Source: a virus | Lineage: Duplodnaviria > Caudoviricetes | Virus record (IMG/VR): IMGVR_UViG_3300035502_000485 | Location: 1 to 64,000 of that record | DNA: 64,000 bases | Reading direction: 5' to 3' (one strand) | Part shown: positions 1-64,000 of the stretch, one piece after another | Numbering within the stretch: the stretch's first letter is position 1 | How the letters are laid out: each line of letters starts with the position of its first letter | Program-made: the position numbers and the translations under genes | The notes under the pieces: generated by a model | What the model saw: only the letters and a program-made list of their open reading frames with translations | What the model was told of the DNA's origin: nothing | The model's database searches: none

Positions 1-132
1 AATATTAATTATATCAAAGCAAAATATGATAATTTGAATGATATTCCTGAAAAAGATGGTCAAATCATAGTTTGTAAAGATAAGCCTGTCATCATGTATG
101 ACGTTGCAAGTCCTTCAGGGGGGGGTAAATAG
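1..132 (+). CDS. 5'-truncated ORF, probable N-terminal part of the 98..1582 protein, separated from it by a G8 tract
   Basis: Frame 1 open from base 1: NINYIKAKYDNLNDIPEKDGQIIVCKDKPVIMYDVASPSGGGK*; DGQ-x-I-x-C-x-D...YD resembles N-terminal motifs of phage fibre proteins; removing one G at 118-125 joins it to the 494-aa ORF. Confidence 0.55.
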   Translation, partial: NINYIKAKYDNLNDIPEKDGQIIVCKDKPVIMYDVASPSGGGK

Positions 133-1582
133 ACATACTGTTCAAGAATTATCACTTGAATCAATAGATACATTTTATGATGAAAACTTAGGACCTAGAT
201 TACTATATACAGATATACCTGTAGCTGAACACTGTAACATTATAGACTCTTATGAAATCAACGAATTCGATGATTTGATAAGGGTCTATAAAAATTTAAA
301 CATAAAATCTTTAAATACTACTATGATGCGATTTGAGATTGACAAATTACAGGCTGTAGATAATGAAAGCAATGTAATATCATTACTGCATACAGGGTTT
401 GATAAACTAACATACTACTTTTCGATTTTAAACGATCTTGAAACTTCTGGATCTGATATAGGATGTATAGTATCTGGATCCAAGTTTGTTGAATATTTAG
501 ATGAAATAAATAGTGACCAAACCAATAATCTTATATTTGGTATGACAGATTGTATGAATAGTTCTATGTTATTATATCATAAAACTACTAAGGGTAATAC
601 AAATATTTACTTTGGCAAAATCAATTATCCAGATAGTGTCAATGATATGACATATTACATCAATTATGATTTTATAGATGACGATAACATTATTGATAAG
701 TATGAACTAGACATTGATAATTGTATTGGTTTATCTAATTTTCAAATTCATGGAACTGTATATTTTGAAGATGTATTACCTGTAGTGCAAGACTATTTGA
801 ATAATTTCAAGATATATAATATGTCAAATGGTCAAGTAGATATTGATAATTGTGAAATACCGTGTATTCAATTAGAGGATGGATGGCCATTATGTTTATT
901 ATTAACGCCACAGATGCTGATACAGCTACAAAACAATTTTTACAATATTTCAAATAAAACATTTGAATATGATGACAATATAGATTTAATAAGTGTACCA
1001 TATATTTATTTAGATACATCTTTAACTATCCAAGACACAATACCTAAAATAGTTAATAACACATTAACTAAAGATATAGTACTTCCAAGATATATAGATA
1101 ATCCTAATTTCAAATCATTATATGGATGGAAATGTGTATTTGATGGATTATGGAAAGATTTTAAATATGAAGTAGATGAAAATGAAGTAGGCAGATTAGA
1201 TTTTAGATTGACGCTTAACCCTAATCGAATTTATTATTATGGCAACTCTGGATCTCAATATATGCCAATATTAAAAATTAAATATGTTTCTACTGACTTG
1301 TATCATGTTTCTGAATATATAGAATCCGGTTTCTTTGAAGGTGATATAATGTTAGGTTACTGTGAACGATTAACATTATATGCAGATGGAACATACGCAT
1401 ATGATTATAATCCATCAGATGATGAATTACCTTGGAAAGCAGTTGAATCTGCACATACTCGTAGCTCTCCATACCTAGGAAATAATAAGATTATATTAGG
1501 ATTAGAAAATACTACAGATGATTCCTCAGAAGAACTTCTTAAAAATATAGATGTAAAATTTTATATCAGACGTAGGTGGTAA
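98..1582 (+). CDS. Hypothetical acidic protein, probable tail fibre/receptor-binding or other virion protein (C-terminal part)
   Basis: 494-aa ORF; followed by a small chaperone-like ORF; no clear RBS at 98. Confidence 0.45.
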   Translation: MTLQVLQGGVNRHTVQELSLESIDTFYDENLGPRLLYTDIPVAEHCNIIDSYEINEFDDLIRVYKNLNIKSLNTTMMRFEIDKLQAVDNESNVISLLHTGFDKLTYYFSILNDLETSGSDIGCIVSGSKFVEYLDEINSDQTNNLIFGMTDCMNSSMLLYHKTTKGNTNIYFGKINYPDSVNDMTYYINYDFIDDDNIIDKYELDIDNCIGLSNFQIHGTVYFEDVLPVVQDYLNNFKIYNMSNGQVDIDNCEIPCIQLEDGWPLCLLLTPQMLIQLQNNFYNISNKTFEYDDNIDLISVPYIYLDTSLTIQDTIPKIVNNTLTKDIVLPRYIDNPNFKSLYGWKCVFDGLWKDFKYEVDENEVGRLDFRLTLNPNRIYYYGNSGSQYMPILKIKYVSTDLYHVSEYIESGFFEGDIMLGYCERLTLYADGTYAYDYNPSDDELPWKAVESAHTRSSPYLGNNKIILGLENTTDDSSEELLKNIDVKFYIRRRW

Positions 1583-1584
1583 AT

Positions 1585-1863
1585 ATGAATATTTTAGATA
1601 TAACTAAACACAGATGTGATTTGAGGAGTATTGTACAATATAGAAAACTAGATCAGCAAAATAAATTAGATGAACTTAGATATTCTAAATATTGTGATAC
1701 AGTTGTACAGCTAATCAGACAAAAATATAGCGTAGATGATGAATTTGCAATATTACGACAACAGTTAAATAAACCTGAAGAATTTGCTGAATACAATGAA
1801 TATTGTGAAACATGTAAAGTTGAAGCTAAGAATGCCATATATGGAGATAATCAAAATGATTGA
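1585..1863 (+). CDS. Small helical protein, possible tail fibre assembly chaperone
   Basis: LIRQKYSVDDEFAILRQ...EFAEYNEYCETCK pattern typical of small proteins following fibre genes; AGGTGG RBS before ATG 1585. Confidence 0.45.
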   Translation: MNILDITKHRCDLRSIVQYRKLDQQNKLDELRYSKYCDTVVQLIRQKYSVDDEFAILRQQLNKPEEFAEYNEYCETCKVEAKNAIYGDNQND

Positions 1864-2686
1864 TGTGATAATTCCTGCATATGATTGCGGTGCTACAATT
1901 GATAAATGTTTAGCTTCACTAATGTGTCAAATTGATATGAATTTCAAAGTGATATTAGTAGATGATAATTCTGATATACCTTTAAATAATATGATAAATC
2001 GATATAATATTGATATATTGTATATACGCAACACTAAAAATTATGGATGTGGATTGAGTCGACAAATAGGAATAAATAATGCTACATCTGATTATATTAT
2101 ATTCTTAGATGCTGACGATATTTTGATGCCATATGCAATTAAATTGTTAAATGATGCTATAAAACAACAACCTAATGGTGATGTTTATTATGCAGGTTTC
2201 TATCAGTTGAAAGATAGTAAACTTCAAACTAATCTGATGGATAATACCCATTGTCATGGTAAATGTTATAGTCGTAAATTCTTGACGGAATTTAATATTA
2301 CTGCATCTGATAAAATTAAATTTGCAGATGATTCATACTTTAATTCAATTGTATTAGAATTGTCTAGAAATACTATAATGTTAAAATACCCTATTTACAT
2401 ATGGATAAGAAATCAATATGCTATTACATATTCTAAATCATTTAAAGATCAAGCATTAGCTGATTTTATCAATGCTATGGTTTTAAGTATACAAAAATTA
2501 CTAGACCATAAATCTCTCGAAGATATTAGATTCACACAAACTGTTGCAGATAGTATAATATCACAATTCAAACATCAATATGTTGATTTACCTAGCATTG
2601 AAAAACATAGATCAATTGAAGCAATCAAACAGTATGATAATATAGCGAATACTGATATTTATTCTAATGTTAAATCACTAATTTAA
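1856..2686 (+). CDS. Glycosyltransferase family 2
   Basis: VIIPAY, VILVDDNS, G.GLSRQIGI, FLDADD (DxD); GGAG RBS before ATG 1856. Confidence 0.9.
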   Translation: MIDVIIPAYDCGATIDKCLASLMCQIDMNFKVILVDDNSDIPLNNMINRYNIDILYIRNTKNYGCGLSRQIGINNATSDYIIFLDADDILMPYAIKLLNDAIKQQPNGDVYYAGFYQLKDSKLQTNLMDNTHCHGKCYSRKFLTEFNITASDKIKFADDSYFNSIVLELSRNTIMLKYPIYIWIRNQYAITYSKSFKDQALADFINAMVLSIQKLLDHKSLEDIRFTQTVADSIISQFKHQYVDLPSIEKHRSIEAIKQYDNIANTDIYSNVKSLI

Positions 2687-2694
2687 AATGATAT

Positions 2695-2705
2695 AACCTT
2701 TTATA
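2695..2705 (+). promoter_or_regulatory. Putative late promoter motif AACCTTTTATA
   Basis: Same motif recurs upstream of structural genes at 10137, 22197, 29173, 42428, 49001, 53654, 58070, 60762, 62452. Confidence 0.7.
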
Positions 2706-2748
2706 AAACTGCAAATAAACATTATAAAGTAGGTGAATTTCATAAATT

Positions 2749-5124
2749 ATGTCAAATACTATTTATAATGAAGGTAGAGTAGTAGGTTATTCAGCTTATG
2801 AACAATATGTTAAGAATTTTTTATCTGAAAATCCTGATAGAATTCCTGCAACAGAAAGAGAATGGTTAGCATCTACTATAGCTGACGGATCATCAATGCT
2901 TTTGAGACTTGGTACTGATGACATAAGTATGCCACATTATCGTGATATATCATTACCTAGTGATAGCAGATTGTGTACAGCTAATACTATAGTGGGCTCA
3001 ATTTTCTTAGGTGAAGGTTACTTTAACCCAACAGGTTCAAATATAATAGGTGAAAATTCATTGGATGTTGGTGATAATGTATTTGCTTGTAGAATAAAAG
3101 ATTATGGTGAGTTATTGAATAATTCATCTACTTCTTGTCCTCCATGTGGTGATTACGATCAATCTAATATAGATTCAACAACATATCCATTAGGTAATGA
3201 CAAAGGAGCATTAGGTTATAATATAACCCGTAATAATGTAACTACTACGTATGCGTTATCAGAATTAGATCAAACAAAGTTGATGCAATACATCAAAATT
3301 GCAGATGGATTGGTACTACAACCTGGTGAGTGGACTAATAATGATTATGAAGGTATTACTGATAGAAAACCTGAAATGGATTTTAAGCCAAATATGAGTC
3401 AACCTCCAATTATTAGATTGTTATTTACATCTAATGTATCAACTCCATTTTATGTATTGTTTACAGGATTTACACATAGAACTGTAATCGAAGGTACAAC
3501 TGGTATAGATACTTCTGTGCATACTGGTTCACCAGAAGATGGAGATTTCTTAGGTCCTGCTACATATCCATGGGCTAATAAAATTATATTTCATACTCCT
3601 GGCATACTTACATATTATATTAAAAATGGTATTCAACCATATCAACCGTCTGATGAAGAAAAATCAGAATATGGTGAACAAGGTACAGAGTATGATAATG
3701 TAGAAATTCATCAAGATGATGATACTCCAAATGTAGGTATCGAAGTTAGAAAACAAATATCACCGAAATCTGGAACAGAAGAGGATGGGCAATCCTATAA
3801 TAATGTTACAATTTATCCAGCACATAATGCTCATAAAGACAACGTAACAGTTGAAGTTCAAAAACAAATTACAGCTGCTAATGATAATGTTATTATAACT
3901 CCTGAGTATAATCGACATCAAACTGATACATCTATTGAAGTAAGGAAAAATGTGTGTAGTGGAGCATCTAATATACGAGTTGATAATACTACAGATGATA
4001 GTACTTCTGGAGATGTTAATCATTCCACTAAAACAGCAATCATTGGTATACATCATATTCATACTGATGATACATTTACTACAATTATTCAAAAAAACGG
4101 TGAATCTGAAGCAACTAATGGGGATGGTGCATCAGATACACAAATATCTATAGATTCAGGAAAATTAGTTGGATCAGGATTAACTACTACAGGTATTGGA
4201 ATAGAACAACCAGAATCACCAGGTGAACCAACTAAGCTTAGTCTAGAATTATCATCAGGTACAGGAATTGGAATTGAGGATAACGGTAATGGACAATATG
4301 TAATCAATAACACTATGACTGGAGCCGGATTAAGCCGCCTTAAATACGGTGAAAATAAAGATTATACAATTGAATGGTTTAATGGATATAGACCTGGAAG
4401 GTGCAAATACAGTAGTAGTAGTGGGTTCACAATTACTTATCCAGATAATGAAGCTATAAATAAAGAAGGAACCTATTGTTCTGAAGCCGATATAAATTCA
4501 TATATGAGTGTAAAAGTAGCATTAAGTAAAACGGGAGATACAATTACAGGCGGTACTTTACAGATATCTACTTCTGACAACTATAATGCTTGTTTAATTT
4601 GTACTAATGAAGAGGGTACTAAACCTGCAAATCTGTGTGCTGATGATGGCAATTTTTACGTAAATAGTATAAGACACGCTCAGGCATCATATTCTGATAG
4701 TAAAGCAAATGATAAGAACCCATCATATAATGGTGTTAATTCTAGAATATGTAAAATAAAATTTAACCCAGATAGTGAATATAAGTGCCTAAATAGTTGT
4801 ACATTCACAAAAAATTCCATATTTACAGGAATATGGAATCTCAAATCAAGTACAGGTAATACTTGTGGTGCATCCTGGAATGCAAATGTAACTATTGAAC
4901 CTGAACGGTATGACGAAGCTGGCGAAGGTTATTCCAAAGGTGATAAAACAAAAAAGGGTGTCATTTTATCAATAGCACAATATGCTGATGGATACAATGG
5001 ACAGTTTGCAACATTAGCGAAAGGACTAGGGATAGATCTAGATAAAGGTGATGGTTTGTATTTGTCAGAATATGCTAACATGAATATTACTGCATCATTT
5101 ACTATATCATCATCTGAAAGTTAA
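2749..5124 (+). CDS. Large putative virion structural protein (tail/baseplate/fibre-like)
   Basis: 791 aa, G/T/S/N-rich beta-type composition, internal NVxI...IEVRKQI repeats, late motif upstream. Confidence 0.55.
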   Translation: MSNTIYNEGRVVGYSAYEQYVKNFLSENPDRIPATEREWLASTIADGSSMLLRLGTDDISMPHYRDISLPSDSRLCTANTIVGSIFLGEGYFNPTGSNIIGENSLDVGDNVFACRIKDYGELLNNSSTSCPPCGDYDQSNIDSTTYPLGNDKGALGYNITRNNVTTTYALSELDQTKLMQYIKIADGLVLQPGEWTNNDYEGITDRKPEMDFKPNMSQPPIIRLLFTSNVSTPFYVLFTGFTHRTVIEGTTGIDTSVHTGSPEDGDFLGPATYPWANKIIFHTPGILTYYIKNGIQPYQPSDEEKSEYGEQGTEYDNVEIHQDDDTPNVGIEVRKQISPKSGTEEDGQSYNNVTIYPAHNAHKDNVTVEVQKQITAANDNVIITPEYNRHQTDTSIEVRKNVCSGASNIRVDNTTDDSTSGDVNHSTKTAIIGIHHIHTDDTFTTIIQKNGESEATNGDGASDTQISIDSGKLVGSGLTTTGIGIEQPESPGEPTKLSLELSSGTGIGIEDNGNGQYVINNTMTGAGLSRLKYGENKDYTIEWFNGYRPGRCKYSSSSGFTITYPDNEAINKEGTYCSEADINSYMSVKVALSKTGDTITGGTLQISTSDNYNACLICTNEEGTKPANLCADDGNFYVNSIRHAQASYSDSKANDKNPSYNGVNSRICKIKFNPDSEYKCLNSCTFTKNSIFTGIWNLKSSTGNTCGASWNANVTIEPERYDEAGEGYSKGDKTKKGVILSIAQYADGYNGQFATLAKGLGIDLDKGDGLYLSEYANMNITASFTISSSES

Positions 5125-5138
5125 AATGGAAATCAATT

Positions 5139-5555
5139 ATGAAACTATTATGTAAACAAAATTTTCAACCCTCAATACAAACAAATATACAAGTTAATAA
5201 GGTAGGAAAATATCTATATAAACATATTGATGGTGCATATAAATATAATAATTCTTCAAATATGTGCGATGTATATTTTATGCTATTATATCAAATACCT
5301 TATTGGGATAGAATACCTGGTAAGGGTTCTGATTACAACGATATGCACGAAATGACAATAGATATTAATCTTACTACATATCAAAATAAAATCCGTGTAA
5401 ATATATTGGAGATGACTCCAGACGAAAGAACTTTGGGTTCATTTGTAATCAAACCTGAATATTTACATGATCTTGAAACTACTAAAAATATGATATTTGA
5501 TAAAGTAGTAGGTAGAGTAAAGACAGCTTATGAAAAATATGAATTTCTATTCTAA
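5139..5555 (+). CDS. Hypothetical protein
   Basis: 138-aa ORF co-oriented with upstream gene. Confidence 0.6.
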   Translation: MKLLCKQNFQPSIQTNIQVNKVGKYLYKHIDGAYKYNNSSNMCDVYFMLLYQIPYWDRIPGKGSDYNDMHEMTIDINLTTYQNKIRVNILEMTPDERTLGSFVIKPEYLHDLETTKNMIFDKVVGRVKTAYEKYEFLF

Positions 5556-5652
5556 TTATTAGTTAGCGTTTCCATATTTTTCCTCCTTTCTAAAGGTCAC
5601 TTTTCTTAATTGAATATACAGTTCATTTTATCAAATACGATTGATTGCCGTG

Positions 5653-5663
5653 AATCGTTATAA
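5653..5663 (+). promoter_or_regulatory. Putative middle promoter motif AATCGTTATAA
   Basis: Recurs at 12734, 15934, 25021, 26071, 26628, 31313, 32405, 38390, 56079, mostly just upstream of replication/metabolic genes. Confidence 0.65.
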
Positions 5664-5700
5664 ACTGTGTAGAAGAAATTAAGAAAGGTGGCCTAATTTT

Positions 5701-5991
5701 ATGAATACTAAATGTACATATGATATAGATAAATTAAGTATATGCATACAAGACGCCTTGAATTCAGTAGTATATGAAATATTATGTGCAAATACTATTG
5801 ATTTAATGATGGATAATTTAGCCAGGATAATTCACCAAAAATTCAATTGTCGTAGAGCTGTCCAAGTTATATACAATGCAGACTATAACAATAATATGAT
5901 TCATATATTACAAATAAAATCTGAAGATATTCAAGATGTAAATATTACTATAAATTTACAATCTTATCAAGTTTTAATATTAACACAATAA
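5701..5991 (+). CDS. Hypothetical protein
   Basis: 96-aa ORF with AGAAAGGTGG RBS. Confidence 0.65.
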   Translation: MNTKCTYDIDKLSICIQDALNSVVYEILCANTIDLMMDNLARIIHQKFNCRRAVQVIYNADYNNNMIHILQIKSEDIQDVNITINLQSYQVLILTQ

Positions 5992-6009
5992 ATCGTGGGA
6001 GGTAAATTG

Positions 6010-6291
6010 ATGAAACCAGGTCAATACTTTAAAAGTCGACAAAATGACAATAAAATCAAATATAATATGTTAGACTGGAGAAAAACAGCACAAGTCCCTA
6101 AAGACGGAGTTATTCAATATTTCAAATATAAACAATCTGATACATCATATCGACTTATAGTGATTACAGATTATCCTGGATATCTAATTGGTAAAGAAGG
6201 TCAAATTATCAAGTATTACGCAGCATTGATGAAATGTTGTGGTATAGATGCAATTGATATAGTAGAAGAGCGTAATGTGAAAACTACATAA
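6010..6291 (+). CDS. KH-domain-like RNA-binding protein
   Basis: TDYPGYLIGKEGQII resembles the type II KH GxxG loop (as in ribosomal protein S3); GGAGG before ATG 6010. Confidence 0.55.
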   Translation: MKPGQYFKSRQNDNKIKYNMLDWRKTAQVPKDGVIQYFKYKQSDTSYRLIVITDYPGYLIGKEGQIIKYYAALMKCCGIDAIDIVEERNVKTT

Positions 6292-6298
6292 GTAAGGT

Positions 6299-6805
6299 GT
6301 GAGTATACAAATGGTTGAAAACATTATGATTCAAGATCAAATTTTATTTAGAGGTAAACTTGATCCAGAATTCAATATTACATCTAGTAGCAATCAATGG
6401 GTCGAAGGATGCTTTGCTATGCATCCAACTTCTGAAGGATTATATCCATGTATCATAACATCTAACAGTTTAGGAGAAATATTTCCTAAATTCATAATTC
6501 CACAATCACTAGGACAATATACTAGAAAACGAGACGATTTAAACAATAAAATATTTCAATATGATATAGTAAGGTATTATCTTCCATTCAGTAAAGGCAA
6601 TACAGATTCTAAATCATTTGATAATTGGCAAATTGGATTTATTGACTGGTATCAACCAGATTTAAGTTATGCAATAGTACTCAAAGATAGACATATTAGA
6701 TTAAGTAATGCCGATAATGATATTGAAGTAATAGGAAATCTAATAGATAATTTAGATTTAGTTGATTGGTTAGATACAGAAGGTAAATATTATGATGGAC
6801 TATAA
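6299..6805 (+). CDS. YopX-family protein
   Basis: ILFRGK...WVEG...LGQYT...KIFQYDIV...IEVIGNLIDN. Confidence 0.85.
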   Translation: MSIQMVENIMIQDQILFRGKLDPEFNITSSSNQWVEGCFAMHPTSEGLYPCIITSNSLGEIFPKFIIPQSLGQYTRKRDDLNNKIFQYDIVRYYLPFSKGNTDSKSFDNWQIGFIDWYQPDLSYAIVLKDRHIRLSNADNDIEVIGNLIDNLDLVDWLDTEGKYYDGL

Positions 6806-7160
6806 AAGAGATTACATAATAGAATATATTACGAAAGAGTATGAAAAAGATCCAAAAGATATAAGAAATTTTGTCTTCATAGTATTTGATGATATTTTAG
6901 ACATCTTATATCAACACGAATTAACTTCAAAACAATCTCAGATATTAAAACAATATATGAATGGAGATACTGAAACTGCTATTGCAAACCATATTCAAAC
7001 ATCTCAACCATCAGTATCAAGACAGTTAAATAAATTAAAACATAAAATAAATCTAATATTTATGTGCGTAGATAAAAGCATTCAGATAATATTAAAATTA
7101 ATAATAAAATATAATTCTATTGATAGTTTGAAAGGTAATATCAAATATGATGATATATGA
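6792..7160 (+). CDS. Sigma-70 region 4-like HTH protein
   Basis: LTSKQSQIL...TETAIANHIQTSQPSVSRQL. Confidence 0.7.
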   Translation: MMDYKRDYIIEYITKEYEKDPKDIRNFVFIVFDDILDILYQHELTSKQSQILKQYMNGDTETAIANHIQTSQPSVSRQLNKLKHKINLIFMCVDKSIQIILKLIIKYNSIDSLKGNIKYDDI

Positions 7161-7296
7161 AAGATGCAAAACATGTCCGTTATATAGATATTGTATCACA
7201 CAAAAGAAAGACCATGATAGTTGTGCAGATATGGTATCTAGATATAATGCAAATCTTTTAATACCACCAGAATTAATTGAAAATAGTTCATTTTAA
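7147..7296 (+). CDS. Small Cys-rich hypothetical protein (49 aa)
   Basis: MMIYERCKTCPLYRYC...; AAAGGT RBS; below ORF-track cutoff. Confidence 0.5.
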   Translation: MMIYERCKTCPLYRYCITQKKDHDSCADMVSRYNANLLIPPELIENSSF

Positions 7297-7319
7297 AATA
7301 CTAGAGTGAGGAATTAAAT

Positions 7320-7877
7320 ATGAGAATTAAATTTTATACAAGCAACGACAATCAATTTGAAATTGAGGAAAATGATTGTACTTTTACACTAGGAACTACA
7401 TCTCTATTATTTAAGTATGTTGACATATTATCCTATGCATATGATTATATAACAGAGGAATTGTTTAAAGCTTTTAGTGGAGATGCAAAGTTTGATAAAA
7501 TTGATTATTATGTAATTGTATCTACTGATTCTGTAGGTAATTTCATCTATGATATTGAATTTGACATTGAGTATGGTGGTAATACTATCGAATATACACA
7601 TACACCGCATTGGACTACAGATACAATCAATTCTGAATTAGCACCTATTACAGATCTTAAAGAACTTAATACCTGGGTAATATATGAAGGTGAAGATATT
7701 AGTTCACTTATAGCAGAACATAATGAAGGTTCAGTTCCGACTATAATATATGATCACCCACTTAATATAAATGAAATTAAATTAAATTTAAAAGATATGA
7801 TGTCGACTATTACAAATATATGCGAATTATTGAAAATCAATATAAATGATATAATGACATCTAATACTAATAAATAA
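7320..7877 (+). CDS. Hypothetical protein
   Basis: 185-aa ORF with GAGG RBS. Confidence 0.65.
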   Translation: MRIKFYTSNDNQFEIEENDCTFTLGTTSLLFKYVDILSYAYDYITEELFKAFSGDAKFDKIDYYVIVSTDSVGNFIYDIEFDIEYGGNTIEYTHTPHWTTDTINSELAPITDLKELNTWVIYEGEDISSLIAEHNEGSVPTIIYDHPLNINEIKLNLKDMMSTITNICELLKININDIMTSNTNK

Positions 7878-7898
7878 AACAATAATAGGACAGAATAG

Positions 7899-8012
7899 AT
7901 GAAATTTGATTGGAAAGACCCATTTACAAAACAAACAATAATATTTATAAGTATAGTATCAATATTTACTATTTCAATATGTATTTATACAATCATTGTA
8001 CTGCACGAATAA
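7899..8012 (+). CDS. Small single-pass membrane protein (37 aa)
   Basis: MKFDWKDPFTKQTIIFISIVSIFTISICIYTIIVLHE; AGGA RBS. Confidence 0.45.
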   Translation: MKFDWKDPFTKQTIIFISIVSIFTISICIYTIIVLHE

Positions 8013-8061
8013 GGTGATTATTATGTACTTTTTGATAACAGTTGGATTGGAGTGATAATAA

Positions 8062-8481
8062 ATGTTTTGTAAAAATTGTATTCATTACAATAGGTGTAAT
8101 GCTTTTATCAATGCTTTAAATCAAACTTTTGGATTTTCATATACACTTACGCTTTGTGAAGAATATAAAGATAAAACCAAATTTATTGAATTGCCTTGCA
8201 AGATCGGTGATAAATGCTGGAAATTTAGACCCAAAATTGATGATCTTGGATATTATACAGGATCATTTAAGATTGTAGAAAAGATCGTAAGTGGCCTTAG
8301 TATTAAGGTAAAAAGAGGTAGAATTCTTTATTTTGTACACTGTGAAAATGATAATAGCGAAATATGTGATATTGTTGATGCTAATGGCAATAGGGCATTT
8401 ATTACTAATGAAAAAGGTATTAAAAGAGTTTATTTTGATTATGAAGAAGCAGAGGCAAAATTAAATGAGTTAACAAAATAA
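8062..8481 (+). CDS. Conserved phage hypothetical protein
   Basis: CKNCIHY...ELPCKIGD...YEEAEAKL pattern common in Firmicutes phage accessory genes. Confidence 0.65.
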   Translation: MFCKNCIHYNRCNAFINALNQTFGFSYTLTLCEEYKDKTKFIELPCKIGDKCWKFRPKIDDLGYYTGSFKIVEKIVSGLSIKVKRGRILYFVHCENDNSEICDIVDANGNRAFITNEKGIKRVYFDYEEAEAKLNELTK

Positions 8482-8528
8482 AAAGAAAGCATATGAATAA
8501 TAAAAGTTATAGATAGGGGATTGATAAT

Positions 8529-8894
8529 ATGTGTATGGAATTACCGCAAAACAATATTGTGCCAAAGAGTAGTGTTCAAACATTATTAGATTTAGTAAAA
8601 GAAAATCCTGATTTACCAGTAATTCCAATGATAAATAGCGAAATAGTCGCAAGTTATGATTACAATTATTATGTAGGTTCGTTTGCTAACTGTGAAATTG
8701 GATATTACTATTGTTCAGATGAAAGAATTTATCTTGATGAAAGCGAACTTGTTGATGATATTCTTGACAAATATTATGCTGAGGAAAATTGGAAAAATTT
8801 GAACTATAAGGAACAAGAAGAAAAAGCAGAAAATATTGCCAATTCATTGATGACAAAAGCAATTATCGTTTATATTGAATTTCCGGAGGTATAA
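8529..8894 (+). CDS. Hypothetical protein
   Basis: 121 aa, LVKENPDLPVIPM motif. Confidence 0.65.
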   Translation: MCMELPQNNIVPKSSVQTLLDLVKENPDLPVIPMINSEIVASYDYNYYVGSFANCEIGYYYCSDERIYLDESELVDDILDKYYAEENWKNLNYKEQEEKAENIANSLMTKAIIVYIEFPEV

Positions 8895-8896
8895 TA

Positions 8897-9502
8897 ATGC
8901 AGAAAATAACGAATAGCGACATAATGATAAGATTGTCACCTTTAGATGTTAATTTAATTATATCTGGTAAGAAGACTATTGAAATTAGAAAATCAAAACC
9001 AAAACAATTGGAAACACCTTTTAAGGTGTATATTTATTGTATTGATATTGAACGATATTATTTAAAAGACAAATATAGTAAAATTTATTATCCTATTGAT
9101 AAAAATGAAATTGATGTAGTTGATCAAGACTTTGTAATGAATGGTAAAGTTGTTGGTGAATTCATCTGTGACAAAATATATCAATATACTACTACCGACT
9201 TTAAAGACGGTACTGATATTGATGATGAAACGATTACAAAATTGTCTTGTCTAACAAAAGATGAAATTAAAGATTATGAAATCACTACTGGTTATTTTGG
9301 CGTATTTGGTTGGCATATTTCAGACCTTATGATTTATGATAAACCAAAAAGTTTACAATATTTTACAAGATATTGTAAGTATAATTGTGATAATTGCAAC
9401 GACCGTATAATATTTTCTAAGCATCATAGATTTCGTCCACCACAGGGTTGGGGTTATGTAAATCTATGTAGACGAAAGGAATTTAATTGTATCAACAAAT
9501 GA
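8897..9502 (+). CDS. ASCH/PUA-like domain protein
   Basis: LIISGKKTIEIRK...VYIY...GKVVGEF...RPPQGWGY. Confidence 0.75.
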   Translation: MQKITNSDIMIRLSPLDVNLIISGKKTIEIRKSKPKQLETPFKVYIYCIDIERYYLKDKYSKIYYPIDKNEIDVVDQDFVMNGKVVGEFICDKIYQYTTTDFKDGTDIDDETITKLSCLTKDEIKDYEITTGYFGVFGWHISDLMIYDKPKSLQYFTRYCKYNCDNCNDRIIFSKHHRFRPPQGWGYVNLCRRKEFNCINK

Positions 9503-9537
9503 TCATATACAGAACTCAGACGAGGAATGATAAATAG

Positions 9538-9741
9538 ATGAGATGTGACAGGTGTCATAATATTATAGATAAAAATAACATACATATATTAACGGTAACA
9601 GATAATTTAACTACAGATATAGGATATAATGTTCCAAATTTAGTAAATGCTCAACTATGTCCAAAATGTTCACATATACTAAGAGATTGGATATATCAAA
9701 ATGGCGATTTATATAATACAAATATTTATAGTGAGGTTTAA
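9538..9741 (+). CDS. Small zinc-ribbon protein
   Basis: CDRC...LCPKC. Confidence 0.6.
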   Translation: MRCDRCHNIIDKNNIHILTVTDNLTTDIGYNVPNLVNAQLCPKCSHILRDWIYQNGDLYNTNIYSEV

Positions 9742-9743
9742 AT

Positions 9744-10124
9744 ATGACAGTATCGGAAGCTATAAGACGAATTCAAGAACACAAACAATTGTATACTATT
9801 TCAAGTAAAAACCGACATGGTGTAGAACCTGTAATGCTTAACCATGCTTTAGATATGGCAATTGATGCATTAAAATCAACCCAAAAGGATGATAGTTTAG
9901 ATCAGGATAAGTATGAATTTTCTACTTACTTTGAATTAATTCAAAATAGAGATATAAACTTCTTAAGTGAATTTATACTAAGTATGATATTAACTTGTTC
10001 CTACAACCAAACTGATGTAGAACAATTAAATAATGCTCAAATTAATTTATTGCTTCGTAACATAAATGTATTGTTATCTAGCAGACCGACACCCGATGAC
10101 TTAGCACACAGCATCGAACATTAA
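9744..10124 (+). CDS. Hypothetical protein
   Basis: EAIRRI...ALDMAIDAL motif; GAGG RBS. Confidence 0.65.
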   Translation: MTVSEAIRRIQEHKQLYTISSKNRHGVEPVMLNHALDMAIDALKSTQKDDSLDQDKYEFSTYFELIQNRDINFLSEFILSMILTCSYNQTDVEQLNNAQINLLLRNINVLLSSRPTPDDLAHSIEH

Positions 10125-10191
10125 ATACCTGAATACAACCTTTAATATTAATGAATGTAATGACTAAGAAATAAGGTAGGATGTTGATTTT

Positions 10192-10863
10192 ATGAAACTT
10201 ACATCATATATGAAAAGGGATACTATATCAAATAATTCAAGTTCATTTAGAAATGAATTCATAGATATGATGAATTTTTTAGGATTTACAAAATGTGAAA
10301 ATGATTTATTTTCTGGTCAAGATGCATATGAATTTAAAGCAACACTATATAATAAATGTAAAATACACATTACAGTTGTTTATTCTAATATTGAAAATAC
10401 TATATTTGTTATGACTTCTGATAGTACTAAAGTTAATGAATACACATCAATTGATAAATGTTATGATGCAATAATCAATTATTTTGATTCATTCCAATAT
10501 CAAATAATTGAAAATTGTGTATTATTAGATACTCAATATCGACAAAATGTAATTCAAGCAGCAATCAATACTCGTGATGCTGCTAAAAATATGGTAAGAG
10601 TGAAGTCATCTAATGTATGGTCTTATGGAATCAATGTTCGTAAACATGGAGATAATATAGGAGATGTACTTTGTCAGTTTAAAGGTACTAATGGAGGCCC
10701 AGGAGATTTATATATCTATTATGATGTTCCAATACGTGTTTATAAAAGATGGGTATCTGCACCTTCGAAAGGCCATTATTTTTGGCAGTATATTAGAAAT
10801 AATTATAAGTATTCAAAATTGACTGGAAATAAGAAAGGTGTATTACCTAATGCAATCAACTAA
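10192..10863 (+). CDS. KTSC-domain protein with N-terminal extension
   Basis: C-terminal VKSSNVWSYG...YIYYDVP...APSKGHYFWQYIRNNY; late motif at 10137; VIQAA immediately before the KTSC domain. Confidence 0.8.
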   Translation: MKLTSYMKRDTISNNSSSFRNEFIDMMNFLGFTKCENDLFSGQDAYEFKATLYNKCKIHITVVYSNIENTIFVMTSDSTKVNEYTSIDKCYDAIINYFDSFQYQIIENCVLLDTQYRQNVIQAAINTRDAAKNMVRVKSSNVWSYGINVRKHGDNIGDVLCQFKGTNGGPGDLYIYYDVPIRVYKRWVSAPSKGHYFWQYIRNNYKYSKLTGNKKGVLPNAIN

Positions 10864-10865
10864 AT

Positions 10866-10915
10866 ATTAATAAACTATTAATAAAGTTGAATTTCATATG
10901 AGTTTCAAATATAAT
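10866..10915 (+). promoter_or_regulatory. SigmaA-type early promoter with upstream ATTAATAAACTATTAAT box
   Basis: Box 10866-10882; TTGAAT 10887-10892, 17 nt, TATAAT 10910-10915. Confidence 0.8.
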
Positions 10916-10947
10916 ATAATTATCACATATAACGGAGGAATTATATT

Positions 10948-11298
10948 ATGCCAAATCAACTCTATACATTCAATAAAATCATTCGCATTAAAGTCATTCC
11001 TAAATTATTATCAAAATATGGTGAAAAATTAGATTTCTATCAACAATCTAATTTTTATAGGATTAATATCAACATCAATCCAAATTTGGATTATTGGATT
11101 GGAGTAGATATTACAGAATATAACAATTTAAACTCTAAGTTTGATACATCTATAGCTATATACACTATTAGTAAACATACAGGAGCAATAGAAAATTTTC
11201 AAGAATCACATAAATTCATATCCAATTCAGCCATTAAAACATCTGAATTTATACTTACATATATTGAAAATTATATTAAATTAATTACTAAGGAGTAA
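10948..11298 (+). CDS. Hypothetical early protein
   Basis: GGAGG RBS, downstream of sigmaA promoter. Confidence 0.7.
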   Translation: MPNQLYTFNKIIRIKVIPKLLSKYGEKLDFYQQSNFYRINININPNLDYWIGVDITEYNNLNSKFDTSIAIYTISKHTGAIENFQESHKFISNSAIKTSEFILTYIENYIKLITKE

Positions 11299-11305
11299 AA
11301 TAAAT

Positions 11306-12139
11306 ATGAAAAAGGTAATCAAAGCTAATACATCTAAATATCAACCAACTGGTAAACATAATATAATTTCTGAAGATTTCCAATATATCTTAAATGAATA
11401 TATTATTCCTGACCTTAAGAAGTGGTATGGTTCTAATAATGTAGTATATTATGATCTTGGTGGCATATACATTAAATGGTCAAATGAATCTAAATCTATT
11501 ATCAAGATTCAAGAAATTGAAGATGCTGGAGCAAATTATGTATTTTATATTTCATTAGATGGAAATATAAAAGATATATATTCAACTGACAGCAGTGAAC
11601 GAGCTCAGATGTATATTGAAGAAACTATTGAAAATTATATCAACAGTAAATGTGATGAATCTATCAATAGTTCTACAGATATAACTGCATCAACTAAATC
11701 AGGCACCACCTTCTACAAAATTACATTAGATCAAGTATTAGATTACTTAAAAAATAATGATGCTAATATTTGGATGATTAAGTCATTTGAAGAGCGTGGA
11801 TTTGATTGTTTAGATATGAAACATGGATTTTGGGGTAGTAAATTAGATGACGATTCAGATGGTGGTATAGATAATGTATTATATCTATGTGTAACTGTAG
11901 GATATGATATTGAAGTTGATGGTAAATTAATTGATCCAGAATCTGCGTTTGATAACTATGATGTAGAACAATTATCAGAATATATTGAAGATGCAGATGA
12001 CAGCATTTTAAAAAGATATATTACTGAAGATGATATTGAAACTCCATGGTTAGATGATTGGGCACCTGATTTGATACAAGATGGTAATTCATTTGCTGAA
12101 TTAGCTACTGCTGCTAAAGATTGGATTGACATTGATTAA
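11306..12139 (+). CDS. Acidic two-domain protein with MKKVIKAN leader (leader family)
   Basis: Basic leader; internal SINSSTDITAST linker; AAGGAG RBS. Confidence 0.7.
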   Translation: MKKVIKANTSKYQPTGKHNIISEDFQYILNEYIIPDLKKWYGSNNVVYYDLGGIYIKWSNESKSIIKIQEIEDAGANYVFYISLDGNIKDIYSTDSSERAQMYIEETIENYINSKCDESINSSTDITASTKSGTTFYKITLDQVLDYLKNNDANIWMIKSFEERGFDCLDMKHGFWGSKLDDDSDGGIDNVLYLCVTVGYDIEVDGKLIDPESAFDNYDVEQLSEYIEDADDSILKRYITEDDIETPWLDDWAPDLIQDGNSFAELATAAKDWIDID

Positions 12140-12156
12140 TAATTAGGAGATTCACT

Positions 12157-12606
12157 ATGAAATATTTATTCCTAGATGTAGACGGTGTTTTAAATTCTAT
12201 ATGTGATTGTCCTAATCCTTCAGATTTTAAATCTGAATTATCTGAACGGTGCATATTATTAGTTAAACAAATTATAGATGCGACTAAGTGTCATGTAGTT
12301 ATATCTTCTAGTTGGAGATTAATTCCTTCGCACGATAATTACATACGACAACAATTAGCTGGATATGGTATTCAGGCTCACGACGAAACTCCTCATTCTT
12401 TAAAGTATGAAACTCGTGGTCAAGAAATAAAAGCATATCTACAGCCTAAATTTAAGTCAGGTATAGTAGAATCATTTGTTATATTAGATGATGAAAATGA
12501 TATGGATGAATATACAGAAACTAATTTAGTACAGACATCGTATGTTACTGGAATTCAGCAATATCATGTTAATAAAGCAATTGAAATATTAAACAATACT
12601 AAATGA
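12157..12606 (+). CDS. HAD-superfamily hydrolase (Swiss-army-knife RNA-repair-like HAD)
   Basis: LFLDVDGVLN, VISSSWR, RGQEI, FVILDD. Confidence 0.85.
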   Translation: MKYLFLDVDGVLNSICDCPNPSDFKSELSERCILLVKQIIDATKCHVVISSSWRLIPSHDNYIRQQLAGYGIQAHDETPHSLKYETRGQEIKAYLQPKFKSGIVESFVILDDENDMDEYTETNLVQTSYVTGIQQYHVNKAIEILNNTK

Positions 12607-12613
12607 ATAAACT

Positions 12614-12664
12614 AATTAAAAAGCTATATGATAATTCAATAGATTATCATATAGCTTTTTAATT
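12614..12664. terminator. Bidirectional intrinsic terminator
   Basis: Perfect 22-bp inverted repeat aattaaaaagctatatgataat / attatcatatagctttttaatt with 7-nt loop. Confidence 0.8.
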
Positions 12665-12787
12665 TATGATACATATATTATTTTGATAAAATTTAGAAAT
12701 GCAGTTGAAATTTAAAATATAGATTATTTGATGAATCGTTATAACATTGTGTACTCAACTACATTAATTTTTTAAGGAGGTATACAT

Positions 12788-13765
12788 ATGAGTGCAATAA
12801 TTGATTCATTGATAAATATACCCACAACTCCTTGGGCAGGCTTAGGTACAACATACGAAAATGTACCAAAAAGTTCTCAAGAAATAATTGAAGGTGCTAA
12901 ATTAAATTGGGATGTAGGTGCTACTAGGATGTTTACATCATTACACGAAAGAGTGCGAGACTATCATGCAATTTATCGTGAAGACAATAATGATGTGTTA
13001 GGTGTAGTTAATATTGCTAATCCTAGAATTGTTCAAAATACAGACACATTTAATGCATTAACAAAACTCATTCAGAGTGATGAAATTACAATTGATACTG
13101 CTTCCAGTTTAGGTTTGGGTGAAAAAGTTTTTGGTACTTTTAAAATCAATGAAAAATACAAAGTATTTGATGATGAAATTGAACATTATCTTGTAGTATT
13201 CAACGACCATCTTAAACCAGACGGCAAAGTTACAATTTTAAATACACCAATTAGAGTTGTATGTCAAAATACTTTGAGTGCAGCATTAAGCAGTAATTGC
13301 TTAAAATATAGAATATCATGCCCAACAGAATCTGTTTTACATGATTCACTTGCTAAAAATATATTAGAAGCTACACAACGAAGTAAATTTGCTTTAACTA
13401 ATAAAGCTGAAATATTACTACAAAGAAAAGTATCAAGAGATGATATTGAAATCATCTTAGATGAGCTCTTCCCATATATTAAAACAAATGATGGATCATC
13501 TCATCAAAAAGCAAATGATACAACAGCAATGATTCGTGATACATTCGTTGAAAAATGTCTTTATGCTGATAACCTCGCTAATTATGATGGTACACAGTAT
13601 CAAGTGTTCAATGCACTTACAGATTTTACTGGACATTATTATAAGAATGCTGAATATGGTCTTGATATTGATAAAAGAATGAATTTGCTTCCAGGTATGG
13701 GTGGTGAATCCCAAGCTTCGCTTGTTACTAAATTTCTTAAGATGTCAGATAAGCTTGCTGCTTAA
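12788..13765 (+). CDS. DUF932-family phage protein
   Basis: PWAGLG...LNWDV...VQN.DTF...TPIRVVCQNTL...FNALTDF; middle motif at 12734. Confidence 0.85.
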   Translation: MSAIIDSLINIPTTPWAGLGTTYENVPKSSQEIIEGAKLNWDVGATRMFTSLHERVRDYHAIYREDNNDVLGVVNIANPRIVQNTDTFNALTKLIQSDEITIDTASSLGLGEKVFGTFKINEKYKVFDDEIEHYLVVFNDHLKPDGKVTILNTPIRVVCQNTLSAALSSNCLKYRISCPTESVLHDSLAKNILEATQRSKFALTNKAEILLQRKVSRDDIEIILDELFPYIKTNDGSSHQKANDTTAMIRDTFVEKCLYADNLANYDGTQYQVFNALTDFTGHYYKNAEYGLDIDKRMNLLPGMGGESQASLVTKFLKMSDKLAA

Positions 13766-13864
13766 TTTAACAGTAGTTAATATTATAACTATCAAATGAT
13801 ATATTCCATATTTAAAACCTTCAAATTCACACGCTCACAAGGCGATGATTATAAATAAACATAA

Positions 13865-13908
13865 ATAAAACACCTTATTTCATTTAATATGCTGATAAGG
13901 TGTTTTAT
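13865..13908. terminator. Bidirectional terminator between convergent genes
   Basis: ataaaacaccttat ... ataaggtgttttat inverted repeat. Confidence 0.7.
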
Positions 13909-13919
13909 TATGTTGATTA

Positions 13920-15077
13920 TTACATTGCTTCTGTATTATCTAAATTAGTATGTAATTTTTTATATAACTTATCTAATGCTAATGGCATCATTTGTTTTAA
14001 ATACTCTACAGGTAATTTTATAGGATCTAAATCTGAAATTTCTTCTAAATCTTTATCCGATAATGTTGATTCTCGAAGTATCATTTCATACATTAATAGA
14101 TCTACTACATTTTCAAATTTACTATCTAAATAATCAACTTCATTATAAATTTTTTTAGGGGCTGGCATATATAGCTCTTGCTCAGATAAATCTGCCCAAT
14201 ACACTGCACCAAATATAGCTTTTAAACTATTTAATTTATCAATAGGTAAATCTACTTTACTTAAATCTTCATATCTAACTTGTGCCCAATGCTTACCTAG
14301 TTGTTTTCCAGCTTCTATACATAATGCACGACGAAGTGAATACTTAACTTCATTTAATTCTCTTTCAATCATCTCACCTATTCTAGGTTTAAAAAATACA
14401 CCAAATGACAAATCTTGCCTATATCCTTTATGTGTATTATCACCCTTCCATTTGAACCACCACCAACATTCACAAAAATGAGTTAATGCACTTTGCAATT
14501 TATCTTCATATATAACCGTTGTATTATTTATAAATGTATGTGATGCAATATATCCAAAAAATGTATAATTAAGTTGAATTATTTGATCTCTTATGCTTAT
14601 AAAACACATTCTTAGATGTTTAGGCGATTGAGGTAATATATCATATAATTCCTGAGTTATAATTTTTGTTGAATATTCTTTTGATTTCTTGATAGATTTT
14701 AATTCATCTTGACGATTCATAACATAATGTTGAACAGAATAATCTTTACCCATGTATTCAATTAATTTATTCCATTTTGTTACTGTAATCTGTGATGTAC
14801 TCAATTTTTCTTCGATTTCTTTGAGTTTTTGAGGATCATGTTTAAATTCAGACTGTATATCTATATCTTTATATTTATGTAATAATTTAATATCATTATC
14901 TATGTTTAATGCAGTTAAATCTATATCTAACTGTTTACACTTATCTAAGGCTCGTTGAGTTAATTTTTCTTGAATTAGTATTAACTTATCTCCTTGATTT
15001 TGATATTCCATAAATTTATTACCCCTAAAATCTACATAAACTAATTCATAATACATTATGTAGAAAATTTTATACAA
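13920..15077 (-). CDS. Divergent phage sigma-70-like factor
   Basis: RDQIIQLNYTFFGYIASH...YEDKLQSALTHFCECWWWF...FGVFFKPRIGEMIERELN parallels sigma region 2; true start may be the ATG at 15011. Confidence 0.6.
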   Translation of the reverse strand: MYKIFYIMYYELVYVDFRGNKFMEYQNQGDKLILIQEKLTQRALDKCKQLDIDLTALNIDNDIKLLHKYKDIDIQSEFKHDPQKLKEIEEKLSTSQITVTKWNKLIEYMGKDYSVQHYVMNRQDELKSIKKSKEYSTKIITQELYDILPQSPKHLRMCFISIRDQIIQLNYTFFGYIASHTFINNTTVIYEDKLQSALTHFCECWWWFKWKGDNTHKGYRQDLSFGVFFKPRIGEMIERELNEVKYSLRRALCIEAGKQLGKHWAQVRYEDLSKVDLPIDKLNSLKAIFGAVYWADLSEQELYMPAPKKIYNEVDYLDSKFENVVDLLMYEMILRESTLSDKDLEEISDLDPIKLPVEYLKQMMPLALDKLYKKLHTNLDNTEAM

Positions 15078-15603
15078 ATCTAAATGTAAGACCCTTAACT
15101 GTTTTACCTAAATATGCAGAATTACTTACGCTTTCATATCCAATTCCTGTATATATTGAAGCTTGCTTCATATTATCAAATATTTGACCTGTTTCTAAAC
15201 ATTCAACAGGTTTTCCTTTATATCTTGGTGGTATTAATTTACCTTGTTTTATAGCTTCAATCATTATGTCACTTCTTGAACACCATTTTAAATTTTCAAC
15301 ACAATTATTAGTTCTATCTCCGTCAATATGAATAACGCATTGTTTATCTTCAGGATTATCTATAAAAATTTCAGCTACTAATCTATGTATAAGATATTGT
15401 TTACTATTGTATTTAGAATCATTAGATAATGAAACTGCTAAATATCCATCATTTATATGTGGAATAACTAATGTATCAGGTGTATCAAAATTTCCTAATA
15501 TATTATGTTCAATAGTTCTACTTAATTTCTTGATATTTCCTTTATTTGATATTTGATAATATCCTTCAAATCCTGGAATATCTTTCCATTTTTCAACTAA
15601 CAA
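15070..15603 (-). CDS. NUMOD4-HNH homing-endonuclease-like protein (last catalytic N/H appears missing)
   Basis: EKWKDIPGFEGYYQISNKG (NUMOD4); IHRLVA...HIDGDRTNN; C-terminal NUMOD1-like HTH. Confidence 0.85.
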   Translation of the reverse strand: MLVEKWKDIPGFEGYYQISNKGNIKKLSRTIEHNILGNFDTPDTLVIPHINDGYLAVSLSNDSKYNSKQYLIHRLVAEIFIDNPEDKQCVIHIDGDRTNNCVENLKWCSRSDIMIEAIKQGKLIPPRYKGKPVECLETGQIFDNMKQASIYTGIGYESVSNSAYLGKTVKGLTFRFV

Positions 15604-15636
15604 TCCAAATATCTCCTTAATATATGTTACATATTA

Positions 15637-15665
15637 ATTATAATATATAAATCATAAGAAGTCAA
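15637..15665 (-). promoter_or_regulatory. SigmaA promoter driving the HNH + sigma-like operon
   Basis: Minus strand TTGACT (15665-15660), 17 nt, TATAAT (15642-15637). Confidence 0.85.
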
Positions 15666-15701
15666 TAAAAATTTCAAAATTTACTAAAATTTATTTTACA
15701 A

Positions 15702-15780
15702 TTTTGGTAAAAATTGGTGTTTTTAACTTTTGGTAGAAATTGTACTTTTTAACTTTTGGTAGAAAATGGTGAATTTTAAC
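15702..15780. repeat. Three tandem 26-27 bp iteron-like repeats
   Basis: ttttggtaaaaattggtgtttttaac / ttttggtagaaattgtactttttaac / ttttggtagaaaatggtgaattttaac. Confidence 0.85.
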
Positions 15781-15890
15781 CAACAAAACCACCAAAAACG
15801 CCACTTTTGTACCACATTATATATAATATATATAATAAATATAATAATATATAATAAATATAAAATAAATAATTATAATTATTATAATCA
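15702..15890. other. Candidate replication origin
   Basis: Iterons followed by a ~70-nt pure A/T tract (15816-15888), in the divergent intergenic region before the replication module. Confidence 0.55.
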
Positions 15891-15999
15891 TCATTATGTT
15901 TTTGAATTTGATAGTATACCATTTATGTTACTAAATCGTTAAAGTATGTTGAGGGCAACTTATTTCTCAATTAAACCTGAATTTTATATAAATTTATAC

Positions 16000-16028
16000 T
16001 TGACTTCACAGTATGTAGGGCTTATAAT
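16000..16028 (+). promoter_or_regulatory. SigmaA promoter for the replication operon
   Basis: TTGACT 16000-16005, 17 nt, TATAAT 16023-16028. Confidence 0.85.
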
Positions 16029-16060
16029 ATAACTACATTAATAAATAAGTAGATACAAAA

Positions 16061-16190
16061 ATCGTTGATGCAGGTGATGATTTATGTATCGTCAAGTGAA
16101 CAGGGCCTGCAAACCTAATCACACCTTATTCAGATTGGTTTAGATAAATTTGATTAAGGGACGATATATAAATCATCACCTGCATTTGAT
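16061..16190 (+). ncRNA. Structured RNA / 5' leader with 26-bp closing stem
   Basis: 16068-16093 pairs with 16160-16185, the only mismatch being a G-U pair; inner aaacctaatc/gattggttt helix. Confidence 0.55.
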
Positions 16191-16227
16191 TTTGATATTC
16201 ATATAATTTAGAAAGGGGCTTATCTGT

Positions 16228-17142
16228 ATGGATTTGAATGGTGCTGAAAAATCCGTTCAAAAATTACTCATATATTTACAATCTGTAGCAGATTCTGATT
16301 CTAGATTATATGATAAATCAAAACAAAAATTGAAGGGTATATCAGATATGTGTGTTGAAGTAGTTAAAACTGTATCTGACATACTCCAAACTGAGATGTT
16401 GAAAGATAATGATATTCAAGAATTTGAAAACTCTCCAGATAAAGAGTTACAATCTCAAGTTAAGATATTAAGTGATGAAGTTGATAAAATTAAAACATTT
16501 GTTCAAGTTGATAACACTCCTACTACAAATATAGAGACATTAAGTTGGACTGATGAAAATAACAATATGAAAATGACAACATCAGAAATGCGAAAAGTAG
16601 TATCAACTTATAGAACTTGTCTTTATCAATTAGCAAGATTCAACTCAAATATTAAAGTAGTAAATGATTGTTTTTCTATTATATGGAAATGGTTTGAAGC
16701 AAGAATTTTAACTAAACATGAAAATGCTCCACCATTTCATTATAATGTATATAGATTTAAAGGCATTATTTATGCTACAGTAATTTTATTAGGTTATTAT
16801 ATTGAACATAATGATTATGATGGATTTTTTGATATGTTCAATAATTGGATACATACACTTAATTTATCAGAAAGTAGTAATAAATGGATAGCTCCATATC
16901 AAATTTATCAATTAGAACGTGAATTAACTTATGAATATGCGAATCTAACATCTGTAGTTATTTGGGACCTATTACTTGATAATGGTTTAATGCAATTATG
17001 TAATTTAGAGAGTAAATATGATGTTTATCTACATAAGAATAAATTATGGGATATGATTGAACAACTAAATCCCAATATATTAGATAATTACATAAACTAC
17101 AAAGATGATCCAACAATCTTAAGTAAATTAAATATATTATAA
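16228..17142 (+). CDS. Hypothetical protein, first gene of replication operon (initiator candidate by position only)
   Basis: 304-aa ORF, AGAAAGGGG RBS. Confidence 0.6.
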   Translation: MDLNGAEKSVQKLLIYLQSVADSDSRLYDKSKQKLKGISDMCVEVVKTVSDILQTEMLKDNDIQEFENSPDKELQSQVKILSDEVDKIKTFVQVDNTPTTNIETLSWTDENNNMKMTTSEMRKVVSTYRTCLYQLARFNSNIKVVNDCFSIIWKWFEARILTKHENAPPFHYNVYRFKGIIYATVILLGYYIEHNDYDGFFDMFNNWIHTLNLSESSNKWIAPYQIYQLERELTYEYANLTSVVIWDLLLDNGLMQLCNLESKYDVYLHKNKLWDMIEQLNPNILDNYINYKDDPTILSKLNIL

Positions 17143-17170
17143 TGTATAATAGAAAGGAGATAATATGTAA

Positions 17171-18385
17171 ATGATAAAATTTACTCAGTTAACTGAAAAA
17201 TTAAAATACCCTCCAAATTGTAAGGCAACTTTATCTACATTACATTCAGAGATTATAACATATGTAGTTAATAATTTTCAAAATACTAATAGATATAAAT
17301 CAAAAGTAGTTGGAATCTTAAATACAATTTCATATTATATTGTGTTTAATAATTCATTACCTACAGATTGGTGTGCATCTAATCCTTTTGAAAATATTGA
17401 ATTTATTGATTCAACTGTGTGTGAAACTGAATTAGGTAAATTATTTTTACACGTACGAGAAATATCTTGGGATGTAGAAGAAACTATAAAAACACCTATT
17501 ATCAATAATGATGTTAATGTTGTACAATCTAGAAACCAACCTATATCTAAGATTGAAGCACAAATTGATGAATCTGTAAGTGAAACTATTAAATCAATTT
17601 CATCACCCGTATCTGAAGATAAATTAAATTTTTGGAATGCTATTGATGTAGATGTAAATGTTAAACCTACACCTAAAGATCATTTATATATTAAACCTCC
17701 TAGTATTCCTCAATTTGATAATAAAAATCCTTGGATGCAACAAATAATCAATAATACAATATATACAATATATAAATCGTTACCTGAAATACCTTTAAAT
17801 CAAAGCCAGATATCGGTTACCACTGATGTAAACAGAATGACAACTTCTGATTTCTTAAAGTTATATCCAAATTGTTTTATTCATACTCGTTCAACTACAA
17901 TGTATGAGGAACACGATGGATTAACACTTGATCCAGATGTAGGAATTATTTTACCTATTACAGGATTTAGTCCTAAACAAATTAAAGATAACATAATAAA
18001 ATATCCTCATTTATTTAAGTTACTACGAAATGTTGATGGTAAAATCGTTAGTTTTTATTCTAACATAGAAATAGATGGTGAATTATACAAAACACTTGAT
18101 ATTTGGGACACATTACCGGATAGTAAGAAAATGCCAAGAAATGCAGAATTCATAAAAGAATATGTTGTAAGACGATATTTGCTTGAACGAGATATAAAAC
18201 ATATAAAACATAATTATCCAATGTTTGGAACATTAGAACCATTTTTAACATTATTTACAATCCCAGATGAATATATTCGTTTAGGATATAAAGATGTTGT
18301 TGGACAAGCTAAACAATGTGTAAAAGCTCGTGTGAGTTACAAACGATCAAGAAATCCAATAATGAGGATGGTGGATAGTAAGTAA
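17171..18385 (+). CDS. Hypothetical replication-module protein
   Basis: 404-aa ORF, AGAAAGGAG RBS, coupled to loader-like gene. Confidence 0.6.
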   Translation: MIKFTQLTEKLKYPPNCKATLSTLHSEIITYVVNNFQNTNRYKSKVVGILNTISYYIVFNNSLPTDWCASNPFENIEFIDSTVCETELGKLFLHVREISWDVEETIKTPIINNDVNVVQSRNQPISKIEAQIDESVSETIKSISSPVSEDKLNFWNAIDVDVNVKPTPKDHLYIKPPSIPQFDNKNPWMQQIINNTIYTIYKSLPEIPLNQSQISVTTDVNRMTTSDFLKLYPNCFIHTRSTTMYEEHDGLTLDPDVGIILPITGFSPKQIKDNIIKYPHLFKLLRNVDGKIVSFYSNIEIDGELYKTLDIWDTLPDSKKMPRNAEFIKEYVVRRYLLERDIKHIKHNYPMFGTLEPFLTLFTIPDEYIRLGYKDVVGQAKQCVKARVSYKRSRNPIMRMVDSK

Positions 18386-18987
18386 TGAAAGAATGTATAT
18401 TCACAGCACATTGCACAGAACCTGTGTGTGATAAATCGTGTCCTATTTTAGCTGAAACTTCTTATCTACTTGAAAGAAATAATATTTCAATGGACAGTCA
18501 AGTTTTCAATGTACCTGAAAAAGATTTGAATTCTGCAGTTTCAGCAATAAGTAAAATAGAAATTTCAAATAATAAATTAGGTGTAATTATATCTAATGAT
18601 ACAATTAATACTGCTAATTTATTGACATACTGTGCAATTTGTCAAAATTGGAAAGGTAATAGATTACATTGTAATGTATATAATCTAAAATTTTCTAATC
18701 ATGTAGAAGCAATTCAACGAAGTTGGTCAAGTAAATCTAATTCAGATTCATTAGAATATGAACAAATTTGGGCTACTACATCAAAGATATTAATCATTTC
18801 TAATATAGATTTTGTACAATTCAAAGATTTTCAAGCTCAAACAATGCTAAATCTAATACATTCTAGAATTGATAATAATTTAACTACTATTGTAGTAACT
18901 CCAAAATTACAATCACTTGTAGGTACAGGTCAATTTTTTAATCATATGCAATCCATATTAGGGAAGGCGGTGATTAAATGGCAGTAA
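18385..18987 (+). CDS. DnaC/IstB-like helicase loader with degenerate ATPase motifs
   Basis: N-terminal Cys/His cluster; ILIISNID at Walker B position; LIHSRIDNNLTTIVVT matches DnaC-like C-terminal motif; directly upstream of helicase. Confidence 0.6.
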   Translation: MKECIFTAHCTEPVCDKSCPILAETSYLLERNNISMDSQVFNVPEKDLNSAVSAISKIEISNNKLGVIISNDTINTANLLTYCAICQNWKGNRLHCNVYNLKFSNHVEAIQRSWSSKSNSDSLEYEQIWATTSKILIISNIDFVQFKDFQAQTMLNLIHSRIDNNLTTIVVTPKLQSLVGTGQFFNHMQSILGKAVIKWQ

Positions 18988-20327
18988 CTCATATTGAACT
19001 TCAAATTATATCAAAGATATTAACTAGTGATTCTATAGAAGTAGTTAACACATTATGTAGTTTTGATGATTCATATTATTCTGTATTTAAACCACATATT
19101 CAATTTATTTTGAATCACCGTCAAAAATATGATGAAGTTCCTGACATATTTACTTTTCAAGCTGAATTTCCAGACATAACATTAGTTGATGTACAAGAAA
19201 ATCTTACATATTTAACAGAAGAGCTTAGTAAAAATAAACAACACATTATATTAATTGAAACATTCAATAAACTTAAAGACTTTAATTCAGGAGATGTTTC
19301 TGAAGCTTGGCAATATTTATCTAATCAATGTGATAAAGTTTCTCAATTAGATTCAACACAACCATTAGATATTGTTAAACAGAGTCAATTAAGAAGTAGT
19401 CAAATAATTGAATTCAGTCAACAATCAAGAATTCCAACAGGGTTTGATGAAATTGATAAATTAATGTACGGTGGATTATCTACTGTAGAAGAATTATTAA
19501 TTATTGTTGCTAGAACTAATACTGGTAAATCTTGGGTAGGTACAAAAATGATGGAATCTGCTCAAAAACATGGTTTTCCTGTGCTGTATTATTCTCCTGA
19601 AATGCAAGGTAGTTTTTTAGGTACAAGATTTGATACTTGGAGAGGTCACTTTGAGAATAATAAATTATATCAAGGTAATTATAATGAAGAATATCACGAA
19701 TATTTAAAATCATTATCTAAAGAAGAAACAAGTGCATTTATATTAGAAGATAAAGATGTATCAGACGGAACAGTCAATATTCATGTTTTGAACAATCTTG
19801 TTAAAAAACACAATATAAAATTATTGATTGTAGATGGTCTTTCATATATGGAGGACATTAATTCGGGTAAAGGTGCCAGAGATTATGAGAAATACAAGAA
19901 TTTATGTTCTGATTTATTTAAACTTAGTAAACAACACGGTTGTGCAGTTGTAGTAATGATGCAAGCCAATCGTGAATCTAAGGATAATAAAGATGATAAA
20001 GGTGAAGTATTTCCTAATATTTATAATATTGAGGGTTCTGACCATCCAGGTAGAATTGCAACTCAAGTATTTGCAATGCGTCAGATATTTGATAAACACG
20101 TACTTGATATTCGTCTAGAAAAATCTAGAATGGCCAATAATCAAAAACCTGAATTTTCATATTCATGGGATATAAATACAGGTAATATGCAGTATATACC
20201 TAATGATGAAGATAATCAAATTAATAATGTCATATCACCAGTGATTTCTAATAATTCAAATATGCCGGAAATTACAGCTCCTGTTGATATTGATTTAGAT
20301 GATTCTGATGATGATGTTGAATTCTAA
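18978..20327 (+). CDS. dnaB: Replicative DnaB-like (SF4) helicase
   Basis: IPTGFDEID...GGL, ARTNTGKS, SPEM, LLIVDGLSYM, QANR, LEKSR. Confidence 0.92.
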   Translation: MAVTHIELQIISKILTSDSIEVVNTLCSFDDSYYSVFKPHIQFILNHRQKYDEVPDIFTFQAEFPDITLVDVQENLTYLTEELSKNKQHIILIETFNKLKDFNSGDVSEAWQYLSNQCDKVSQLDSTQPLDIVKQSQLRSSQIIEFSQQSRIPTGFDEIDKLMYGGLSTVEELLIIVARTNTGKSWVGTKMMESAQKHGFPVLYYSPEMQGSFLGTRFDTWRGHFENNKLYQGNYNEEYHEYLKSLSKEETSAFILEDKDVSDGTVNIHVLNNLVKKHNIKLLIVDGLSYMEDINSGKGARDYEKYKNLCSDLFKLSKQHGCAVVVMMQANRESKDNKDDKGEVFPNIYNIEGSDHPGRIATQVFAMRQIFDKHVLDIRLEKSRMANNQKPEFSYSWDINTGNMQYIPNDEDNQINNVISPVISNNSNMPEITAPVDIDLDDSDDDVEF

Positions 20328-20343
20328 TATGTGAGGTAATCAT

Positions 20344-20784
20344 ATGAAAAAACATGTAGATATGTATACAGATGGTTCTTGTTTAAATAACCCAGGCCCT
20401 GGAGGATATGGTATCATACTTAAATATGGTGAGCATACTAAAGAGCTATCTGGTGGGTCACTTAATACAACTAATAATAGAATGGAGCTTATGGCTGTTA
20501 TTGAGGGGTTGAGTGCATTGAAACAACCTTGTTATGTATCTGTTTATACTGATTCGCAGTATGTTGTTAATGGAATTATTAAGGGTTGGGCTAAAAGTTG
20601 GAGATCTAATGGATGGCGAAAATCTAATGGTGATAAAGCATTAAATTCAGATCTATGGACTGTATTGCTTAATTTAACTGATAAACATGAATGTAAATTT
20701 ATTTGGTTAAAAGGTCATTCAGGTCATCCTGAAAATGAAAGATGTGATACATTAGCAAGAAACTATGCACTTAGTATAAAATAG
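20344..20784 (+). CDS. rnhA: Ribonuclease HI
   Basis: YTDGSCLNNPGPGG, TTNNRMEL, TDSQY, WLKGHSGHPENERCD. Confidence 0.97.
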   Translation: MKKHVDMYTDGSCLNNPGPGGYGIILKYGEHTKELSGGSLNTTNNRMELMAVIEGLSALKQPCYVSVYTDSQYVVNGIIKGWAKSWRSNGWRKSNGDKALNSDLWTVLLNLTDKHECKFIWLKGHSGHPENERCDTLARNYALSIK

Positions 20785-20815
20785 TTCATTTAATTGTTAA
20801 GGAGTATACAAAATA

Positions 20816-21811
20816 ATGGATGTAATTGAAATACTTGAAAAATTACAATCTGAAAATTTCATAAGATTAAATAAAATATCAAATGATTATTACCAAATTT
20901 ATTGTCCTATACATAACAATGGTAATGAACGAAAACCATCTTGTGGTATACTTCTTCATGATTTATACAAGAATGGAACTAGATATCCGGCCGGATGGTG
21001 TCATTGTTTTACTTGTGGATATTCAAAAACTTTACCAGAATTAATTACAGATTTACTCAAACAAAAACATATATCTAAAAATGGACTCGATTGGCTTAAA
21101 GAAAATGTTGAAGGCTTTGAGGAAGATAATTTTGAAATTAAATCGTTAATTCCAGATAGCACTATAGCAAATTTGAATGAAAAATTTGCAGTAGACTACA
21201 TTAATTCAATAACAAGACGAATTCAACCTACATATGTTTCAGAAGATGAATTGAAACAATATAGATTTACGGTTGATTACATGTATGAGCGTAAACTAAC
21301 TGATGAAATTATTGAAAAATTTGATGTTGGATTTGATGCTAAATTTGTACCTAGAGGAAGAAAAAATGCTGTACCTAGTATAACATTTCCAGTCAGAGAC
21401 AAACAAGGTAATACATTATTCATAGTTAGAAGGTCTATCCAAGGTAAGTTTTTTAGTATGCCATTAGATGTTACTAAGCCTGTATATGGATTGTATGAAT
21501 TACCTGATAATTGTAAATCTGTAATTGTATGTGAAAGTTGTTTTAATGCTCTTACTTGTTGGGTGTATGGTAAACCTGCAGTAGCATTATTAGGAACAGG
21601 TGATCCATATCAAATCAATCAACTCAAACAATTAGGTGTAAATGAATTTATACTTGCATTAGATCCTGATGACGCAGGTATAAAGGGTACAAAACGATTA
21701 AAGCGAGCTCTTGGTAGCAATGCTATATGTTGGGAAATTGAAGGAATACCAGAAGGTAAAGATATAAATGATTTAACACTTGAAGAATTTAATAATTTAG
21801 ATCTAGTATGA
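20816..21811 (+). CDS. dnaG: DNA primase (CHC2 zinc finger + TOPRIM)
   Basis: CPIH...HCFTCG; VIVCES; LALDPDDAG; KDIND. Confidence 0.9.
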   Translation: MDVIEILEKLQSENFIRLNKISNDYYQIYCPIHNNGNERKPSCGILLHDLYKNGTRYPAGWCHCFTCGYSKTLPELITDLLKQKHISKNGLDWLKENVEGFEEDNFEIKSLIPDSTIANLNEKFAVDYINSITRRIQPTYVSEDELKQYRFTVDYMYERKLTDEIIEKFDVGFDAKFVPRGRKNAVPSITFPVRDKQGNTLFIVRRSIQGKFFSMPLDVTKPVYGLYELPDNCKSVIVCESCFNALTCWVYGKPAVALLGTGDPYQINQLKQLGVNEFILALDPDDAGIKGTKRLKRALGSNAICWEIEGIPEGKDINDLTLEEFNNLDLV

Positions 21812-21827
21812 TAATGGAGTTATAAAT

Positions 21828-22160
21828 ATGATTAATAAATTAGTGAATGTACTGGGTACACAATATGAAGTAATTATCAAAGATAATTCAGAATATGATG
21901 CTAAACTAGTATCTATGGATGGATATTGTGATACTTCTATTAAACAATGTGTAATTAGTGAAGTTCAAGAAAATGATATGTCAAAATCTAATCTAATTAG
22001 TTATCAAGATCAATTGATACGACACGAGTTAATTCATGCATTTCTATATGAATGTGGATTAGATAATTGTAGTTGGGCTGATAATGAAGAATTAGTAGAT
22101 TGGTTAGCAATTCAGTTTCCAAAATTAGCCAGGATATTTACTGAATTAAATTGTATGTAA
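21828..22160 (+). CDS. HExxH metallopeptidase-like phage protein
   Basis: LIRHELIHAFLYECGL...NEELVDWLAIQFPK. Confidence 0.75.
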   Translation: MINKLVNVLGTQYEVIIKDNSEYDAKLVSMDGYCDTSIKQCVISEVQENDMSKSNLISYQDQLIRHELIHAFLYECGLDNCSWADNEELVDWLAIQFPKLARIFTELNCM

Positions 22161-22227
22161 TTATATTTTTGAAAATTATTTAATATAATATATTATAACC
22201 TTCAATATATTAGGGTGTGAATAAAAT

Positions 22228-22536
22228 ATGTATGATATTGAAAGTTATCATAAGTATCATTTAGATGAATATGGTACTACTTATGAAGAAATTAAAAGGA
22301 TACAATTTCTTAAGAATCAATGTCAAGAAATAATCAATTATTTCTTGAATGAAAAAGGTAGTATTCGTCAATGTGAAAAAGAAACATTAATACCTAAAAG
22401 TACAATTCATAGAATCATTCATACATATATTAAATTCAATTATGATGAAGAATATAAACAAATCGTTATTATTCTTAGATACAATAAATCAAATAGATGT
22501 AAATCTAGAAAATATTGGACAGGACGGGCATTCTAA
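22228..22536 (+). CDS. SpoIIID-like HTH transcription regulator
   Basis: EIINYFLNEKGSIRQCEKETLIPKSTIHR...ILRYNKSNR parallels the SpoIIID pattern (I..YI......VR..A..FG.SKSTVH...L..NK..R). Confidence 0.7.
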   Translation: MYDIESYHKYHLDEYGTTYEEIKRIQFLKNQCQEIINYFLNEKGSIRQCEKETLIPKSTIHRIIHTYIKFNYDEEYKQIVIILRYNKSNRCKSRKYWTGRAF

Positions 22537-22760
22537 TGCGTTACATTGAAATATTAGGTATCATTGCTACAATTTTAATATTAATATCTTTTGCATCTTC
22601 CAATAAATTAGTAATTAGGACAGTCAATAGTATCGGCAGTGTATTATTTGTTATATATGGTATAGCAATAGGTGCTACCAGTGTATGGTTATTGAACGGA
22701 TTATGTATAATATTAAATATTTATAAAATATATAAGGAGACAAATACAGATGGCAGATAG
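22536..22760 (+). CDS. Small membrane protein (YgjV-like)
   Basis: IEILGIIATILILISF...IRTVNSIGSVLFVIYG...LLN. Confidence 0.7.
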   Translation: MRYIEILGIIATILILISFASSNKLVIRTVNSIGSVLFVIYGIAIGATSVWLLNGLCIILNIYKIYKETNTDGR

Positions 22761-23937
22761 AGCGTGGATGTTACGACAAGATGGAAAAGCATTTCCATTA
22801 ATACATCATCTATATACAATGCAAGATGAAGATTTAAGTTCAGAAGCTGAAGTTGCAGCATTTTTAGTTAGTACAAAATCTAAAGATCAAGATTTAGCAA
22901 AATATGTTTTAGATTCTTGGATGGCATTGTTACTTGAAGATGTTGTATCTTTTAATGATACTCCAGAAGATATCATAGATAAATTGATTAATCAATTAAA
23001 CAATTTACCTTATAAATTTTTATATCCTATAAGTGTTGAGAAATTATTAAATATTCATACTGCACAAAGTAATTTTGATGATTTTGATACATTATACGAT
23101 TTTATTGATGAAATAAATATTAAATTAAATGAAATTCAATCTGAAATTAAATATTCAATCAATCAACAATTTTGTAGAGTTAGATTTGGTGGTCAATACA
23201 ACAGTGCTGCTACAAACAATGAAATTTGGTTTAGAATTAGCAGTACATGTTATAATTGGGCAAATACTATCTATACATTTACTACAGAAAATAAGCGTAA
23301 GCTTAAAATTGATAATGTTACAATTTGTAGAGATTATGAATCTGACTATGGAGATGTAGACGGTAACCCTGAATATTTTTATACTGCAAAAGACGGCACA
23401 CCATATCTTCATATGCCTATTGAAGAATACTTAGTTGAAGAGCACGAGCATAATCCTGTATTTTCTACAACAAATCTGAATAGAGGTGTACTTGCTACCA
23501 TTAAGAATAATTTAAGAGCAGGCGATACTTGGTATAATATAATGTCTGCATTAGATGTATCTAATGTTAGATTAAATTATGAATTACATCCTAAATTGGT
23601 TAGACAAGAAAAGAATAATTGTATTGTAGGTTCAGAATATTTAGATTCGCTTGCCACTAGATCTAGAATGAGAATGGAACGAATTATTCGTTCTATTAAA
23701 GCTGTATATCCTGAGATTACAGATGTTGATATTGAAAACAGTTTTTCTCATGAAAATACTAAAGGTAAAAATGTTGGTAGCGAATTGATTTTCAAAATTT
23801 ATTCAGAAAATCCAAAGATCAATGAATTAGAAATGAATGTAGTTATAACTAAGGATATTGGTCAAACAGATGTTGGAACTATATTCCGAAAATTTAGAAA
23901 AGAATATGAAGAATATAAGCAATTTATGGAGATATAA
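22750..23937 (+). CDS. Hypothetical protein
   Basis: 395-aa ORF, AAGGAG RBS. Confidence 0.7.
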   Translation: MADRAWMLRQDGKAFPLIHHLYTMQDEDLSSEAEVAAFLVSTKSKDQDLAKYVLDSWMALLLEDVVSFNDTPEDIIDKLINQLNNLPYKFLYPISVEKLLNIHTAQSNFDDFDTLYDFIDEINIKLNEIQSEIKYSINQQFCRVRFGGQYNSAATNNEIWFRISSTCYNWANTIYTFTTENKRKLKIDNVTICRDYESDYGDVDGNPEYFYTAKDGTPYLHMPIEEYLVEEHEHNPVFSTTNLNRGVLATIKNNLRAGDTWYNIMSALDVSNVRLNYELHPKLVRQEKNNCIVGSEYLDSLATRSRMRMERIIRSIKAVYPEITDVDIENSFSHENTKGKNVGSELIFKIYSENPKINELEMNVVITKDIGQTDVGTIFRKFRKEYEEYKQFMEI

Positions 23938-23945
23938 CGCCAAAT

Positions 23946-24006
23946 ATTAATAAACTATTAATGAACAATTTCGGGTATTGACTTTTTTAGACAAATCGTA
24001 TATAAT
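23946..24006 (+). promoter_or_regulatory. SigmaA promoter with upstream ATTAATAAACTATTAAT box
   Basis: Box 23946-23962; TTGACT 23978-23983, 17 nt, TATAAT 24001-24006. Confidence 0.85.
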
Positions 24007-24099
24007 ATAGCTGTAGGTTAAATCAATATTATTTATAGCTTACATTTCAAAATAGATCAAATCATATCAAGAAGTATCAAAGTAAAGGAAGTAAAGATT

Positions 24100-25014
24100 A
24101 TGTCTAACCAATTCAAAACTACCTATAGGTATCTTAAAACTGCAACCCATTATACTAAACCCTTATCTTATGATGAATGGCTCAACATAGCTGATGATCT
24201 TAAGGTTGGGGTTTTATTTGTGCAATTTTATGAACAAATCAGTCTTGCTTGGTACAAATTAAGAACAGCAGCTGCTGTTGAGGAAGAATGTGTTAGCGAA
24301 GTATTAGCTTATCTAACAAAGAATGTATATGGTACAGGAATACAAAAATTACATTCTACTAATTTAAAAAATGCTAGATCATTATATAAAGATGAAATTA
24401 AGTCTATTCATCTCCAACGAGCTGAGCAATTTCATGCTTATGATATAAAAAAGTTAGAAGTTATGAAAGGAAGACCACTTACAATCAATCAAAAAATTGA
24501 ATTACTTAGTCCTCAAGAACGATTAACAGATGATGAAATCATAGGTATGCTTAAGGACAATGAAAAACTTGAGCTAAAATTTGACCCCGAAACTACAAAG
24601 ATAACAAAACAACGATTTAGACCTGCATATATTTATCAAGTTGCATCTAATTGTTTGTATTGTAAGAGCATTGATCCATATAGTGGTCAAGCTAAGAAAA
24701 CATCTTGGTACAATAATGTAACTAGTAATATAATTGTATTAGATTATGGGTCTGAGGATGAAATTGATATATTTGATACAACTTCATGTCCGACAAATCT
24801 TGAAGATGATTATGAGTATACTACATGTAATGATAAATTTTGGAAATTAATTGAGGATACTAATAAGGATACTAAATCAGTTATAAACCACATTTTAAAT
24901 GGTGATATACTAGATTCAGAAATAGAAGATAAATATGATATTATACTTAAAGATTTAAGATCTATGATTGAAAGTCGTCTTACACCGGATGAAATCATAA
25001 CATTATTGTCATAA
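24100..25014 (+). CDS. Possible divergent ECF-like sigma factor with insertion in region 2
   Basis: LFVQFYEQISLAWYK...EEECVSEVLAYLTKN [insert] FRPAYIYQVASNCLY resembles ECF sigma region 2. Confidence 0.45.
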   Translation: MSNQFKTTYRYLKTATHYTKPLSYDEWLNIADDLKVGVLFVQFYEQISLAWYKLRTAAAVEEECVSEVLAYLTKNVYGTGIQKLHSTNLKNARSLYKDEIKSIHLQRAEQFHAYDIKKLEVMKGRPLTINQKIELLSPQERLTDDEIIGMLKDNEKLELKFDPETTKITKQRFRPAYIYQVASNCLYCKSIDPYSGQAKKTSWYNNVTSNIIVLDYGSEDEIDIFDTTSCPTNLEDDYEYTTCNDKFWKLIEDTNKDTKSVINHILNGDILDSEIEDKYDIILKDLRSMIESRLTPDEIITLLS

Positions 25015-25063
25015 CATACAAATCGTTAATACATATGTAGACATTTTAGGAAGGAGTAATAAT

Positions 25064-25294
25064 ATGAACGATATTAGACGAGATAAGATAGCAGATTTAT
25101 GCAAAAAATTAGAATCTATTCAAGAGGAAATCGGTAGTATTCAAAATGAAGAACAGGAATGTTTAGACAATATGCCTGAGAATCTTCAATCTTCCGAAAG
25201 GTGTGAAGAAATGGCAAATGCTGTAGATGAAATGGATATGGCTATAGATTCTATAGAAGAGGCATTGATTGATCTACAATCAATTATAGAATAA
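25064..25294 (+). CDS. Small coiled-coil phage protein
   Basis: MNDIRR...[18 protein letters not shown] motif. Confidence 0.75.
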
Positions 25295-25314
25295 TTACAT
25301 ACTTGGAGGTACAT

Positions 25315-25977
25315 ATGAATAATAAAAAATTAACAGTAAAACAATCTGGTAAACCTTCTGAAAAAGTAAATTACGATTCACCTATTTCAGACAGAGATTT
25401 TGATTGTTGTGATCATACACAATATCAAGTAGCCACTGCAATTGCAGATTTACTAATAGCATTGGGTGCAGATCTAAATTCAGAAGGTTTAAAAGAAACA
25501 CCTCATCGTGCTGCAAGATATTGGATTGAGCTTACAGAAGGTATGCGATATACAAATGAAGAAATTGCAAATATGTTTAACAAGTGTTTTGAAGCTCCAT
25601 CAGATGCAATGGTAGTTGAAAAAGATATTGATATATTTTCACATTGTGAGCATCACCTGGCTTTGATGTATGATATGAAAGTAGCAATTGCTTATATACC
25701 TAATAAGAAAGTAATTGGTTTATCAAAACTTGCTAGAATTTCAGAAATGTGTGCAAAGAGATTGCAACTTCAAGAACGAATTGTATCTGATATCTATGAG
25801 GTACTTCGTATCATACTTGATACAGATGACATCTATATTCGTATTGAAGGTAAACATGGATGTATGACTGCACGAGGTATTAAGTCTACAAATGCTAATA
25901 CTGTATGTCAAGGTATTCATGGCAGATTTGAATCTGAACCGGAACTTAGAGCTGAAGCAATTGCACTTATGAAATAA
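25315..25977 (+). CDS. folE: GTP cyclohydrolase I
   Basis: [39 protein letters not shown]. Confidence 0.96.
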
Positions 25978-26003
25978 ATTCACGTAAGGAGGTCAAAAAA
26001 AAT

Positions 26004-26147
26004 ATGCCAAGTAATATTAAATTTGAATTCACACCAGAACAACAAACAGCAGTAGCTGAATATTTAGGTAAATCGTTATCTAATTTGGAAGATTATCAAA
26101 TTTGTGAACTTCTAGATGAATTCATTGACGAAGTTTGTTTTGGTTGA
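26004..26147 (+). CDS. Small hypothetical protein (47 aa)
   Basis: TAAGGAGG RBS; MPSNIKFEFTPEQQTAVAEYLG... Confidence 0.65.
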   Translation: MPSNIKFEFTPEQQTAVAEYLGKSLSNLEDYQICELLDEFIDEVCFG

Positions 26148-26174
26148 TGTAAATATGAATAGGAGGTTAACATA

Positions 26175-26618
26175 ATGCGAGTAACTCGACACGAAGAATT
26201 TGAAGCAGCTCATATACTTACTGGGTATGATGGTGGATGTGGTAATCTTCATGGTCATAGCTATAAAATTGAGGTAACATTTGAAGGTCAGCAAGATGCA
26301 TCTAATTATGGATTTGTAGCAGATTTCAATATATTAAAACAAATAATAAAAGATGTGTTACCTGATCACAAGATGATGTTTGATAATTCTAATCTTGGTA
26401 TCAATACACCAGAAGATGGAATCATAAATGTATTAGATGCATTTAATCTTTCTTATGTAGTTTATCAATTTGCACCATCGGCTGAAAATCTTGTAGCTTA
26501 TTTTGCCGAAGAAATACAACACAGAATTAGTAAATGTCCTGAACTTGAAAACATAAGGGTAGTAGAAGTTAAACTTTGGGAAACTACAAATTCATATGCT
26601 ACATGGAAATTAAACTAA
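26175..26618 (+). CDS. queD: 6-carboxytetrahydropterin synthase
   Basis: FEAAH, CGNLHGHSY, PSAENL, VKLWET. Confidence 0.95.
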   Translation: MRVTRHEEFEAAHILTGYDGGCGNLHGHSYKIEVTFEGQQDASNYGFVADFNILKQIIKDVLPDHKMMFDNSNLGINTPEDGIINVLDAFNLSYVVYQFAPSAENLVAYFAEEIQHRISKCPELENIRVVEVKLWETTNSYATWKLN

Positions 26619-26674
26619 TCTATAATAAATCGTTATAGTATGTAATATTAAATCAAAACTAGGAGGTTTTAATA

Positions 26675-27385
26675 ATGGCTTTTAAGTCAGTCAAAGACTA
26701 CAATGAAGAACGATATGGAGGACTATTTATTCTCCGTAATGACCTAGATTATGCTGATGTTATATTTTTATATCAGTCTGATCAAGATGTATTAGTCGCT
26801 GATACACATTATATTAAATCTGATGCATATTCAGGTTATGTACATTGTACTCAGCAGGGTTGTCCAGCTTGTGCAAAGGGCATTCGAACACAAACTAAAC
26901 TTTTCATCCCAATATATAACATCAAAGATGATGAAATTCAATTTTTTGATCGCTCAATGAAATTTGAACCTCAGCTTCAACAATCAGTATTTGCAAATTA
27001 TCCTAATCCATCAGAATATGTATTTAGAATTACTCGTCATGGTGATGCAGGTGATATGAATACTCGTTATGCTATTCAAGCAATTGGAAAGAATTCAGTA
27101 GCAAGCTACAATGAGATTCTTGCTAAATTCAATGCAACTATGCCAGAGTATTATAATACAATCTGTCGTGATGTAGATAATGCTACATTATCTCATTGGG
27201 TAAATTCGTCTAATAGTGGTTCAAATTCTATAAATGGTGAAATGCCTAATTATACAGTTAAACCTCGCGTAGAATCTGCAGCACCTGTAACTGCTCCACC
27301 AGCTGTAACGCCGCCGACAAGCTCATTAGACATTGTTGAAGATGCAGAAGAACTTGATGAAGATGATGCCGTAGATTTTAGTTAA
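26675..27385 (+). CDS. Single-stranded DNA-binding protein (gp32-like)
   Basis: H...HC..CPAC zinc ligands, FRITRHG..G...TRY, acidic C-terminal tail; upstream of polymerase. Confidence 0.75.
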   Translation: MAFKSVKDYNEERYGGLFILRNDLDYADVIFLYQSDQDVLVADTHYIKSDAYSGYVHCTQQGCPACAKGIRTQTKLFIPIYNIKDDEIQFFDRSMKFEPQLQQSVFANYPNPSEYVFRITRHGDAGDMNTRYAIQAIGKNSVASYNEILAKFNATMPEYYNTICRDVDNATLSHWVNSSNSGSNSINGEMPNYTVKPRVESAAPVTAPPAVTPPTSSLDIVEDAEELDEDDAVDFS

Positions 27386-27473
27386 TCTTCATATTATCAT
27401 TGACTCCATAACATATTTCAATTTGAAATTGAGGGTGTTATGGAGTTTATTATATAAGGAAAGGAGTAGATAT

Positions 27474-29057
27474 ATGGGATTTGGTAAAATATTAAGTCAA
27501 GCTGATATGGCTACAATTAATGCAAATGCTCAAAAAAGTAAAGAAACATTGAAACCACCAGAAGCTATAAATACACGAAAATTAACTCGTGAAATTGAAG
27601 AAGCATCTAAAAATGTTAAAGAATACTTCAAAGACTCAAATGCTATACTCATACAATCTGTTGATGAATTACATGATTATGTAACTAAATTGATTGAATC
27701 TGGTTACGGTGGTATAGATACAGAGACTACTGGTCTTGATAGAATAAATGATATAATTGTAGGTTCTAGTTTATACTATCCTGGTGGTGTAGATTGCTAC
27801 ATACCTAATAAACATATACAACCTGCAGTCGATGCACCTTATAGTAATCAACTTACTTATGAAGAAGTAGGTAAAGAATTACAGAGAATTGCAGATAGCG
27901 ATACAAAATTAATATTTGCAAATGCAGATTTCGACTTGGCGATGATATATAAAGACTACAAAGTAGATTTATGTGATAATTGTTATTATGATGTTATTTT
28001 AGCTTGGCGTTGTATTAAAGAGAATGAACCTAATAATCAGTTGAAAACATTATATAACAAATATGTTCTCAAAGGTAAGGGCGATCCTAAAAAGTTTACA
28101 GATTTTTTCTCGCCAAAAATGTTTCCATACTGCAATCCTAATATTGCAAAATTATATGCTGCAAATGACGCAAAAATTACATATGAGTTATTTTGTTGGC
28201 AATTACCTTATCTTATGCCTGATAATCCAAAGTGTAAAAAACACAACTTTGAGAATATTGCAAATCTAGTTTGGAATATTGAATTTCCGCTTATCAAAAT
28301 ATGTCAAGAAATGCATAGAAATGGTGTATATCTTGAAAAATCTATATCTGATAGATTACATATAAAATATTCATTAGAATATAATGCTGAAATGGCTAAA
28401 CTTCAAGATATGATACAGGCAATATTAGACGATCCAAAATATCATTCTAATGCTAAACGACCATTCATGAGTGGTGCAGATTTCAATCCAAAATCAACAA
28501 CACATGTAAGTTATTTATTATATTCATTGATGAAAATTTCAACAAATAGTAAAGATGGTAAACAAGGTACAGGCAAAGAATTGCTTGCACAACTTAATTT
28601 ACCAGTAACTAATCAAATATTGAAAGTAAGAAGTTTAAATGTATTGATTAGTACATTTGTTGAGAAGTTACCTAATGCAACGTCAACTGATAGTAGAATA
28701 CATTGTAGATTTAATCAAGTAGGGGCAGCAACTGGTAGATTATCTTCAGCTGATCCAAATATGCAAAATATTCCTTCTAAAGCAAAAGATATCAGACGAA
28801 TGTTTAGGGCTACACCTTCGACTAATCAGTTATTAGAATGTACATATGATGATGACATAAACAAATTAGTTATGAGTTTAGATAGATTATATAAAGTGAC
28901 TACACCTAACGGTCAAACATATGTAAAAGATTTGATTGTAGGTGATGATGTACAATTTTTGAATGATAATAAGGAGGAAAGATATTTATATGTTAAATCA
29001 ATTGAAACTTCCAGTGACAACGCCAGCTTATGTGATGTTGTCTTCGGACTACAGTAA
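27474..29057 (+). CDS. polA: DNA polymerase family A, N-terminal part (3'-5' exonuclease, thumb) with non-polymerase C-terminal extension
   Basis: IDTETTGL, NADFD, YAANDA, TGRLSSADPNMQNIP, IRRMFRATP; motif A is not in this frame. Confidence 0.92.
   Translation: MGFGKILSQADMATINANAQKSKETLKPPEAINTRKLTREIEEASKNVKEYFKDSNAILIQSVDELHDYVTKLIESGYGGIDTETTGLDRINDIIVGSSLYYPGGVDCYIPNKHIQPAVDAPYSNQLTYEEVGKELQRIADSDTKLIFANADFDLAMIYKDYKVDLCDNCYYDVILAWRCIKENEPNNQLKTLYNKYVLKGKGDPKKFTDFFSPKMFPYCNPNIAKLYAANDAKITYELFCWQLPYLMPDNPKCKKHNFENIANLVWNIEFPLIKICQEMHRNGVYLEKSISDRLHIKYSLEYNAEMAKLQDMIQAILDDPKYHSNAKRPFMSGADFNPKSTTHVSYLLYSLMKISTNSKDGKQGTGKELLAQLNLPVTNQILKVRSLNVLISTFVEKLPNATSTDSRIHCRFNQVGAATGRLSSADPNMQNIPSKAKDIRRMFRATPSTNQLLECTYDDDINKLVMSLDRLYKVTTPNGQTYVKDLIVGDDVQFLNDNKEERYLYVKSIETSSDNASLCDVVFGLQ
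28990..29055 (+). CDS. polA: Polymerase C-terminal part, exon 1 (MLNQLKLPVTTPAYVMLSSDYS), +1 frame relative to N-terminal part
   Basis: AAGGAGG at 28971-28977, ATG 28990; carries first half of motif A, joined by splicing to AQEPR. Confidence 0.75.
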
Positions 29058-30175
29058 AATGTGTGCTGTAGTAAAACCTGCTTAATTCGGTGGAATCTCT
29101 ACATCATTTTAATCTAGGTTTAGATGTAGAGGCTATACCGAGCAAGATAAATTCATTTAACTTGTCCACAATAACCTTGTATATGCTATGAGGTGATTGT
29201 CAATGTTAATATATAAAATAACTAATAATATGAACGACAAGTGTTATATAGGTCAAACCATAAAAACTATAGAAGATCGAATATCTAATCATAAACAATC
29301 TGCTAAACGTGGAGAAAATACTAAATTTTATAATGCAATTAGAAAATATGGTTGGGATAATTTTTCTATAGAAGTAATTGCTACTACAGATACACAAGAA
29401 ACTTTAGATGAGTTAGAAACTTATTTTATCAAGAAATATGATTCTGTAAATAATGGATATAATATGTCATATGGTGGTGAAATAAATCCTATGAATTCAC
29501 CTGAAGTTGTAGAAAAACATAAAAAGCGGATGCAATCACCTGAAGTAAGAGCTAAAATTTCAGCTTCAATGAAAGCCAGGATTGCTGCTCAAGGTGGAAT
29601 TTCTGATGAGCATCGAAAACATGTATCTGAGGGGCTTAAAAAATTTTATGCTGATGGTAAAAAACCTAATTATAAAGAACCTCAACATCTATCACCAGAA
29701 CATTTCAAAGCATTAAATGATGCAAAAAATAAAGCTGTTAAATGTATTGATATGGACGGTATTTTAGTTGCGGAATTCAAACGTGTAAAAGATGCAGCTA
29801 ATTGGTGGTATCAAAATGGTTATAATAATATTAAAAGTAGTGATCAACTGAATGACAGAATTAAAGAATCAGCTACCCAAGATAAATATATACGAGGTTT
29901 GAAATGGATTTATTGTGTGTAGAGACTATCCAAAGCTAAAAATCTACATTCATAGAAATATGTAAATGATCTATAGGTCAGGTAGATTGAGATAATCAAG
30001 CAAGTAGAGTAGAGCTCAAGCGAGTTAGTATTTAGGTGAGATTAGCCTATTGTAAACCTATTAAATCGAAACAGCAGGTGCATATGTATTGTGGTGATAG
30101 CAATACAAATGTAAAGATTTAGTCCGACACTCTTAGCGATAAGAGAAATGTTTAGCGAACATATAACTAAAACAG
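29056..30175 (+). mobile_element. Group I intron in polA motif A
   Basis: P1: exon actacagt pairs with gctgtagt (29065-29072) with U-G at the splice site; R element AGAGACTA (29921); S element AAGATTTAGTCC (30114); terminal G 30175; splicing restores DYS|AQEPR. Confidence 0.92.
29197..29922 (+). CDS. Intron-encoded GIY-YIG homing endonuclease
   Basis: LIYKITN...CYIGQT...R...H...AIRKYG...E..FI...GYN; NUMOD3-like repeats; late motif at 29173; start may be ATG 29203. Confidence 0.92.
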   Translation: MSMLIYKITNNMNDKCYIGQTIKTIEDRISNHKQSAKRGENTKFYNAIRKYGWDNFSIEVIATTDTQETLDELETYFIKKYDSVNNGYNMSYGGEINPMNSPEVVEKHKKRMQSPEVRAKISASMKARIAAQGGISDEHRKHVSEGLKKFYADGKKPNYKEPQHLSPEHFKALNDAKNKAVKCIDMDGILVAEFKRVKDAANWWYQNGYNNIKSSDQLNDRIKESATQDKYIRGLKWIYCV

Positions 30176-31393
30176 GCTCAAGAACCTAGAATTACAGCAT
30201 TTGTTAGTCAAGATACGAAAATGATACAATCGTTTAAAGATGGTAAAGATATATATGGATCTATCGCAAGTATTGCTTTTAATGTTCCTTATGAAGAATG
30301 TTTAGAGTTTCATCCAGAAACTCATGAATATCAGCCAGAAGGTAAAGCCCGACGAGGAGAGGCTAAGACAATTGTATTAGGCATATGTTATGGGCGTTCA
30401 GTTCAAACTATTGCTGATCAATTGTATGGAAAAGACGATACATTATCTGATGATGAAAAAATTGCTAAAGCTCAAAATGTATTTGATTCAGTACTTTTAG
30501 CATTTCCAGGTTTACGAGCTTTAATGAATAATGCACAAAATTGTGCAAAACAAAAAGGTTATGTTGAAACAATTTTAGGTAGAAGGCGTCATATCCCTGA
30601 AATGCAACTTCCTAAATTTGAATTTGTACCAGAACCTGGTTATATTAATCCTGATGTTGATCCATTGGATCCTTCTACACTTGCTAATAAGAATGGTATT
30701 CCTGATAGAATAATTCGTAAGTTAACAACTGAATTTGAATCATATAAGTATTATGGTCAGATATACAAGCGAATGAAAGAACTTAAGGAAGATCATATCA
30801 AAGTAATCAATAATTCTCAGACAATTACAGATGCTTCTAGAAAATGTGTAAATTCAATTATACAAGGTAGCGCAGCTGAGCAAACTAAAATGGCTATGCT
30901 TCTTATTGAAAACAATGAAGAATGGAAGCGTATTGGAGGACGGTTGCTAATACCAGTACATGATGAATTAATTGCTGAAGTACCTATTGAAAATTACGAA
31001 GAGGGTGCAGAGTTACTTAGTAGTATGATGTGTGAAGCAGCAAACTTTTTGCCATTTGAAAGTAAGTGCGATGTTGAAATAACTTATCGCTGGTATGGTT
31101 TATCATTTCCTTGCCCATATCCACAACCATCAGAATTTAATGATGATCTGAGTAGAGATGAAATCAAATGGATTCAATATCATTTGTTTGAATCTGGATA
31201 TGAATTACCTAAAATTAAAGCACACGAAGACGATGAATTACGTGGTGACGAAGCATTAGGTATCAGTGGGTTTGTAAGCGATGAATATCATACTGCAATA
31301 GATGATTATCTAAATCGTTATAGTATAACAAAAGAACAGTTTATCAATCATATACATACAAAGGTACATACAGGTGTAATTCCTACAATGTAA
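30176..31393 (+). CDS. polA: Polymerase C-terminal part, exon 2 (fingers/palm)
   Basis: AQEPRITA; motif B RGEAKTIVLGICYG; GYVETILGRRR; NSIIQGSAA; motif C VHDEL. Confidence 0.93.
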   Translation, partial: AQEPRITAFVSQDTKMIQSFKDGKDIYGSIASIAFNVPYEECLEFHPETHEYQPEGKARRGEAKTIVLGICYGRSVQTIADQLYGKDDTLSDDEKIAKAQNVFDSVLLAFPGLRALMNNAQNCAKQKGYVETILGRRRHIPEMQLPKFEFVPEPGYINPDVDPLDPSTLANKNGIPDRIIRKLTTEFESYKYYGQIYKRMKELKEDHIKVINNSQTITDASRKCVNSIIQGSAAEQTKMAMLLIENNEEWKRIGGRLLIPVHDELIAEVPIENYEEGAELLSSMMCEAANFLPFESKCDVEITYRWYGLSFPCPYPQPSEFNDDLSRDEIKWIQYHLFESGYELPKIKAHEDDELRGDEALGISGFVSDEYHTAIDDYLNRYSITKEQFINHIHTKVHTGVIPTM

Positions 31394-31428
31394 TATGATT
31401 AAATTTAATTAATTAAGGAGAGATCAAT

Positions 31429-32544
31429 TTGAAATTTACTGTTAGTACTAAACCATTAGTAGATAGTTTAGATTTAGGTATTGTAAATGCCAATGTATCT
31501 AAATTCTATCAAAGAAGTACTGTAGCTCAAATTACAGCTACAAAAACTGATTTAAAAATTAACTTAGAAGCTGCATCAATTGTTTCTGAAATCCATTTGA
31601 AAGGTTCAGGTGATTCAGACACTAAATCAGTTGTATTTGTAGATAGCTTATTGTTTAAACAGCTTGTATCTACATTTGAAACTTCAACTACTGAATTTGA
31701 ATTTACTGAAAATGGACTAATTTTACATTCAGGTAAATCAAAATTTACATTACCTAAGATGATTGATGATGACGATGTAGAATTAGATGCACCAAGCTTA
31801 GCTGATTATAATGTTCAAAAAATTTCAATTGATAAATCAGATTGGAAGTTTATTAAAGATTACCAGATGTATGCTATTGCAATGTCATTTATTCATCCTG
31901 TATATACTCGAGTTTGGGTAGGTGAAGATGGACAAGTACTTGTAGGTGATTTTGATAACAGCTTATTTACATATTCTAAGAAAAATAATCTTAATAGAAC
32001 TTGCTTACTTGCTGATACAATTATCAATTTATTCAATGCTTTGCCAGAAGGTGCAGAAATTGCCCCACTTGATAAAAGTTATGTTGTAAATGTTAAAACT
32101 GATAGTTATGAATTCATTGCAGAATTCACACCTGAATACGAAGATGAAGATGATATTGGAAGTTACAATTCTGCTATTATTCTTAACCTCATGACTACAG
32201 ATGAAAATAATACATTGAAATTTGATATTTCACCAATCAAGAAAGCATTAGATCAATCATCATTGCTTTCTAGTAATTCAGAAGATAAAATTGAATTCTC
32301 TGTAATTGATAATCAAATTATTCTTAAAGATAATAATATTGAGTCTAAGGTAGATGTAAAGGGTAATGATTCAAGTTTCAATTATTCATTACAATTTAAA
32401 ACAGAATCGTTAAAATCTGTTGTATCTAAACTTCCATCTGATACCATTACACTTAGTCCAATGATTTCTGGTGAAGGTTCAGAAGTAGTAGGTGTTGTAA
32501 TTGAGAGTGACGGTCTAACTGTTGTATTAGCAGGTGTAGATTAA
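31429..32544 (+). CDS. dnaN: DNA polymerase III beta-like sliding clamp
   Basis: 371 aa, MKFTVSTKPL start, SGKSKFTLP, acidic three-domain clamp-like layout, next to clamp-loader genes. Confidence 0.75.
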   Translation: MKFTVSTKPLVDSLDLGIVNANVSKFYQRSTVAQITATKTDLKINLEAASIVSEIHLKGSGDSDTKSVVFVDSLLFKQLVSTFETSTTEFEFTENGLILHSGKSKFTLPKMIDDDDVELDAPSLADYNVQKISIDKSDWKFIKDYQMYAIAMSFIHPVYTRVWVGEDGQVLVGDFDNSLFTYSKKNNLNRTCLLADTIINLFNALPEGAEIAPLDKSYVVNVKTDSYEFIAEFTPEYEDEDDIGSYNSAIILNLMTTDENNTLKFDISPIKKALDQSSLLSSNSEDKIEFSVIDNQIILKDNNIESKVDVKGNDSSFNYSLQFKTESLKSVVSKLPSDTITLSPMISGEGSEVVGVVIESDGLTVVLAGVD

Positions 32545-33314
32545 TGGCATTCAGACAAGCTAATTTAGCAGCGTGTGTTAGATTCAATTCGGCTACAAGT
32601 TCTGAAATATTAGATATGTATGATGGGTTCGTTCGTGATTTAGTAGAATCAGAGAAGAGCGAACCCTCGTCTCAAACTATTGCACCTTCAAGTTTTAGAT
32701 GTGACCGAAAGAATTGGTTTAGACTTAGAGGCGTTCAACCTGATTTAATCAAAAATCCTGATATTGAATTAGAATTCAAAGCACAGTTAGGTACATCAAT
32801 ACATAGAATTATTCAAACTAACTTAAAAGAAGCTTTAGGTTCTGATTGGTTAGATATTGATGAATACTTAAGAGAACATCCAATTCCGTATGAATATACC
32901 ACAGAAAAATCTAATTTAGAAACTAAGATTGCAATTTTAGATCCACCTATACATTTTGCAGTAGATGGTTTAATTCGATGGAAAGATAAAACATATTTAT
33001 TAGAAATCAAAACTGCAGATTATAGTAGTTTTAGTAATCTAACAGACCCTAAACCTATACATTTAGATCAAATAAAATGTTATGCAACATTGTTAAATGT
33101 ACCTAATGTATTAGTATGGTATGTAGACAGGCAACATGGTAACAATAAATGTTATGAGATGACTATACCATTAACCGATACTACATCAGTTTTAGAAAAA
33201 ATACAATATATTCAACATATGGTAGAATGTAATCTTGCTCCTGAAAGATTAGATAAAAATGATTATATGTGTAATAATTGTGAATACAAGACAAAATGTA
33301 ATGATTGGGGTTAG
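32544..33314 (+). CDS. Cas4-like PD-(D/E)XK exonuclease
   Basis: PSSFRCDR, GTSIH, VDG...LEIKT, QIKCY, C-terminal CNNCEYKTKC Fe-S ligands. Confidence 0.85.
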   Translation: MAFRQANLAACVRFNSATSSEILDMYDGFVRDLVESEKSEPSSQTIAPSSFRCDRKNWFRLRGVQPDLIKNPDIELEFKAQLGTSIHRIIQTNLKEALGSDWLDIDEYLREHPIPYEYTTEKSNLETKIAILDPPIHFAVDGLIRWKDKTYLLEIKTADYSSFSNLTDPKPIHLDQIKCYATLLNVPNVLVWYVDRQHGNNKCYEMTIPLTDTTSVLEKIQYIQHMVECNLAPERLDKNDYMCNNCEYKTKCNDWG

Positions 33315-33330
33315 GAGGATAAATTGAATT

Positions 33331-34359
33331 ATGGCAACAACATTAGCTGTAAAATATAGACCTAAAACATTTTCAGATGTAACAGAACAATCATTGATTG
33401 TTCAAATGTTGGAAAATATGTGCAAGTCTGAATTAAGCACACGAAATTTTTTATTTATAGGCCCCGCAGGGACAGGTAAGACAACGACCGCCCGAATTAT
33501 GGCAAATGTGCTTAACAATAATAAAGGTGAACCTATTGAAATTGATGCTGCATCCAACAGTGGTGTAGAGTCTATGCGTGATATAATTCAACAAGCTCGA
33601 TCTTATCCAGTGGTAGGTAACTATAAAGTGTTTATCGTGGACGAGTGCCACTCTCTATCTTCTCAAGCTTGGCAAAGTTTATTAAAAACATTAGAAGAAT
33701 CTCCTGCTAAAAGTATATTCATGTTTTGTACTACAAATCCTGAAAAGATACCTGATACAATTTTATCTCGTGTATCTACATTTCAATTGTCAAAAATTAG
33801 TTTAGATGGGATATATAATAGACTTAAATATGTATTAGATTGTGAAATTTCAGAAGGAAGAAATATTACATATACAGAAGATGCTGTTAATTTTATTGCT
33901 AAACTTGCTAATGGTGGTATGAGAGATGCTTTGACATTACTCGATAAGGCGTTAGCTTACAGTAATGATATATCATCAGAAACATTATCAAAAGCTTTAA
34001 ATTTACCTAAATATGACGACTATTTTAGGTTATTACAGGCGATTGCTAAAAAAGATAATAAATCAATTGCAGAAACAGTACATATGGTTTATAATTCAGG
34101 TGTAAACTTTGTAAAATGGTTTGAAGAATTTCACTCATTCGTTATAAATATAGTAAAATATATATTGTTGCAAGATATAAATGCTACTATGATTCCGTCA
34201 CATTATGTTGATAAGATTTCCAAATATAGTTCTGCTCATTTAACTATCTGTCTAAAACTTGCAAATAAATTAGTCAAATTGAATCAAGAACTTAAAACTA
34301 CAAACTATCAACAAGAAATAGCTCTAACATATCTTTGTACAATACCTAAAAAATCATAA
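33331..34359 (+). CDS. dnaX: Clamp loader ATPase, DnaX gamma/tau-like
   Basis: LAVKYRPKTF, GPAGTGKTT, EIDAASN, IVDECH, LLKTLEE, TILSR, GGMRDAL. Confidence 0.95.
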   Translation: MATTLAVKYRPKTFSDVTEQSLIVQMLENMCKSELSTRNFLFIGPAGTGKTTTARIMANVLNNNKGEPIEIDAASNSGVESMRDIIQQARSYPVVGNYKVFIVDECHSLSSQAWQSLLKTLEESPAKSIFMFCTTNPEKIPDTILSRVSTFQLSKISLDGIYNRLKYVLDCEISEGRNITYTEDAVNFIAKLANGGMRDALTLLDKALAYSNDISSETLSKALNLPKYDDYFRLLQAIAKKDNKSIAETVHMVYNSGVNFVKWFEEFHSFVINIVKYILLQDINATMIPSHYVDKISKYSSAHLTICLKLANKLVKLNQELKTTNYQQEIALTYLCTIPKKS

Positions 34360-34375
34360 TGAGGTAGATAATCAT

Positions 34376-34960
34376 ATGAAAACTTTTGATTTAAAAGATA
34401 TTCAATCTAAAACTCAAGAAGATATAGATGCAATTCAAAATTGGTGTGACGAATTATATGATACTTTATTCAATGAATATTTTGAAGATACTCGCAATTT
34501 GTTTGAACGGTTGAAATCAAAATCCAGACCTATTACAGATGAAGAGTTATCAGATATTCTTACACTAACACCTCTTAATTTATTTACAGTGTCTGAAAAT
34601 CTAAATAGATTACGACTTAATCAAGAAGTTGTTAAATTAAGAAATAAACAATTAGCTTCAGAGATTGAAAATAATTTAACAGATCATAAATTAACTACAA
34701 AAGAGCGTCAAGAAATCATAGATAATACTATGATAGGAGATAAACTGTTATTAACTGCATATAATGTAGTTATAACACGCGTAGAAAATGAGATATCATT
34801 TTCTCGTGAGCTTATAATGAGTGCTAAAAAATTATGGGATGCACGTAAGAAAACTGAATGTGTAAATCCAGTAAGTCCTACTAATGCAGGAGAAGAGTTG
34901 CCTGAATATAAATCTGTAACTAATCGTGATTCTACAACTAAAACATATATAACAAGTTAA
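34376..34960 (+). CDS. Helical protein, possible UvsY-like recombination mediator
   Basis: Coiled-coil composition, directly upstream of recA. Confidence 0.4.
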   Translation: MKTFDLKDIQSKTQEDIDAIQNWCDELYDTLFNEYFEDTRNLFERLKSKSRPITDEELSDILTLTPLNLFTVSENLNRLRLNQEVVKLRNKQLASEIENNLTDHKLTTKERQEIIDNTMIGDKLLLTAYNVVITRVENEISFSRELIMSAKKLWDARKKTECVNPVSPTNAGEELPEYKSVTNRDSTTKTYITS

Positions 34961-34990
34961 ATCATATTTGATATAGGAGATGAATAGCAT

Positions 34991-36166
34991 ATGGCAGGAA
35001 GCTATGCTGATATTATTAAACAAAAGAAGAAAGCTTGGAATTGTGAGTCTCTTATGGACGGTGCTCATGCAGCTCGAGGTCAAAAGATTCCATTTTCATC
35101 ACCACTTATGAATTGGTGTACATATGGGGGTATTCCAAGAAATAAAGTCACAGAGTTTTTTGGATTACCAGGTGGTGGTAAAACTACCACCTCTGTTGAT
35201 ATCTGTAAAAATGCAATAGATATTTTTCAACAAGAATATCAAGATAAGGTTGCATTATTACGTGATAAGATTGCTAACGGTGATAAAGCAGCTAATTCAG
35301 AATTAGCAGATGTAGAAGACTTAGGCCCAAAAAAGGTATTGTATATTGATTTAGAACATTCCTTTGATGGAGCTTGGTCTAAGACTCTTGGAATTGATGA
35401 ATCTTCTATTGATGTGATGCAACCACCTGATGTTGTTGCAGAAGATATATTACAGATGGTACAAGAAATTGTTGAAACTGGGGAAGTAGGATTGATTGTA
35501 TTGGATTCTATTCCATCACTTATTCCTAGAGCCGAACTCGAAAAGAAATATGGCGAAAGAACAGTTGCAGCACTTGCTGGATTACTTTCAGTATTTTTCC
35601 GAAAAATTGTACCAATGCTAACTAGATATGAGGTAACATTGCTCTATATAAATCAAGTAAGAGATAATATGGATAACCCATATGTTGTAAATACCCCAGG
35701 AGGACAGTCACCTAAATTTTATGCATCGTTAAGAATCAATTTCAGAATTGGGGCACCAGTGGATTTCTTAGGTAATGAACAGCCTGTAAGAACTGAAAAT
35801 CCTGCTGGATATTTGATTAATGCACAAATTGTAAAGCAGAAAAGTGCACCATGGGATAGGAAACAAGGTACATACTATCTTATGTGCGATTCTGGAATAC
35901 GACCCGACTTTGATTATGCTAAACTAGCAATCAATAAGTATGGAATCATAAAGAAAGGTGGAGCATGGTTCACAATATGTGATCCGTATACAGGTGAAGT
36001 TTTAGAATGCGATGACCCTAATATCAAAGATGGTAAGAAACCGCTTAAAGTGAATGGATTAGGTAAAGTATATGATTTTTTGAATGATAATCCTGATTAT
36101 TTCAATAAACTTAAAAATTACATTCTTGATGACATAAACGGTGTAAGCATAGAAGGGAACATCTAA
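34991..36166 (+). CDS. recA: RecA-like recombinase
   Basis: GGIPR, GLPGGGKTT, YIDLEH, IVLDS, INQVR, TPGG...KFYAS, KGGAWF. Confidence 0.95.
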   Translation: MAGSYADIIKQKKKAWNCESLMDGAHAARGQKIPFSSPLMNWCTYGGIPRNKVTEFFGLPGGGKTTTSVDICKNAIDIFQQEYQDKVALLRDKIANGDKAANSELADVEDLGPKKVLYIDLEHSFDGAWSKTLGIDESSIDVMQPPDVVAEDILQMVQEIVETGEVGLIVLDSIPSLIPRAELEKKYGERTVAALAGLLSVFFRKIVPMLTRYEVTLLYINQVRDNMDNPYVVNTPGGQSPKFYASLRINFRIGAPVDFLGNEQPVRTENPAGYLINAQIVKQKSAPWDRKQGTYYLMCDSGIRPDFDYAKLAINKYGIIKKGGAWFTICDPYTGEVLECDDPNIKDGKKPLKVNGLGKVYDFLNDNPDYFNKLKNYILDDINGVSIEGNI

Positions 36167-36657
36167 TGAAAAATGATGCAACTAAGCATTTCAGCAACAT
36201 TCAAGAAAATATGATTGCAGATTACTTAAATTGGGATGTTGTAGTTGGCAGCGGTGCTAGAAACTTTCATCCTGGTGATATAATTTCGGATAGGTATTTA
36301 GGTGAATGTAAAACTCATGTTGAAAGAACAGCTAAAATTTACTTTAATCATAGTGTTTGGTTAAAGATTAAGTCTGAGGCAATGTCAAAATTTAAAGTTC
36401 CTGTAGTATTCACAGACAATGGTACACAAAACTTACGTCATACTTGGTGTATAATATCTGCTAGAGATTGTGATTGTTTAAATGAATTAAATACATTCAA
36501 AATAAAATCAAAACATATAAATGTAAATGAATCTGAACTATTCGAAAAGTTAGCGTCAAATTTAGAAAATTGTTGTTTATCATTTACATGGAATGATGAA
36601 GATATTTATTTGATGCACATATTTGCATTTAAACATATGATTGAAAACGTGGGGTAA
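36166..36657 (+). CDS. PD-(D/E)XK nuclease, probable Holliday junction resolvase
   Basis: QE..IA...GSGA...GD...ECKT. Confidence 0.7.
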   Translation: MKNDATKHFSNIQENMIADYLNWDVVVGSGARNFHPGDIISDRYLGECKTHVERTAKIYFNHSVWLKIKSEAMSKFKVPVVFTDNGTQNLRHTWCIISARDCDCLNELNTFKIKSKHINVNESELFEKLASNLENCCLSFTWNDEDIYLMHIFAFKHMIENVG

Positions 36658-36663
36658 TCAATA

Positions 36664-37581
36664 ATGTTAAGTATTCAAGAAGCAGGTCAACAAATATTAA
36701 GAGGTAATCCTGGTAAGTTTTATATATTTGTTGGTCAAGAATTTGGTATAAAGACAAAATATCTTGAATCATTGGTTAATCATTACAATGGTGAATATGT
36801 TGAAATAGAGAGTGTAAATGATGTATTAAGTATGATGAGAACTAAACACTTAATACCTTTAACTCCTAAATTATATATTGCCAGGTATGATGAAGATTTT
36901 ATTCAATCTATATCAGATTCTACATTCAAAAATATCGAGTCTACTAAAATCATTGGAACTATTGTTTGTATATATGAATCACCTAAACATTCATCAAAAT
37001 GCAGTAAGCATCTATCTAATTATACAGTTTCGTTTGATGCAGTAAACACTAAGTTCATAAAGAAATACTTGATATCTGATTTTCCAAATTTAGATGTGAA
37101 ATTGATTGATTTTGCAATAAATCATAGACCTGATTATAAGGGTGCTTGGAATATATGTAATTCTTTAGCTTATGCAGATATTTCTAAATCATCATATGAT
37201 GATAAAACATTATCAAAAACATTTGGATGTATTGATTCTACTACAGAGAACCAATTTAGAATAGGAATTGCATCTAGAAATTTTGCATATTCATTATCTA
37301 TTTTAGAATCATATTCTGATAATATTGATCAAATATTTTATGCTATATTAAATACTATGTTAGAATTAGAAAAACTTATGGATAATAAGTATGCACAATC
37401 TGATATTAAAGAATATGTATCAAATTGGACAAAACCTGATATATACAATATGTTCATGAATACTTATGAAGAATTGAAGAAAGTTCGTTCTCATTCATCT
37501 TATAAAGTTGAAAATAGTATAATATATTTATTAGGTTTGTTGCAGTTCAAATATATACCATCTGTGGAGGTTATGCTATGA
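36664..37581 (+). CDS. Clamp loader delta-like subunit
   Basis: FYIFVGQEFGIKTKYL resembles HolA N-terminus; adjacent to delta-prime-like gene. Confidence 0.6.
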   Translation: MLSIQEAGQQILRGNPGKFYIFVGQEFGIKTKYLESLVNHYNGEYVEIESVNDVLSMMRTKHLIPLTPKLYIARYDEDFIQSISDSTFKNIESTKIIGTIVCIYESPKHSSKCSKHLSNYTVSFDAVNTKFIKKYLISDFPNLDVKLIDFAINHRPDYKGAWNICNSLAYADISKSSYDDKTLSKTFGCIDSTTENQFRIGIASRNFAYSLSILESYSDNIDQIFYAILNTMLELEKLMDNKYAQSDIKEYVSNWTKPDIYNMFMNTYEELKKVRSHSSYKVENSIIYLLGLLQFKYIPSVEVML

Positions 37582-38375
37582 TTCTTACAAGTCAAGCGGA
37601 GAGTTTACAACAATTAAATAATCTTGCTTCTAATGATAAACATAGTATAATGATTGAGGGTATTACAGGAAGTGGAAAAACATATTTAGCAAAGCAATAT
37701 AGCAAGATGTTAAATATTGATGATTTCCAGATAATTGAACCTAAAGTTCAGACAATCAAGGATGCTATAAATAATTGTTACCAAACAGGAACATCTATAG
37801 TACTATGTATTGAAAATTTAGATTTAGGATTGCCTGTAGCTTCATATTCTATACTTAAATTTCTAGAAGAGCCATTATCTTCTGTATATATTGTAGTAAC
37901 TTGTAGAAATATAAAACAAGTTCCTGATACAATCATAAGCAGAAGTGCAGTTGTTTCAGTTGCACCTCCTACTGCAATAGATCTAATTTCTTATGCAGAT
38001 AGTATTGATTCCAATAAATACAAATATATGGCTCAATATACCATATTTCAATGTGCCAGAACTTTAAATGATATTCATATGATATTAGATATGAATAAAT
38101 CTCAAATTGATTATTATCATAAATTAAACGATATATTTGATTCAAAAGATAGTATATCTAATTTATGTTGGAAACTTCAAAAATATGAAGATGACACACC
38201 TACACCTGTTGATTTAGTGATAAGATACATCATGGAGTCTTCTAAAACATATTCAAATAATCCTAGATATATTTGGAATATTGGCCATGAATGTCTTAAA
38301 GAATTAGCTCGAGGTCGAATATCAACAAATGCTATACTAGCAAAATTATTATTTGAAATAAAATATGGTGGTTAA
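37578..38375 (+). CDS. holB: Clamp loader delta-prime-like subunit
   Basis: GITGSGKT, ILKFLEEP, VPDTIISR. Confidence 0.75.
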   Translation: MILTSQAESLQQLNNLASNDKHSIMIEGITGSGKTYLAKQYSKMLNIDDFQIIEPKVQTIKDAINNCYQTGTSIVLCIENLDLGLPVASYSILKFLEEPLSSVYIVVTCRNIKQVPDTIISRSAVVSVAPPTAIDLISYADSIDSNKYKYMAQYTIFQCARTLNDIHMILDMNKSQIDYYHKLNDIFDSKDSISNLCWKLQKYEDDTPTPVDLVIRYIMESSKTYSNNPRYIWNIGHECLKELARGRISTNAILAKLLFEIKYGG

Positions 38376-38421
38376 ATATAATCAATATAAATCGTTATAT
38401 TATATATAGGAGGAAATCAAC

Positions 38422-38688
38422 ATGTTAGACAACAATACAGTAGCTGATAGATTAGCTGATGCATTAGAATTATTATCTGCACAAAAAGAAGATACTAATA
38501 TTAATGACCAATATACAGTGGGTTTATATAATGGTATGGAATTAATTATTGCAACTATTGAGGGTAGAGAACCACACTACTATGGTGAACTTGTCAATAA
38601 TGTTGAACCTGATATTGCAGAAGTAGAAACTACTTCTGTGGATACTAAGTATATCAACAATGCTCAAGGAGGAATTATAAATGAGTAA
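38422..38688 (+). CDS. Hypothetical protein
   Basis: [14 protein letters not shown]...EGREP; AGGAGG RBS; middle motif at 38390. Confidence 0.7.
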
Positions 38689-39184
38689 TCAAACTAATCC
38701 AGAACGAGATTTAGAGGGTGTAACATTACTAGGTAATCAAAACACTAAGTATCTTACAGAATATGATCCAACCGTTCTTGAAAAATTCAAAAATAAACAT
38801 ATTGGTAGCGATAATATCGTCAATCTTGATTGTTTTGAATTTTCAAGCTTATGTCCTAAAACAGGACAACCAGACCTAGCAACTATACATATTTCATATA
38901 TTCCTGATAAATATTTAGTAGAAAGTAAGTCACTCAAACTTTATCTATTTTCATTTCGTAATCATGGTGATTTTCACGAGGATTGTATTGAAACTATATG
39001 TCAAGATTTAGTTAAATTACTTCATCCAAAATATATAGAAGTTTATGGTGATTTCAATAGTCGAGGTGGTATTTCAATTCTCCCATTTTCAACATATGCT
39101 ATTGATGAATATAAAGATATTGAAAAATCAAGAAAATTAGCAGTAATGTCTGATAATATCAAACATAGACCTCGTACAAATTAA
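38681..39184 (+). CDS. queF: NADPH-dependent preQ0 reductase (type I)
   Basis: [13 protein letters not shown], QueF motif [18 protein letters not shown]. Confidence 0.95.
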
Positions 39185-39218
39185 TTTCATACAATTACTA
39201 TGTTATTTTATTGAAAGG

Positions 39219-40187
39219 ATGTTGTCAATGGTATATTTTTTCAGTGGTGGATTAACTAAACAAATGGCAGAAATTCTCACATCTATGCCAGGATATGAAC
39301 CAATTGATGTATTAGTTTCTCAGTTAGATAGAAATTCTATAAAAGAGATGTTAAAATATCAATCTGACGGTGTAGTTAGACAATTGTTTATTGATAGTGG
39401 AGCCTTTTCTGTTCATACAGGAAAGGCTACTGTCGATTTAGAAGAATACATAAGTTTTGTAAATTCAATTGATGATCATATACACGCAATCGCACAGCTG
39501 GATACTATTCCTGGTACATTTGGTAAACCTAAGTCAAAAGAGGATTATGACAGATCTGCAAGATTATCTTGGGAGAATTTTTTGTATATGTATGGAAAAT
39601 TAAAATCTCCTGAAAAGTTAATTCCTGTATTTCATTATGGTGAGTCATTTGATGTGTTGAAGCGTATGTTGGAATGGAAAGATGAAAATGGTAAACCCTT
39701 AACTTATTTAGGTATTTCACCTGCGAACGATACAGCTCAAAAAACTAAGAATGTATATATGAAAAATGTATATGATATAATTGCTAGATCTAGTAATCCT
39801 AATGTTAGGACACATTTATTTGGTATGACAGCACTTGATGCACTGTCAAAGGTACCTACATATTCTGCAGATAGTATTTCACATAGACTTATAGGTGCTT
39901 ATAATAAAATTCTTGTACCTGAGTTTGGAGTTATTTCTATTTCTAAGCGAGCTAGGACTACCCGATCTAAATCGAGTTTAAGTTTTCTTGAAACTGCAGA
40001 TGATCTTGCATTGAAAAAATTAACAGATTATGTAGAATCGTTAGGTTTAACAATTGAAGAGTTACAAGAATCTCATGCTGCCAGATGTGCTTTGAGTATG
40101 TATAGTATAATGCAGATTTTGAAAGAAAATCCGTATAAACCAGATAATACTACTAAATCTAAGAAACTCTTCGATTTACCTATTTAA
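39219..40187 (+). CDS. dpdA: TGT-fold DNA 7-deazaguanine transglycosylase (DpdA-like)
   Basis: FIDSGAFS, QLDTIPG, IPVFHYGE, HLFG, YSADS; embedded among que genes. Confidence 0.75.
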   Translation: MLSMVYFFSGGLTKQMAEILTSMPGYEPIDVLVSQLDRNSIKEMLKYQSDGVVRQLFIDSGAFSVHTGKATVDLEEYISFVNSIDDHIHAIAQLDTIPGTFGKPKSKEDYDRSARLSWENFLYMYGKLKSPEKLIPVFHYGESFDVLKRMLEWKDENGKPLTYLGISPANDTAQKTKNVYMKNVYDIIARSSNPNVRTHLFGMTALDALSKVPTYSADSISHRLIGAYNKILVPEFGVISISKRARTTRSKSSLSFLETADDLALKKLTDYVESLGLTIEELQESHAARCALSMYSIMQILKENPYKPDNTTKSKKLFDLPI

Positions 40188-40214
40188 CGACTTAATATAT
40201 GGAGGATAAATATT

Positions 40215-40946
40215 ATGTGTATAAAAAATAGAAAAACATATGACAAATGTGTAGTTTTACTTTCAGGAGGAGTAGATTCGTCTACTTGTCTTGGTATTGC
40301 AGTAAATGCATATGGTTCTGAAAATGTAAAAGCTCTGAGTGTACATTATGGGCAACGTCATGAGCTTGAAATTGAATCTGCTAAGAAAATTGCAGAGTAT
40401 TATGATGTAACATTAGATGAAATTGATTTATCTTGTGTAATGAGATTTTCTAATTGTTCTTTGCTTGCAAGTAGTACAGAAGATATTCCTGAAAAATCAT
40501 ATGCTGAACAAATTGCAGAAAATGGGGAAGGTAGAGTATCAACTTATGTACCATTTAGGAATGGTTTGATGCTTTCAGCTGCAGCATCATTTGCAGATAG
40601 TGTATTTCCTGGCAAGCGTGTTGCTATATTGTATGGTGCTCATGCAGATGACGCTGCTGGAAATGCATATGCCGATTGCTCTCAAGAATTTGCAGATGCA
40701 ATCAACAAAGCAATTTATATTGGTACTTATGAAAAAATTGAGGTTGTTACTCCATTTGTAGATATGAACAAATCGGCAGTTGTAGAAGCAGGACTTTCTT
40801 TATCTAATCCTGTACCTTATAATCTTACACATAGTTGTTATGAAGGTGTTCCAGGAGGTTGTGGTAAATGTGGCACATGTATTGATAGAACTGCTGCATT
40901 TGAAGCAAACGGACTTGATAGATATGGTAATAAAATAGAAGATTAA
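40215..40946 (+). CDS. queC: 7-cyano-7-deazaguanine synthase
   Basis: LSGGVDS, YGQRH, TYVPFRN, YADC, SCY..CGKCGTC. Confidence 0.96.
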   Translation: MCIKNRKTYDKCVVLLSGGVDSSTCLGIAVNAYGSENVKALSVHYGQRHELEIESAKKIAEYYDVTLDEIDLSCVMRFSNCSLLASSTEDIPEKSYAEQIAENGEGRVSTYVPFRNGLMLSAAASFADSVFPGKRVAILYGAHADDAAGNAYADCSQEFADAINKAIYIGTYEKIEVVTPFVDMNKSAVVEAGLSLSNPVPYNLTHSCYEGVPGGCGKCGTCIDRTAAFEANGLDRYGNKIED

Positions 40947-41045
40947 ATCAATGTAGTTAGGAGCTAAAACCTTATGAAAAACCTCCAAGTTAAATTATTA
41001 ACTTATATGAAAGAAAGCCTTGGTATTGAAAAAGGTGTACATAAG

Positions 41046-41687
41046 ATGAATAAACAAACAATGTTTTGGATACTTACAATGGTTCAAACTATTGCTCTTA
41101 TCGTAAGTAACATTACAGTTTGTGTATTCATACCTGTATTTGGTGGAAGAGAATTTTCAATATTTGGAATTACATTTCAACTTGCCATTACTGGTGCAAT
41201 ATTTGTATTTCCTATCACTTGCATTGTAGATGATTTACAAACTGAATTATATGGCCGTAAAAATAATTTGGCCATGATAGTTAGTTTTGGAATAATGTGG
41301 ATAGTAGCTGGAATATTTTATTTAGTAGATAGATGCAATTCTGATCCGGCTAGCAGTTCTATTCCAGATTTATGGACAGCTGGGTTAGCAAGTACTATAG
41401 CTTTTTTAGTTAGCAGTTTAATCAATAGTGAAGTACTTATATATCTTAAAAAGAAACATCCTAAGAATATGATAATTAGATTTGTAAGTTCTACAGCAGT
41501 AGGACAATTCTTTGATACATTAACATTTACAATTGTTGCTGTTATGATAGGTGTGTATCCAGATTGGAGATTAGGTTGGTCATTATTTCCTATAGAATAT
41601 TTAATTAAGATACTATATGAATTAATTGCATCTAAACCAATTATCATACCGCTTAAGAATTTCATTGAAAAGAAATGCGAGGACTAA
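41046..41687 (+). CDS. yhhQ: preQ0/preQ1 transporter (YhhQ/VUT family)
   Basis: Multiple TM helices; SNI, GAIFVFP...DLQTELYG, ASTIAFLVS, RFVSSTAVGQFFDTLTF. Confidence 0.85.
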   Translation: MNKQTMFWILTMVQTIALIVSNITVCVFIPVFGGREFSIFGITFQLAITGAIFVFPITCIVDDLQTELYGRKNNLAMIVSFGIMWIVAGIFYLVDRCNSDPASSSIPDLWTAGLASTIAFLVSSLINSEVLIYLKKKHPKNMIIRFVSSTAVGQFFDTLTFTIVAVMIGVYPDWRLGWSLFPIEYLIKILYELIASKPIIIPLKNFIEKKCED

Positions 41688-41691
41688 CCAT

Positions 41692-42363
41692 ATGTCAAGA
41701 AAAAGAAATGTATTGATTACAGGTACATCTAAAGGAATAGGTTTAGCTACTGCTAAGTTATTTCTTAACGAGGGTTTTACAGTATATGGTATAGATATTT
41801 TACCTGGAGAAATAAATCACTTTAATTATAATCATATTCAATGTGATATGTCAATTGCTGCAGATATCATTGTTAGCTGTATGAATATAAATGAACCATT
41901 TGAATTCATAATTAACAATGCAGGCACAGACCAATCAGATAAAGCTATTGCTGTAAATTTAACTTCTTTATTTGAAATTGAAGATAAATTTGTCACTTCT
42001 GATACTGATTGTGTTGTAAATATATGTTCAACCTCAGCTCATATTGGAATTGAAAATCGAGAATATGTTGCAAGTAAAGGTGGAGTATTAGCTTATACTC
42101 GACAATTGGCTAAGAAGATGGCAACTTGGGGCGGCAGATGTGTAAGTATATCGCCTGGTCCAGTGTTTACCGAAATGAATGGACATATCATTGACGATGT
42201 ATCTAAATTCAAAGCTGTTGAAGCACAAAATATATTACATAAATGGATTTCACCATCAGAAATTGCAGATGCAATATATTTCATGTGTATGAATAAAAGT
42301 ATAACAGGTGTTGATTTACTTATTGACTGCGGTGAACATATTAACCATACTGAAATAAAATAA
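41692..42363 (+). CDS. Short-chain dehydrogenase/reductase
   Basis: ITGTSKGIG, INNAG, YVASK, SISPG, ITG...IDCG. Confidence 0.92.
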   Translation: MSRKRNVLITGTSKGIGLATAKLFLNEGFTVYGIDILPGEINHFNYNHIQCDMSIAADIIVSCMNINEPFEFIINNAGTDQSDKAIAVNLTSLFEIEDKFVTSDTDCVVNICSTSAHIGIENREYVASKGGVLAYTRQLAKKMATWGGRCVSISPGPVFTEMNGHIIDDVSKFKAVEAQNILHKWISPSEIADAIYFMCMNKSITGVDLLIDCGEHINHTEIK

Positions 42364-42374
42364 ATTATATTAAA

Positions 42375-42416
42375 GACGCAATGTATTTCATTTACAAAAT
42401 GATATTATGTTGCGTC
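42375..42416 (+). terminator. Hairpin closing the que operon
   Basis: gacgcaat ... gttgcgtc stem. Confidence 0.5.
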
Positions 42417-42427
42417 ATATTAATTGA

Positions 42428-42438
42428 AACCTTTTATA
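42428..42438 (+). promoter_or_regulatory. Putative late promoter heading the packaging operon
   Basis: AACCTTTTATA. Confidence 0.7.
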
Positions 42439-42469
42439 TATATGATAATTAATATTGAGGACTGGTACT

Positions 42470-42736
42470 ATGATAGCTAAAGAAGATATGAGTATACTAA
42501 TTAGTGCCCAAGAAGCAAAGGCACAAGCAGCTACTGCATTAGACGACATTGAAGAAATGACAATAGCTTATGCTATAAATAATGCAGCAAATACAGGAGA
42601 AGCACGACTTAAATATACTGGATATATGAGTCCTTATATCATATCTAAGCTCAAAGGATTAGGTTATACGGTTGAATCAGTTACTTCAAAAGATGGTGTA
42701 GAAGTACCAAATCTACATATCATAAGTTTTGGGTGA
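42470..42736 (+). CDS. Hypothetical protein
   Basis: GAGG RBS, ~88 aa. Confidence 0.65.
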   Translation: MIAKEDMSILISAQEAKAQAATALDDIEEMTIAYAINNAANTGEARLKYTGYMSPYIISKLKGLGYTVESVTSKDGVEVPNLHIISFG

Positions 42737-42740
42737 TTAA

Positions 42741-43145
42741 ATGAATTGTAATTCTGATAAATTTTTATTGTATCCTTATTCAGAATATGCCGCACATACA
42801 AAAGTTATAAATATAAATGATTTAAACTATGATATATGGTTAAAAATACCTGAAGATGTAAATAGATATTATACATTGTTTGATGTTGATGCTGATATTG
42901 ATAAGTTAGTTGAACCTAATACTAAATCAAATATACTCGAAAATATACAAAAAGAATTAGGAAAACCATGGTTGAGAATAAATTCAACTACATTGAATAA
43001 GAAACCAGGTCAACATATATATAAATTTTCTTTTATAAATACAGAGAATGATGATATACTATTTCTTTATTTTTCATATATTTTACAACATGATAACCCG
43101 GATAAACCATATATCTATATGAGACGAGATGGAGGAACTTACTAA
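42741..43145 (+). CDS. Hypothetical protein
   Basis: 134-aa ORF in operon. Confidence 0.65.
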   Translation: MNCNSDKFLLYPYSEYAAHTKVININDLNYDIWLKIPEDVNRYYTLFDVDADIDKLVEPNTKSNILENIQKELGKPWLRINSTTLNKKPGQHIYKFSFINTENDDILFLYFSYILQHDNPDKPYIYMRRDGGTY

Positions 43146-43897
43146 TGCAGGCAATATATGCATCTAAATTGTATAAAGCAAGTAAGCGAAAAGATAAAAT
43201 ACAAGCAGCATTAGCCGACCCTATCAATAAAGAGCTGGTTATGCAGTTGGAAGAATATTTAGACGAAGATTCGTTACCACATACTCAATCTTCAAATAGT
43301 GGAGCTGATACTGAGGTTAATGATAATTCGAATAGTTCAGAATCAAACAATAAGTCTCGCTCTTCTAATCGTCCAGCTTCACGAACATTTCATGGTCAAC
43401 CGTTACCATCAGGCAAATCATCTATCCAAGACGACAATGATGATCTAGATAATGACGATGAGTTAAATGATAATAATTCAGATGATCAACTCGATGATCA
43501 ATTAAATGATAATTCGCTTTCAGATGATACTGAAAATGAAGATATTGATTCTGCAACAGATCTACATATTGATACAATGACATTGCCGGCTGATATTAAA
43601 CATCTATTAAATTTGAGCCCAGATACTGATGGTGTAAGCAGAGTGTCATTAAAAGCCAATGAAGTTTGGATATATTACAATGATAATGTCAATCTAAATA
43701 ACATAATGACAATGGTTATTGAAAAATTAGATTCAAACAAATATATGTGTGGTAATCTAGAATTCAATCGTCTTGCAAGAACAGATAATGCTATTGTATT
43801 TGAATGTGATATTGATTCTATTCCTGCTAACGATTCTGAATTAGTTGATAATACTGATGATGGTATTGTAACTGAAGGTGTTATAGATGAAAAATAA
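43145..43897 (+). CDS. Acidic low-complexity protein, possible scaffold/prohead core protein
   Basis: D/N/S-rich disordered centre; MQAIYAS start and IDSA motif. Confidence 0.5.
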   Translation: MQAIYASKLYKASKRKDKIQAALADPINKELVMQLEEYLDEDSLPHTQSSNSGADTEVNDNSNSSESNNKSRSSNRPASRTFHGQPLPSGKSSIQDDNDDLDNDDELNDNNSDDQLDDQLNDNSLSDDTENEDIDSATDLHIDTMTLPADIKHLLNLSPDTDGVSRVSLKANEVWIYYNDNVNLNNIMTMVIEKLDSNKYMCGNLEFNRLARTDNAIVFECDIDSIPANDSELVDNTDDGIVTEGVIDEK

Positions 43898-44219
43898 ACT
43901 GCCTGTAACAGAAGAATTAGATTTCCATTATTTATTAGGGCTTATGCCGCCTCTTCATGATGAGCCTGAATTTGCTTGGTTGCCAGAATTATTTTCTATA
44001 ATAGGGCATGAGTCTCTAATTGAATTATGTAAATATGCAGGTGGAGAAACTATAAGAATTCCTACATTGGAACAGTTATCTAATAGTATTCAAGCATTAC
44101 AATTATTTTATGACATAGATATAAAACATATTAAATCTGTTGATACAATTCCATCAAATACAGATGTATTTGAATTATTCTATAAAATAAGGAAAATTTA
44201 TAATGCTAGAAACAGTTAA
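43887..44219 (+). CDS. Mor/C-like transcription regulator
   Basis: IIG...LIELCKYAGGETIRIP matches Mor-family GG..IYIP. Confidence 0.55.
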   Translation: MKNKLPVTEELDFHYLLGLMPPLHDEPEFAWLPELFSIIGHESLIELCKYAGGETIRIPTLEQLSNSIQALQLFYDIDIKHIKSVDTIPSNTDVFELFYKIRKIYNARNS

Positions 44220-44406
44220 AGGTTACATAAATGATTTACCTAAATTAACATTTTCTGAATTTTTTATACAGTACATGATATCAATACAAGATGCAAATAT
44301 TGATAGAGAATTAAATTCTTTAGTTAATCATAACAATATGCTAGATTCAGTTATGATTGACCGATTAATTAATGAAACAATTGAAGGGTTGAAAGATATA
44401 ATATGA
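44203..44406 (+). CDS. Hypothetical protein
   Basis: Coupled ORF. Confidence 0.55.
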   Translation: MLETVKGYINDLPKLTFSEFFIQYMISIQDANIDRELNSLVNHNNMLDSVMIDRLINETIEGLKDII

Positions 44407-44705
44407 TTACTTCAAATGAAATACAACTTGCTTATATAGATTTATATAAATGTTTAAGAAATTATATATGGGATTTCGAAACAGTTGAGTCCATTGCTAA
44501 TTTAGAAGTAGCATCATATAAACGATTTCCTAATATTTCAGAGATATTAATATGTTTGCATATTCTTAAAAACAATGTTAGATTCAAGTTAGATGAAAAA
44601 GATGAGGAACTTGATACAGCGTTTGACAGTTTTGAACAATTACTTGATTCTACTGATGAAGTGTATGCAAGTTTAAAATCTTTTCATGAGGTGAATGTAT
44701 TATGA
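44403..44705 (+). CDS. Hypothetical protein
   Basis: Coupled ORF (ATGA overlap). Confidence 0.65.
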   Translation: MITSNEIQLAYIDLYKCLRNYIWDFETVESIANLEVASYKRFPNISEILICLHILKNNVRFKLDEKDEELDTAFDSFEQLLDSTDEVYASLKSFHEVNVL

Positions 44706-44914
44706 AAATAACAAAAAATACTAATGTAAATAAAACTAATACATCAGTAAATGCAGCTGCAACAGATGCAGTATATAAAGACGCAATGAACTATATTCAT
44801 TGTGCAATAAATTCATTAGGTGATATTGCTACTAAAGACAAATCGAATGTATTTGCTCGAGAAGCAATAGCAAACTTAAGTGTAGTATTACTTGATCTTA
44901 AATCAAATAAATAA
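44702..44914 (+). CDS. Small protein with basic leader ending VNAA
   Basis: MKITKNTNVNKTNTSVNAAATD; GAGGTG RBS. Confidence 0.65.
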   Translation: MKITKNTNVNKTNTSVNAAATDAVYKDAMNYIHCAINSLGDIATKDKSNVFAREAIANLSVVLLDLKSNK

Positions 44915-44930
44915 TTCCGGAGGAATACTT

Positions 44931-45422
44931 ATGGATGACATCAAAACCGTTGATGATTATCAAATTTTGGATCCATTATATAGTAAACAAAAAGAAGGCG
45001 TCTCAAAAATGAGGGCGTCTTTATTGGCGTGTTCATCTGATAATTCAACTTCTATGGTGAATGCAATTCAAAATATAACTGTAATGAGAATATATCATCA
45101 ACTTTCACGAATTATCAAGTATACTGAACTAATGGATAAACTTGAAGATAAGTTATATGAATCTATTGAAAATACAATTGATAATGTCAATTCAGATCCT
45201 GCAACTATGATGATGTTATTAAATGTTCAAGAAAAATTACAGAAAAGCATGATTGAGTCACATAAACTACTTCAACCATATATGGATGTTAAAGAATTTG
45301 CTGTAATGGATTTAGTTCAACCTGAAGATAATCATTCAAATATTACAATACTTGATCCAGAAAAACGTGATGGCCTAAGAACAAAAGCATCTAATATACT
45401 TAAACAGTTGAATGCGGGGTGA
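44931..45422 (+). CDS. Helical protein, probable terminase small subunit
   Basis: Immediately upstream of TerL; coiled-coil; GGAGG RBS. Confidence 0.5.
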   Translation: MDDIKTVDDYQILDPLYSKQKEGVSKMRASLLACSSDNSTSMVNAIQNITVMRIYHQLSRIIKYTELMDKLEDKLYESIENTIDNVNSDPATMMMLLNVQEKLQKSMIESHKLLQPYMDVKEFAVMDLVQPEDNHSNITILDPEKRDGLRTKASNILKQLNAG

Positions 45423-45429
45423 GTTTTAG

Positions 45430-47397
45430 TTGGATAACATTCTACAAGATGATATCATAACTGATGATCTCCCCGAACGAATTCAAAAGATATACAATAC
45501 TGCCACTGAAGATGAAAAGAAATACCTCCTACAAATTTTACAAGAATTAAGCGATACTGGATATTCTAAAACATATCAAGATATATGGCTTGCAGATTAT
45601 AAAGAAATACCTGTAGATATAAATACATTCATAGAATCTGAAACTTATCTAGGTAAAACTAATAGATGTGGTCAATCCGTATATCCATTCTGGAGAAATA
45701 CTATGAATGAAATCTTTGATGCAGGTAACAAGTATCACGAAATCATACTAACAGGTGCTACTCGTATTGGTAAATCATCTACAGGAATTACTATTACAGC
45801 ATATATGTTATATCGCTTGATGTGCTTAAGAAATCCTCAGAAATATTTCAATAAGAAAGAAATATCTATATTTTCAATTCTCTTCTTCAATATAACAAAA
45901 GATCTAGCTCGTGGGGTAGCATACAGAGAATTTAATGATACATTAAAAGAGAGTCCTTGGTTCAATGCGCATGGAACATTTTCAGATAGTGATAGGAATT
46001 TCTATTATATACCTGAAGGTGGAAGAATAACAATTGACTACGGTTCTGATGCAGCACATGGTTTGGGTAAACAAGTATTTGTAGGGTTCCTTGATGAATG
46101 TAACTTTAGTAAAGCTGGCGTAAAAGATGTTAATAAAGCTAAGAAGCATATGAAGGAAACATATGACACTATAACAGCCCGTGTTAAAGGTACATTCAAA
46201 CATGGTGGTGAAGTATTTGGTAAAATTATTGCTATTAGTTCGAAAAATGCGGATAGCTCATTTATGGAAGATCATGTAGCAACTCAATTGAACTCTGGTG
46301 CCGGCGAACATATGTATGTGTCAGATGCTCCACAATGGGAAGTATTACCTCCATCTACATTTAGTGATGAACGATTTTATATTGCAATTGGTGATCAACA
46401 TCAAAGAGGTCTTGTTGTCCCTGACAATCAATGTTTTCCAGAAGCCTTGGAAGATCTCAAATCTCAAGGATTTAGATTACTGAATCCACCTATTGATATG
46501 CGTCCAGATTTTGTCGCAGATTTTGATGTAGCATTAAGGGACCTTGCAGGTATAGCAGTAATAGGTGCATTATCATTTATCACTCAAGATTCTATTGATA
46601 AATGTATAAATAAATCAAGGCGTAATCCTTTCTATAATGACATTTTGCAGTTAGGGTTTAAAGATAATAAAACTATAGAAGAATACTTCCATATGAACGA
46701 AGTGTCGCCTAATGTGAAACGATGTCCTATGTATATTCATCTTGACTTATCATTGAATACAGATAAGACTGGTATTTCGGGTGTAGCTATAACGGGTCGA
46801 AAGGATACAGAAACATCTTCAGAAAATGGTAAACAACAAACAATATCTGTTCCTACATTTACTCATGTATTTTCTGTATCAATTGAAGCGCCTCGTGGGG
46901 ATAAGATACCTTACGATAAAATAACTAATTTTATATGTTGGTTAAGACGACAAGGTTTTAATATTGCAGGCATAAGTCGAGACCAATTTCAAAGTGAATA
47001 CATGGGACAACTTTTAGAAGCACAAGGTTTTAAAGTAGATAAATTATCACTTGATAGAACACCTGACGGATACATAGCACTACGATCAGTTTTACTAGAA
47101 GAACGAGTTGATATGTTAGAAGTAGAACTACTTAATAATGAATTAGTTCATCTTGAAAGAGACAGTACAACAGGTCGTACAGATCACCCAGTTGGAGGCT
47201 CAAAAGATATGAGTGACTCATTTGCAGGTAGTATATGGAATGCTACACTGAAGGGTGGGATAATTCCAATTCAAGGTAAGAAAATAGCAAATGTAATTTC
47301 ATCAGTAAATGGACCTAGAAACAGTAATATGAATACAAAAGATGTGAGGTCAGCACAACTACCATCAATGTTTCCTGGTTTATATAATAAATATTAA
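45430..47397 (+). CDS. terL: Terminase large subunit
   Basis: GATRIGKS, FLDE, AISS, HLDLS...DKTG, DQFQS, DHP.GGSKDMSD. Confidence 0.92.
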   Translation: MDNILQDDIITDDLPERIQKIYNTATEDEKKYLLQILQELSDTGYSKTYQDIWLADYKEIPVDINTFIESETYLGKTNRCGQSVYPFWRNTMNEIFDAGNKYHEIILTGATRIGKSSTGITITAYMLYRLMCLRNPQKYFNKKEISIFSILFFNITKDLARGVAYREFNDTLKESPWFNAHGTFSDSDRNFYYIPEGGRITIDYGSDAAHGLGKQVFVGFLDECNFSKAGVKDVNKAKKHMKETYDTITARVKGTFKHGGEVFGKIIAISSKNADSSFMEDHVATQLNSGAGEHMYVSDAPQWEVLPPSTFSDERFYIAIGDQHQRGLVVPDNQCFPEALEDLKSQGFRLLNPPIDMRPDFVADFDVALRDLAGIAVIGALSFITQDSIDKCINKSRRNPFYNDILQLGFKDNKTIEEYFHMNEVSPNVKRCPMYIHLDLSLNTDKTGISGVAITGRKDTETSSENGKQQTISVPTFTHVFSVSIEAPRGDKIPYDKITNFICWLRRQGFNIAGISRDQFQSEYMGQLLEAQGFKVDKLSLDRTPDGYIALRSVLLEERVDMLEVELLNNELVHLERDSTTGRTDHPVGGSKDMSDSFAGSIWNATLKGGIIPIQGKKIANVISSVNGPRNSNMNTKDVRSAQLPSMFPGLYNKY

Positions 47398-47431
47398 TAT
47401 ACATTATAAATATGAAATGAGGTAAAGTCAA

Positions 47432-49012
47432 ATGTATGTAGGAAACTGTCTTAACGCAGGAGATTTTTTAACAGTTGTACCTGTAGGTATTCCGATTCGA
47501 CTACAATATAATGAAAATGGAAATCTACATAAGGTATTTTTAGGTTTTGAGGATAGAAATACAGAAATAACTTCTGATGTACTTGAAATTATAATCCATA
47601 ACAATATAGTCCCATTGAAAATAGGTATATTAAACGGAACAACTTGGGTAAAGGGTGTATTATATACATCTGAATTATGCAACAATCCTGGATTATTACC
47701 TGATTGTGTTCAAAATGAATTATTAACTAAATTCAAACTTAATCCATCAAAATTTAGTTTTCACGCAGGAGATGCTGATAGTTTAGCAACACCTTTTCAT
47801 GGTGTAGTAGCTATTCGTCAATGGCTATCAATGTCAGGATTTAAAGTTCTACCTGGATATCTTGTACCTACTGGTTTTGATAGACAAGGATTTATAGATC
47901 TAATTGATACTCCACAGTATCCATTCCAATTCCCATTGATTGCAAGTTATATCATATCAAGTAATGCTGAAATTAAATATGTATCAACTAGAATGACACA
48001 ATTCATTGTATCTCGAGTTGTAAAGTATGTAGATGATTATGGAAATATAAAAGCTAAAATCTATAAGAAAACAGACGATGAGTCAGCTAATTTCATTTGT
48101 GTTGATTATACAGAAGTTGTAAACTACAACATCCAAACTAATTCACTTGTAATATTAGATTCAGGTTATCAAATTATATTTACATCATCTACTGATGGTA
48201 AGATTAGAGATAAACGAAGTAATAAATTAGAATGTTCTTATTGTGGTAAATCCTTTACAATTCCTGAAGAAGGAATAGCCCAGTGTCCAGATATACATTG
48301 CCCATCTAGGATGTTACCATGTATTACTCGATTTTTAACTGTAGCAAATTTACCAGTGCCTACAAATGAAGTAATTAGACATTGGATTGATAACAAGGAG
48401 ATAACATGTATTCCTGATTTATTTACACTAGACCTATATAAATCTGTAACAGTAGATATGACTATTGCTAAAGTAATTAAATCACTTGTACCAATTACAA
48501 TTATACTTAGAGATGATATATTTACATTGTTTGCAAATAAATGTAGTAATAGTTTGAAGTCAGTTGAATACTATATTAATCATCCAAATAAAATATCTAC
48601 AGATTTAGATATATCACATCCGGATGTAAATAAATTTATAAATTGGCTATTAGATGATTATAATTTATCTGATTTATCAACATTGTTATTTTCTACGGAA
48701 CAAATCAAGATAGTGGACAACGATAAAAAATTTGATGGCGCTCCTATATTTAGAAATAAACTAATTTGTATAACAGGTAAATTTATTCATGGAGATGTAT
48801 CAGAAATAACTGCTATTTTACAAAGTTACTCAGCTAAAGTTACTACTGAATTTTCTAATTCTGTAGATTGTATAATAACAGGAAGTACTATGGAAGGTAT
48901 AAATGGTGTAATGCTGAAAAATGCACAAATATTAGGTGTACCTGTATTCGATGAAGTTGGATTTTTCAATCAATATGAAATAGATTCTGACTTAAAAGAG
49001 AACCTTTTATAG
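47432..49012 (+). CDS. NAD-dependent DNA ligase-like protein, apparently catalytically inactive
   Basis: VPVG in place of KxDG before IRLQYNENG; C4 zinc finger CSYC...CPDIHC; C-terminal BRCT (ICITGKF...SAKVTTEFS). Confidence 0.7.
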   Translation: MYVGNCLNAGDFLTVVPVGIPIRLQYNENGNLHKVFLGFEDRNTEITSDVLEIIIHNNIVPLKIGILNGTTWVKGVLYTSELCNNPGLLPDCVQNELLTKFKLNPSKFSFHAGDADSLATPFHGVVAIRQWLSMSGFKVLPGYLVPTGFDRQGFIDLIDTPQYPFQFPLIASYIISSNAEIKYVSTRMTQFIVSRVVKYVDDYGNIKAKIYKKTDDESANFICVDYTEVVNYNIQTNSLVILDSGYQIIFTSSTDGKIRDKRSNKLECSYCGKSFTIPEEGIAQCPDIHCPSRMLPCITRFLTVANLPVPTNEVIRHWIDNKEITCIPDLFTLDLYKSVTVDMTIAKVIKSLVPITIILRDDIFTLFANKCSNSLKSVEYYINHPNKISTDLDISHPDVNKFINWLLDDYNLSDLSTLLFSTEQIKIVDNDKKFDGAPIFRNKLICITGKFIHGDVSEITAILQSYSAKVTTEFSNSVDCIITGSTMEGINGVMLKNAQILGVPVFDEVGFFNQYEIDSDLKENLL

Positions 49013-49022
49013 AGGTGTTAAT

Positions 49023-49247
49023 ATGAAACGATTGATCTATCCAGAATTAGATATTACAGCATCTACAAACTTACATTGTAAAAAGCGTGATGTAGTTGCA
49101 CAAGTAATAGATGATACAACTTATGAGCAAAAGAAATCTAAATTAACATATCAATTCAAAGAAGATGGTTATAAAGTATATAGTGAACCCGGTCATGAAC
49201 AATATACTTGGAATTGGTATGCTGTTCCATATGGAGGCACAAAGTAG
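49023..49247 (+). CDS. Small leader-family protein (MKRLIYPELDITAST)
   Basis: Late motif 49001; GAGGTG RBS. Confidence 0.7.
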   Translation: MKRLIYPELDITASTNLHCKKRDVVAQVIDDTTYEQKKSKLTYQFKEDGYKVYSEPGHEQYTWNWYAVPYGGTK

Positions 49248-50735
49248 ATGAAATCAAGAATACGTGATAAATTATTTCCTAAGAAACAACAAAACAATGT
49301 GTCATTATTAAAACAAATTATATCAGGTACATTTTTCAGGATGTCAGATCTTAGAGGCGATACTGATTTAGCTGATATTCAAACACAAATTGACACAATG
49401 CGAGCACTTGCAGCTGATTCACAGATTAGCACAGCATTGTCTTATTATGCTACTGATGCTACTACAACAAATACAGCAGGTCAAATCATTTGGGCAACAG
49501 CCGATGATTCAGATCTTGCAGAGGTTATAAATGATCTATTTGATCGCTGGAATGTAAATGCATATGCACGAGATCATATTCTTGAATTAGCTACAATCGG
49601 TAATTTATATATTCCTACTACTGAAATGTATAAAACAGATACAACAAGTCGTCAATCTAAAATAGCATTAGATAATAATACTATTCCTAATAATGATTTT
49701 GACATCGTACCATCAACTAAAGTACCTCCAGAGGATATAATTCATTTATGGCATGAAGGGGAACCGGCAGGGTACATATATAAACCATCTCAAGATAATA
49801 TGCCTACTTGTATAAGCTATCCAGAGTCAGCTGTTATTCATTTTTCGTTGGGTGGATTACTCGGTGATTATACAATTGATGTACGAGATAACAATAATGA
49901 AGTTGAAACATATGATATTCAATTTGCTCAACCACTTATGGAACGTGCGGTTCAACCTACACAAACACTTAATTTACTTGAAGACGCAGTAATACTTTCA
50001 TCCTTATCTAAAGTAATAAGATTTGTAAGCGTAGATTGTGGTCAGGGTGTTGAAGATGAAGAAATACAAGATACACTCTTGCAGCTTAAAAATACTATTG
50101 AACAACAATTATCTATCAATACAAATAATGGGGATGTTCAAAGTTATGTAAATCCTCAAAGTCCTAATAATTTCATATTCTTGCCGAAGGTAAATGGTGC
50201 TGATCCTATATCTATTACAGATTTGAATATGCAAGAAAATGCAGACCAGAATTCAGCTATTCTTACATATTATCAAGATAAGAAATTATCAGTACTGGGT
50301 GTTCCAAAGGAAGCAATGAATTTTTCTAGTAATGAAGGTCTAGGTGGTGCAGGTTCTGTATTATCTCAAAGATCTGCATTGTATGCTAATTCTCTTCAAA
50401 GATTAGAAACAGCGTATATGGCTGGATGGAGAAAAGCATTGAATATATATTTTGAAGAACGAGGTTTCTCAGGATATGTAGATAAGTTTGATCTTCACAT
50501 GAATCCAATCATAACACAACAATCTACTATTCAATTTGAAAAACGTGATGCTGCATTAAGTCAAGCTACTACATTTGTTCAATTGCTTAAAGATGCAGGT
50601 GTTTCAAGTTCACAGGATTATGTTGAAGGTCTTGTTGAAATATTATCTGAAGTATTCCCACAAATGGGTGCAGATGTAAACAATTGGAAATTAGATCCTA
50701 CTGAGGGTGAAGGAGGTGGAATGGGTGAAATATAA
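49248..50735 (+). CDS. Portal protein (T4 gp20-like)
   Basis: DSQISTALSYYATDAT, LLEDAVIL, FIFLP, YYQDKKLSVLGVPK; downstream of TerL. Confidence 0.85.
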   Translation: MKSRIRDKLFPKKQQNNVSLLKQIISGTFFRMSDLRGDTDLADIQTQIDTMRALAADSQISTALSYYATDATTTNTAGQIIWATADDSDLAEVINDLFDRWNVNAYARDHILELATIGNLYIPTTEMYKTDTTSRQSKIALDNNTIPNNDFDIVPSTKVPPEDIIHLWHEGEPAGYIYKPSQDNMPTCISYPESAVIHFSLGGLLGDYTIDVRDNNNEVETYDIQFAQPLMERAVQPTQTLNLLEDAVILSSLSKVIRFVSVDCGQGVEDEEIQDTLLQLKNTIEQQLSINTNNGDVQSYVNPQSPNNFIFLPKVNGADPISITDLNMQENADQNSAILTYYQDKKLSVLGVPKEAMNFSSNEGLGGAGSVLSQRSALYANSLQRLETAYMAGWRKALNIYFEERGFSGYVDKFDLHMNPIITQQSTIQFEKRDAALSQATTFVQLLKDAGVSSSQDYVEGLVEILSEVFPQMGADVNNWKLDPTEGEGGGMGEI

Positions 50736-51099
50736 TCAACTTGAACTATCTCATCTATTCTTCAAAGAATTAAAACAATATAATACTACTAACTTTAGAA
50801 CATTACAAAATGCTGATTTATCTAAAGAAGATGCCATTGTGCATAAAGCATTTTCTAGTGTAGTTACAAGATTTTTTATATTTGTTGAAAAGCATCCAGA
50901 ATTATCATCTACAGACATCCGTATTCTTTATTTCAAACTAAAGATAGATATGATTGCTAGATATTTTTCTGAATACCCTGAGGTAGATATGGATCAATTA
51001 CGACCATTTCAAACTGAACTTAAAAATTATGTAAAAGATAGCAAATCATCTAGTATGTCTGTATGTGAGGTATCTAATAATGAATCAAAAACCGCTTAG
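50707..51099 (+). CDS. Hypothetical protein
   Basis: 130-aa ORF after portal. Confidence 0.6.
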   Translation: MKEVEWVKYNQLELSHLFFKELKQYNTTNFRTLQNADLSKEDAIVHKAFSSVVTRFFIFVEKHPELSSTDIRILYFKLKIDMIARYFSEYPEVDMDQLRPFQTELKNYVKDSKSSSMSVCEVSNNESKTA

Positions 51100-51700
51100 A
51101 TTTAAGATAAGTGATTGGCATCAATTATCTAAATGTCAGTCTAATAATAGTAGAAAACTTCATATATCTGTATCAGATTTTATCAATGATGAACGATTGA
51201 CTGGTATTCGCATATCAGTCAATCATGATGATTTTGGAGTGTTATTTGCTTGTATAATAAATGCACGAGGTAACATCATTGATGAATATGATAATAATGA
51301 TAACATCGTTATTGAATTTACACCTATTCAAATAATTAATGAGCTTGCTAAATATGGATTTTTAGTTGTTTATCAACCTAATAAAAATCTAACAGGCGAA
51401 CAAATTGATTACTTATTAACTTTAGATAAACTTAAATATGATAAAATTCGTATATTGAATGTATATCATTATGAACACGGCGTGCAGGTGTTTAAATGGT
51501 ATGTTGTAGGATTTAAAGTAGATAATAAGAAAGATTGGTTAAATAATGCATATTCTCCGTCTGATAAAGAATTCAAACAATCTTTAGTAGATGGAAGTGC
51601 TATTAATATATCTGCAATTAGCAAACAACATAGATGGAATTGGTCATGGTTATATGGATATGTTGCTAATATTTCAGATGTATTAGAAGACAATGCATGA
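51080..51700 (+). CDS. Hypothetical protein
   Basis: GAGGT RBS, ~206 aa. Confidence 0.65.
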   Translation: MNQKPLRFKISDWHQLSKCQSNNSRKLHISVSDFINDERLTGIRISVNHDDFGVLFACIINARGNIIDEYDNNDNIVIEFTPIQIINELAKYGFLVVYQPNKNLTGEQIDYLLTLDKLKYDKIRILNVYHYEHGVQVFKWYVVGFKVDNKKDWLNNAYSPSDKEFKQSLVDGSAINISAISKQHRWNWSWLYGYVANISDVLEDNA

Positions 51701-51726
51701 TACACAATTAACTGGAGGTATTACAT

Positions 51727-51999
51727 ATGAAACGAGTGATAAAATCATCTGACGATATTTCTACTGAAGTGTATACTATAGATTGGTATTGGTATCCTAA
51801 TGGTGTTGAGGGCGAATCGATGGAATGTGATTCCGAATCTATAGAGGGCGACTTTAAGACTGCATTGAATTGTTTAAGAGAGAAAAGCAATTCTGATGAA
51901 TTTGGTGGAATTCATTGGGCAGGTGGTTCGATTATAGATATCAATGGTAATTGTGTTTATGAAATCACTAGTGATTATGATGAATGGGACAACACCTGA
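51727..51999 (+). CDS. Acidic leader-family protein (MKRVIKSS)
   Basis: GGAGGT RBS; basic leader then acidic domain. Confidence 0.75.
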   Translation: MKRVIKSSDDISTEVYTIDWYWYPNGVEGESMECDSESIEGDFKTALNCLREKSNSDEFGGIHWAGGSIIDINGNCVYEITSDYDEWDNT

Positions 52000-52126
52000 T
52001 ACCTTATATTAGATATATGATTAAGAGGCGATAGTTATACGATACTCACTAAAATATTATCATAGAGATTTTAATGAAGTTGAAAAACGTGAGATTTGTA
52101 GAAGTTATAGAAGATGTGCTGATTAC

Positions 52127-52486
52127 ATGATACAAATAACTATACTTTCTGAATTATATGCCTGTGATGAAGATAGCATTAGATCTGTATTGAAAGAATA
52201 CGGTTTAATTGATATTAACGGAAATCCGACATCTAGGGCAGATCGTCATAATCCTGAAATTGAATATAAGATATCTACTGTTTCAATTCCAGATAGATTC
52301 AAATCTGAATGTAAATCTAAAAATTTTGAAACTAAAAGAATGAAATGGAATGCTGAAAATATTGATATATTGCAATCTATAAAATTGAATTCCAACACAT
52401 CTAAAGAAGCTATATCTAACATAGCAACTTATTTCAACATTACTTCAGGATGTGCAAAATCGGCATATTATAAATATACTATATAA
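52127..52486 (+). CDS. Hypothetical protein, possible C-terminal HTH
   Basis: IATYFNITSGCAKSAYYKY. Confidence 0.5.
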   Translation: MIQITILSELYACDEDSIRSVLKEYGLIDINGNPTSRADRHNPEIEYKISTVSIPDRFKSECKSKNFETKRMKWNAENIDILQSIKLNSNTSKEAISNIATYFNITSGCAKSAYYKYTI

Positions 52487-52509
52487 ACTAGGAGGAGGGT
52501 TATCAGATT

Positions 52510-53046
52510 ATGTCAGTTAATTTAATTGGTGAAGATATAAAATTAATGCGTAATAGATATGATGAAGCTCTTTCAATGCAAGGTATCCCTTGTAAATATC
52601 AATATCCAAATTTACCTACTTCGAACAGACAAGGTGAGTCACTAATTGACAGTTATTCAGAAATGGTGGATACTCATATATTTTTTGATGGATCACCAAA
52701 AGTTAAAACATATAAACGATATGGATGGGTAGTTGAAAATGATAAAGATCTACCATTTTTGATTCATTGCAGTTTTAACTTACCTAATTTACAAAAAGAT
52801 AGTTTATTTCATATATCAGGTCAATACACTGGTATGCCAGATAGAGTATTTAGAGTAACAGAATTGACTTGTGATCTTCAAGCTCCTGATCATATGATAG
52901 TCCAGGTAATACCTGTTTATAACAAACAGACAGTAGGTCGTACCGATAAAGAAGTTGAAAAAACATTCAATAAATCAAATCATTTCTTATCTGTACCTAC
53001 TGATTATCGTGGTAACTATACAAGTGAGCAGAAAGGAGAACAATGA
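52510..53046 (+). CDS. Probable head-completion/neck protein
   Basis: Position between portal and tail terminator; AGGAGG RBS. Confidence 0.55.
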   Translation: MSVNLIGEDIKLMRNRYDEALSMQGIPCKYQYPNLPTSNRQGESLIDSYSEMVDTHIFFDGSPKVKTYKRYGWVVENDKDLPFLIHCSFNLPNLQKDSLFHISGQYTGMPDRVFRVTELTCDLQAPDHMIVQVIPVYNKQTVGRTDKEVEKTFNKSNHFLSVPTDYRGNYTSEQKGEQ

Positions 53047-53687
53047 TGCTTTATTTATATGACAAAGCAATTTGTGATGATCTACTACACTCGTTCAATC
53101 CAGATAATGTAGAAAATCCTGCAGTTAGAGTAATTGATCCAGAACACATAGTTGAACTAGTTGCTCAAATTCAAGAAGATCAAGTATCATTTCCAATTGT
53201 AGCATTGACCCGAAGTCCTGATACTCCTATAGATACAGCACGAGCTAATTTTACTCGTATGCATAAGGGTGTATTATCTACAATAGATCCAGTTACTAAT
53301 GAATTATATTATGAAAAAGTAATTCCTATTAAACTCAGTTATAAATTAACTGTGCTTACAACTAATACTGCTGATATGGATGAAATGATTAGAGAATTAC
53401 TATTCAAATATATTTCAATGTATTTTTTAACAATTACATTACCTTATGAATGTAAACGAAAAGTTAGATTTGGTGTCACCGTAGATGCTGATAATATTGA
53501 ACGCAGTTCAAGTTCTGCCGAATACCTAGAATCTGGTCAACTTTATCAATCTATAATACCATTAAATTGTGAGGGGTGTGTATTAGCTTCTTATACACCT
53601 GCTAAATTAAGAAGACTTGATTATGAAATTGAACAGGATACAAAAGGGTATGAAACCTTATATAATAACAGAGACGAGAAGGAGTGA
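53043..53687 (+). CDS. Probable tail terminator/sheath stabiliser (gp15-like)
   Basis: FPIVALTR, IPIKLSYKL...DMDEMIRE pattern; upstream of sheath. Confidence 0.6.
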   Translation: MMLYLYDKAICDDLLHSFNPDNVENPAVRVIDPEHIVELVAQIQEDQVSFPIVALTRSPDTPIDTARANFTRMHKGVLSTIDPVTNELYYEKVIPIKLSYKLTVLTTNTADMDEMIRELLFKYISMYFLTITLPYECKRKVRFGVTVDADNIERSSSSAEYLESGQLYQSIIPLNCEGCVLASYTPAKLRRLDYEIEQDTKGYETLYNNRDEKE

Positions 53688-53986
53688 TATATTTGATTTA
53701 TAAAAATATAACATTCGCCACAAAAACTTTTTATGGTGTCGAATTTAAACCTGGTGAGATTCACCACGTGCCTGGATATATAAATGATTCAGGTATGATG
53801 AAAATAGATGAAGATATCAAATCTATTGATAATAATACAACTACAAAACAGGAACCTCCTAAAACAAATTCATCTAATACATCAGTTAAGAAATCTCAGC
53901 AGAATAAATCCCAATCGTCAAATACAAAAGAAAATGAAAACATTAAACAGGAGGTAACACCTAATGGCACAGATAGTAATAAATGA
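53684..53986 (+). CDS. Small late protein with low-complexity tail
   Basis: Late motif 53654; AAGGAG RBS. Confidence 0.65.
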   Translation: MIYLIYKNITFATKTFYGVEFKPGEIHHVPGYINDSGMMKIDEDIKSIDNNTTTKQEPPKTNSSNTSVKKSQQNKSQSSNTKENENIKQEVTPNGTDSNK

Positions 53987-55973
53987 AATAAGCCAGAATT
54001 ATACATATAATACTGGTAACAATTCATTTGCCACTGTAGCATTGCCTATCACTGCTTCTTGGGGACCTGCATTTGTAGACTACAAAACTAAGGGTGCTCA
54101 ATATCAAAGTGTAGATGATGTATTAGAAGAAACAGCTTGGCAAAGATTTCCATCTACTAGAGTAGGTCTTGAGTCATTTGTATCTACTTATAGAGGTCCT
54201 GCAGCTAATTATCGTTTAGCTAAGGATTACTCATATCAGATGGCAATGACCTTGATTACTGCTGGTTATGATGTATTAGTATGCAGATTATGTCCAGGTA
54301 GTCAAGCAAGTGGAAGTTTCAAACTAACAGATAGCAAAATTGAAAGTACTGGTACACTCAACATCACAGCAAAGTATCCTGGTACATTTGGAAACAATTT
54401 AAGAGTTAAATTATCACCATCTTCTAGAGCTCAAAAGAATTCAGACACAGGTGAATATTTTAATTATTGGAATCTTACAACATATGTAGTAGATTCGTCC
54501 GGAGTTCAAACTGCCGCTGAAACACTTACATTTGTATTAGATATAAATAATTCTAATGATACTATTTTACATATAAGTGAGCTTGAGTCTGATTTCCTTG
54601 AAATAACTGTTGATAATAGTACTGAATTGTATGATAATACATTTACATATGATAAAGATTCTAATAAAAAAATATATTCACATAGTCTTAAATTTGAAGA
54701 AAATGAGGAAGACTCAAATCTAACTATAGACAGCACAGGAACAATTGGATACAGAATGTTATCAGGAGGTACTGATAAAGCAGATACAGAAGATGATACA
54801 TCAGAAAAATTACTTGCATCTGCATTGAGTATTGCAACAGAAAGATATACACAAGCAGGTATACTTACAGATAAAGATAAAACTTGCGATTATATCGATG
54901 TTTTAACTCAGAGATCTAAGGCAAAATGCGATAAAGCAACAGCATCTACAATTAGATATAATGAATGGTTATATACTTCAGCATATTATGTATATGAGCT
55001 TTTGAAAGATAAATTATCTTATAGTCCTCAACGAATCATCAGCCCAGGTTGGGATGACCAGAATATTTCTAGTATTTCAGGTACAGATCTTGGAAAAGAT
55101 GAAAAACTTGCAAACCTATCTCCATTACATATTAAGTTAATGGAAGTTGCATATTATAGCAGATGTGCTACAGCACTCTTAGATATTCCTAGATGTTTAA
55201 ATCGTGGTGGAGTATATAATGATGATAGCGGAACGGATGAGGGTTATGCTCAGAAGCTTTCAAGATATTCTGCATCTAATTCAGATTTTGATGTAAATGG
55301 TACATTATATTCAACCCATTCAGCATTATTTGCACCTTGGGGTAAATATACATATGTAGGTACATCTAAACAAAATGACGCACCTCCATCATTTTTAGCA
55401 TTATTGATTCAAAGAGCAATGCTTTTAAATCAATCTACTAGATATGAATGGTTACTTCCAGATAATAGACAACATAGTCTTAAAATCGGAAAACTTGATT
55501 ACAAAGTACCTAAACATATATTAGATGAGTGGCAAACTCTCGAAGGTGTAGGTGTAAATGTAATTACACAAATTCCAGATCTTGGTGTTAACTTGTGGGG
55601 TAACTCAACATTATATGAAGTACCACCTGCAACTTATCAAGCACTTGCAAATCTTTCAACTAGATATCTTGTAAATGCGGTAGAAAATATTGCTTATAAA
55701 TGCGGAATTTCTATCACATTCCAATATAACAATGAACAAGCATACAATAAATTCTATGCAGGTGTAACACCTACATTAGACACAATGAAAAATGTAGGTG
55801 CTATCGATGATTATTATGTCAGAATGTCATCTGATATAAATGGTTTGGATCAAGTTAATGCAAATACAGTTATTGGTAAAATTTATCTTGTTATAGATGG
55901 CGTAATAAATGATATCTACATTGACCTCATTGCATTACCACCTGGAACAGATCTAGAAGATTACAAATCATAA
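53964..55973 (+). CDS. Tail sheath protein
   Basis: WGP, AKYPGTFGN.LRV, LSGGTD, ALLDIP, APW, PPS, GVNVI..WGNSTL, RYL, GAIDDY. Confidence 0.92.
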   Translation: MAQIVINEISQNYTYNTGNNSFATVALPITASWGPAFVDYKTKGAQYQSVDDVLEETAWQRFPSTRVGLESFVSTYRGPAANYRLAKDYSYQMAMTLITAGYDVLVCRLCPGSQASGSFKLTDSKIESTGTLNITAKYPGTFGNNLRVKLSPSSRAQKNSDTGEYFNYWNLTTYVVDSSGVQTAAETLTFVLDINNSNDTILHISELESDFLEITVDNSTELYDNTFTYDKDSNKKIYSHSLKFEENEEDSNLTIDSTGTIGYRMLSGGTDKADTEDDTSEKLLASALSIATERYTQAGILTDKDKTCDYIDVLTQRSKAKCDKATASTIRYNEWLYTSAYYVYELLKDKLSYSPQRIISPGWDDQNISSISGTDLGKDEKLANLSPLHIKLMEVAYYSRCATALLDIPRCLNRGGVYNDDSGTDEGYAQKLSRYSASNSDFDVNGTLYSTHSALFAPWGKYTYVGTSKQNDAPPSFLALLIQRAMLLNQSTRYEWLLPDNRQHSLKIGKLDYKVPKHILDEWQTLEGVGVNVITQIPDLGVNLWGNSTLYEVPPATYQALANLSTRYLVNAVENIAYKCGISITFQYNNEQAYNKFYAGVTPTLDTMKNVGAIDDYYVRMSSDINGLDQVNANTVIGKIYLVIDGVINDIYIDLIALPPGTDLEDYKS

Positions 55974-56005
55974 TCAATTTAGTATAGTTCTATTCTCCAA
56001 TAGTT

Positions 56006-56057
56006 AAACAACCTATCTACATTACTTATTATCTAAGTAATTAGGTAGGTTGTTTTT
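56006..56057 (+). terminator. Intrinsic terminator after sheath gene
   Basis: aaacaacctatcta ... taggtaggttgttt followed by T-rich tract. Confidence 0.7.
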
Positions 56058-56146
56058 ATTTTGTATTAATATCCTTAAAATCGTTATATAATAATGTAAG
56101 AGATGGTACAACCATTTAATTTGTAAGTATTGGAGGAAATTATATT

Positions 56147-56641
56147 ATGAAAGTAGAATTACAAAATCATTTTAGTTGGTTAGCAAATAAACTTGCAGAA
56201 TGTGTTTCTTATGATTGGAATAGCGAAACAATACAAAGGTCTGTAGAAGAGTCATTTGATACATTTTATAAATCTCTTAAGAAAGACAGCAATCAGCATT
56301 TAGTAGATATCAAAAGTCTTACTATTGAGCAAGCTAAAGAAATGAGATTTAGTAGATGGTGTAGTGATGATGTCGATGAAGAAATTGCTGATTTAAAATC
56401 ATCTGAAGAATACAAAGCTGATCCTGATAAATATAAGGATAAAATTGAACAGCTCAATGATACTAAAAATCTATTTCTTATTCCATTATGGTTTGTACCT
56501 TTATTACCACAAGGCATAGAATTGACTTGTATTGATGGTAGTAAAATTATATTCAACAAAAAAGATGATATTGATTTAGATACTCGTTGTGGTTGTATTG
56601 CATATGGTATACATTTTAATTCTGGTGATAACAATGCATAA
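56147..56641 (+). CDS. Hypothetical protein
   Basis: GGAGG RBS; middle motif 56079; DLDTRCGCIAYG motif. Confidence 0.75.
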   Translation: MKVELQNHFSWLANKLAECVSYDWNSETIQRSVEESFDTFYKSLKKDSNQHLVDIKSLTIEQAKEMRFSRWCSDDVDEEIADLKSSEEYKADPDKYKDKIEQLNDTKNLFLIPLWFVPLLPQGIELTCIDGSKIIFNKKDDIDLDTRCGCIAYGIHFNSGDNNA

Positions 56642-56722
56642 TATAGATAAGATATTAACTGCAATAGCAATAATATGTATGATAGTTGTAATTTCGATAG
56701 GTATAGGTACGGTGATAAAGTA

Positions 56723-57130
56723 ATGGCAAAATCATATAAAGATAAATATAATGCGCCCTTTCCTACAAGATTTAGAGAATTAATGGGGGAAATGAAACAA
56801 CAGGACCTCGCCAATGAATTAGGTGTTAAAAGGCAAACCATTTCTAATTATTATCACGGTAAAGCTCATCCTGATTTTTGCACTTTAGTTAAAATAGCCG
56901 AATATTTTAACGTAAGTACCGATTATCTCACAGGAAAATCTAAAGTTAAAACAGATGATATTACGCTTCAACAAGTGTGTGAATATACTAGGCTATCTGA
57001 AAATATATGTGCTATATTAAATAGTATAAATGAAGATGATAAATTAATCAAGGTCATATCTGATATGATTAGGTCATTGAAAGAATTAGATGAGGATTAT
57101 AAATACAATAATGAGGAAAAGAAGATTTAA
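56723..57130 (+). CDS. XRE-family HTH regulator
   Basis: QQDLANELGVKRQTISNY...LVKIAEYFNVSTDYL. Confidence 0.9.
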   Translation: MAKSYKDKYNAPFPTRFRELMGEMKQQDLANELGVKRQTISNYYHGKAHPDFCTLVKIAEYFNVSTDYLTGKSKVKTDDITLQQVCEYTRLSENICAILNSINEDDKLIKVISDMIRSLKELDEDYKYNNEEKKI

Positions 57131-57161
57131 TTCCTAATTACATTATTAGAGGTAATGAATT

Positions 57162-57545
57162 ATGCAGAAAACTATAGTATTTGATTTTGATGGGGTAGTT
57201 CATATGTATGGAAATGGTTGGCAAGATGGTTCAATATATGACGATCCTAATGAAGAAGTTGTAGAAACTATAAATGAGTTATTAAAAACAAAGGACAGAA
57301 ATGTTGTTATCATGTCTACTAGAGATCCACAACAAATTGTTGATTGGGTCAACGAAAGAGATTTATTTCCTGTAGAAGCTATGTCGTTCGAACTGCAATT
57401 TTGGAATAAATCTAACACTGTAGGTGTAACTAATAGAAAAGTACCTGCAATGGTTTATATTGATGACAGAGGGTTGCATTTTAATCCATTTTATCATTCT
57501 ACTTCAGATAAATTATTGAATGAAATCAATTATATGCTTAAATAG
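57162..57545 (+). CDS. HAD-superfamily phosphatase
   Basis: VFDFDGV, MSTR, K.PA..YIDDR. Confidence 0.85.
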   Translation: MQKTIVFDFDGVVHMYGNGWQDGSIYDDPNEEVVETINELLKTKDRNVVIMSTRDPQQIVDWVNERDLFPVEAMSFELQFWNKSNTVGVTNRKVPAMVYIDDRGLHFNPFYHSTSDKLLNEINYMLK

Positions 57546-57560
57546 TTGAAATCTTTAAAG

Positions 57561-57610
57561 ATTAATAAACTATTAATAAAGTTGAATTTTCTGAAATATG
57601 GTTATATAAT
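57561..57610 (+). promoter_or_regulatory. SigmaA promoter with upstream ATTAATAAACTATTAAT box
   Basis: Box 57561-57577; TTGAAT 57582-57587, 17 nt, TATAAT 57605-57610. Confidence 0.8.
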
Positions 57611-57642
57611 ATAAATACATCAATAAATAAAGGAGATTTATC

Positions 57643-58071
57643 ATGTTGAAAGCATTTTATTTTACTTACGGTTCAGAAGGATACGACTTTGAGGGTGGTT
57701 GGACATTAATATATGCCCAAGATTTAGATGCAGCTATTGGGGCATTTAGGATTTATCATCCTAATAGATCAGGTAATGAATGTTTAATGTGTGCTAGTTT
57801 TTATTCTGAAGCAGAATTTAAGAAAACTAATATGTATAACAAAGGCAATCTTGGTGCAAGATGTCATGAAGTAATTACATTAAAGCGAGCTTTACCAGAT
57901 GACAAATGTGAAGACTCTAATCAAATAGATACAGATAGACCATATTCTGTTCATAGAGGTATTAATATTTTCTTCGATGGAAATGAATATTATATCTTGG
58001 GTAGAGATACAATAAAAAGCGATAATATTGACGATATATGTATTTGTATTGATGAAATGTTAGATTATTAA
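57643..58071 (+). CDS. Hypothetical early protein
   Basis: AAGGAG RBS; FYFTYGS...GGW motif. Confidence 0.7.
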   Translation: MLKAFYFTYGSEGYDFEGGWTLIYAQDLDAAIGAFRIYHPNRSGNECLMCASFYSEAEFKKTNMYNKGNLGARCHEVITLKRALPDDKCEDSNQIDTDRPYSVHRGINIFFDGNEYYILGRDTIKSDNIDDICICIDEMLDY

Positions 58072-58112
58072 CCTTTTATAATTTCAATAACATTAATACA
58101 AGGAGTTATATT

Positions 58113-58178
58113 ATGAATAAAGTATTTAAGCCTAGTGCAGCTGCAAAACAAAGAAAGATACAAGCTTCTAGGTCATAA
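58113..58178 (+). CDS. 21-aa leader-only peptide MNKVFKPSAAAKQRKIQASRS
   Basis: Late motif 58070, AAGGAG RBS; paralogous to the N-terminus of 61374..61793. Confidence 0.6.
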   Translation: MNKVFKPSAAAKQRKIQASRS

Positions 58179-58192
58179 ACGGAGGTATTAAT

Positions 58193-58833
58193 ATGAAAGA
58201 GTAATTAAAGCAGCATCGGACAATTCTGATTTTGTAATAGAAGACAATGTTTTGACGAAATACAACGGACCTGGTGGTGATGTTGTAATTCCTAACAATG
58301 TAACAAGCATTGGTGAAGGTGCATTTGCACATTGCAATAGTTTAACAGAAATAACAATACCTGATAGTGTAACAAGTATTGATTATTGTGCATTTTCTGG
58401 GTGTAAAAGTTTAGAAAGCATAACAATACCTGATAGCGTAGAATTAAGTAAAGATGTGTTTAAGGCTACACCTTTAGAAAATAAATTCAATCATGATAAT
58501 TATTCTGACAATTATGATGATGACGATTATGACGATGACTACATGACAATTGAAGAATGGCATAATTCAGATGAGTATCTGGATCAGGAAATTGAATTTG
58601 TTGATAAATTAGTAGAATTACTTGAAAAAGAATATTCAGGTTGTGACGTATTTGACGAACCATCAGTACAAGGTATGATGGGTTCAGATTTTATCACAAT
58701 AACATTTGCCGATGGCAACGAACAAACATTTGAATTCGATTACAGAGATGAATGTGAAACAATATTCACAGAAGGTCCAGAAGAAGCTGCAAAATACTAT
58801 TTCAATCAGATCAAATCAGAAATTGAGGGATGA
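58193..58833 (+). CDS. Leader-family protein with BspA-type leucine-rich repeats and acidic C-terminal domain; frameshifted after codon 2
   Basis: GGAGGT RBS then ATGAAAGAGTAA; one extra A gives [24 protein letters not shown]; IPDSVTSI...AF..C.SL repeats. Confidence 0.7.
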
Positions 58834-58907
58834 TGGTATGAAACAATTAATATCATCAGTAGATAATCATTTATAATTTATTAACAAGACGGAACGTGTT
58901 GTAATTG

Positions 58908-58956
58908 CTTGCGAGGCGTACAACTTATAGGCAATCTCTTCGGAGGTTGTCTTTTA
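58908..58956. terminator. Hairpins/terminator between convergent genes
   Basis: gcaatctc-ttcg-gaggttgt stem with UUCG loop followed by ctttt. Confidence 0.6.
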
Positions 58957-58960
58957 TTAT

Positions 58961-60688
58961 TTATTTCCATTCATATACAGATTGACCACAATCAAATACA
59001 GGTAACCATCCATTTTCAATCATCAATTGATCATTAGATGTTCCTTTACCGTAGTTGGTATTGAATAATTGATCATATCCTCGCTGTCTAAGTAAATTAG
59101 CTGTTATCTTTTGATTTCCTTTAGACCATATTTCTTGTGGAGGTGATTTTCTAATTAATTTCATGCCTAGTTGAGAGTATACATTTCCAGTGAATTTAGA
59201 CAAATCACAATAAGATATTATATTAGATAATCCATAATATTTAGTAGCATATTTGAATAATTTGCTAGCACCTCCAATTACTCTATATCTAGAATGTGTA
59301 CACAATCTCAATAATTCGACATCATGTATTTTATCATATCTAGATCTTCCAAATGTCATAACTTCTACTAGCTCATCTTGGTATACTAATCCTAAACATA
59401 AAGTTTGACCTTTACAGCTTCTTTGAATATGATATTTGTTTAGAAAGTCATTTGTAGTCTTCCTATTTAATACATATACTTGAGTATTTCTAGCATATAT
59501 TGATTGAATATTAGGATTAATTAGATCTACTATTTTATCAATATCATCCCAATCAAATACATGAATACACCTATAACCATTATCTTCTGCAATTTGTGTT
59601 TTATTCAAATGATAATTATTAGATATACCGTTTCTATTCCAATGATTGCCAATTATGTTATGTGTATATGTTGGATCAATTTCAATCAATATATTTGTAT
59701 TTAATATGCGAAAATCATAAGATTTGGATTCTATTGGAAATTCCATTTGATAAGGTATGTTTAAACTATCTAATCGTTCAGCAAATTTTTTTTTGTTGAT
59801 AATGGGTATCTTACCTGTATGTAATGATGCATTCTCTGATTGAATATAATATGGTACACCATATCTATCAATCATAGTATCTATCATCTTTTGTCTAAAT
59901 TCTGGTACATTTACAGCTCTTTTTACACCGTATTTCTTCATAAAAGTAGATGTAATCTTATCTAGGATAACAGGGCTTTTAGATGGGTTATCCACTCCTA
60001 AATTCTCTATCCAAGTAGATTGACATTTAGATAATACTAAATCTTTCCAGTCTGTTTGAAGTTTAATATTTCGAGTACTAGACACTTTATTTGAAATTCT
60101 CTGACATTTCATAGGGTTATCTACTCCATATTTGGAAATATTAGTAGCTCTCACTTTATTTTTTATTTCTTCAGACTGCATAGGATTATCATTTCCATAT
60201 TTTTTAACTACAGTATCATGAACTTTACATTTTAGTTCTTGGCTCTCTAATGTAGTTTTTGCTCCATACTTATTAATCATAGTATTACGAGATTTAGTTC
60301 TTACAGTTTCATTACTTAAAGCCCAATCACTTCCAAACTTTTGTCTATTTGTATCCTTAGCTTTTTGCTTTAATTCTTCAGACTGCAAAGGAGATTCTAC
60401 ACCATATTTATCTAGCATTGTTGCTTTATGTTTATCTTGTACGGATTTAAGCTTCATAGGATGGGCTACTCCATATTTTTCTATATTATCTTGTTTAGTT
60501 TTGATGCGTCTGCATTCTTTAGAACACGGAACTATTGCACTTGTACTATTCCAGACTATATCTTTGCCACATATCGGACATTGAACAACATGATCTTTAT
60601 GGCATATTTTCTGTGAAGGTGTATCAGGAATAAATAACTCATTACATATTTTACATGGTTTAGACTTAGTAGGTTTTCCTGTAGGCAT
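58961..60688 (-). CDS. Free-standing putative homing endonuclease (zinc ribbon, KYG repeats, Vsr/DUF559-like nuclease)
   Basis: CKIC...CPIC; many T...KYGV.NP repeats; YDF...LIEID...H...K....GYRCIHVFDWD; C-terminal GGASKL, SYCD, FDCG. Confidence 0.75.
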   Translation of the reverse strand: MPTGKPTKSKPCKICNELFIPDTPSQKICHKDHVVQCPICGKDIVWNSTSAIVPCSKECRRIKTKQDNIEKYGVAHPMKLKSVQDKHKATMLDKYGVESPLQSEELKQKAKDTNRQKFGSDWALSNETVRTKSRNTMINKYGAKTTLESQELKCKVHDTVVKKYGNDNPMQSEEIKNKVRATNISKYGVDNPMKCQRISNKVSSTRNIKLQTDWKDLVLSKCQSTWIENLGVDNPSKSPVILDKITSTFMKKYGVKRAVNVPEFRQKMIDTMIDRYGVPYYIQSENASLHTGKIPIINKKKFAERLDSLNIPYQMEFPIESKSYDFRILNTNILIEIDPTYTHNIIGNHWNRNGISNNYHLNKTQIAEDNGYRCIHVFDWDDIDKIVDLINPNIQSIYARNTQVYVLNRKTTNDFLNKYHIQRSCKGQTLCLGLVYQDELVEVMTFGRSRYDKIHDVELLRLCTHSRYRVIGGASKLFKYATKYYGLSNIISYCDLSKFTGNVYSQLGMKLIRKSPPQEIWSKGNQKITANLLRQRGYDQLFNTNYGKGTSNDQLMIENGWLPVFDCGQSVYEWK

Positions 60689-60725
60689 ATTGTATTTCTC
60701 CTTTTCAAAGTTATTTGTCGTTTAT

Positions 60726-60754
60726 ATTATAATATATCAACTAAAATTTGTCAA
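60726..60754 (-). promoter_or_regulatory. Consensus sigmaA promoter for the endonuclease gene
   Basis: Minus strand TTGACA (60754-60749), 17 nt, TATAAT (60731-60726). Confidence 0.9.
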
Positions 60755-60813
60755 GCCCTCAAACCTTATATATTAATGATAATATAAAAACTATAATAAG
60801 GAGAGTAATATTT

Positions 60814-61362
60814 ATGTTTTCACCTTTATACATGGGTACAAATCATATGTTAGGTATAGATAACTTTGTACCTCTTACTACAAACAACTTTGAAGTTAGA
60901 GTTTACAACATGGATGGTTCAGTACCAACTGAATTTTCAGATCTGTTAACAATGTCTACTGATGAAGTAGGAAGTATACAAGAGGAACAAGATACTATTA
61001 TAGTTCACTATGGTAATGGTCTTATTAAATTCCCATCAAAAGTTACATTTTCTGATGTTGATTGGACACTTAATTGTTATTGTGAACCTAATGTACTTGA
61101 GAACTTAAGAGCTTGGCGTAAGCTTGTGTATGATCCAGATACAGAGAAAATGGGATTGCCTTCAGAATATATGAAACAAGTATACTTCATCAAATATGAT
61201 GGTCAGGGTAATGTACGAGATGTAATCCGTTGCCCAGGTACTTGGATTGGTGCATTAGATAATGGTTCAATGAGCCAGACAGGTGGAGAAATTGTAAAGG
61301 TAAAAGTACCATTTGTAATTTCAAGAGCAATTTATATGAAACCTGAAGATTTCCAAGTTTAA
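60814..61362 (+). CDS. Tail tube protein (gp19-like)
   Basis: NNFEV, YGNGLIKFPSK.TF, WRKLVYDPDT..MG...YMK, YDGQG, GTW; late motif 60762. Confidence 0.85.
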   Translation: MFSPLYMGTNHMLGIDNFVPLTTNNFEVRVYNMDGSVPTEFSDLLTMSTDEVGSIQEEQDTIIVHYGNGLIKFPSKVTFSDVDWTLNCYCEPNVLENLRAWRKLVYDPDTEKMGLPSEYMKQVYFIKYDGQGNVRDVIRCPGTWIGALDNGSMSQTGGEIVKVKVPFVISRAIYMKPEDFQV

Positions 61363-61373
61363 TTTGAGGTGTT

Positions 61374-61793
61374 ATGATGAGTAAAGTATATAGGCCTAGT
61401 AAATCTGCAGTCGATAGACGAAATCGAAAAATTCAAGCAAGCAATTCTATATTTGCTATAAATGAATGGTTATCAGGTAAACAAATCAGAATATTGAAAG
61501 ATTTCATGTATGATTATATAGAAGGACAACTTGACGACATTGATTATTGTATAGAGCGTGGCAAAGATTGGAGACGTCCAGATGAATTGATACATGAATT
61601 GCAAACTTCTACTGATTATACAGCAGATGTATTTGGTGATATTTCATCCAGTTCTGCAGAATGCATAATAGAATTCTTAGAAGATGCACCTGTAAGTTTG
61701 ATTAAACCATTATTTATGGAACAATGGGAAAATGTAGTAGAAGACGATTTTGCTAATACAGAATATTATGACGAGCTTATTTCAGCAAAATAA
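61374..61793 (+). CDS. Acidic leader-family protein (MSKVYRPS...RKIQAS)
   Basis: GAGGTG RBS; basic leader then acidic domain. Confidence 0.75.
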   Translation: MMSKVYRPSKSAVDRRNRKIQASNSIFAINEWLSGKQIRILKDFMYDYIEGQLDDIDYCIERGKDWRRPDELIHELQTSTDYTADVFGDISSSSAECIIEFLEDAPVSLIKPLFMEQWENVVEDDFANTEYYDELISAK

Positions 61794-61804
61794 TTAATAT
61801 GCAA

Positions 61805-61856
61805 CACCAATACATTATATTTGATGTTATCCACTATCAAATATAATGTATTGGTG
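61805..61856. repeat. Perfect 21-bp inverted repeat
   Basis: caccaatacattatatttgat / atcaaatataatgtattggtg, 10-nt loop, no U-tract. Confidence 0.8.
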
Positions 61857-61878
61857 ATTATTATGTGGGTGATTATTT

Positions 61879-62370
61879 ATGAAGAGAGTAATTAAGAATA
61901 CTAGATCTATTAACGCAGCTAGTTTATCAGATATTACATCTGTAATTGAAAAAGGGTTAAAAGCATCAGGTTGTACACATATTGAATTAGATAAGCGTAC
62001 TAGTCAGTATGCTCAATATAAATTTACATTACCTAATGACGTACCTACTTCTGCAACATTTTGGTACAATTATTCAATTCATAATACACCTAATCCAGAT
62101 GCGATCAAAACATTAAAATGGAAATCTACATACAATGTAGATAAAGCAACTGGACAAGTATATGAATTAGATAGCAATGGTAATAAATTAATAATAGGTG
62201 AAGCAGTTGTGAGAGCTAATAATCCTGATGGAATCAAGAAAATTAAAGATTTCAAAGATGATCAGATAAGATCTAATTCAGGAGATGTAGTTATACACGA
62301 TTTGAACTCTCAATCTAAGTTTGATGAATTTATACACGCTCTTGAAGATCGAGTAATAGATCATATTTAA
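61879..62370 (+). CDS. Leader-family protein (MKRVIKNTRSINAAS)
   Basis: 163-aa ORF. Confidence 0.75.
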   Translation: MKRVIKNTRSINAASLSDITSVIEKGLKASGCTHIELDKRTSQYAQYKFTLPNDVPTSATFWYNYSIHNTPNPDAIKTLKWKSTYNVDKATGQVYELDSNGNKLIIGEAVVRANNPDGIKKIKDFKDDQIRSNSGDVVIHDLNSQSKFDEFIHALEDRVIDHI

Positions 62371-62492
62371 TCTTAATTTGATATAATTCGTTATAGTTAT
62401 ATATCATAAGAACTCAGATGAGTTAGAAGACAATATCAATTCCATCAAATAAACCTTTTATATAATTGTAATAAATTAAGGATGATATTTAT

Positions 62493-62882
62493 ATGAAACG
62501 AGTAGTTAAAGCAAGTATCAATGATCTAATCATAGATGATAATGCACAAATCGTAAGCGGCCCTAATGACTACAAAGGTAAATTTAGATATTTATTTAAA
62601 ATAACACCTATTGACGAACTTAAACAAGTTAAATACATAGATCAATATTGGGATTCGCACGATTATTTCTTTGTAGACGATGATTTTAATTTTGCTGATA
62701 CAGGAAAGTTATCTTTAAATCACGATAAGGCGGGATATAAAGCATTATTTGAAAGTATAGATAAAAATATACTCAATAGTCTTGATAATGGTGTAGTATA
62801 TGGTGTATGGGTATATAATTATCCTTTTGGAAAAGATAAAGAGATACGCGAATATCCATATAGAGCTCCGTCTTATCTATAA
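62493..62882 (+). CDS. Leader-family protein (MKRVVKASIN)
   Basis: Late motif 62452; AAGGA RBS; bracketed by 14-bp direct repeat. Confidence 0.75.
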   Translation: MKRVVKASINDLIIDDNAQIVSGPNDYKGKFRYLFKITPIDELKQVKYIDQYWDSHDYFFVDDDFNFADTGKLSLNHDKAGYKALFESIDKNILNSLDNGVVYGVWVYNYPFGKDKEIREYPYRAPSYL

Positions 62883-62944
62883 GCAAGTATCAATAATTAA
62901 ATAATTACAAATTCAACTAAAACCGTTGGGAGGATTTAAACATT

Positions 62945-63730
62945 ATGGCGATTTCAGAAAAAGTCGAACTTCTTGGAAAGGGTCTATATAAAGATATTCC
63001 AGATGAACTCACACTTACAAGTATCCCTACTATATCTGAACTTGATTATGTAGGTGGCGAAGATTTTGATAAGGTGATGATAGAAACTATATTACCTCAA
63101 GCTGTTGAAGAAAAAATTAATTTTGGTGATTTACTTGAGATAGATTTCACTTGGGTATGTAGATGTCTTAGACTTCTTAATTATGGACCTTATCATACTA
63201 CTAATAGCATATTCTGTAGCAACTGTCATCAAAGATCTTATGGTGAATACAGAGTTAATTTGAATACTATTGAATGTAAAACTCTTCCTGAAGGATTTGT
63301 TAATGATATCAAAATTAGCAAAGATGAGTTTATTCATTTTGATGGTGATATAACACTTAAACTACCAACTATCCAAGAAATGATTAATGCATATAAAGAT
63401 AAAGCATTTCAAAATGCAGATGGTAGCACTAATAGAGAGCTAGCTCGTATGTGTTATATGATTAAATCTATTAAAAACAAGAAGAGTCTTACACCGGTAG
63501 AAATTAAAATCATTATTCAAAAACAGCTTAGTGCAGCTGATTATCGTATTTTAAGAGAGGTTGTACGTGAAAATACAGATTACGGTTTAAGGGCAGGTGG
63601 ATCATGTCAGTGTCCTAAATGTGGTAATAAGAATGCTACATTTTTAGCATTGACTGACGACAGATTCTTTCGTCCGTCCGTGGGAGATCTCAGGGAATGG
63701 AAACACGATAATAGTTCAAGGGCAGATTAA
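62945..63730 (+). CDS. Tail assembly chaperone / baseplate hub assembly protein (T4 gp26/gp51-like)
   Basis: R...YG..H...CSNC, LKLPT, CPKCG, FFRP; downstream of tube. Confidence 0.75.
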   Translation: MAISEKVELLGKGLYKDIPDELTLTSIPTISELDYVGGEDFDKVMIETILPQAVEEKINFGDLLEIDFTWVCRCLRLLNYGPYHTTNSIFCSNCHQRSYGEYRVNLNTIECKTLPEGFVNDIKISKDEFIHFDGDITLKLPTIQEMINAYKDKAFQNADGSTNRELARMCYMIKSIKNKKSLTPVEIKIIIQKQLSAADYRILREVVRENTDYGLRAGGSCQCPKCGNKNATFLALTDDRFFRPSVGDLREWKHDNSSRAD

Positions 63731-63932
63731 AACTTATCAGGAAATTCGTCAACAAATGTATGAAAACATAATTGACGAAACTTTATTCATCTCTAGAGCA
63801 TCAGAAGGTGCAGTATCTGCTGAATGGTTAATGCAACAACCTATTTTCATAAGAAAGAAATATGTTGAAACATTTACACGAGAGATGAAAGAACGAGAGC
63901 GAGCAATGAACAAACATAAAGCTCACCATTGA
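63654..63932 (+). CDS. Overlapping +1-frame ORF, probable frameshift extension of the chaperone
   Basis: Frame opens at 63654 just before TTC TTT CGT C; encodes ...MYENIIDETLFISRASEGAVSAEWLMQQPIFIRKKY... Confidence 0.6.
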   Translation: MTTDSFVRPWEISGNGNTIIVQGQIKTYQEIRQQMYENIIDETLFISRASEGAVSAEWLMQQPIFIRKKYVETFTREMKERERAMNKHKAHH

Positions 63933-63948
63933 TATATGAAATCATAAA

Positions 63949-63978
63949 TGGGATGGGTACAGAGATGTCCCATCCCAA
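63949..63978 (+). terminator. GC-rich hairpin
   Basis: tgggatggg ... cccatccca. Confidence 0.55.
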
Positions 63979-64000
63979 ATTGTTTATAAGAAAGTCGAGG

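Follow-up and report, generated by a model that had tools for sequence, protein, structure and literature searches.

A phage family A DNA polymerase probably encoded as two overlapping halves and split inside a domain of predicted Hint/intein-like fold

How could a phage make a family A DNA polymerase (PolA) from a gene whose frame leaves the polymerase sequence just before catalytic motif A and returns to it 208 nt later in another frame? The question is raised by a 64,000-nt stretch of Caudoviricetes DNA (IMG/VR record IMGVR_UViG_3300035502_000485, positions 1 to 64,000), referred to here as the window. A preliminary description of the sequence offered two explanations, a naturally two-subunit PolA with overlapping genes or an unrecognized splicing or ribosome-bypass element, and named a single-base assembly error as the circumstance that would refute both.

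Both ends of the split gene belong to family A, and all three Pfam matches exceed the curated cut-offs. The upstream open reading frame matches DNA_pol_A_exo1 (PF01612, E 3.7e-10) and positions 25-159 of the 381 in the DNA_pol_A profile (PF00476, E 3.5e-27), while exon 2 of the downstream gene covers positions 256-380 of the same profile (E 4.9e-36). The family motifs, which we take to be A (the DYS aspartate), B (R..K....G..YG), and C (HDE), are present as SSDYS in exon 1 of the C fragment and as RRGEAKTIVLGICYG and VHDE in exon 2. The C fragment of an intron-less relative aligns with Taq polymerase through motifs A, B, and C, and the alignment of the C fragment with Taq and Klenow begins at residue 13, so its first 12 residues are extra. 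Exon 2 and the C part of L001, a locus whose polymerase has no insert, share 67% identity; a megablast search of 50,697 phage records returned no match, and tblastn reached at best 34% identity, with Bacillus phage Flasso.

The arrangement of frames is as the preliminary description had it (Table 1). In frame 0, the open reading frame (27423 or 27474 to 29057) reads KDIRRMFRATP, with TTT at 28803, ACA at 28812, and CCT at 28815, and then runs through 79 non-polymerase residues to the TAA at 29055-29057. The sequence TPAYVMLSSDYS lies in the +1 frame behind an AAGGAGG and the ATG at 28990, from which this frame reads MLNQLKLPVTTPAYVMLSSDYS as far as 29055, both frames being open across 28963-29057. 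The Thr-Pro pair is indeed encoded twice, as ACA CCT (28812-28817) and as ACG CCA (29020-29025), and in silico deletion of 28812-29019, 208 nt, gives FRATPAYVMLSSDYS. The N fragment appears to start at the ATG at 27474, to judge from relatives that begin MGLFSQ, and comprises the 3'-5' exonuclease, the N-terminal portion of the polymerase domain and, at its C-terminal end, the greater part of the insert domain. A predicted strand, LCDVVFG, in its frame-0 tail (E76-82) is modeled by AlphaFold2 with a block pLDDT of 85-88. Exons 1 and 2 together encode a C fragment of 427 aa that carries all three catalytic motifs; there TPAYVMLSSDYS is the palm strand with the motif A aspartate, and the ten-residue head MLNQLKLPVT precedes it. 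The product sizes proposed earlier, about 530 and 427 aa, match those found, 527 or 531 and 427 aa.

Table 1. Features of the split polA locus, in positions of the window
Feature	Position	Strand	Remarks
PolA N-fragment gene	27474..29057	+	Open reading frame; 527 aa, or 531 aa if translated from spliced RNA
Insert domain, N-fragment part (79 aa)	28818..29054	+	All-beta, Hint/intein-like by predicted structure
C-fragment Shine-Dalgarno sequence AAGGAGG	28971..28977	+	Inside K-E-E codons of the N fragment
C-fragment gene, exon 1	28990..29055	+	22 codons, +1 frame; head plus TPAYVMLSSDYS
Dual-frame stretch, 68 nt	28990..29057	+	Frame 0, N-fragment tail; +1 frame, C-fragment head and motif A strand
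Group I-type intron, 1120 nt	29056..30175	+	Interrupts the C-fragment gene right after SSDYS
Intron-encoded GIY-YIG homing endonuclease	29203..29922	+	Pfam GIY-YIG, E 3.8e-12; PHROG homing endonuclease families, E down to 9.7e-35
C-fragment gene, exon 2	30176..31393	+	405 codons plus stop; motifs B and C

The intron explains none of the frame change: as had been stated, its removal leaves the polA frames unjoined, the spliced frame 0 reading GLQCSRT and then a stop. Its P1 helix pairs exon ACUACAGU with GCUGUAGU (29065-29072), with a U.G pair at the splice site, and is unchanged in six of six intron-bearing loci; in the helix after P1, 10 of 30 predicted pairs show compensatory changes. The last intron base is G, and the junction restores SSDYS-AQEPR (exon 2 begins GCT CAA GAA CCT) at a site where intron-less relatives are continuous. 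Rfam returned seven matches for 28300-30700 at E up to 10, all at E 1.2 or worse, irrelevant and without a group I match, and none at the gathering score in six related loci, perhaps on account of the open reading frame of over 700 nt that the intron contains. That frame is listed from a TTG at 29197; the endonuclease likely starts at the ATG at 29203, as its relatives start MLIYKITN.

An assembly error is rejected because eight independent loci share the layout: an insert length of 1 modulo 3 and the two-frame organization recur in seven further loci from other assemblies (L005, L006, L020, L022, L023, L027, and L033). In all eight, the phasing of the overlap is the same, with overlaps of 58-68 nt, a GGAGG stands at the aligned place, and a start codon for the C fragment occupies the homologous +1-frame position (ATG in two of them, the window and L023, and TTG in six). 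The spacing from GGAGG to start is 9 nt in seven loci and 12 nt in the window. In three of the eight (L005, L020, and L027), a +1-frame stop falls between the Shine-Dalgarno sequence and the start codon. Stand-alone C fragments of 424-436 aa with the same head are also called as genes in other assemblies, eight clusters of which were aligned. We infer that the C fragment is separately initiated at its own ribosome-binding site (28971-28977) and ATG. The eight-locus layout thus speaks, at the level of sequence, for the first of the two earlier explanations, a naturally two-subunit PolA split just before motif A and encoded by overlapping genes.

Alignment of polA relatives, which the preliminary description had proposed as a check, shows what the intervening 208 nt are. 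Among 147 collected proteins, the insert is in frame in 53 full-length ones and absent in 35, and it is split in the window's type; altogether it is kept in 32 split-type and 53 in-frame sequences. Judged by these alignments, the "insert" is a conserved protein domain, located in the hairpin just before motif A. The C-fragment head lines up with the final strand of the in-frame domain, and its aromatic-x-Ile pattern is conserved. Of 1.84 billion proteins searched with a profile built from three split-type sequences, 28 matched, namely 25 PolA pieces that end at the insert, two full-length PolA proteins with the insert in frame, and one unrelated protein. A word-based protein search with the insert returned the window's own protein only, and Pfam and PHROG assigned the insert to no family. 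The N-fragment protein of the window is also present in the searched protein collection (P0001, 527 aa). In relatives, T-P-A is repeated at both ends of the insert, and the two Thr-Pro pairs may plausibly be read as an old target duplication. The nucleotides of the penultimate domain strand and of the motif A strand were also compared in in-frame relatives; they are identical in frame at 21 of 30 positions in L028, with nothing comparable in L029 and L036, a signal too weak to decide between duplication and overprinting.

Predicted structures give the domain a recognizable look. AlphaFold2 models an in-frame copy as an all-beta domain of nine strands (pLDDT 87.6), in which the split point falls in the loop at residues 73-78, between the last two strands; the model of the window tail has a mean pLDDT of 82.8. 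With VIA-align, for which Z values of 6-7 lie in a range that the tool calls common, the best five of 48,161 chains in a wide search with the in-frame model were all inteins (Z 6.9-6.1, rmsd 1.7-2.1, 59-62 residues aligned), and the window tail model ranked the gp41-1 intein first (Z 6.8, rmsd 2.1, 57 residues aligned, 25% identity) and the MchDnaB-1 intein second (Z 6.5, 20% identity), with phage tail-tip proteins tying with inteins (Z 6.4 and 6.2). The intein alignments of the in-frame model run from intein residue 1 to the end, and Hint folds make up 18 of the best 50 matches listed. In the ESM Atlas, the top matches were PT-HINT/Hint clusters at 0.92, with a recognition value, 2210, below the level of reliable scores; in Foldseek against the PDB, the best row was the gp41-1 intein, yet no match reached E 1e-3 or better. 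Sub-threshold Pfam matches in seven of 37 members were to Hint_2 (four), Vint (two), and Hint (one), the best at E 0.03, and no Hint-clan model reached its threshold in any of the 37. Set against true inteins of this polymerase family by hhalign, the in-frame domain gave no significant match (probability 0.3%, E 0.12), PDB sequences searched with a profile yielded only a designed repeat protein and noise, and no active intein was found among relatives at this exact PolA site. On the strength of the predicted fold, an intein that shrank and was stripped of its splicing residues is the most likely ancestor of the domain.

A structure prediction of the heterodimer had likewise been proposed. Run on the 88-aa N tail and 40-aa C head of L025, it scored 0.70, against 0.01 for the best of three controls; 58 of 80 solved complexes and 2 of 110 mismatched pairs attain this mark, and the score, obtained with alignments supplied by the analyst, may stem from the model having memorized solved split inteins. 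Contacts agreed between runs to at least 78%, the partner pLDDT was at least 55, and residues 6-10 of the head contact three strands of the N tail.

The reading that we consider probable is a two-subunit PolA joined by a decayed, split-intein-like module, in which splicing, frameshifting, or bypass of the 208 nt would play no part. The N fragment would bring the exonuclease, the first part of the polymerase, and most of the extra beta domain. The C fragment would be translated, after intron removal, from its own start inside the end of the N gene in the +1 frame; its head strand would fit into the N-fragment domain in the manner of split-intein halves, with pairing of the two palm strands across the halves. 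The halves probably reassemble without a covalent bond. A wider account, to which we give somewhat less than an even chance, is that a splice-dead intein has been kept as a palm insert of about 85 residues in many phage PolA proteins, and that its mobile split allele acts as a non-covalent clasp (about 75 plus 10 residues), a heterodimerization module spread by homing endonucleases, whose 68-nt overlap encodes a strand of each partner.

The same domain could, instead, be an unrelated small beta fold without intein history, or the locus a decaying pseudogene, the split then being a neutral accident and the domain having no role in assembly. Sequence-level tests of Hint homology fail, other beta folds tie with inteins for the window model, and the halves of split polymerases can associate by their native interface alone, all of which would fit such an account. 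We regard it as unlikely: both open reading frames are intact and conserved in eight divergent loci with their start signals kept, ranks one to five of the in-frame model are inteins that stand well above unrelated folds with end-to-end alignment, three different methods point to the same clan, and the head strand, conserved in its aromatic-x-Ile pattern, docks in the model.

Quite improbable, in our judgment, is a working but very atypical split intein that trans-splices the halves into a contiguous PolA. The intein-like fold and a break resembling that of a split intein would suit it, and some candidate residues are in place: Thr, a possible +1 nucleophile, follows the domain in the window and in most relatives, a His stands two residues ahead of the junction in many copies, and a Cys lies close to the position aligned with intein residue 1 in L022, L031, and L033. 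Against this, a terminal Asn followed by Ser, Thr, or Cys occurs in none of nine split loci, where the last domain residue is Thr, Arg, Ile, or Met, and in none of the 53 in-frame copies (P0087 has Asn and then Pro); a TxxH block was not seen in the domain alignment; and the window has Ser-Leu, not Cys, where the structural alignment places intein residue 1. The domain core measures about 62 residues, compared with 137-161 in true mini-inteins of the same polymerase family, and in-frame copies would retain about 20 extra residues even if spliced. Since the insert domain has no splicing residues, no trans-splicing is expected. The relation to split inteins such as cyanobacterial DnaE, gp41-1, and NrdJ-1 (6riz and 8ubs were matched) would be one of similar predicted fold and strand-by-strand complementation. 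The C piece here also ends with a His near the junction and then Thr; unlike those inteins, the window form lacks an N-terminal Cys or Ser, the TxxH block, and the terminal Asn, is half their size, and is not seen by sequence profiles.

A programmed +1 frameshift in the overlap, which would yield one polymerase of about 950 aa with an insertion domain, is very unlikely. A Shine-Dalgarno-like sequence inside a coding region can stimulate +1 shifts, as in prfB; here one lies within the coding region, both frames are open around it, and the in-frame relatives show that a fused protein is viable. However, the aligned overlaps of the eight loci show no conserved slippery motif by eye, no frame-0 stop or rare codon occupies a fixed place, and the +1 stop after the Shine-Dalgarno sequence leaves a possible shift stretch of at most 13 codons in L005, L020, and L027. 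The spacing of 9-12 nt fits initiation, unlike the 3 nt of prfB, the product would lose the frame-0 strand past the shift site that in-frame relatives possess, and in L031 and L032 a whole gene separates the halves. The window resembles T4 gene 60 and prfB in having a frame discontinuity in an essential gene, matching end codons, and a Shine-Dalgarno-like sequence upstream; it differs from them in that the stretch to be skipped, 205 nt, encodes a conserved domain, with no stop after the take-off codon, no conserved slippery site, and a Shine-Dalgarno sequence spaced for initiation.

Removal or skipping of the 208 nt, whether as a small intron or by long-range bypass, to give FRATPAYVML as in insert-less relatives, has next to no likelihood: deletion restores the frame, Thr-Pro codons and ACA (28812 and 29017) stand at both ends, and the gene already has one self-splicing intron, but the frame-0 peptide is conserved, folds with high confidence, and is in frame in 53 relatives, the matching codons are peculiar to the window (ACT and ACA in L005), the take-off codon is not followed by a stop, a 205-nt gap would be four times that of T4 gene 60, Rfam gave no relevant match at E up to 10, and with the 208-nt boundaries the final base of the insert is A, whichever 3' end is taken, rather than the terminal G of group I introns. 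The splicing or bypass element of the preliminary description is thus unsupported, the 208 nt encoding a conserved, foldable domain.

If the gene is read as a two-subunit polymerase, the origin of its break can be compared with that of fractured genes. Dassa et al. (2009; PMC2677866) described, in the main text of their paper, genes broken by a split intein together with a free-standing homing endonuclease, and modeled a later loss of the endonuclease. In our collection, the gene order in L031 and L032 is N fragment, then a 606-aa homing endonuclease (PHROG, E 5e-98), then C fragment, with ATGA overlaps joining them; the endonuclease gene sits exactly at the break, and its 3' end overlaps the downstream half. 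In the window, no free-standing endonuclease lies between the halves, which overlap, and this form would correspond to a fractured gene after endonuclease loss, its halves left overlapping by 68 nt. As in the genes treated in that text (PMC2677866), a conserved phage replication enzyme comes as two neighboring genes of one strand, broken here inside a domain that is of intein type by predicted structure, and the side-by-side halves without endonuclease in the window match the later stage of the model. The differences from the fractured genes of the same main text (PMC2677866) are several. The host gene is here a family A polymerase, of which no case was found there; the Hint part has a core of only about 62 residues without splicing residues, and its C piece has 10 residues where about 35 is usual; the halves share 58-68 nt read in different frames, one stretch encoding a strand of each protein; and uninterrupted, in-frame copies of this decayed domain are widespread as well.

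Split phage genes without inteins are known as well, including gp43 of T4-like phages and nrdA of phage Aeh1 (cited in the main text of PMC2677866) and the split DNAP of the OM43 phages MEP401 and MEP402 (main text of PMC10580990). As those texts present them (PMC2677866; PMC10580990), they too are essential enzymes in two pieces, often with an endonuclease or small ORF between, and are thought to form a non-covalent complex; for their breaks, neither an intein-like domain nor overlapping frames are reported, whereas the break here falls 12 residues before the motif A strand within an added domain that seems to form the joint. In the texts consulted on fractured genes, split phage polymerases, and intein surveys, no splice-dead intein remnant in a family A polymerase is reported.

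The split form also appears to be mobile. On the tree of the N part (103 rows), the eight split rows need eight changes, and forcing split rows into one clade is rejected (AU p 5.9e-8) on a 36-row subset picked by the analyst. On the domain tree (85 rows), the split versus in-frame label needs three changes only, a count that holds without the tail columns. For both flanks of the window, the nearest locus is the insert-less L001, at 66-67% identity, in whole-part comparisons over loci other than L022 and L023. The scatter of the split cassette over the polymerase tree implies horizontal movement. Its driver we infer from the surroundings: neighboring homing endonucleases probably carry the cassette between polymerase backbones. 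As the split loci L020 and L027 have no intron, the intron endonuclease is not its sole carrier.

Beyond the preliminary description, the insert emerges as a domain that in-frame relatives share, it has a Hint/intein-like look, and the break matches that of a gene fractured by a homing endonuclease. Annotation pipelines would label this polymerase frameshifted or broken; going by the sequences, a working two-subunit enzyme is the likelier case, in a layout found in at least eight phage lineages. A single family here would display the late life cycle of an intein and its endonuclease, as an in-frame fossil, as a fossil broken by an endonuclease, and as a break after endonuclease loss, so that the gene-breaking model of Dassa et al. 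becomes experimentally testable within it. Both readings of the dual-frame stretch appear, from the models, to be structural, which would make it a case of compact overprinting under strong constraint. If the decayed domain does hold the halves together, the remains of a selfish element would be in structural use, and they would provide a very small natural complementation pair, usable in protein engineering.

The window covers the initial 64 kb of a virus record that is 136 kb long. The polA gene of this phage probably encodes a two-subunit family A DNA polymerase that is broken within a decayed intein-like domain, a reading that rests on sequence comparison and structural modeling. Re-reading of the frames, signals and intron junction in the window confirmed every sequence detail of the preliminary description. 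Frame 0 runs ..NIPSKAKDIRRMFRATP, continues for 79 residues with no family match in a Pfam search, and closes at TAA (29055-29057), and the +1 frame opens at ATG 28990 with MLNQLKLPVTTPAYVMLSSDYS. Frame 0 is still closed after intron splicing (GLQCSRT*). As the TAA straddles the 5' splice site, between T and AA, the N fragment would comprise 527 aa from unspliced RNA or 531 aa, ending ..GLQCSRT, from spliced RNA. Upstream, the QueD-like gene may belong to a deazaguanine DNA-modification pathway.

Features of the split polA region, its neighborhood and related loci
Feature	Position	Strand	Remarks
QueD-like gene	window 26175-26618		6-pyruvoyl-tetrahydropterin synthase, Pfam PTPS 1e-28; just upstream of replication genes
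236-aa gene	window 26675-27385		Before polA; without Pfam family; same position kept in L031
AAGGAGG	28971-28977	+	Precedes ATG 28990 of +1 frame
Group I-type intron	29056-30175	+	GIY-YIG endonuclease gene within
Exon 2 of C-fragment gene	30176-31393	+	Begins AQEPR..
Possible sliding clamp	window 31429-32544		Gene after polA; sub-threshold match to beta-clamp C-terminal domain, E 0.006
606-aa homing-endonuclease gene	L031:4548-6368		Also in L032; PHROG 3339, E 5e-98; Pfam DUF7487
True intein site 1	before TGR		286-394 aa
True intein site 2	after TGR[F/M]		Mini-inteins, 137-161 aa; HNH-bearing, 333-335 aa
True intein site 3	between CVN and SI(I/V)QGSAA

Searching virus and metagenome contigs recovered related polA loci (L-numbers; P-numbers denote related PolA proteins) of three kinds: split, in-frame (full-length PolA carrying the insert domain) and insert-less. 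In the insert-less loci L001, L003, L004, L007, L008 and L010, FRA(T/M/S)PG(Y/H)V.MSSDYS is uninterrupted. The layout of the window recurs in seven more independent loci, L005, L006, L020 (recovered again as L034 and L025), L022 (the same as L035), L023, L027 and L033, each with a related insert in frame 0 whose length is 1 modulo 3, a frame-0 stop within or just past the motif A codons, and ..TP(A/P)YV..SSDYS encoded in the +1 frame. GGAGG falls within the same pair of frame-0 codons in 8/8 loci of this layout, window included, 9 nt ahead of the putative start (12 nt in the window), and the C fragment would begin at the same aligned +1 codon, ATG in the window and L023 and TTG in the other six. 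The intron is present in six of the eight; L020 and L027 are split yet intron-less, with a continuous C-fragment frame, so the frame break is independent of the intron. In other assemblies, C fragments 424-436 aa long that share the head (the first 10 residues) are called as genes of their own, and eight clusters of them were aligned. The single-base assembly error that the preliminary description had named as its refuting case is contradicted by the seven further loci, and one of its two proposals, a two-subunit PolA from overlapping genes, is supported by the SD and start in all eight loci and by the stand-alone C fragments. Judged from these alignments, the split layout is real and conserved, neither an assembly error nor chance.

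A profile of three split-type inserts, run against 1.84 billion proteins (E up to 1e-3), matched 28: 25 PolA pieces ending at the insert, one unrelated repeat protein, and two full-length PolA (P0013, P0014) in which the insert is in frame. A second search around the insert region gave 182 matches; pattern classification of 147 proteins found the insert in frame in 53 and 35 insert-less, the rest falling outside the pattern. The 53 in-frame proteins place 91-111 residues between FRA and SSDYS, and in-frame proteins measure ~940-955 aa, or ~1090-1460 aa if they carry true inteins as well; the form was confirmed at the DNA level in L028, L029/L030 and L036. The N-fragment tail, its terminal insert-domain part, aligns with the in-frame domain through the penultimate strand, and the C-fragment head aligns with the last strand (..SIKH(T/I) in-frame; YQIQHR, LKLPVT or FQIPVT split); as aligned, the split form retains the entire insert domain. 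Within L028:4306-4590, the nucleotides of the penultimate strand (PYTTISFDSS) and the motif A strand (PPYVIMSSDYS) are identical at 21/30 positions in frame, with no comparable match in L029 and L036; this similarity could be the trace of an old target duplication, or chance.

AlphaFold2 modeled an in-frame copy (37-row alignment) with nine strands at a mean pLDDT of 87.6, and in this model the split point maps to the loop of residues 73-78 that joins the last two strands. Foldseek gave no match at E 1e-3 (best row, gp41-1 intein, E 0.15). VIA-align of the model against 48,161 chains placed inteins at all of ranks 1-5, namely PI-SceI domain I (Z 6.9, rmsd 2.0, 62 aligned), MchDnaB-1 (Z 6.8), Prp8 (Z 6.4), gp41-1 (Z 6.3) and VMA1 (Z 6.1), with model residues 21/23-84 matching the full length of these inteins, residue 1 included, and Hint folds made up 18 of the best 50 rows. 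For the window tail (30-row alignment, pLDDT 82.8), gp41-1 (Z 6.8, 25% identity, 57 residues) and MchDnaB-1 (Z 6.5) came out on top, phage tail-tip proteins tied with inteins at Z 6.4-6.2, and Hint folds were just 9 of the best 50 rows; in the ESM Atlas its features pointed to PT-HINT and Hint clusters (0.92; recognition value under the reliable range). Pfam Hint-clan matches were sub-threshold only, in 7/37 domain members; hhalign of the insert domain against true inteins of the same polymerase family was not significant, and a PDB profile search gave noise only, both of which speak against homology. A terminal Asn before a nucleophile occurs in 0/9 split loci and 0/53 in-frame copies, the insert domain has no TxxH block, and where the first intein residue aligns, the window lacks a Cys or Ser nucleophile. 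Overall, the models make intein ancestry of the insert domain fairly likely.

That the insert is still active in trans-splicing today is very improbable, given that the required residues are missing. A programmed +1 frameshift fusing both frames is very unlikely: there is no conserved slippery site, and +1-frame stops between the SD and the start codon in L005, L020 and L027 restrict the room for it. Removal of the 208 nt by splicing, or their skipping by bypass, had also been proposed in the earlier description; it is contradicted by the conserved, foldable frame-0 peptide and deserves almost no credence. A pseudogene conflicts with conservation of the split layout across eight lineages.

In the proposed two-subunit polymerase, putative binding of the C-fragment head to the N-fragment tail is supported by modeling of the intron-less pair of L025. 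Co-folding of its 88-aa tail with C-fragment residues 1-40, run with our own alignments and possibly recalling solved split inteins, scored 0.70 (best of three controls, 0.01), a mark attained by 58/80 solved complexes and 2/110 mismatched pairs; contact agreement between runs was at least 78% and partner pLDDT at least 55. Head residues 6-10 (QIKHR) are predicted to contact three tail strands (18-23, 38-41 and 60-62). The C fragment can be aligned to Taq and Klenow from residue 13 onward only, so the head is extra to the polymerase fold, and the break lies immediately before the strand bearing the motif A aspartate.

In L031 and L032, the N fragment, the 606-aa endonuclease gene and the C fragment (MTKYQIPIITSPYVMMSSDYS) stand in series with ATGA overlaps between them, and the DNA upstream of this C fragment aligns with the overlap region of L035, SD included. 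The endonuclease gene ends in codons homologous to those of the N-fragment tail in split loci; its product also has a sub-threshold Mom match. In the model of Dassa et al. 2009 (PMC2677866), an endonuclease gene invades an intein-coding region, importing stop and start signals, and is subsequently lost. The three-gene order corresponds to the "fractured gene" layout described there, and the window would represent the last stage, with the endonuclease already lost. The present case differs from the fractured genes described there in its host enzyme, a family A polymerase, in a tiny intein-like part that lacks splicing residues, in a very short C piece, and in halves whose genes overlap in different frames. 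Phage polymerases encoded in two pieces have been described before (PMC2677866; PMC10580990).

On a FastTree tree of the N part (~438 columns upstream of the insert, 103 rows; L036, with 66 residues recovered, excluded), the eight split rows require eight changes. They require seven in a quick IQ-TREE search of 36 rows that we picked (8 split, 16 in-frame and 12 insert-less; partial L035 excluded), and one split clade is rejected for this author-picked subset (AU p 5.9e-8). The window groups with insert-less forms (four insert-less rows plus the window form a 95* set), and L005, L006, L033, L034 and L031 fall inside the in-frame clade, each separate from the others. The domain's own tree (85 rows) requires three changes between split and in-frame labels, also without the tail columns, in which case a 97* branch parts 32 split and four divergent in-frame rows from the 49 main in-frame rows. 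Because the backbone and domain trees differ and the window's flanks are nearest insert-less L001 (N part 66%, C part 67%), the split cassette is, by this phylogenetic evidence, exchanged between polymerase backbones. The obvious candidate carriers, which may have acted by co-conversion, are the free-standing endonuclease and the intron endonuclease, the intron being located 37 nt past the insert; the intron is not required for the cassette, since two split loci are intron-less.

True inteins (Cys start, His-Asn end) occupy three other sites of the same PolA family and are absent from the window; the relatives that bear them are P0013, P0032, P0037, P0038, P0046, P0050, P0056, P0079-P0082, P0084, P0085, P0091, P0100, P0101, P0116 and P0121. 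The polA of L002 is broken elsewhere, after KTIVLG, about 200 nt past motif A, and the insert-less proteins P0096, P0113, P0115 and P0119 (535-543 aa) end near KTIVLG too, which hints at another intron position in this polymerase family. The polA of this family is a mobile-element hot spot.
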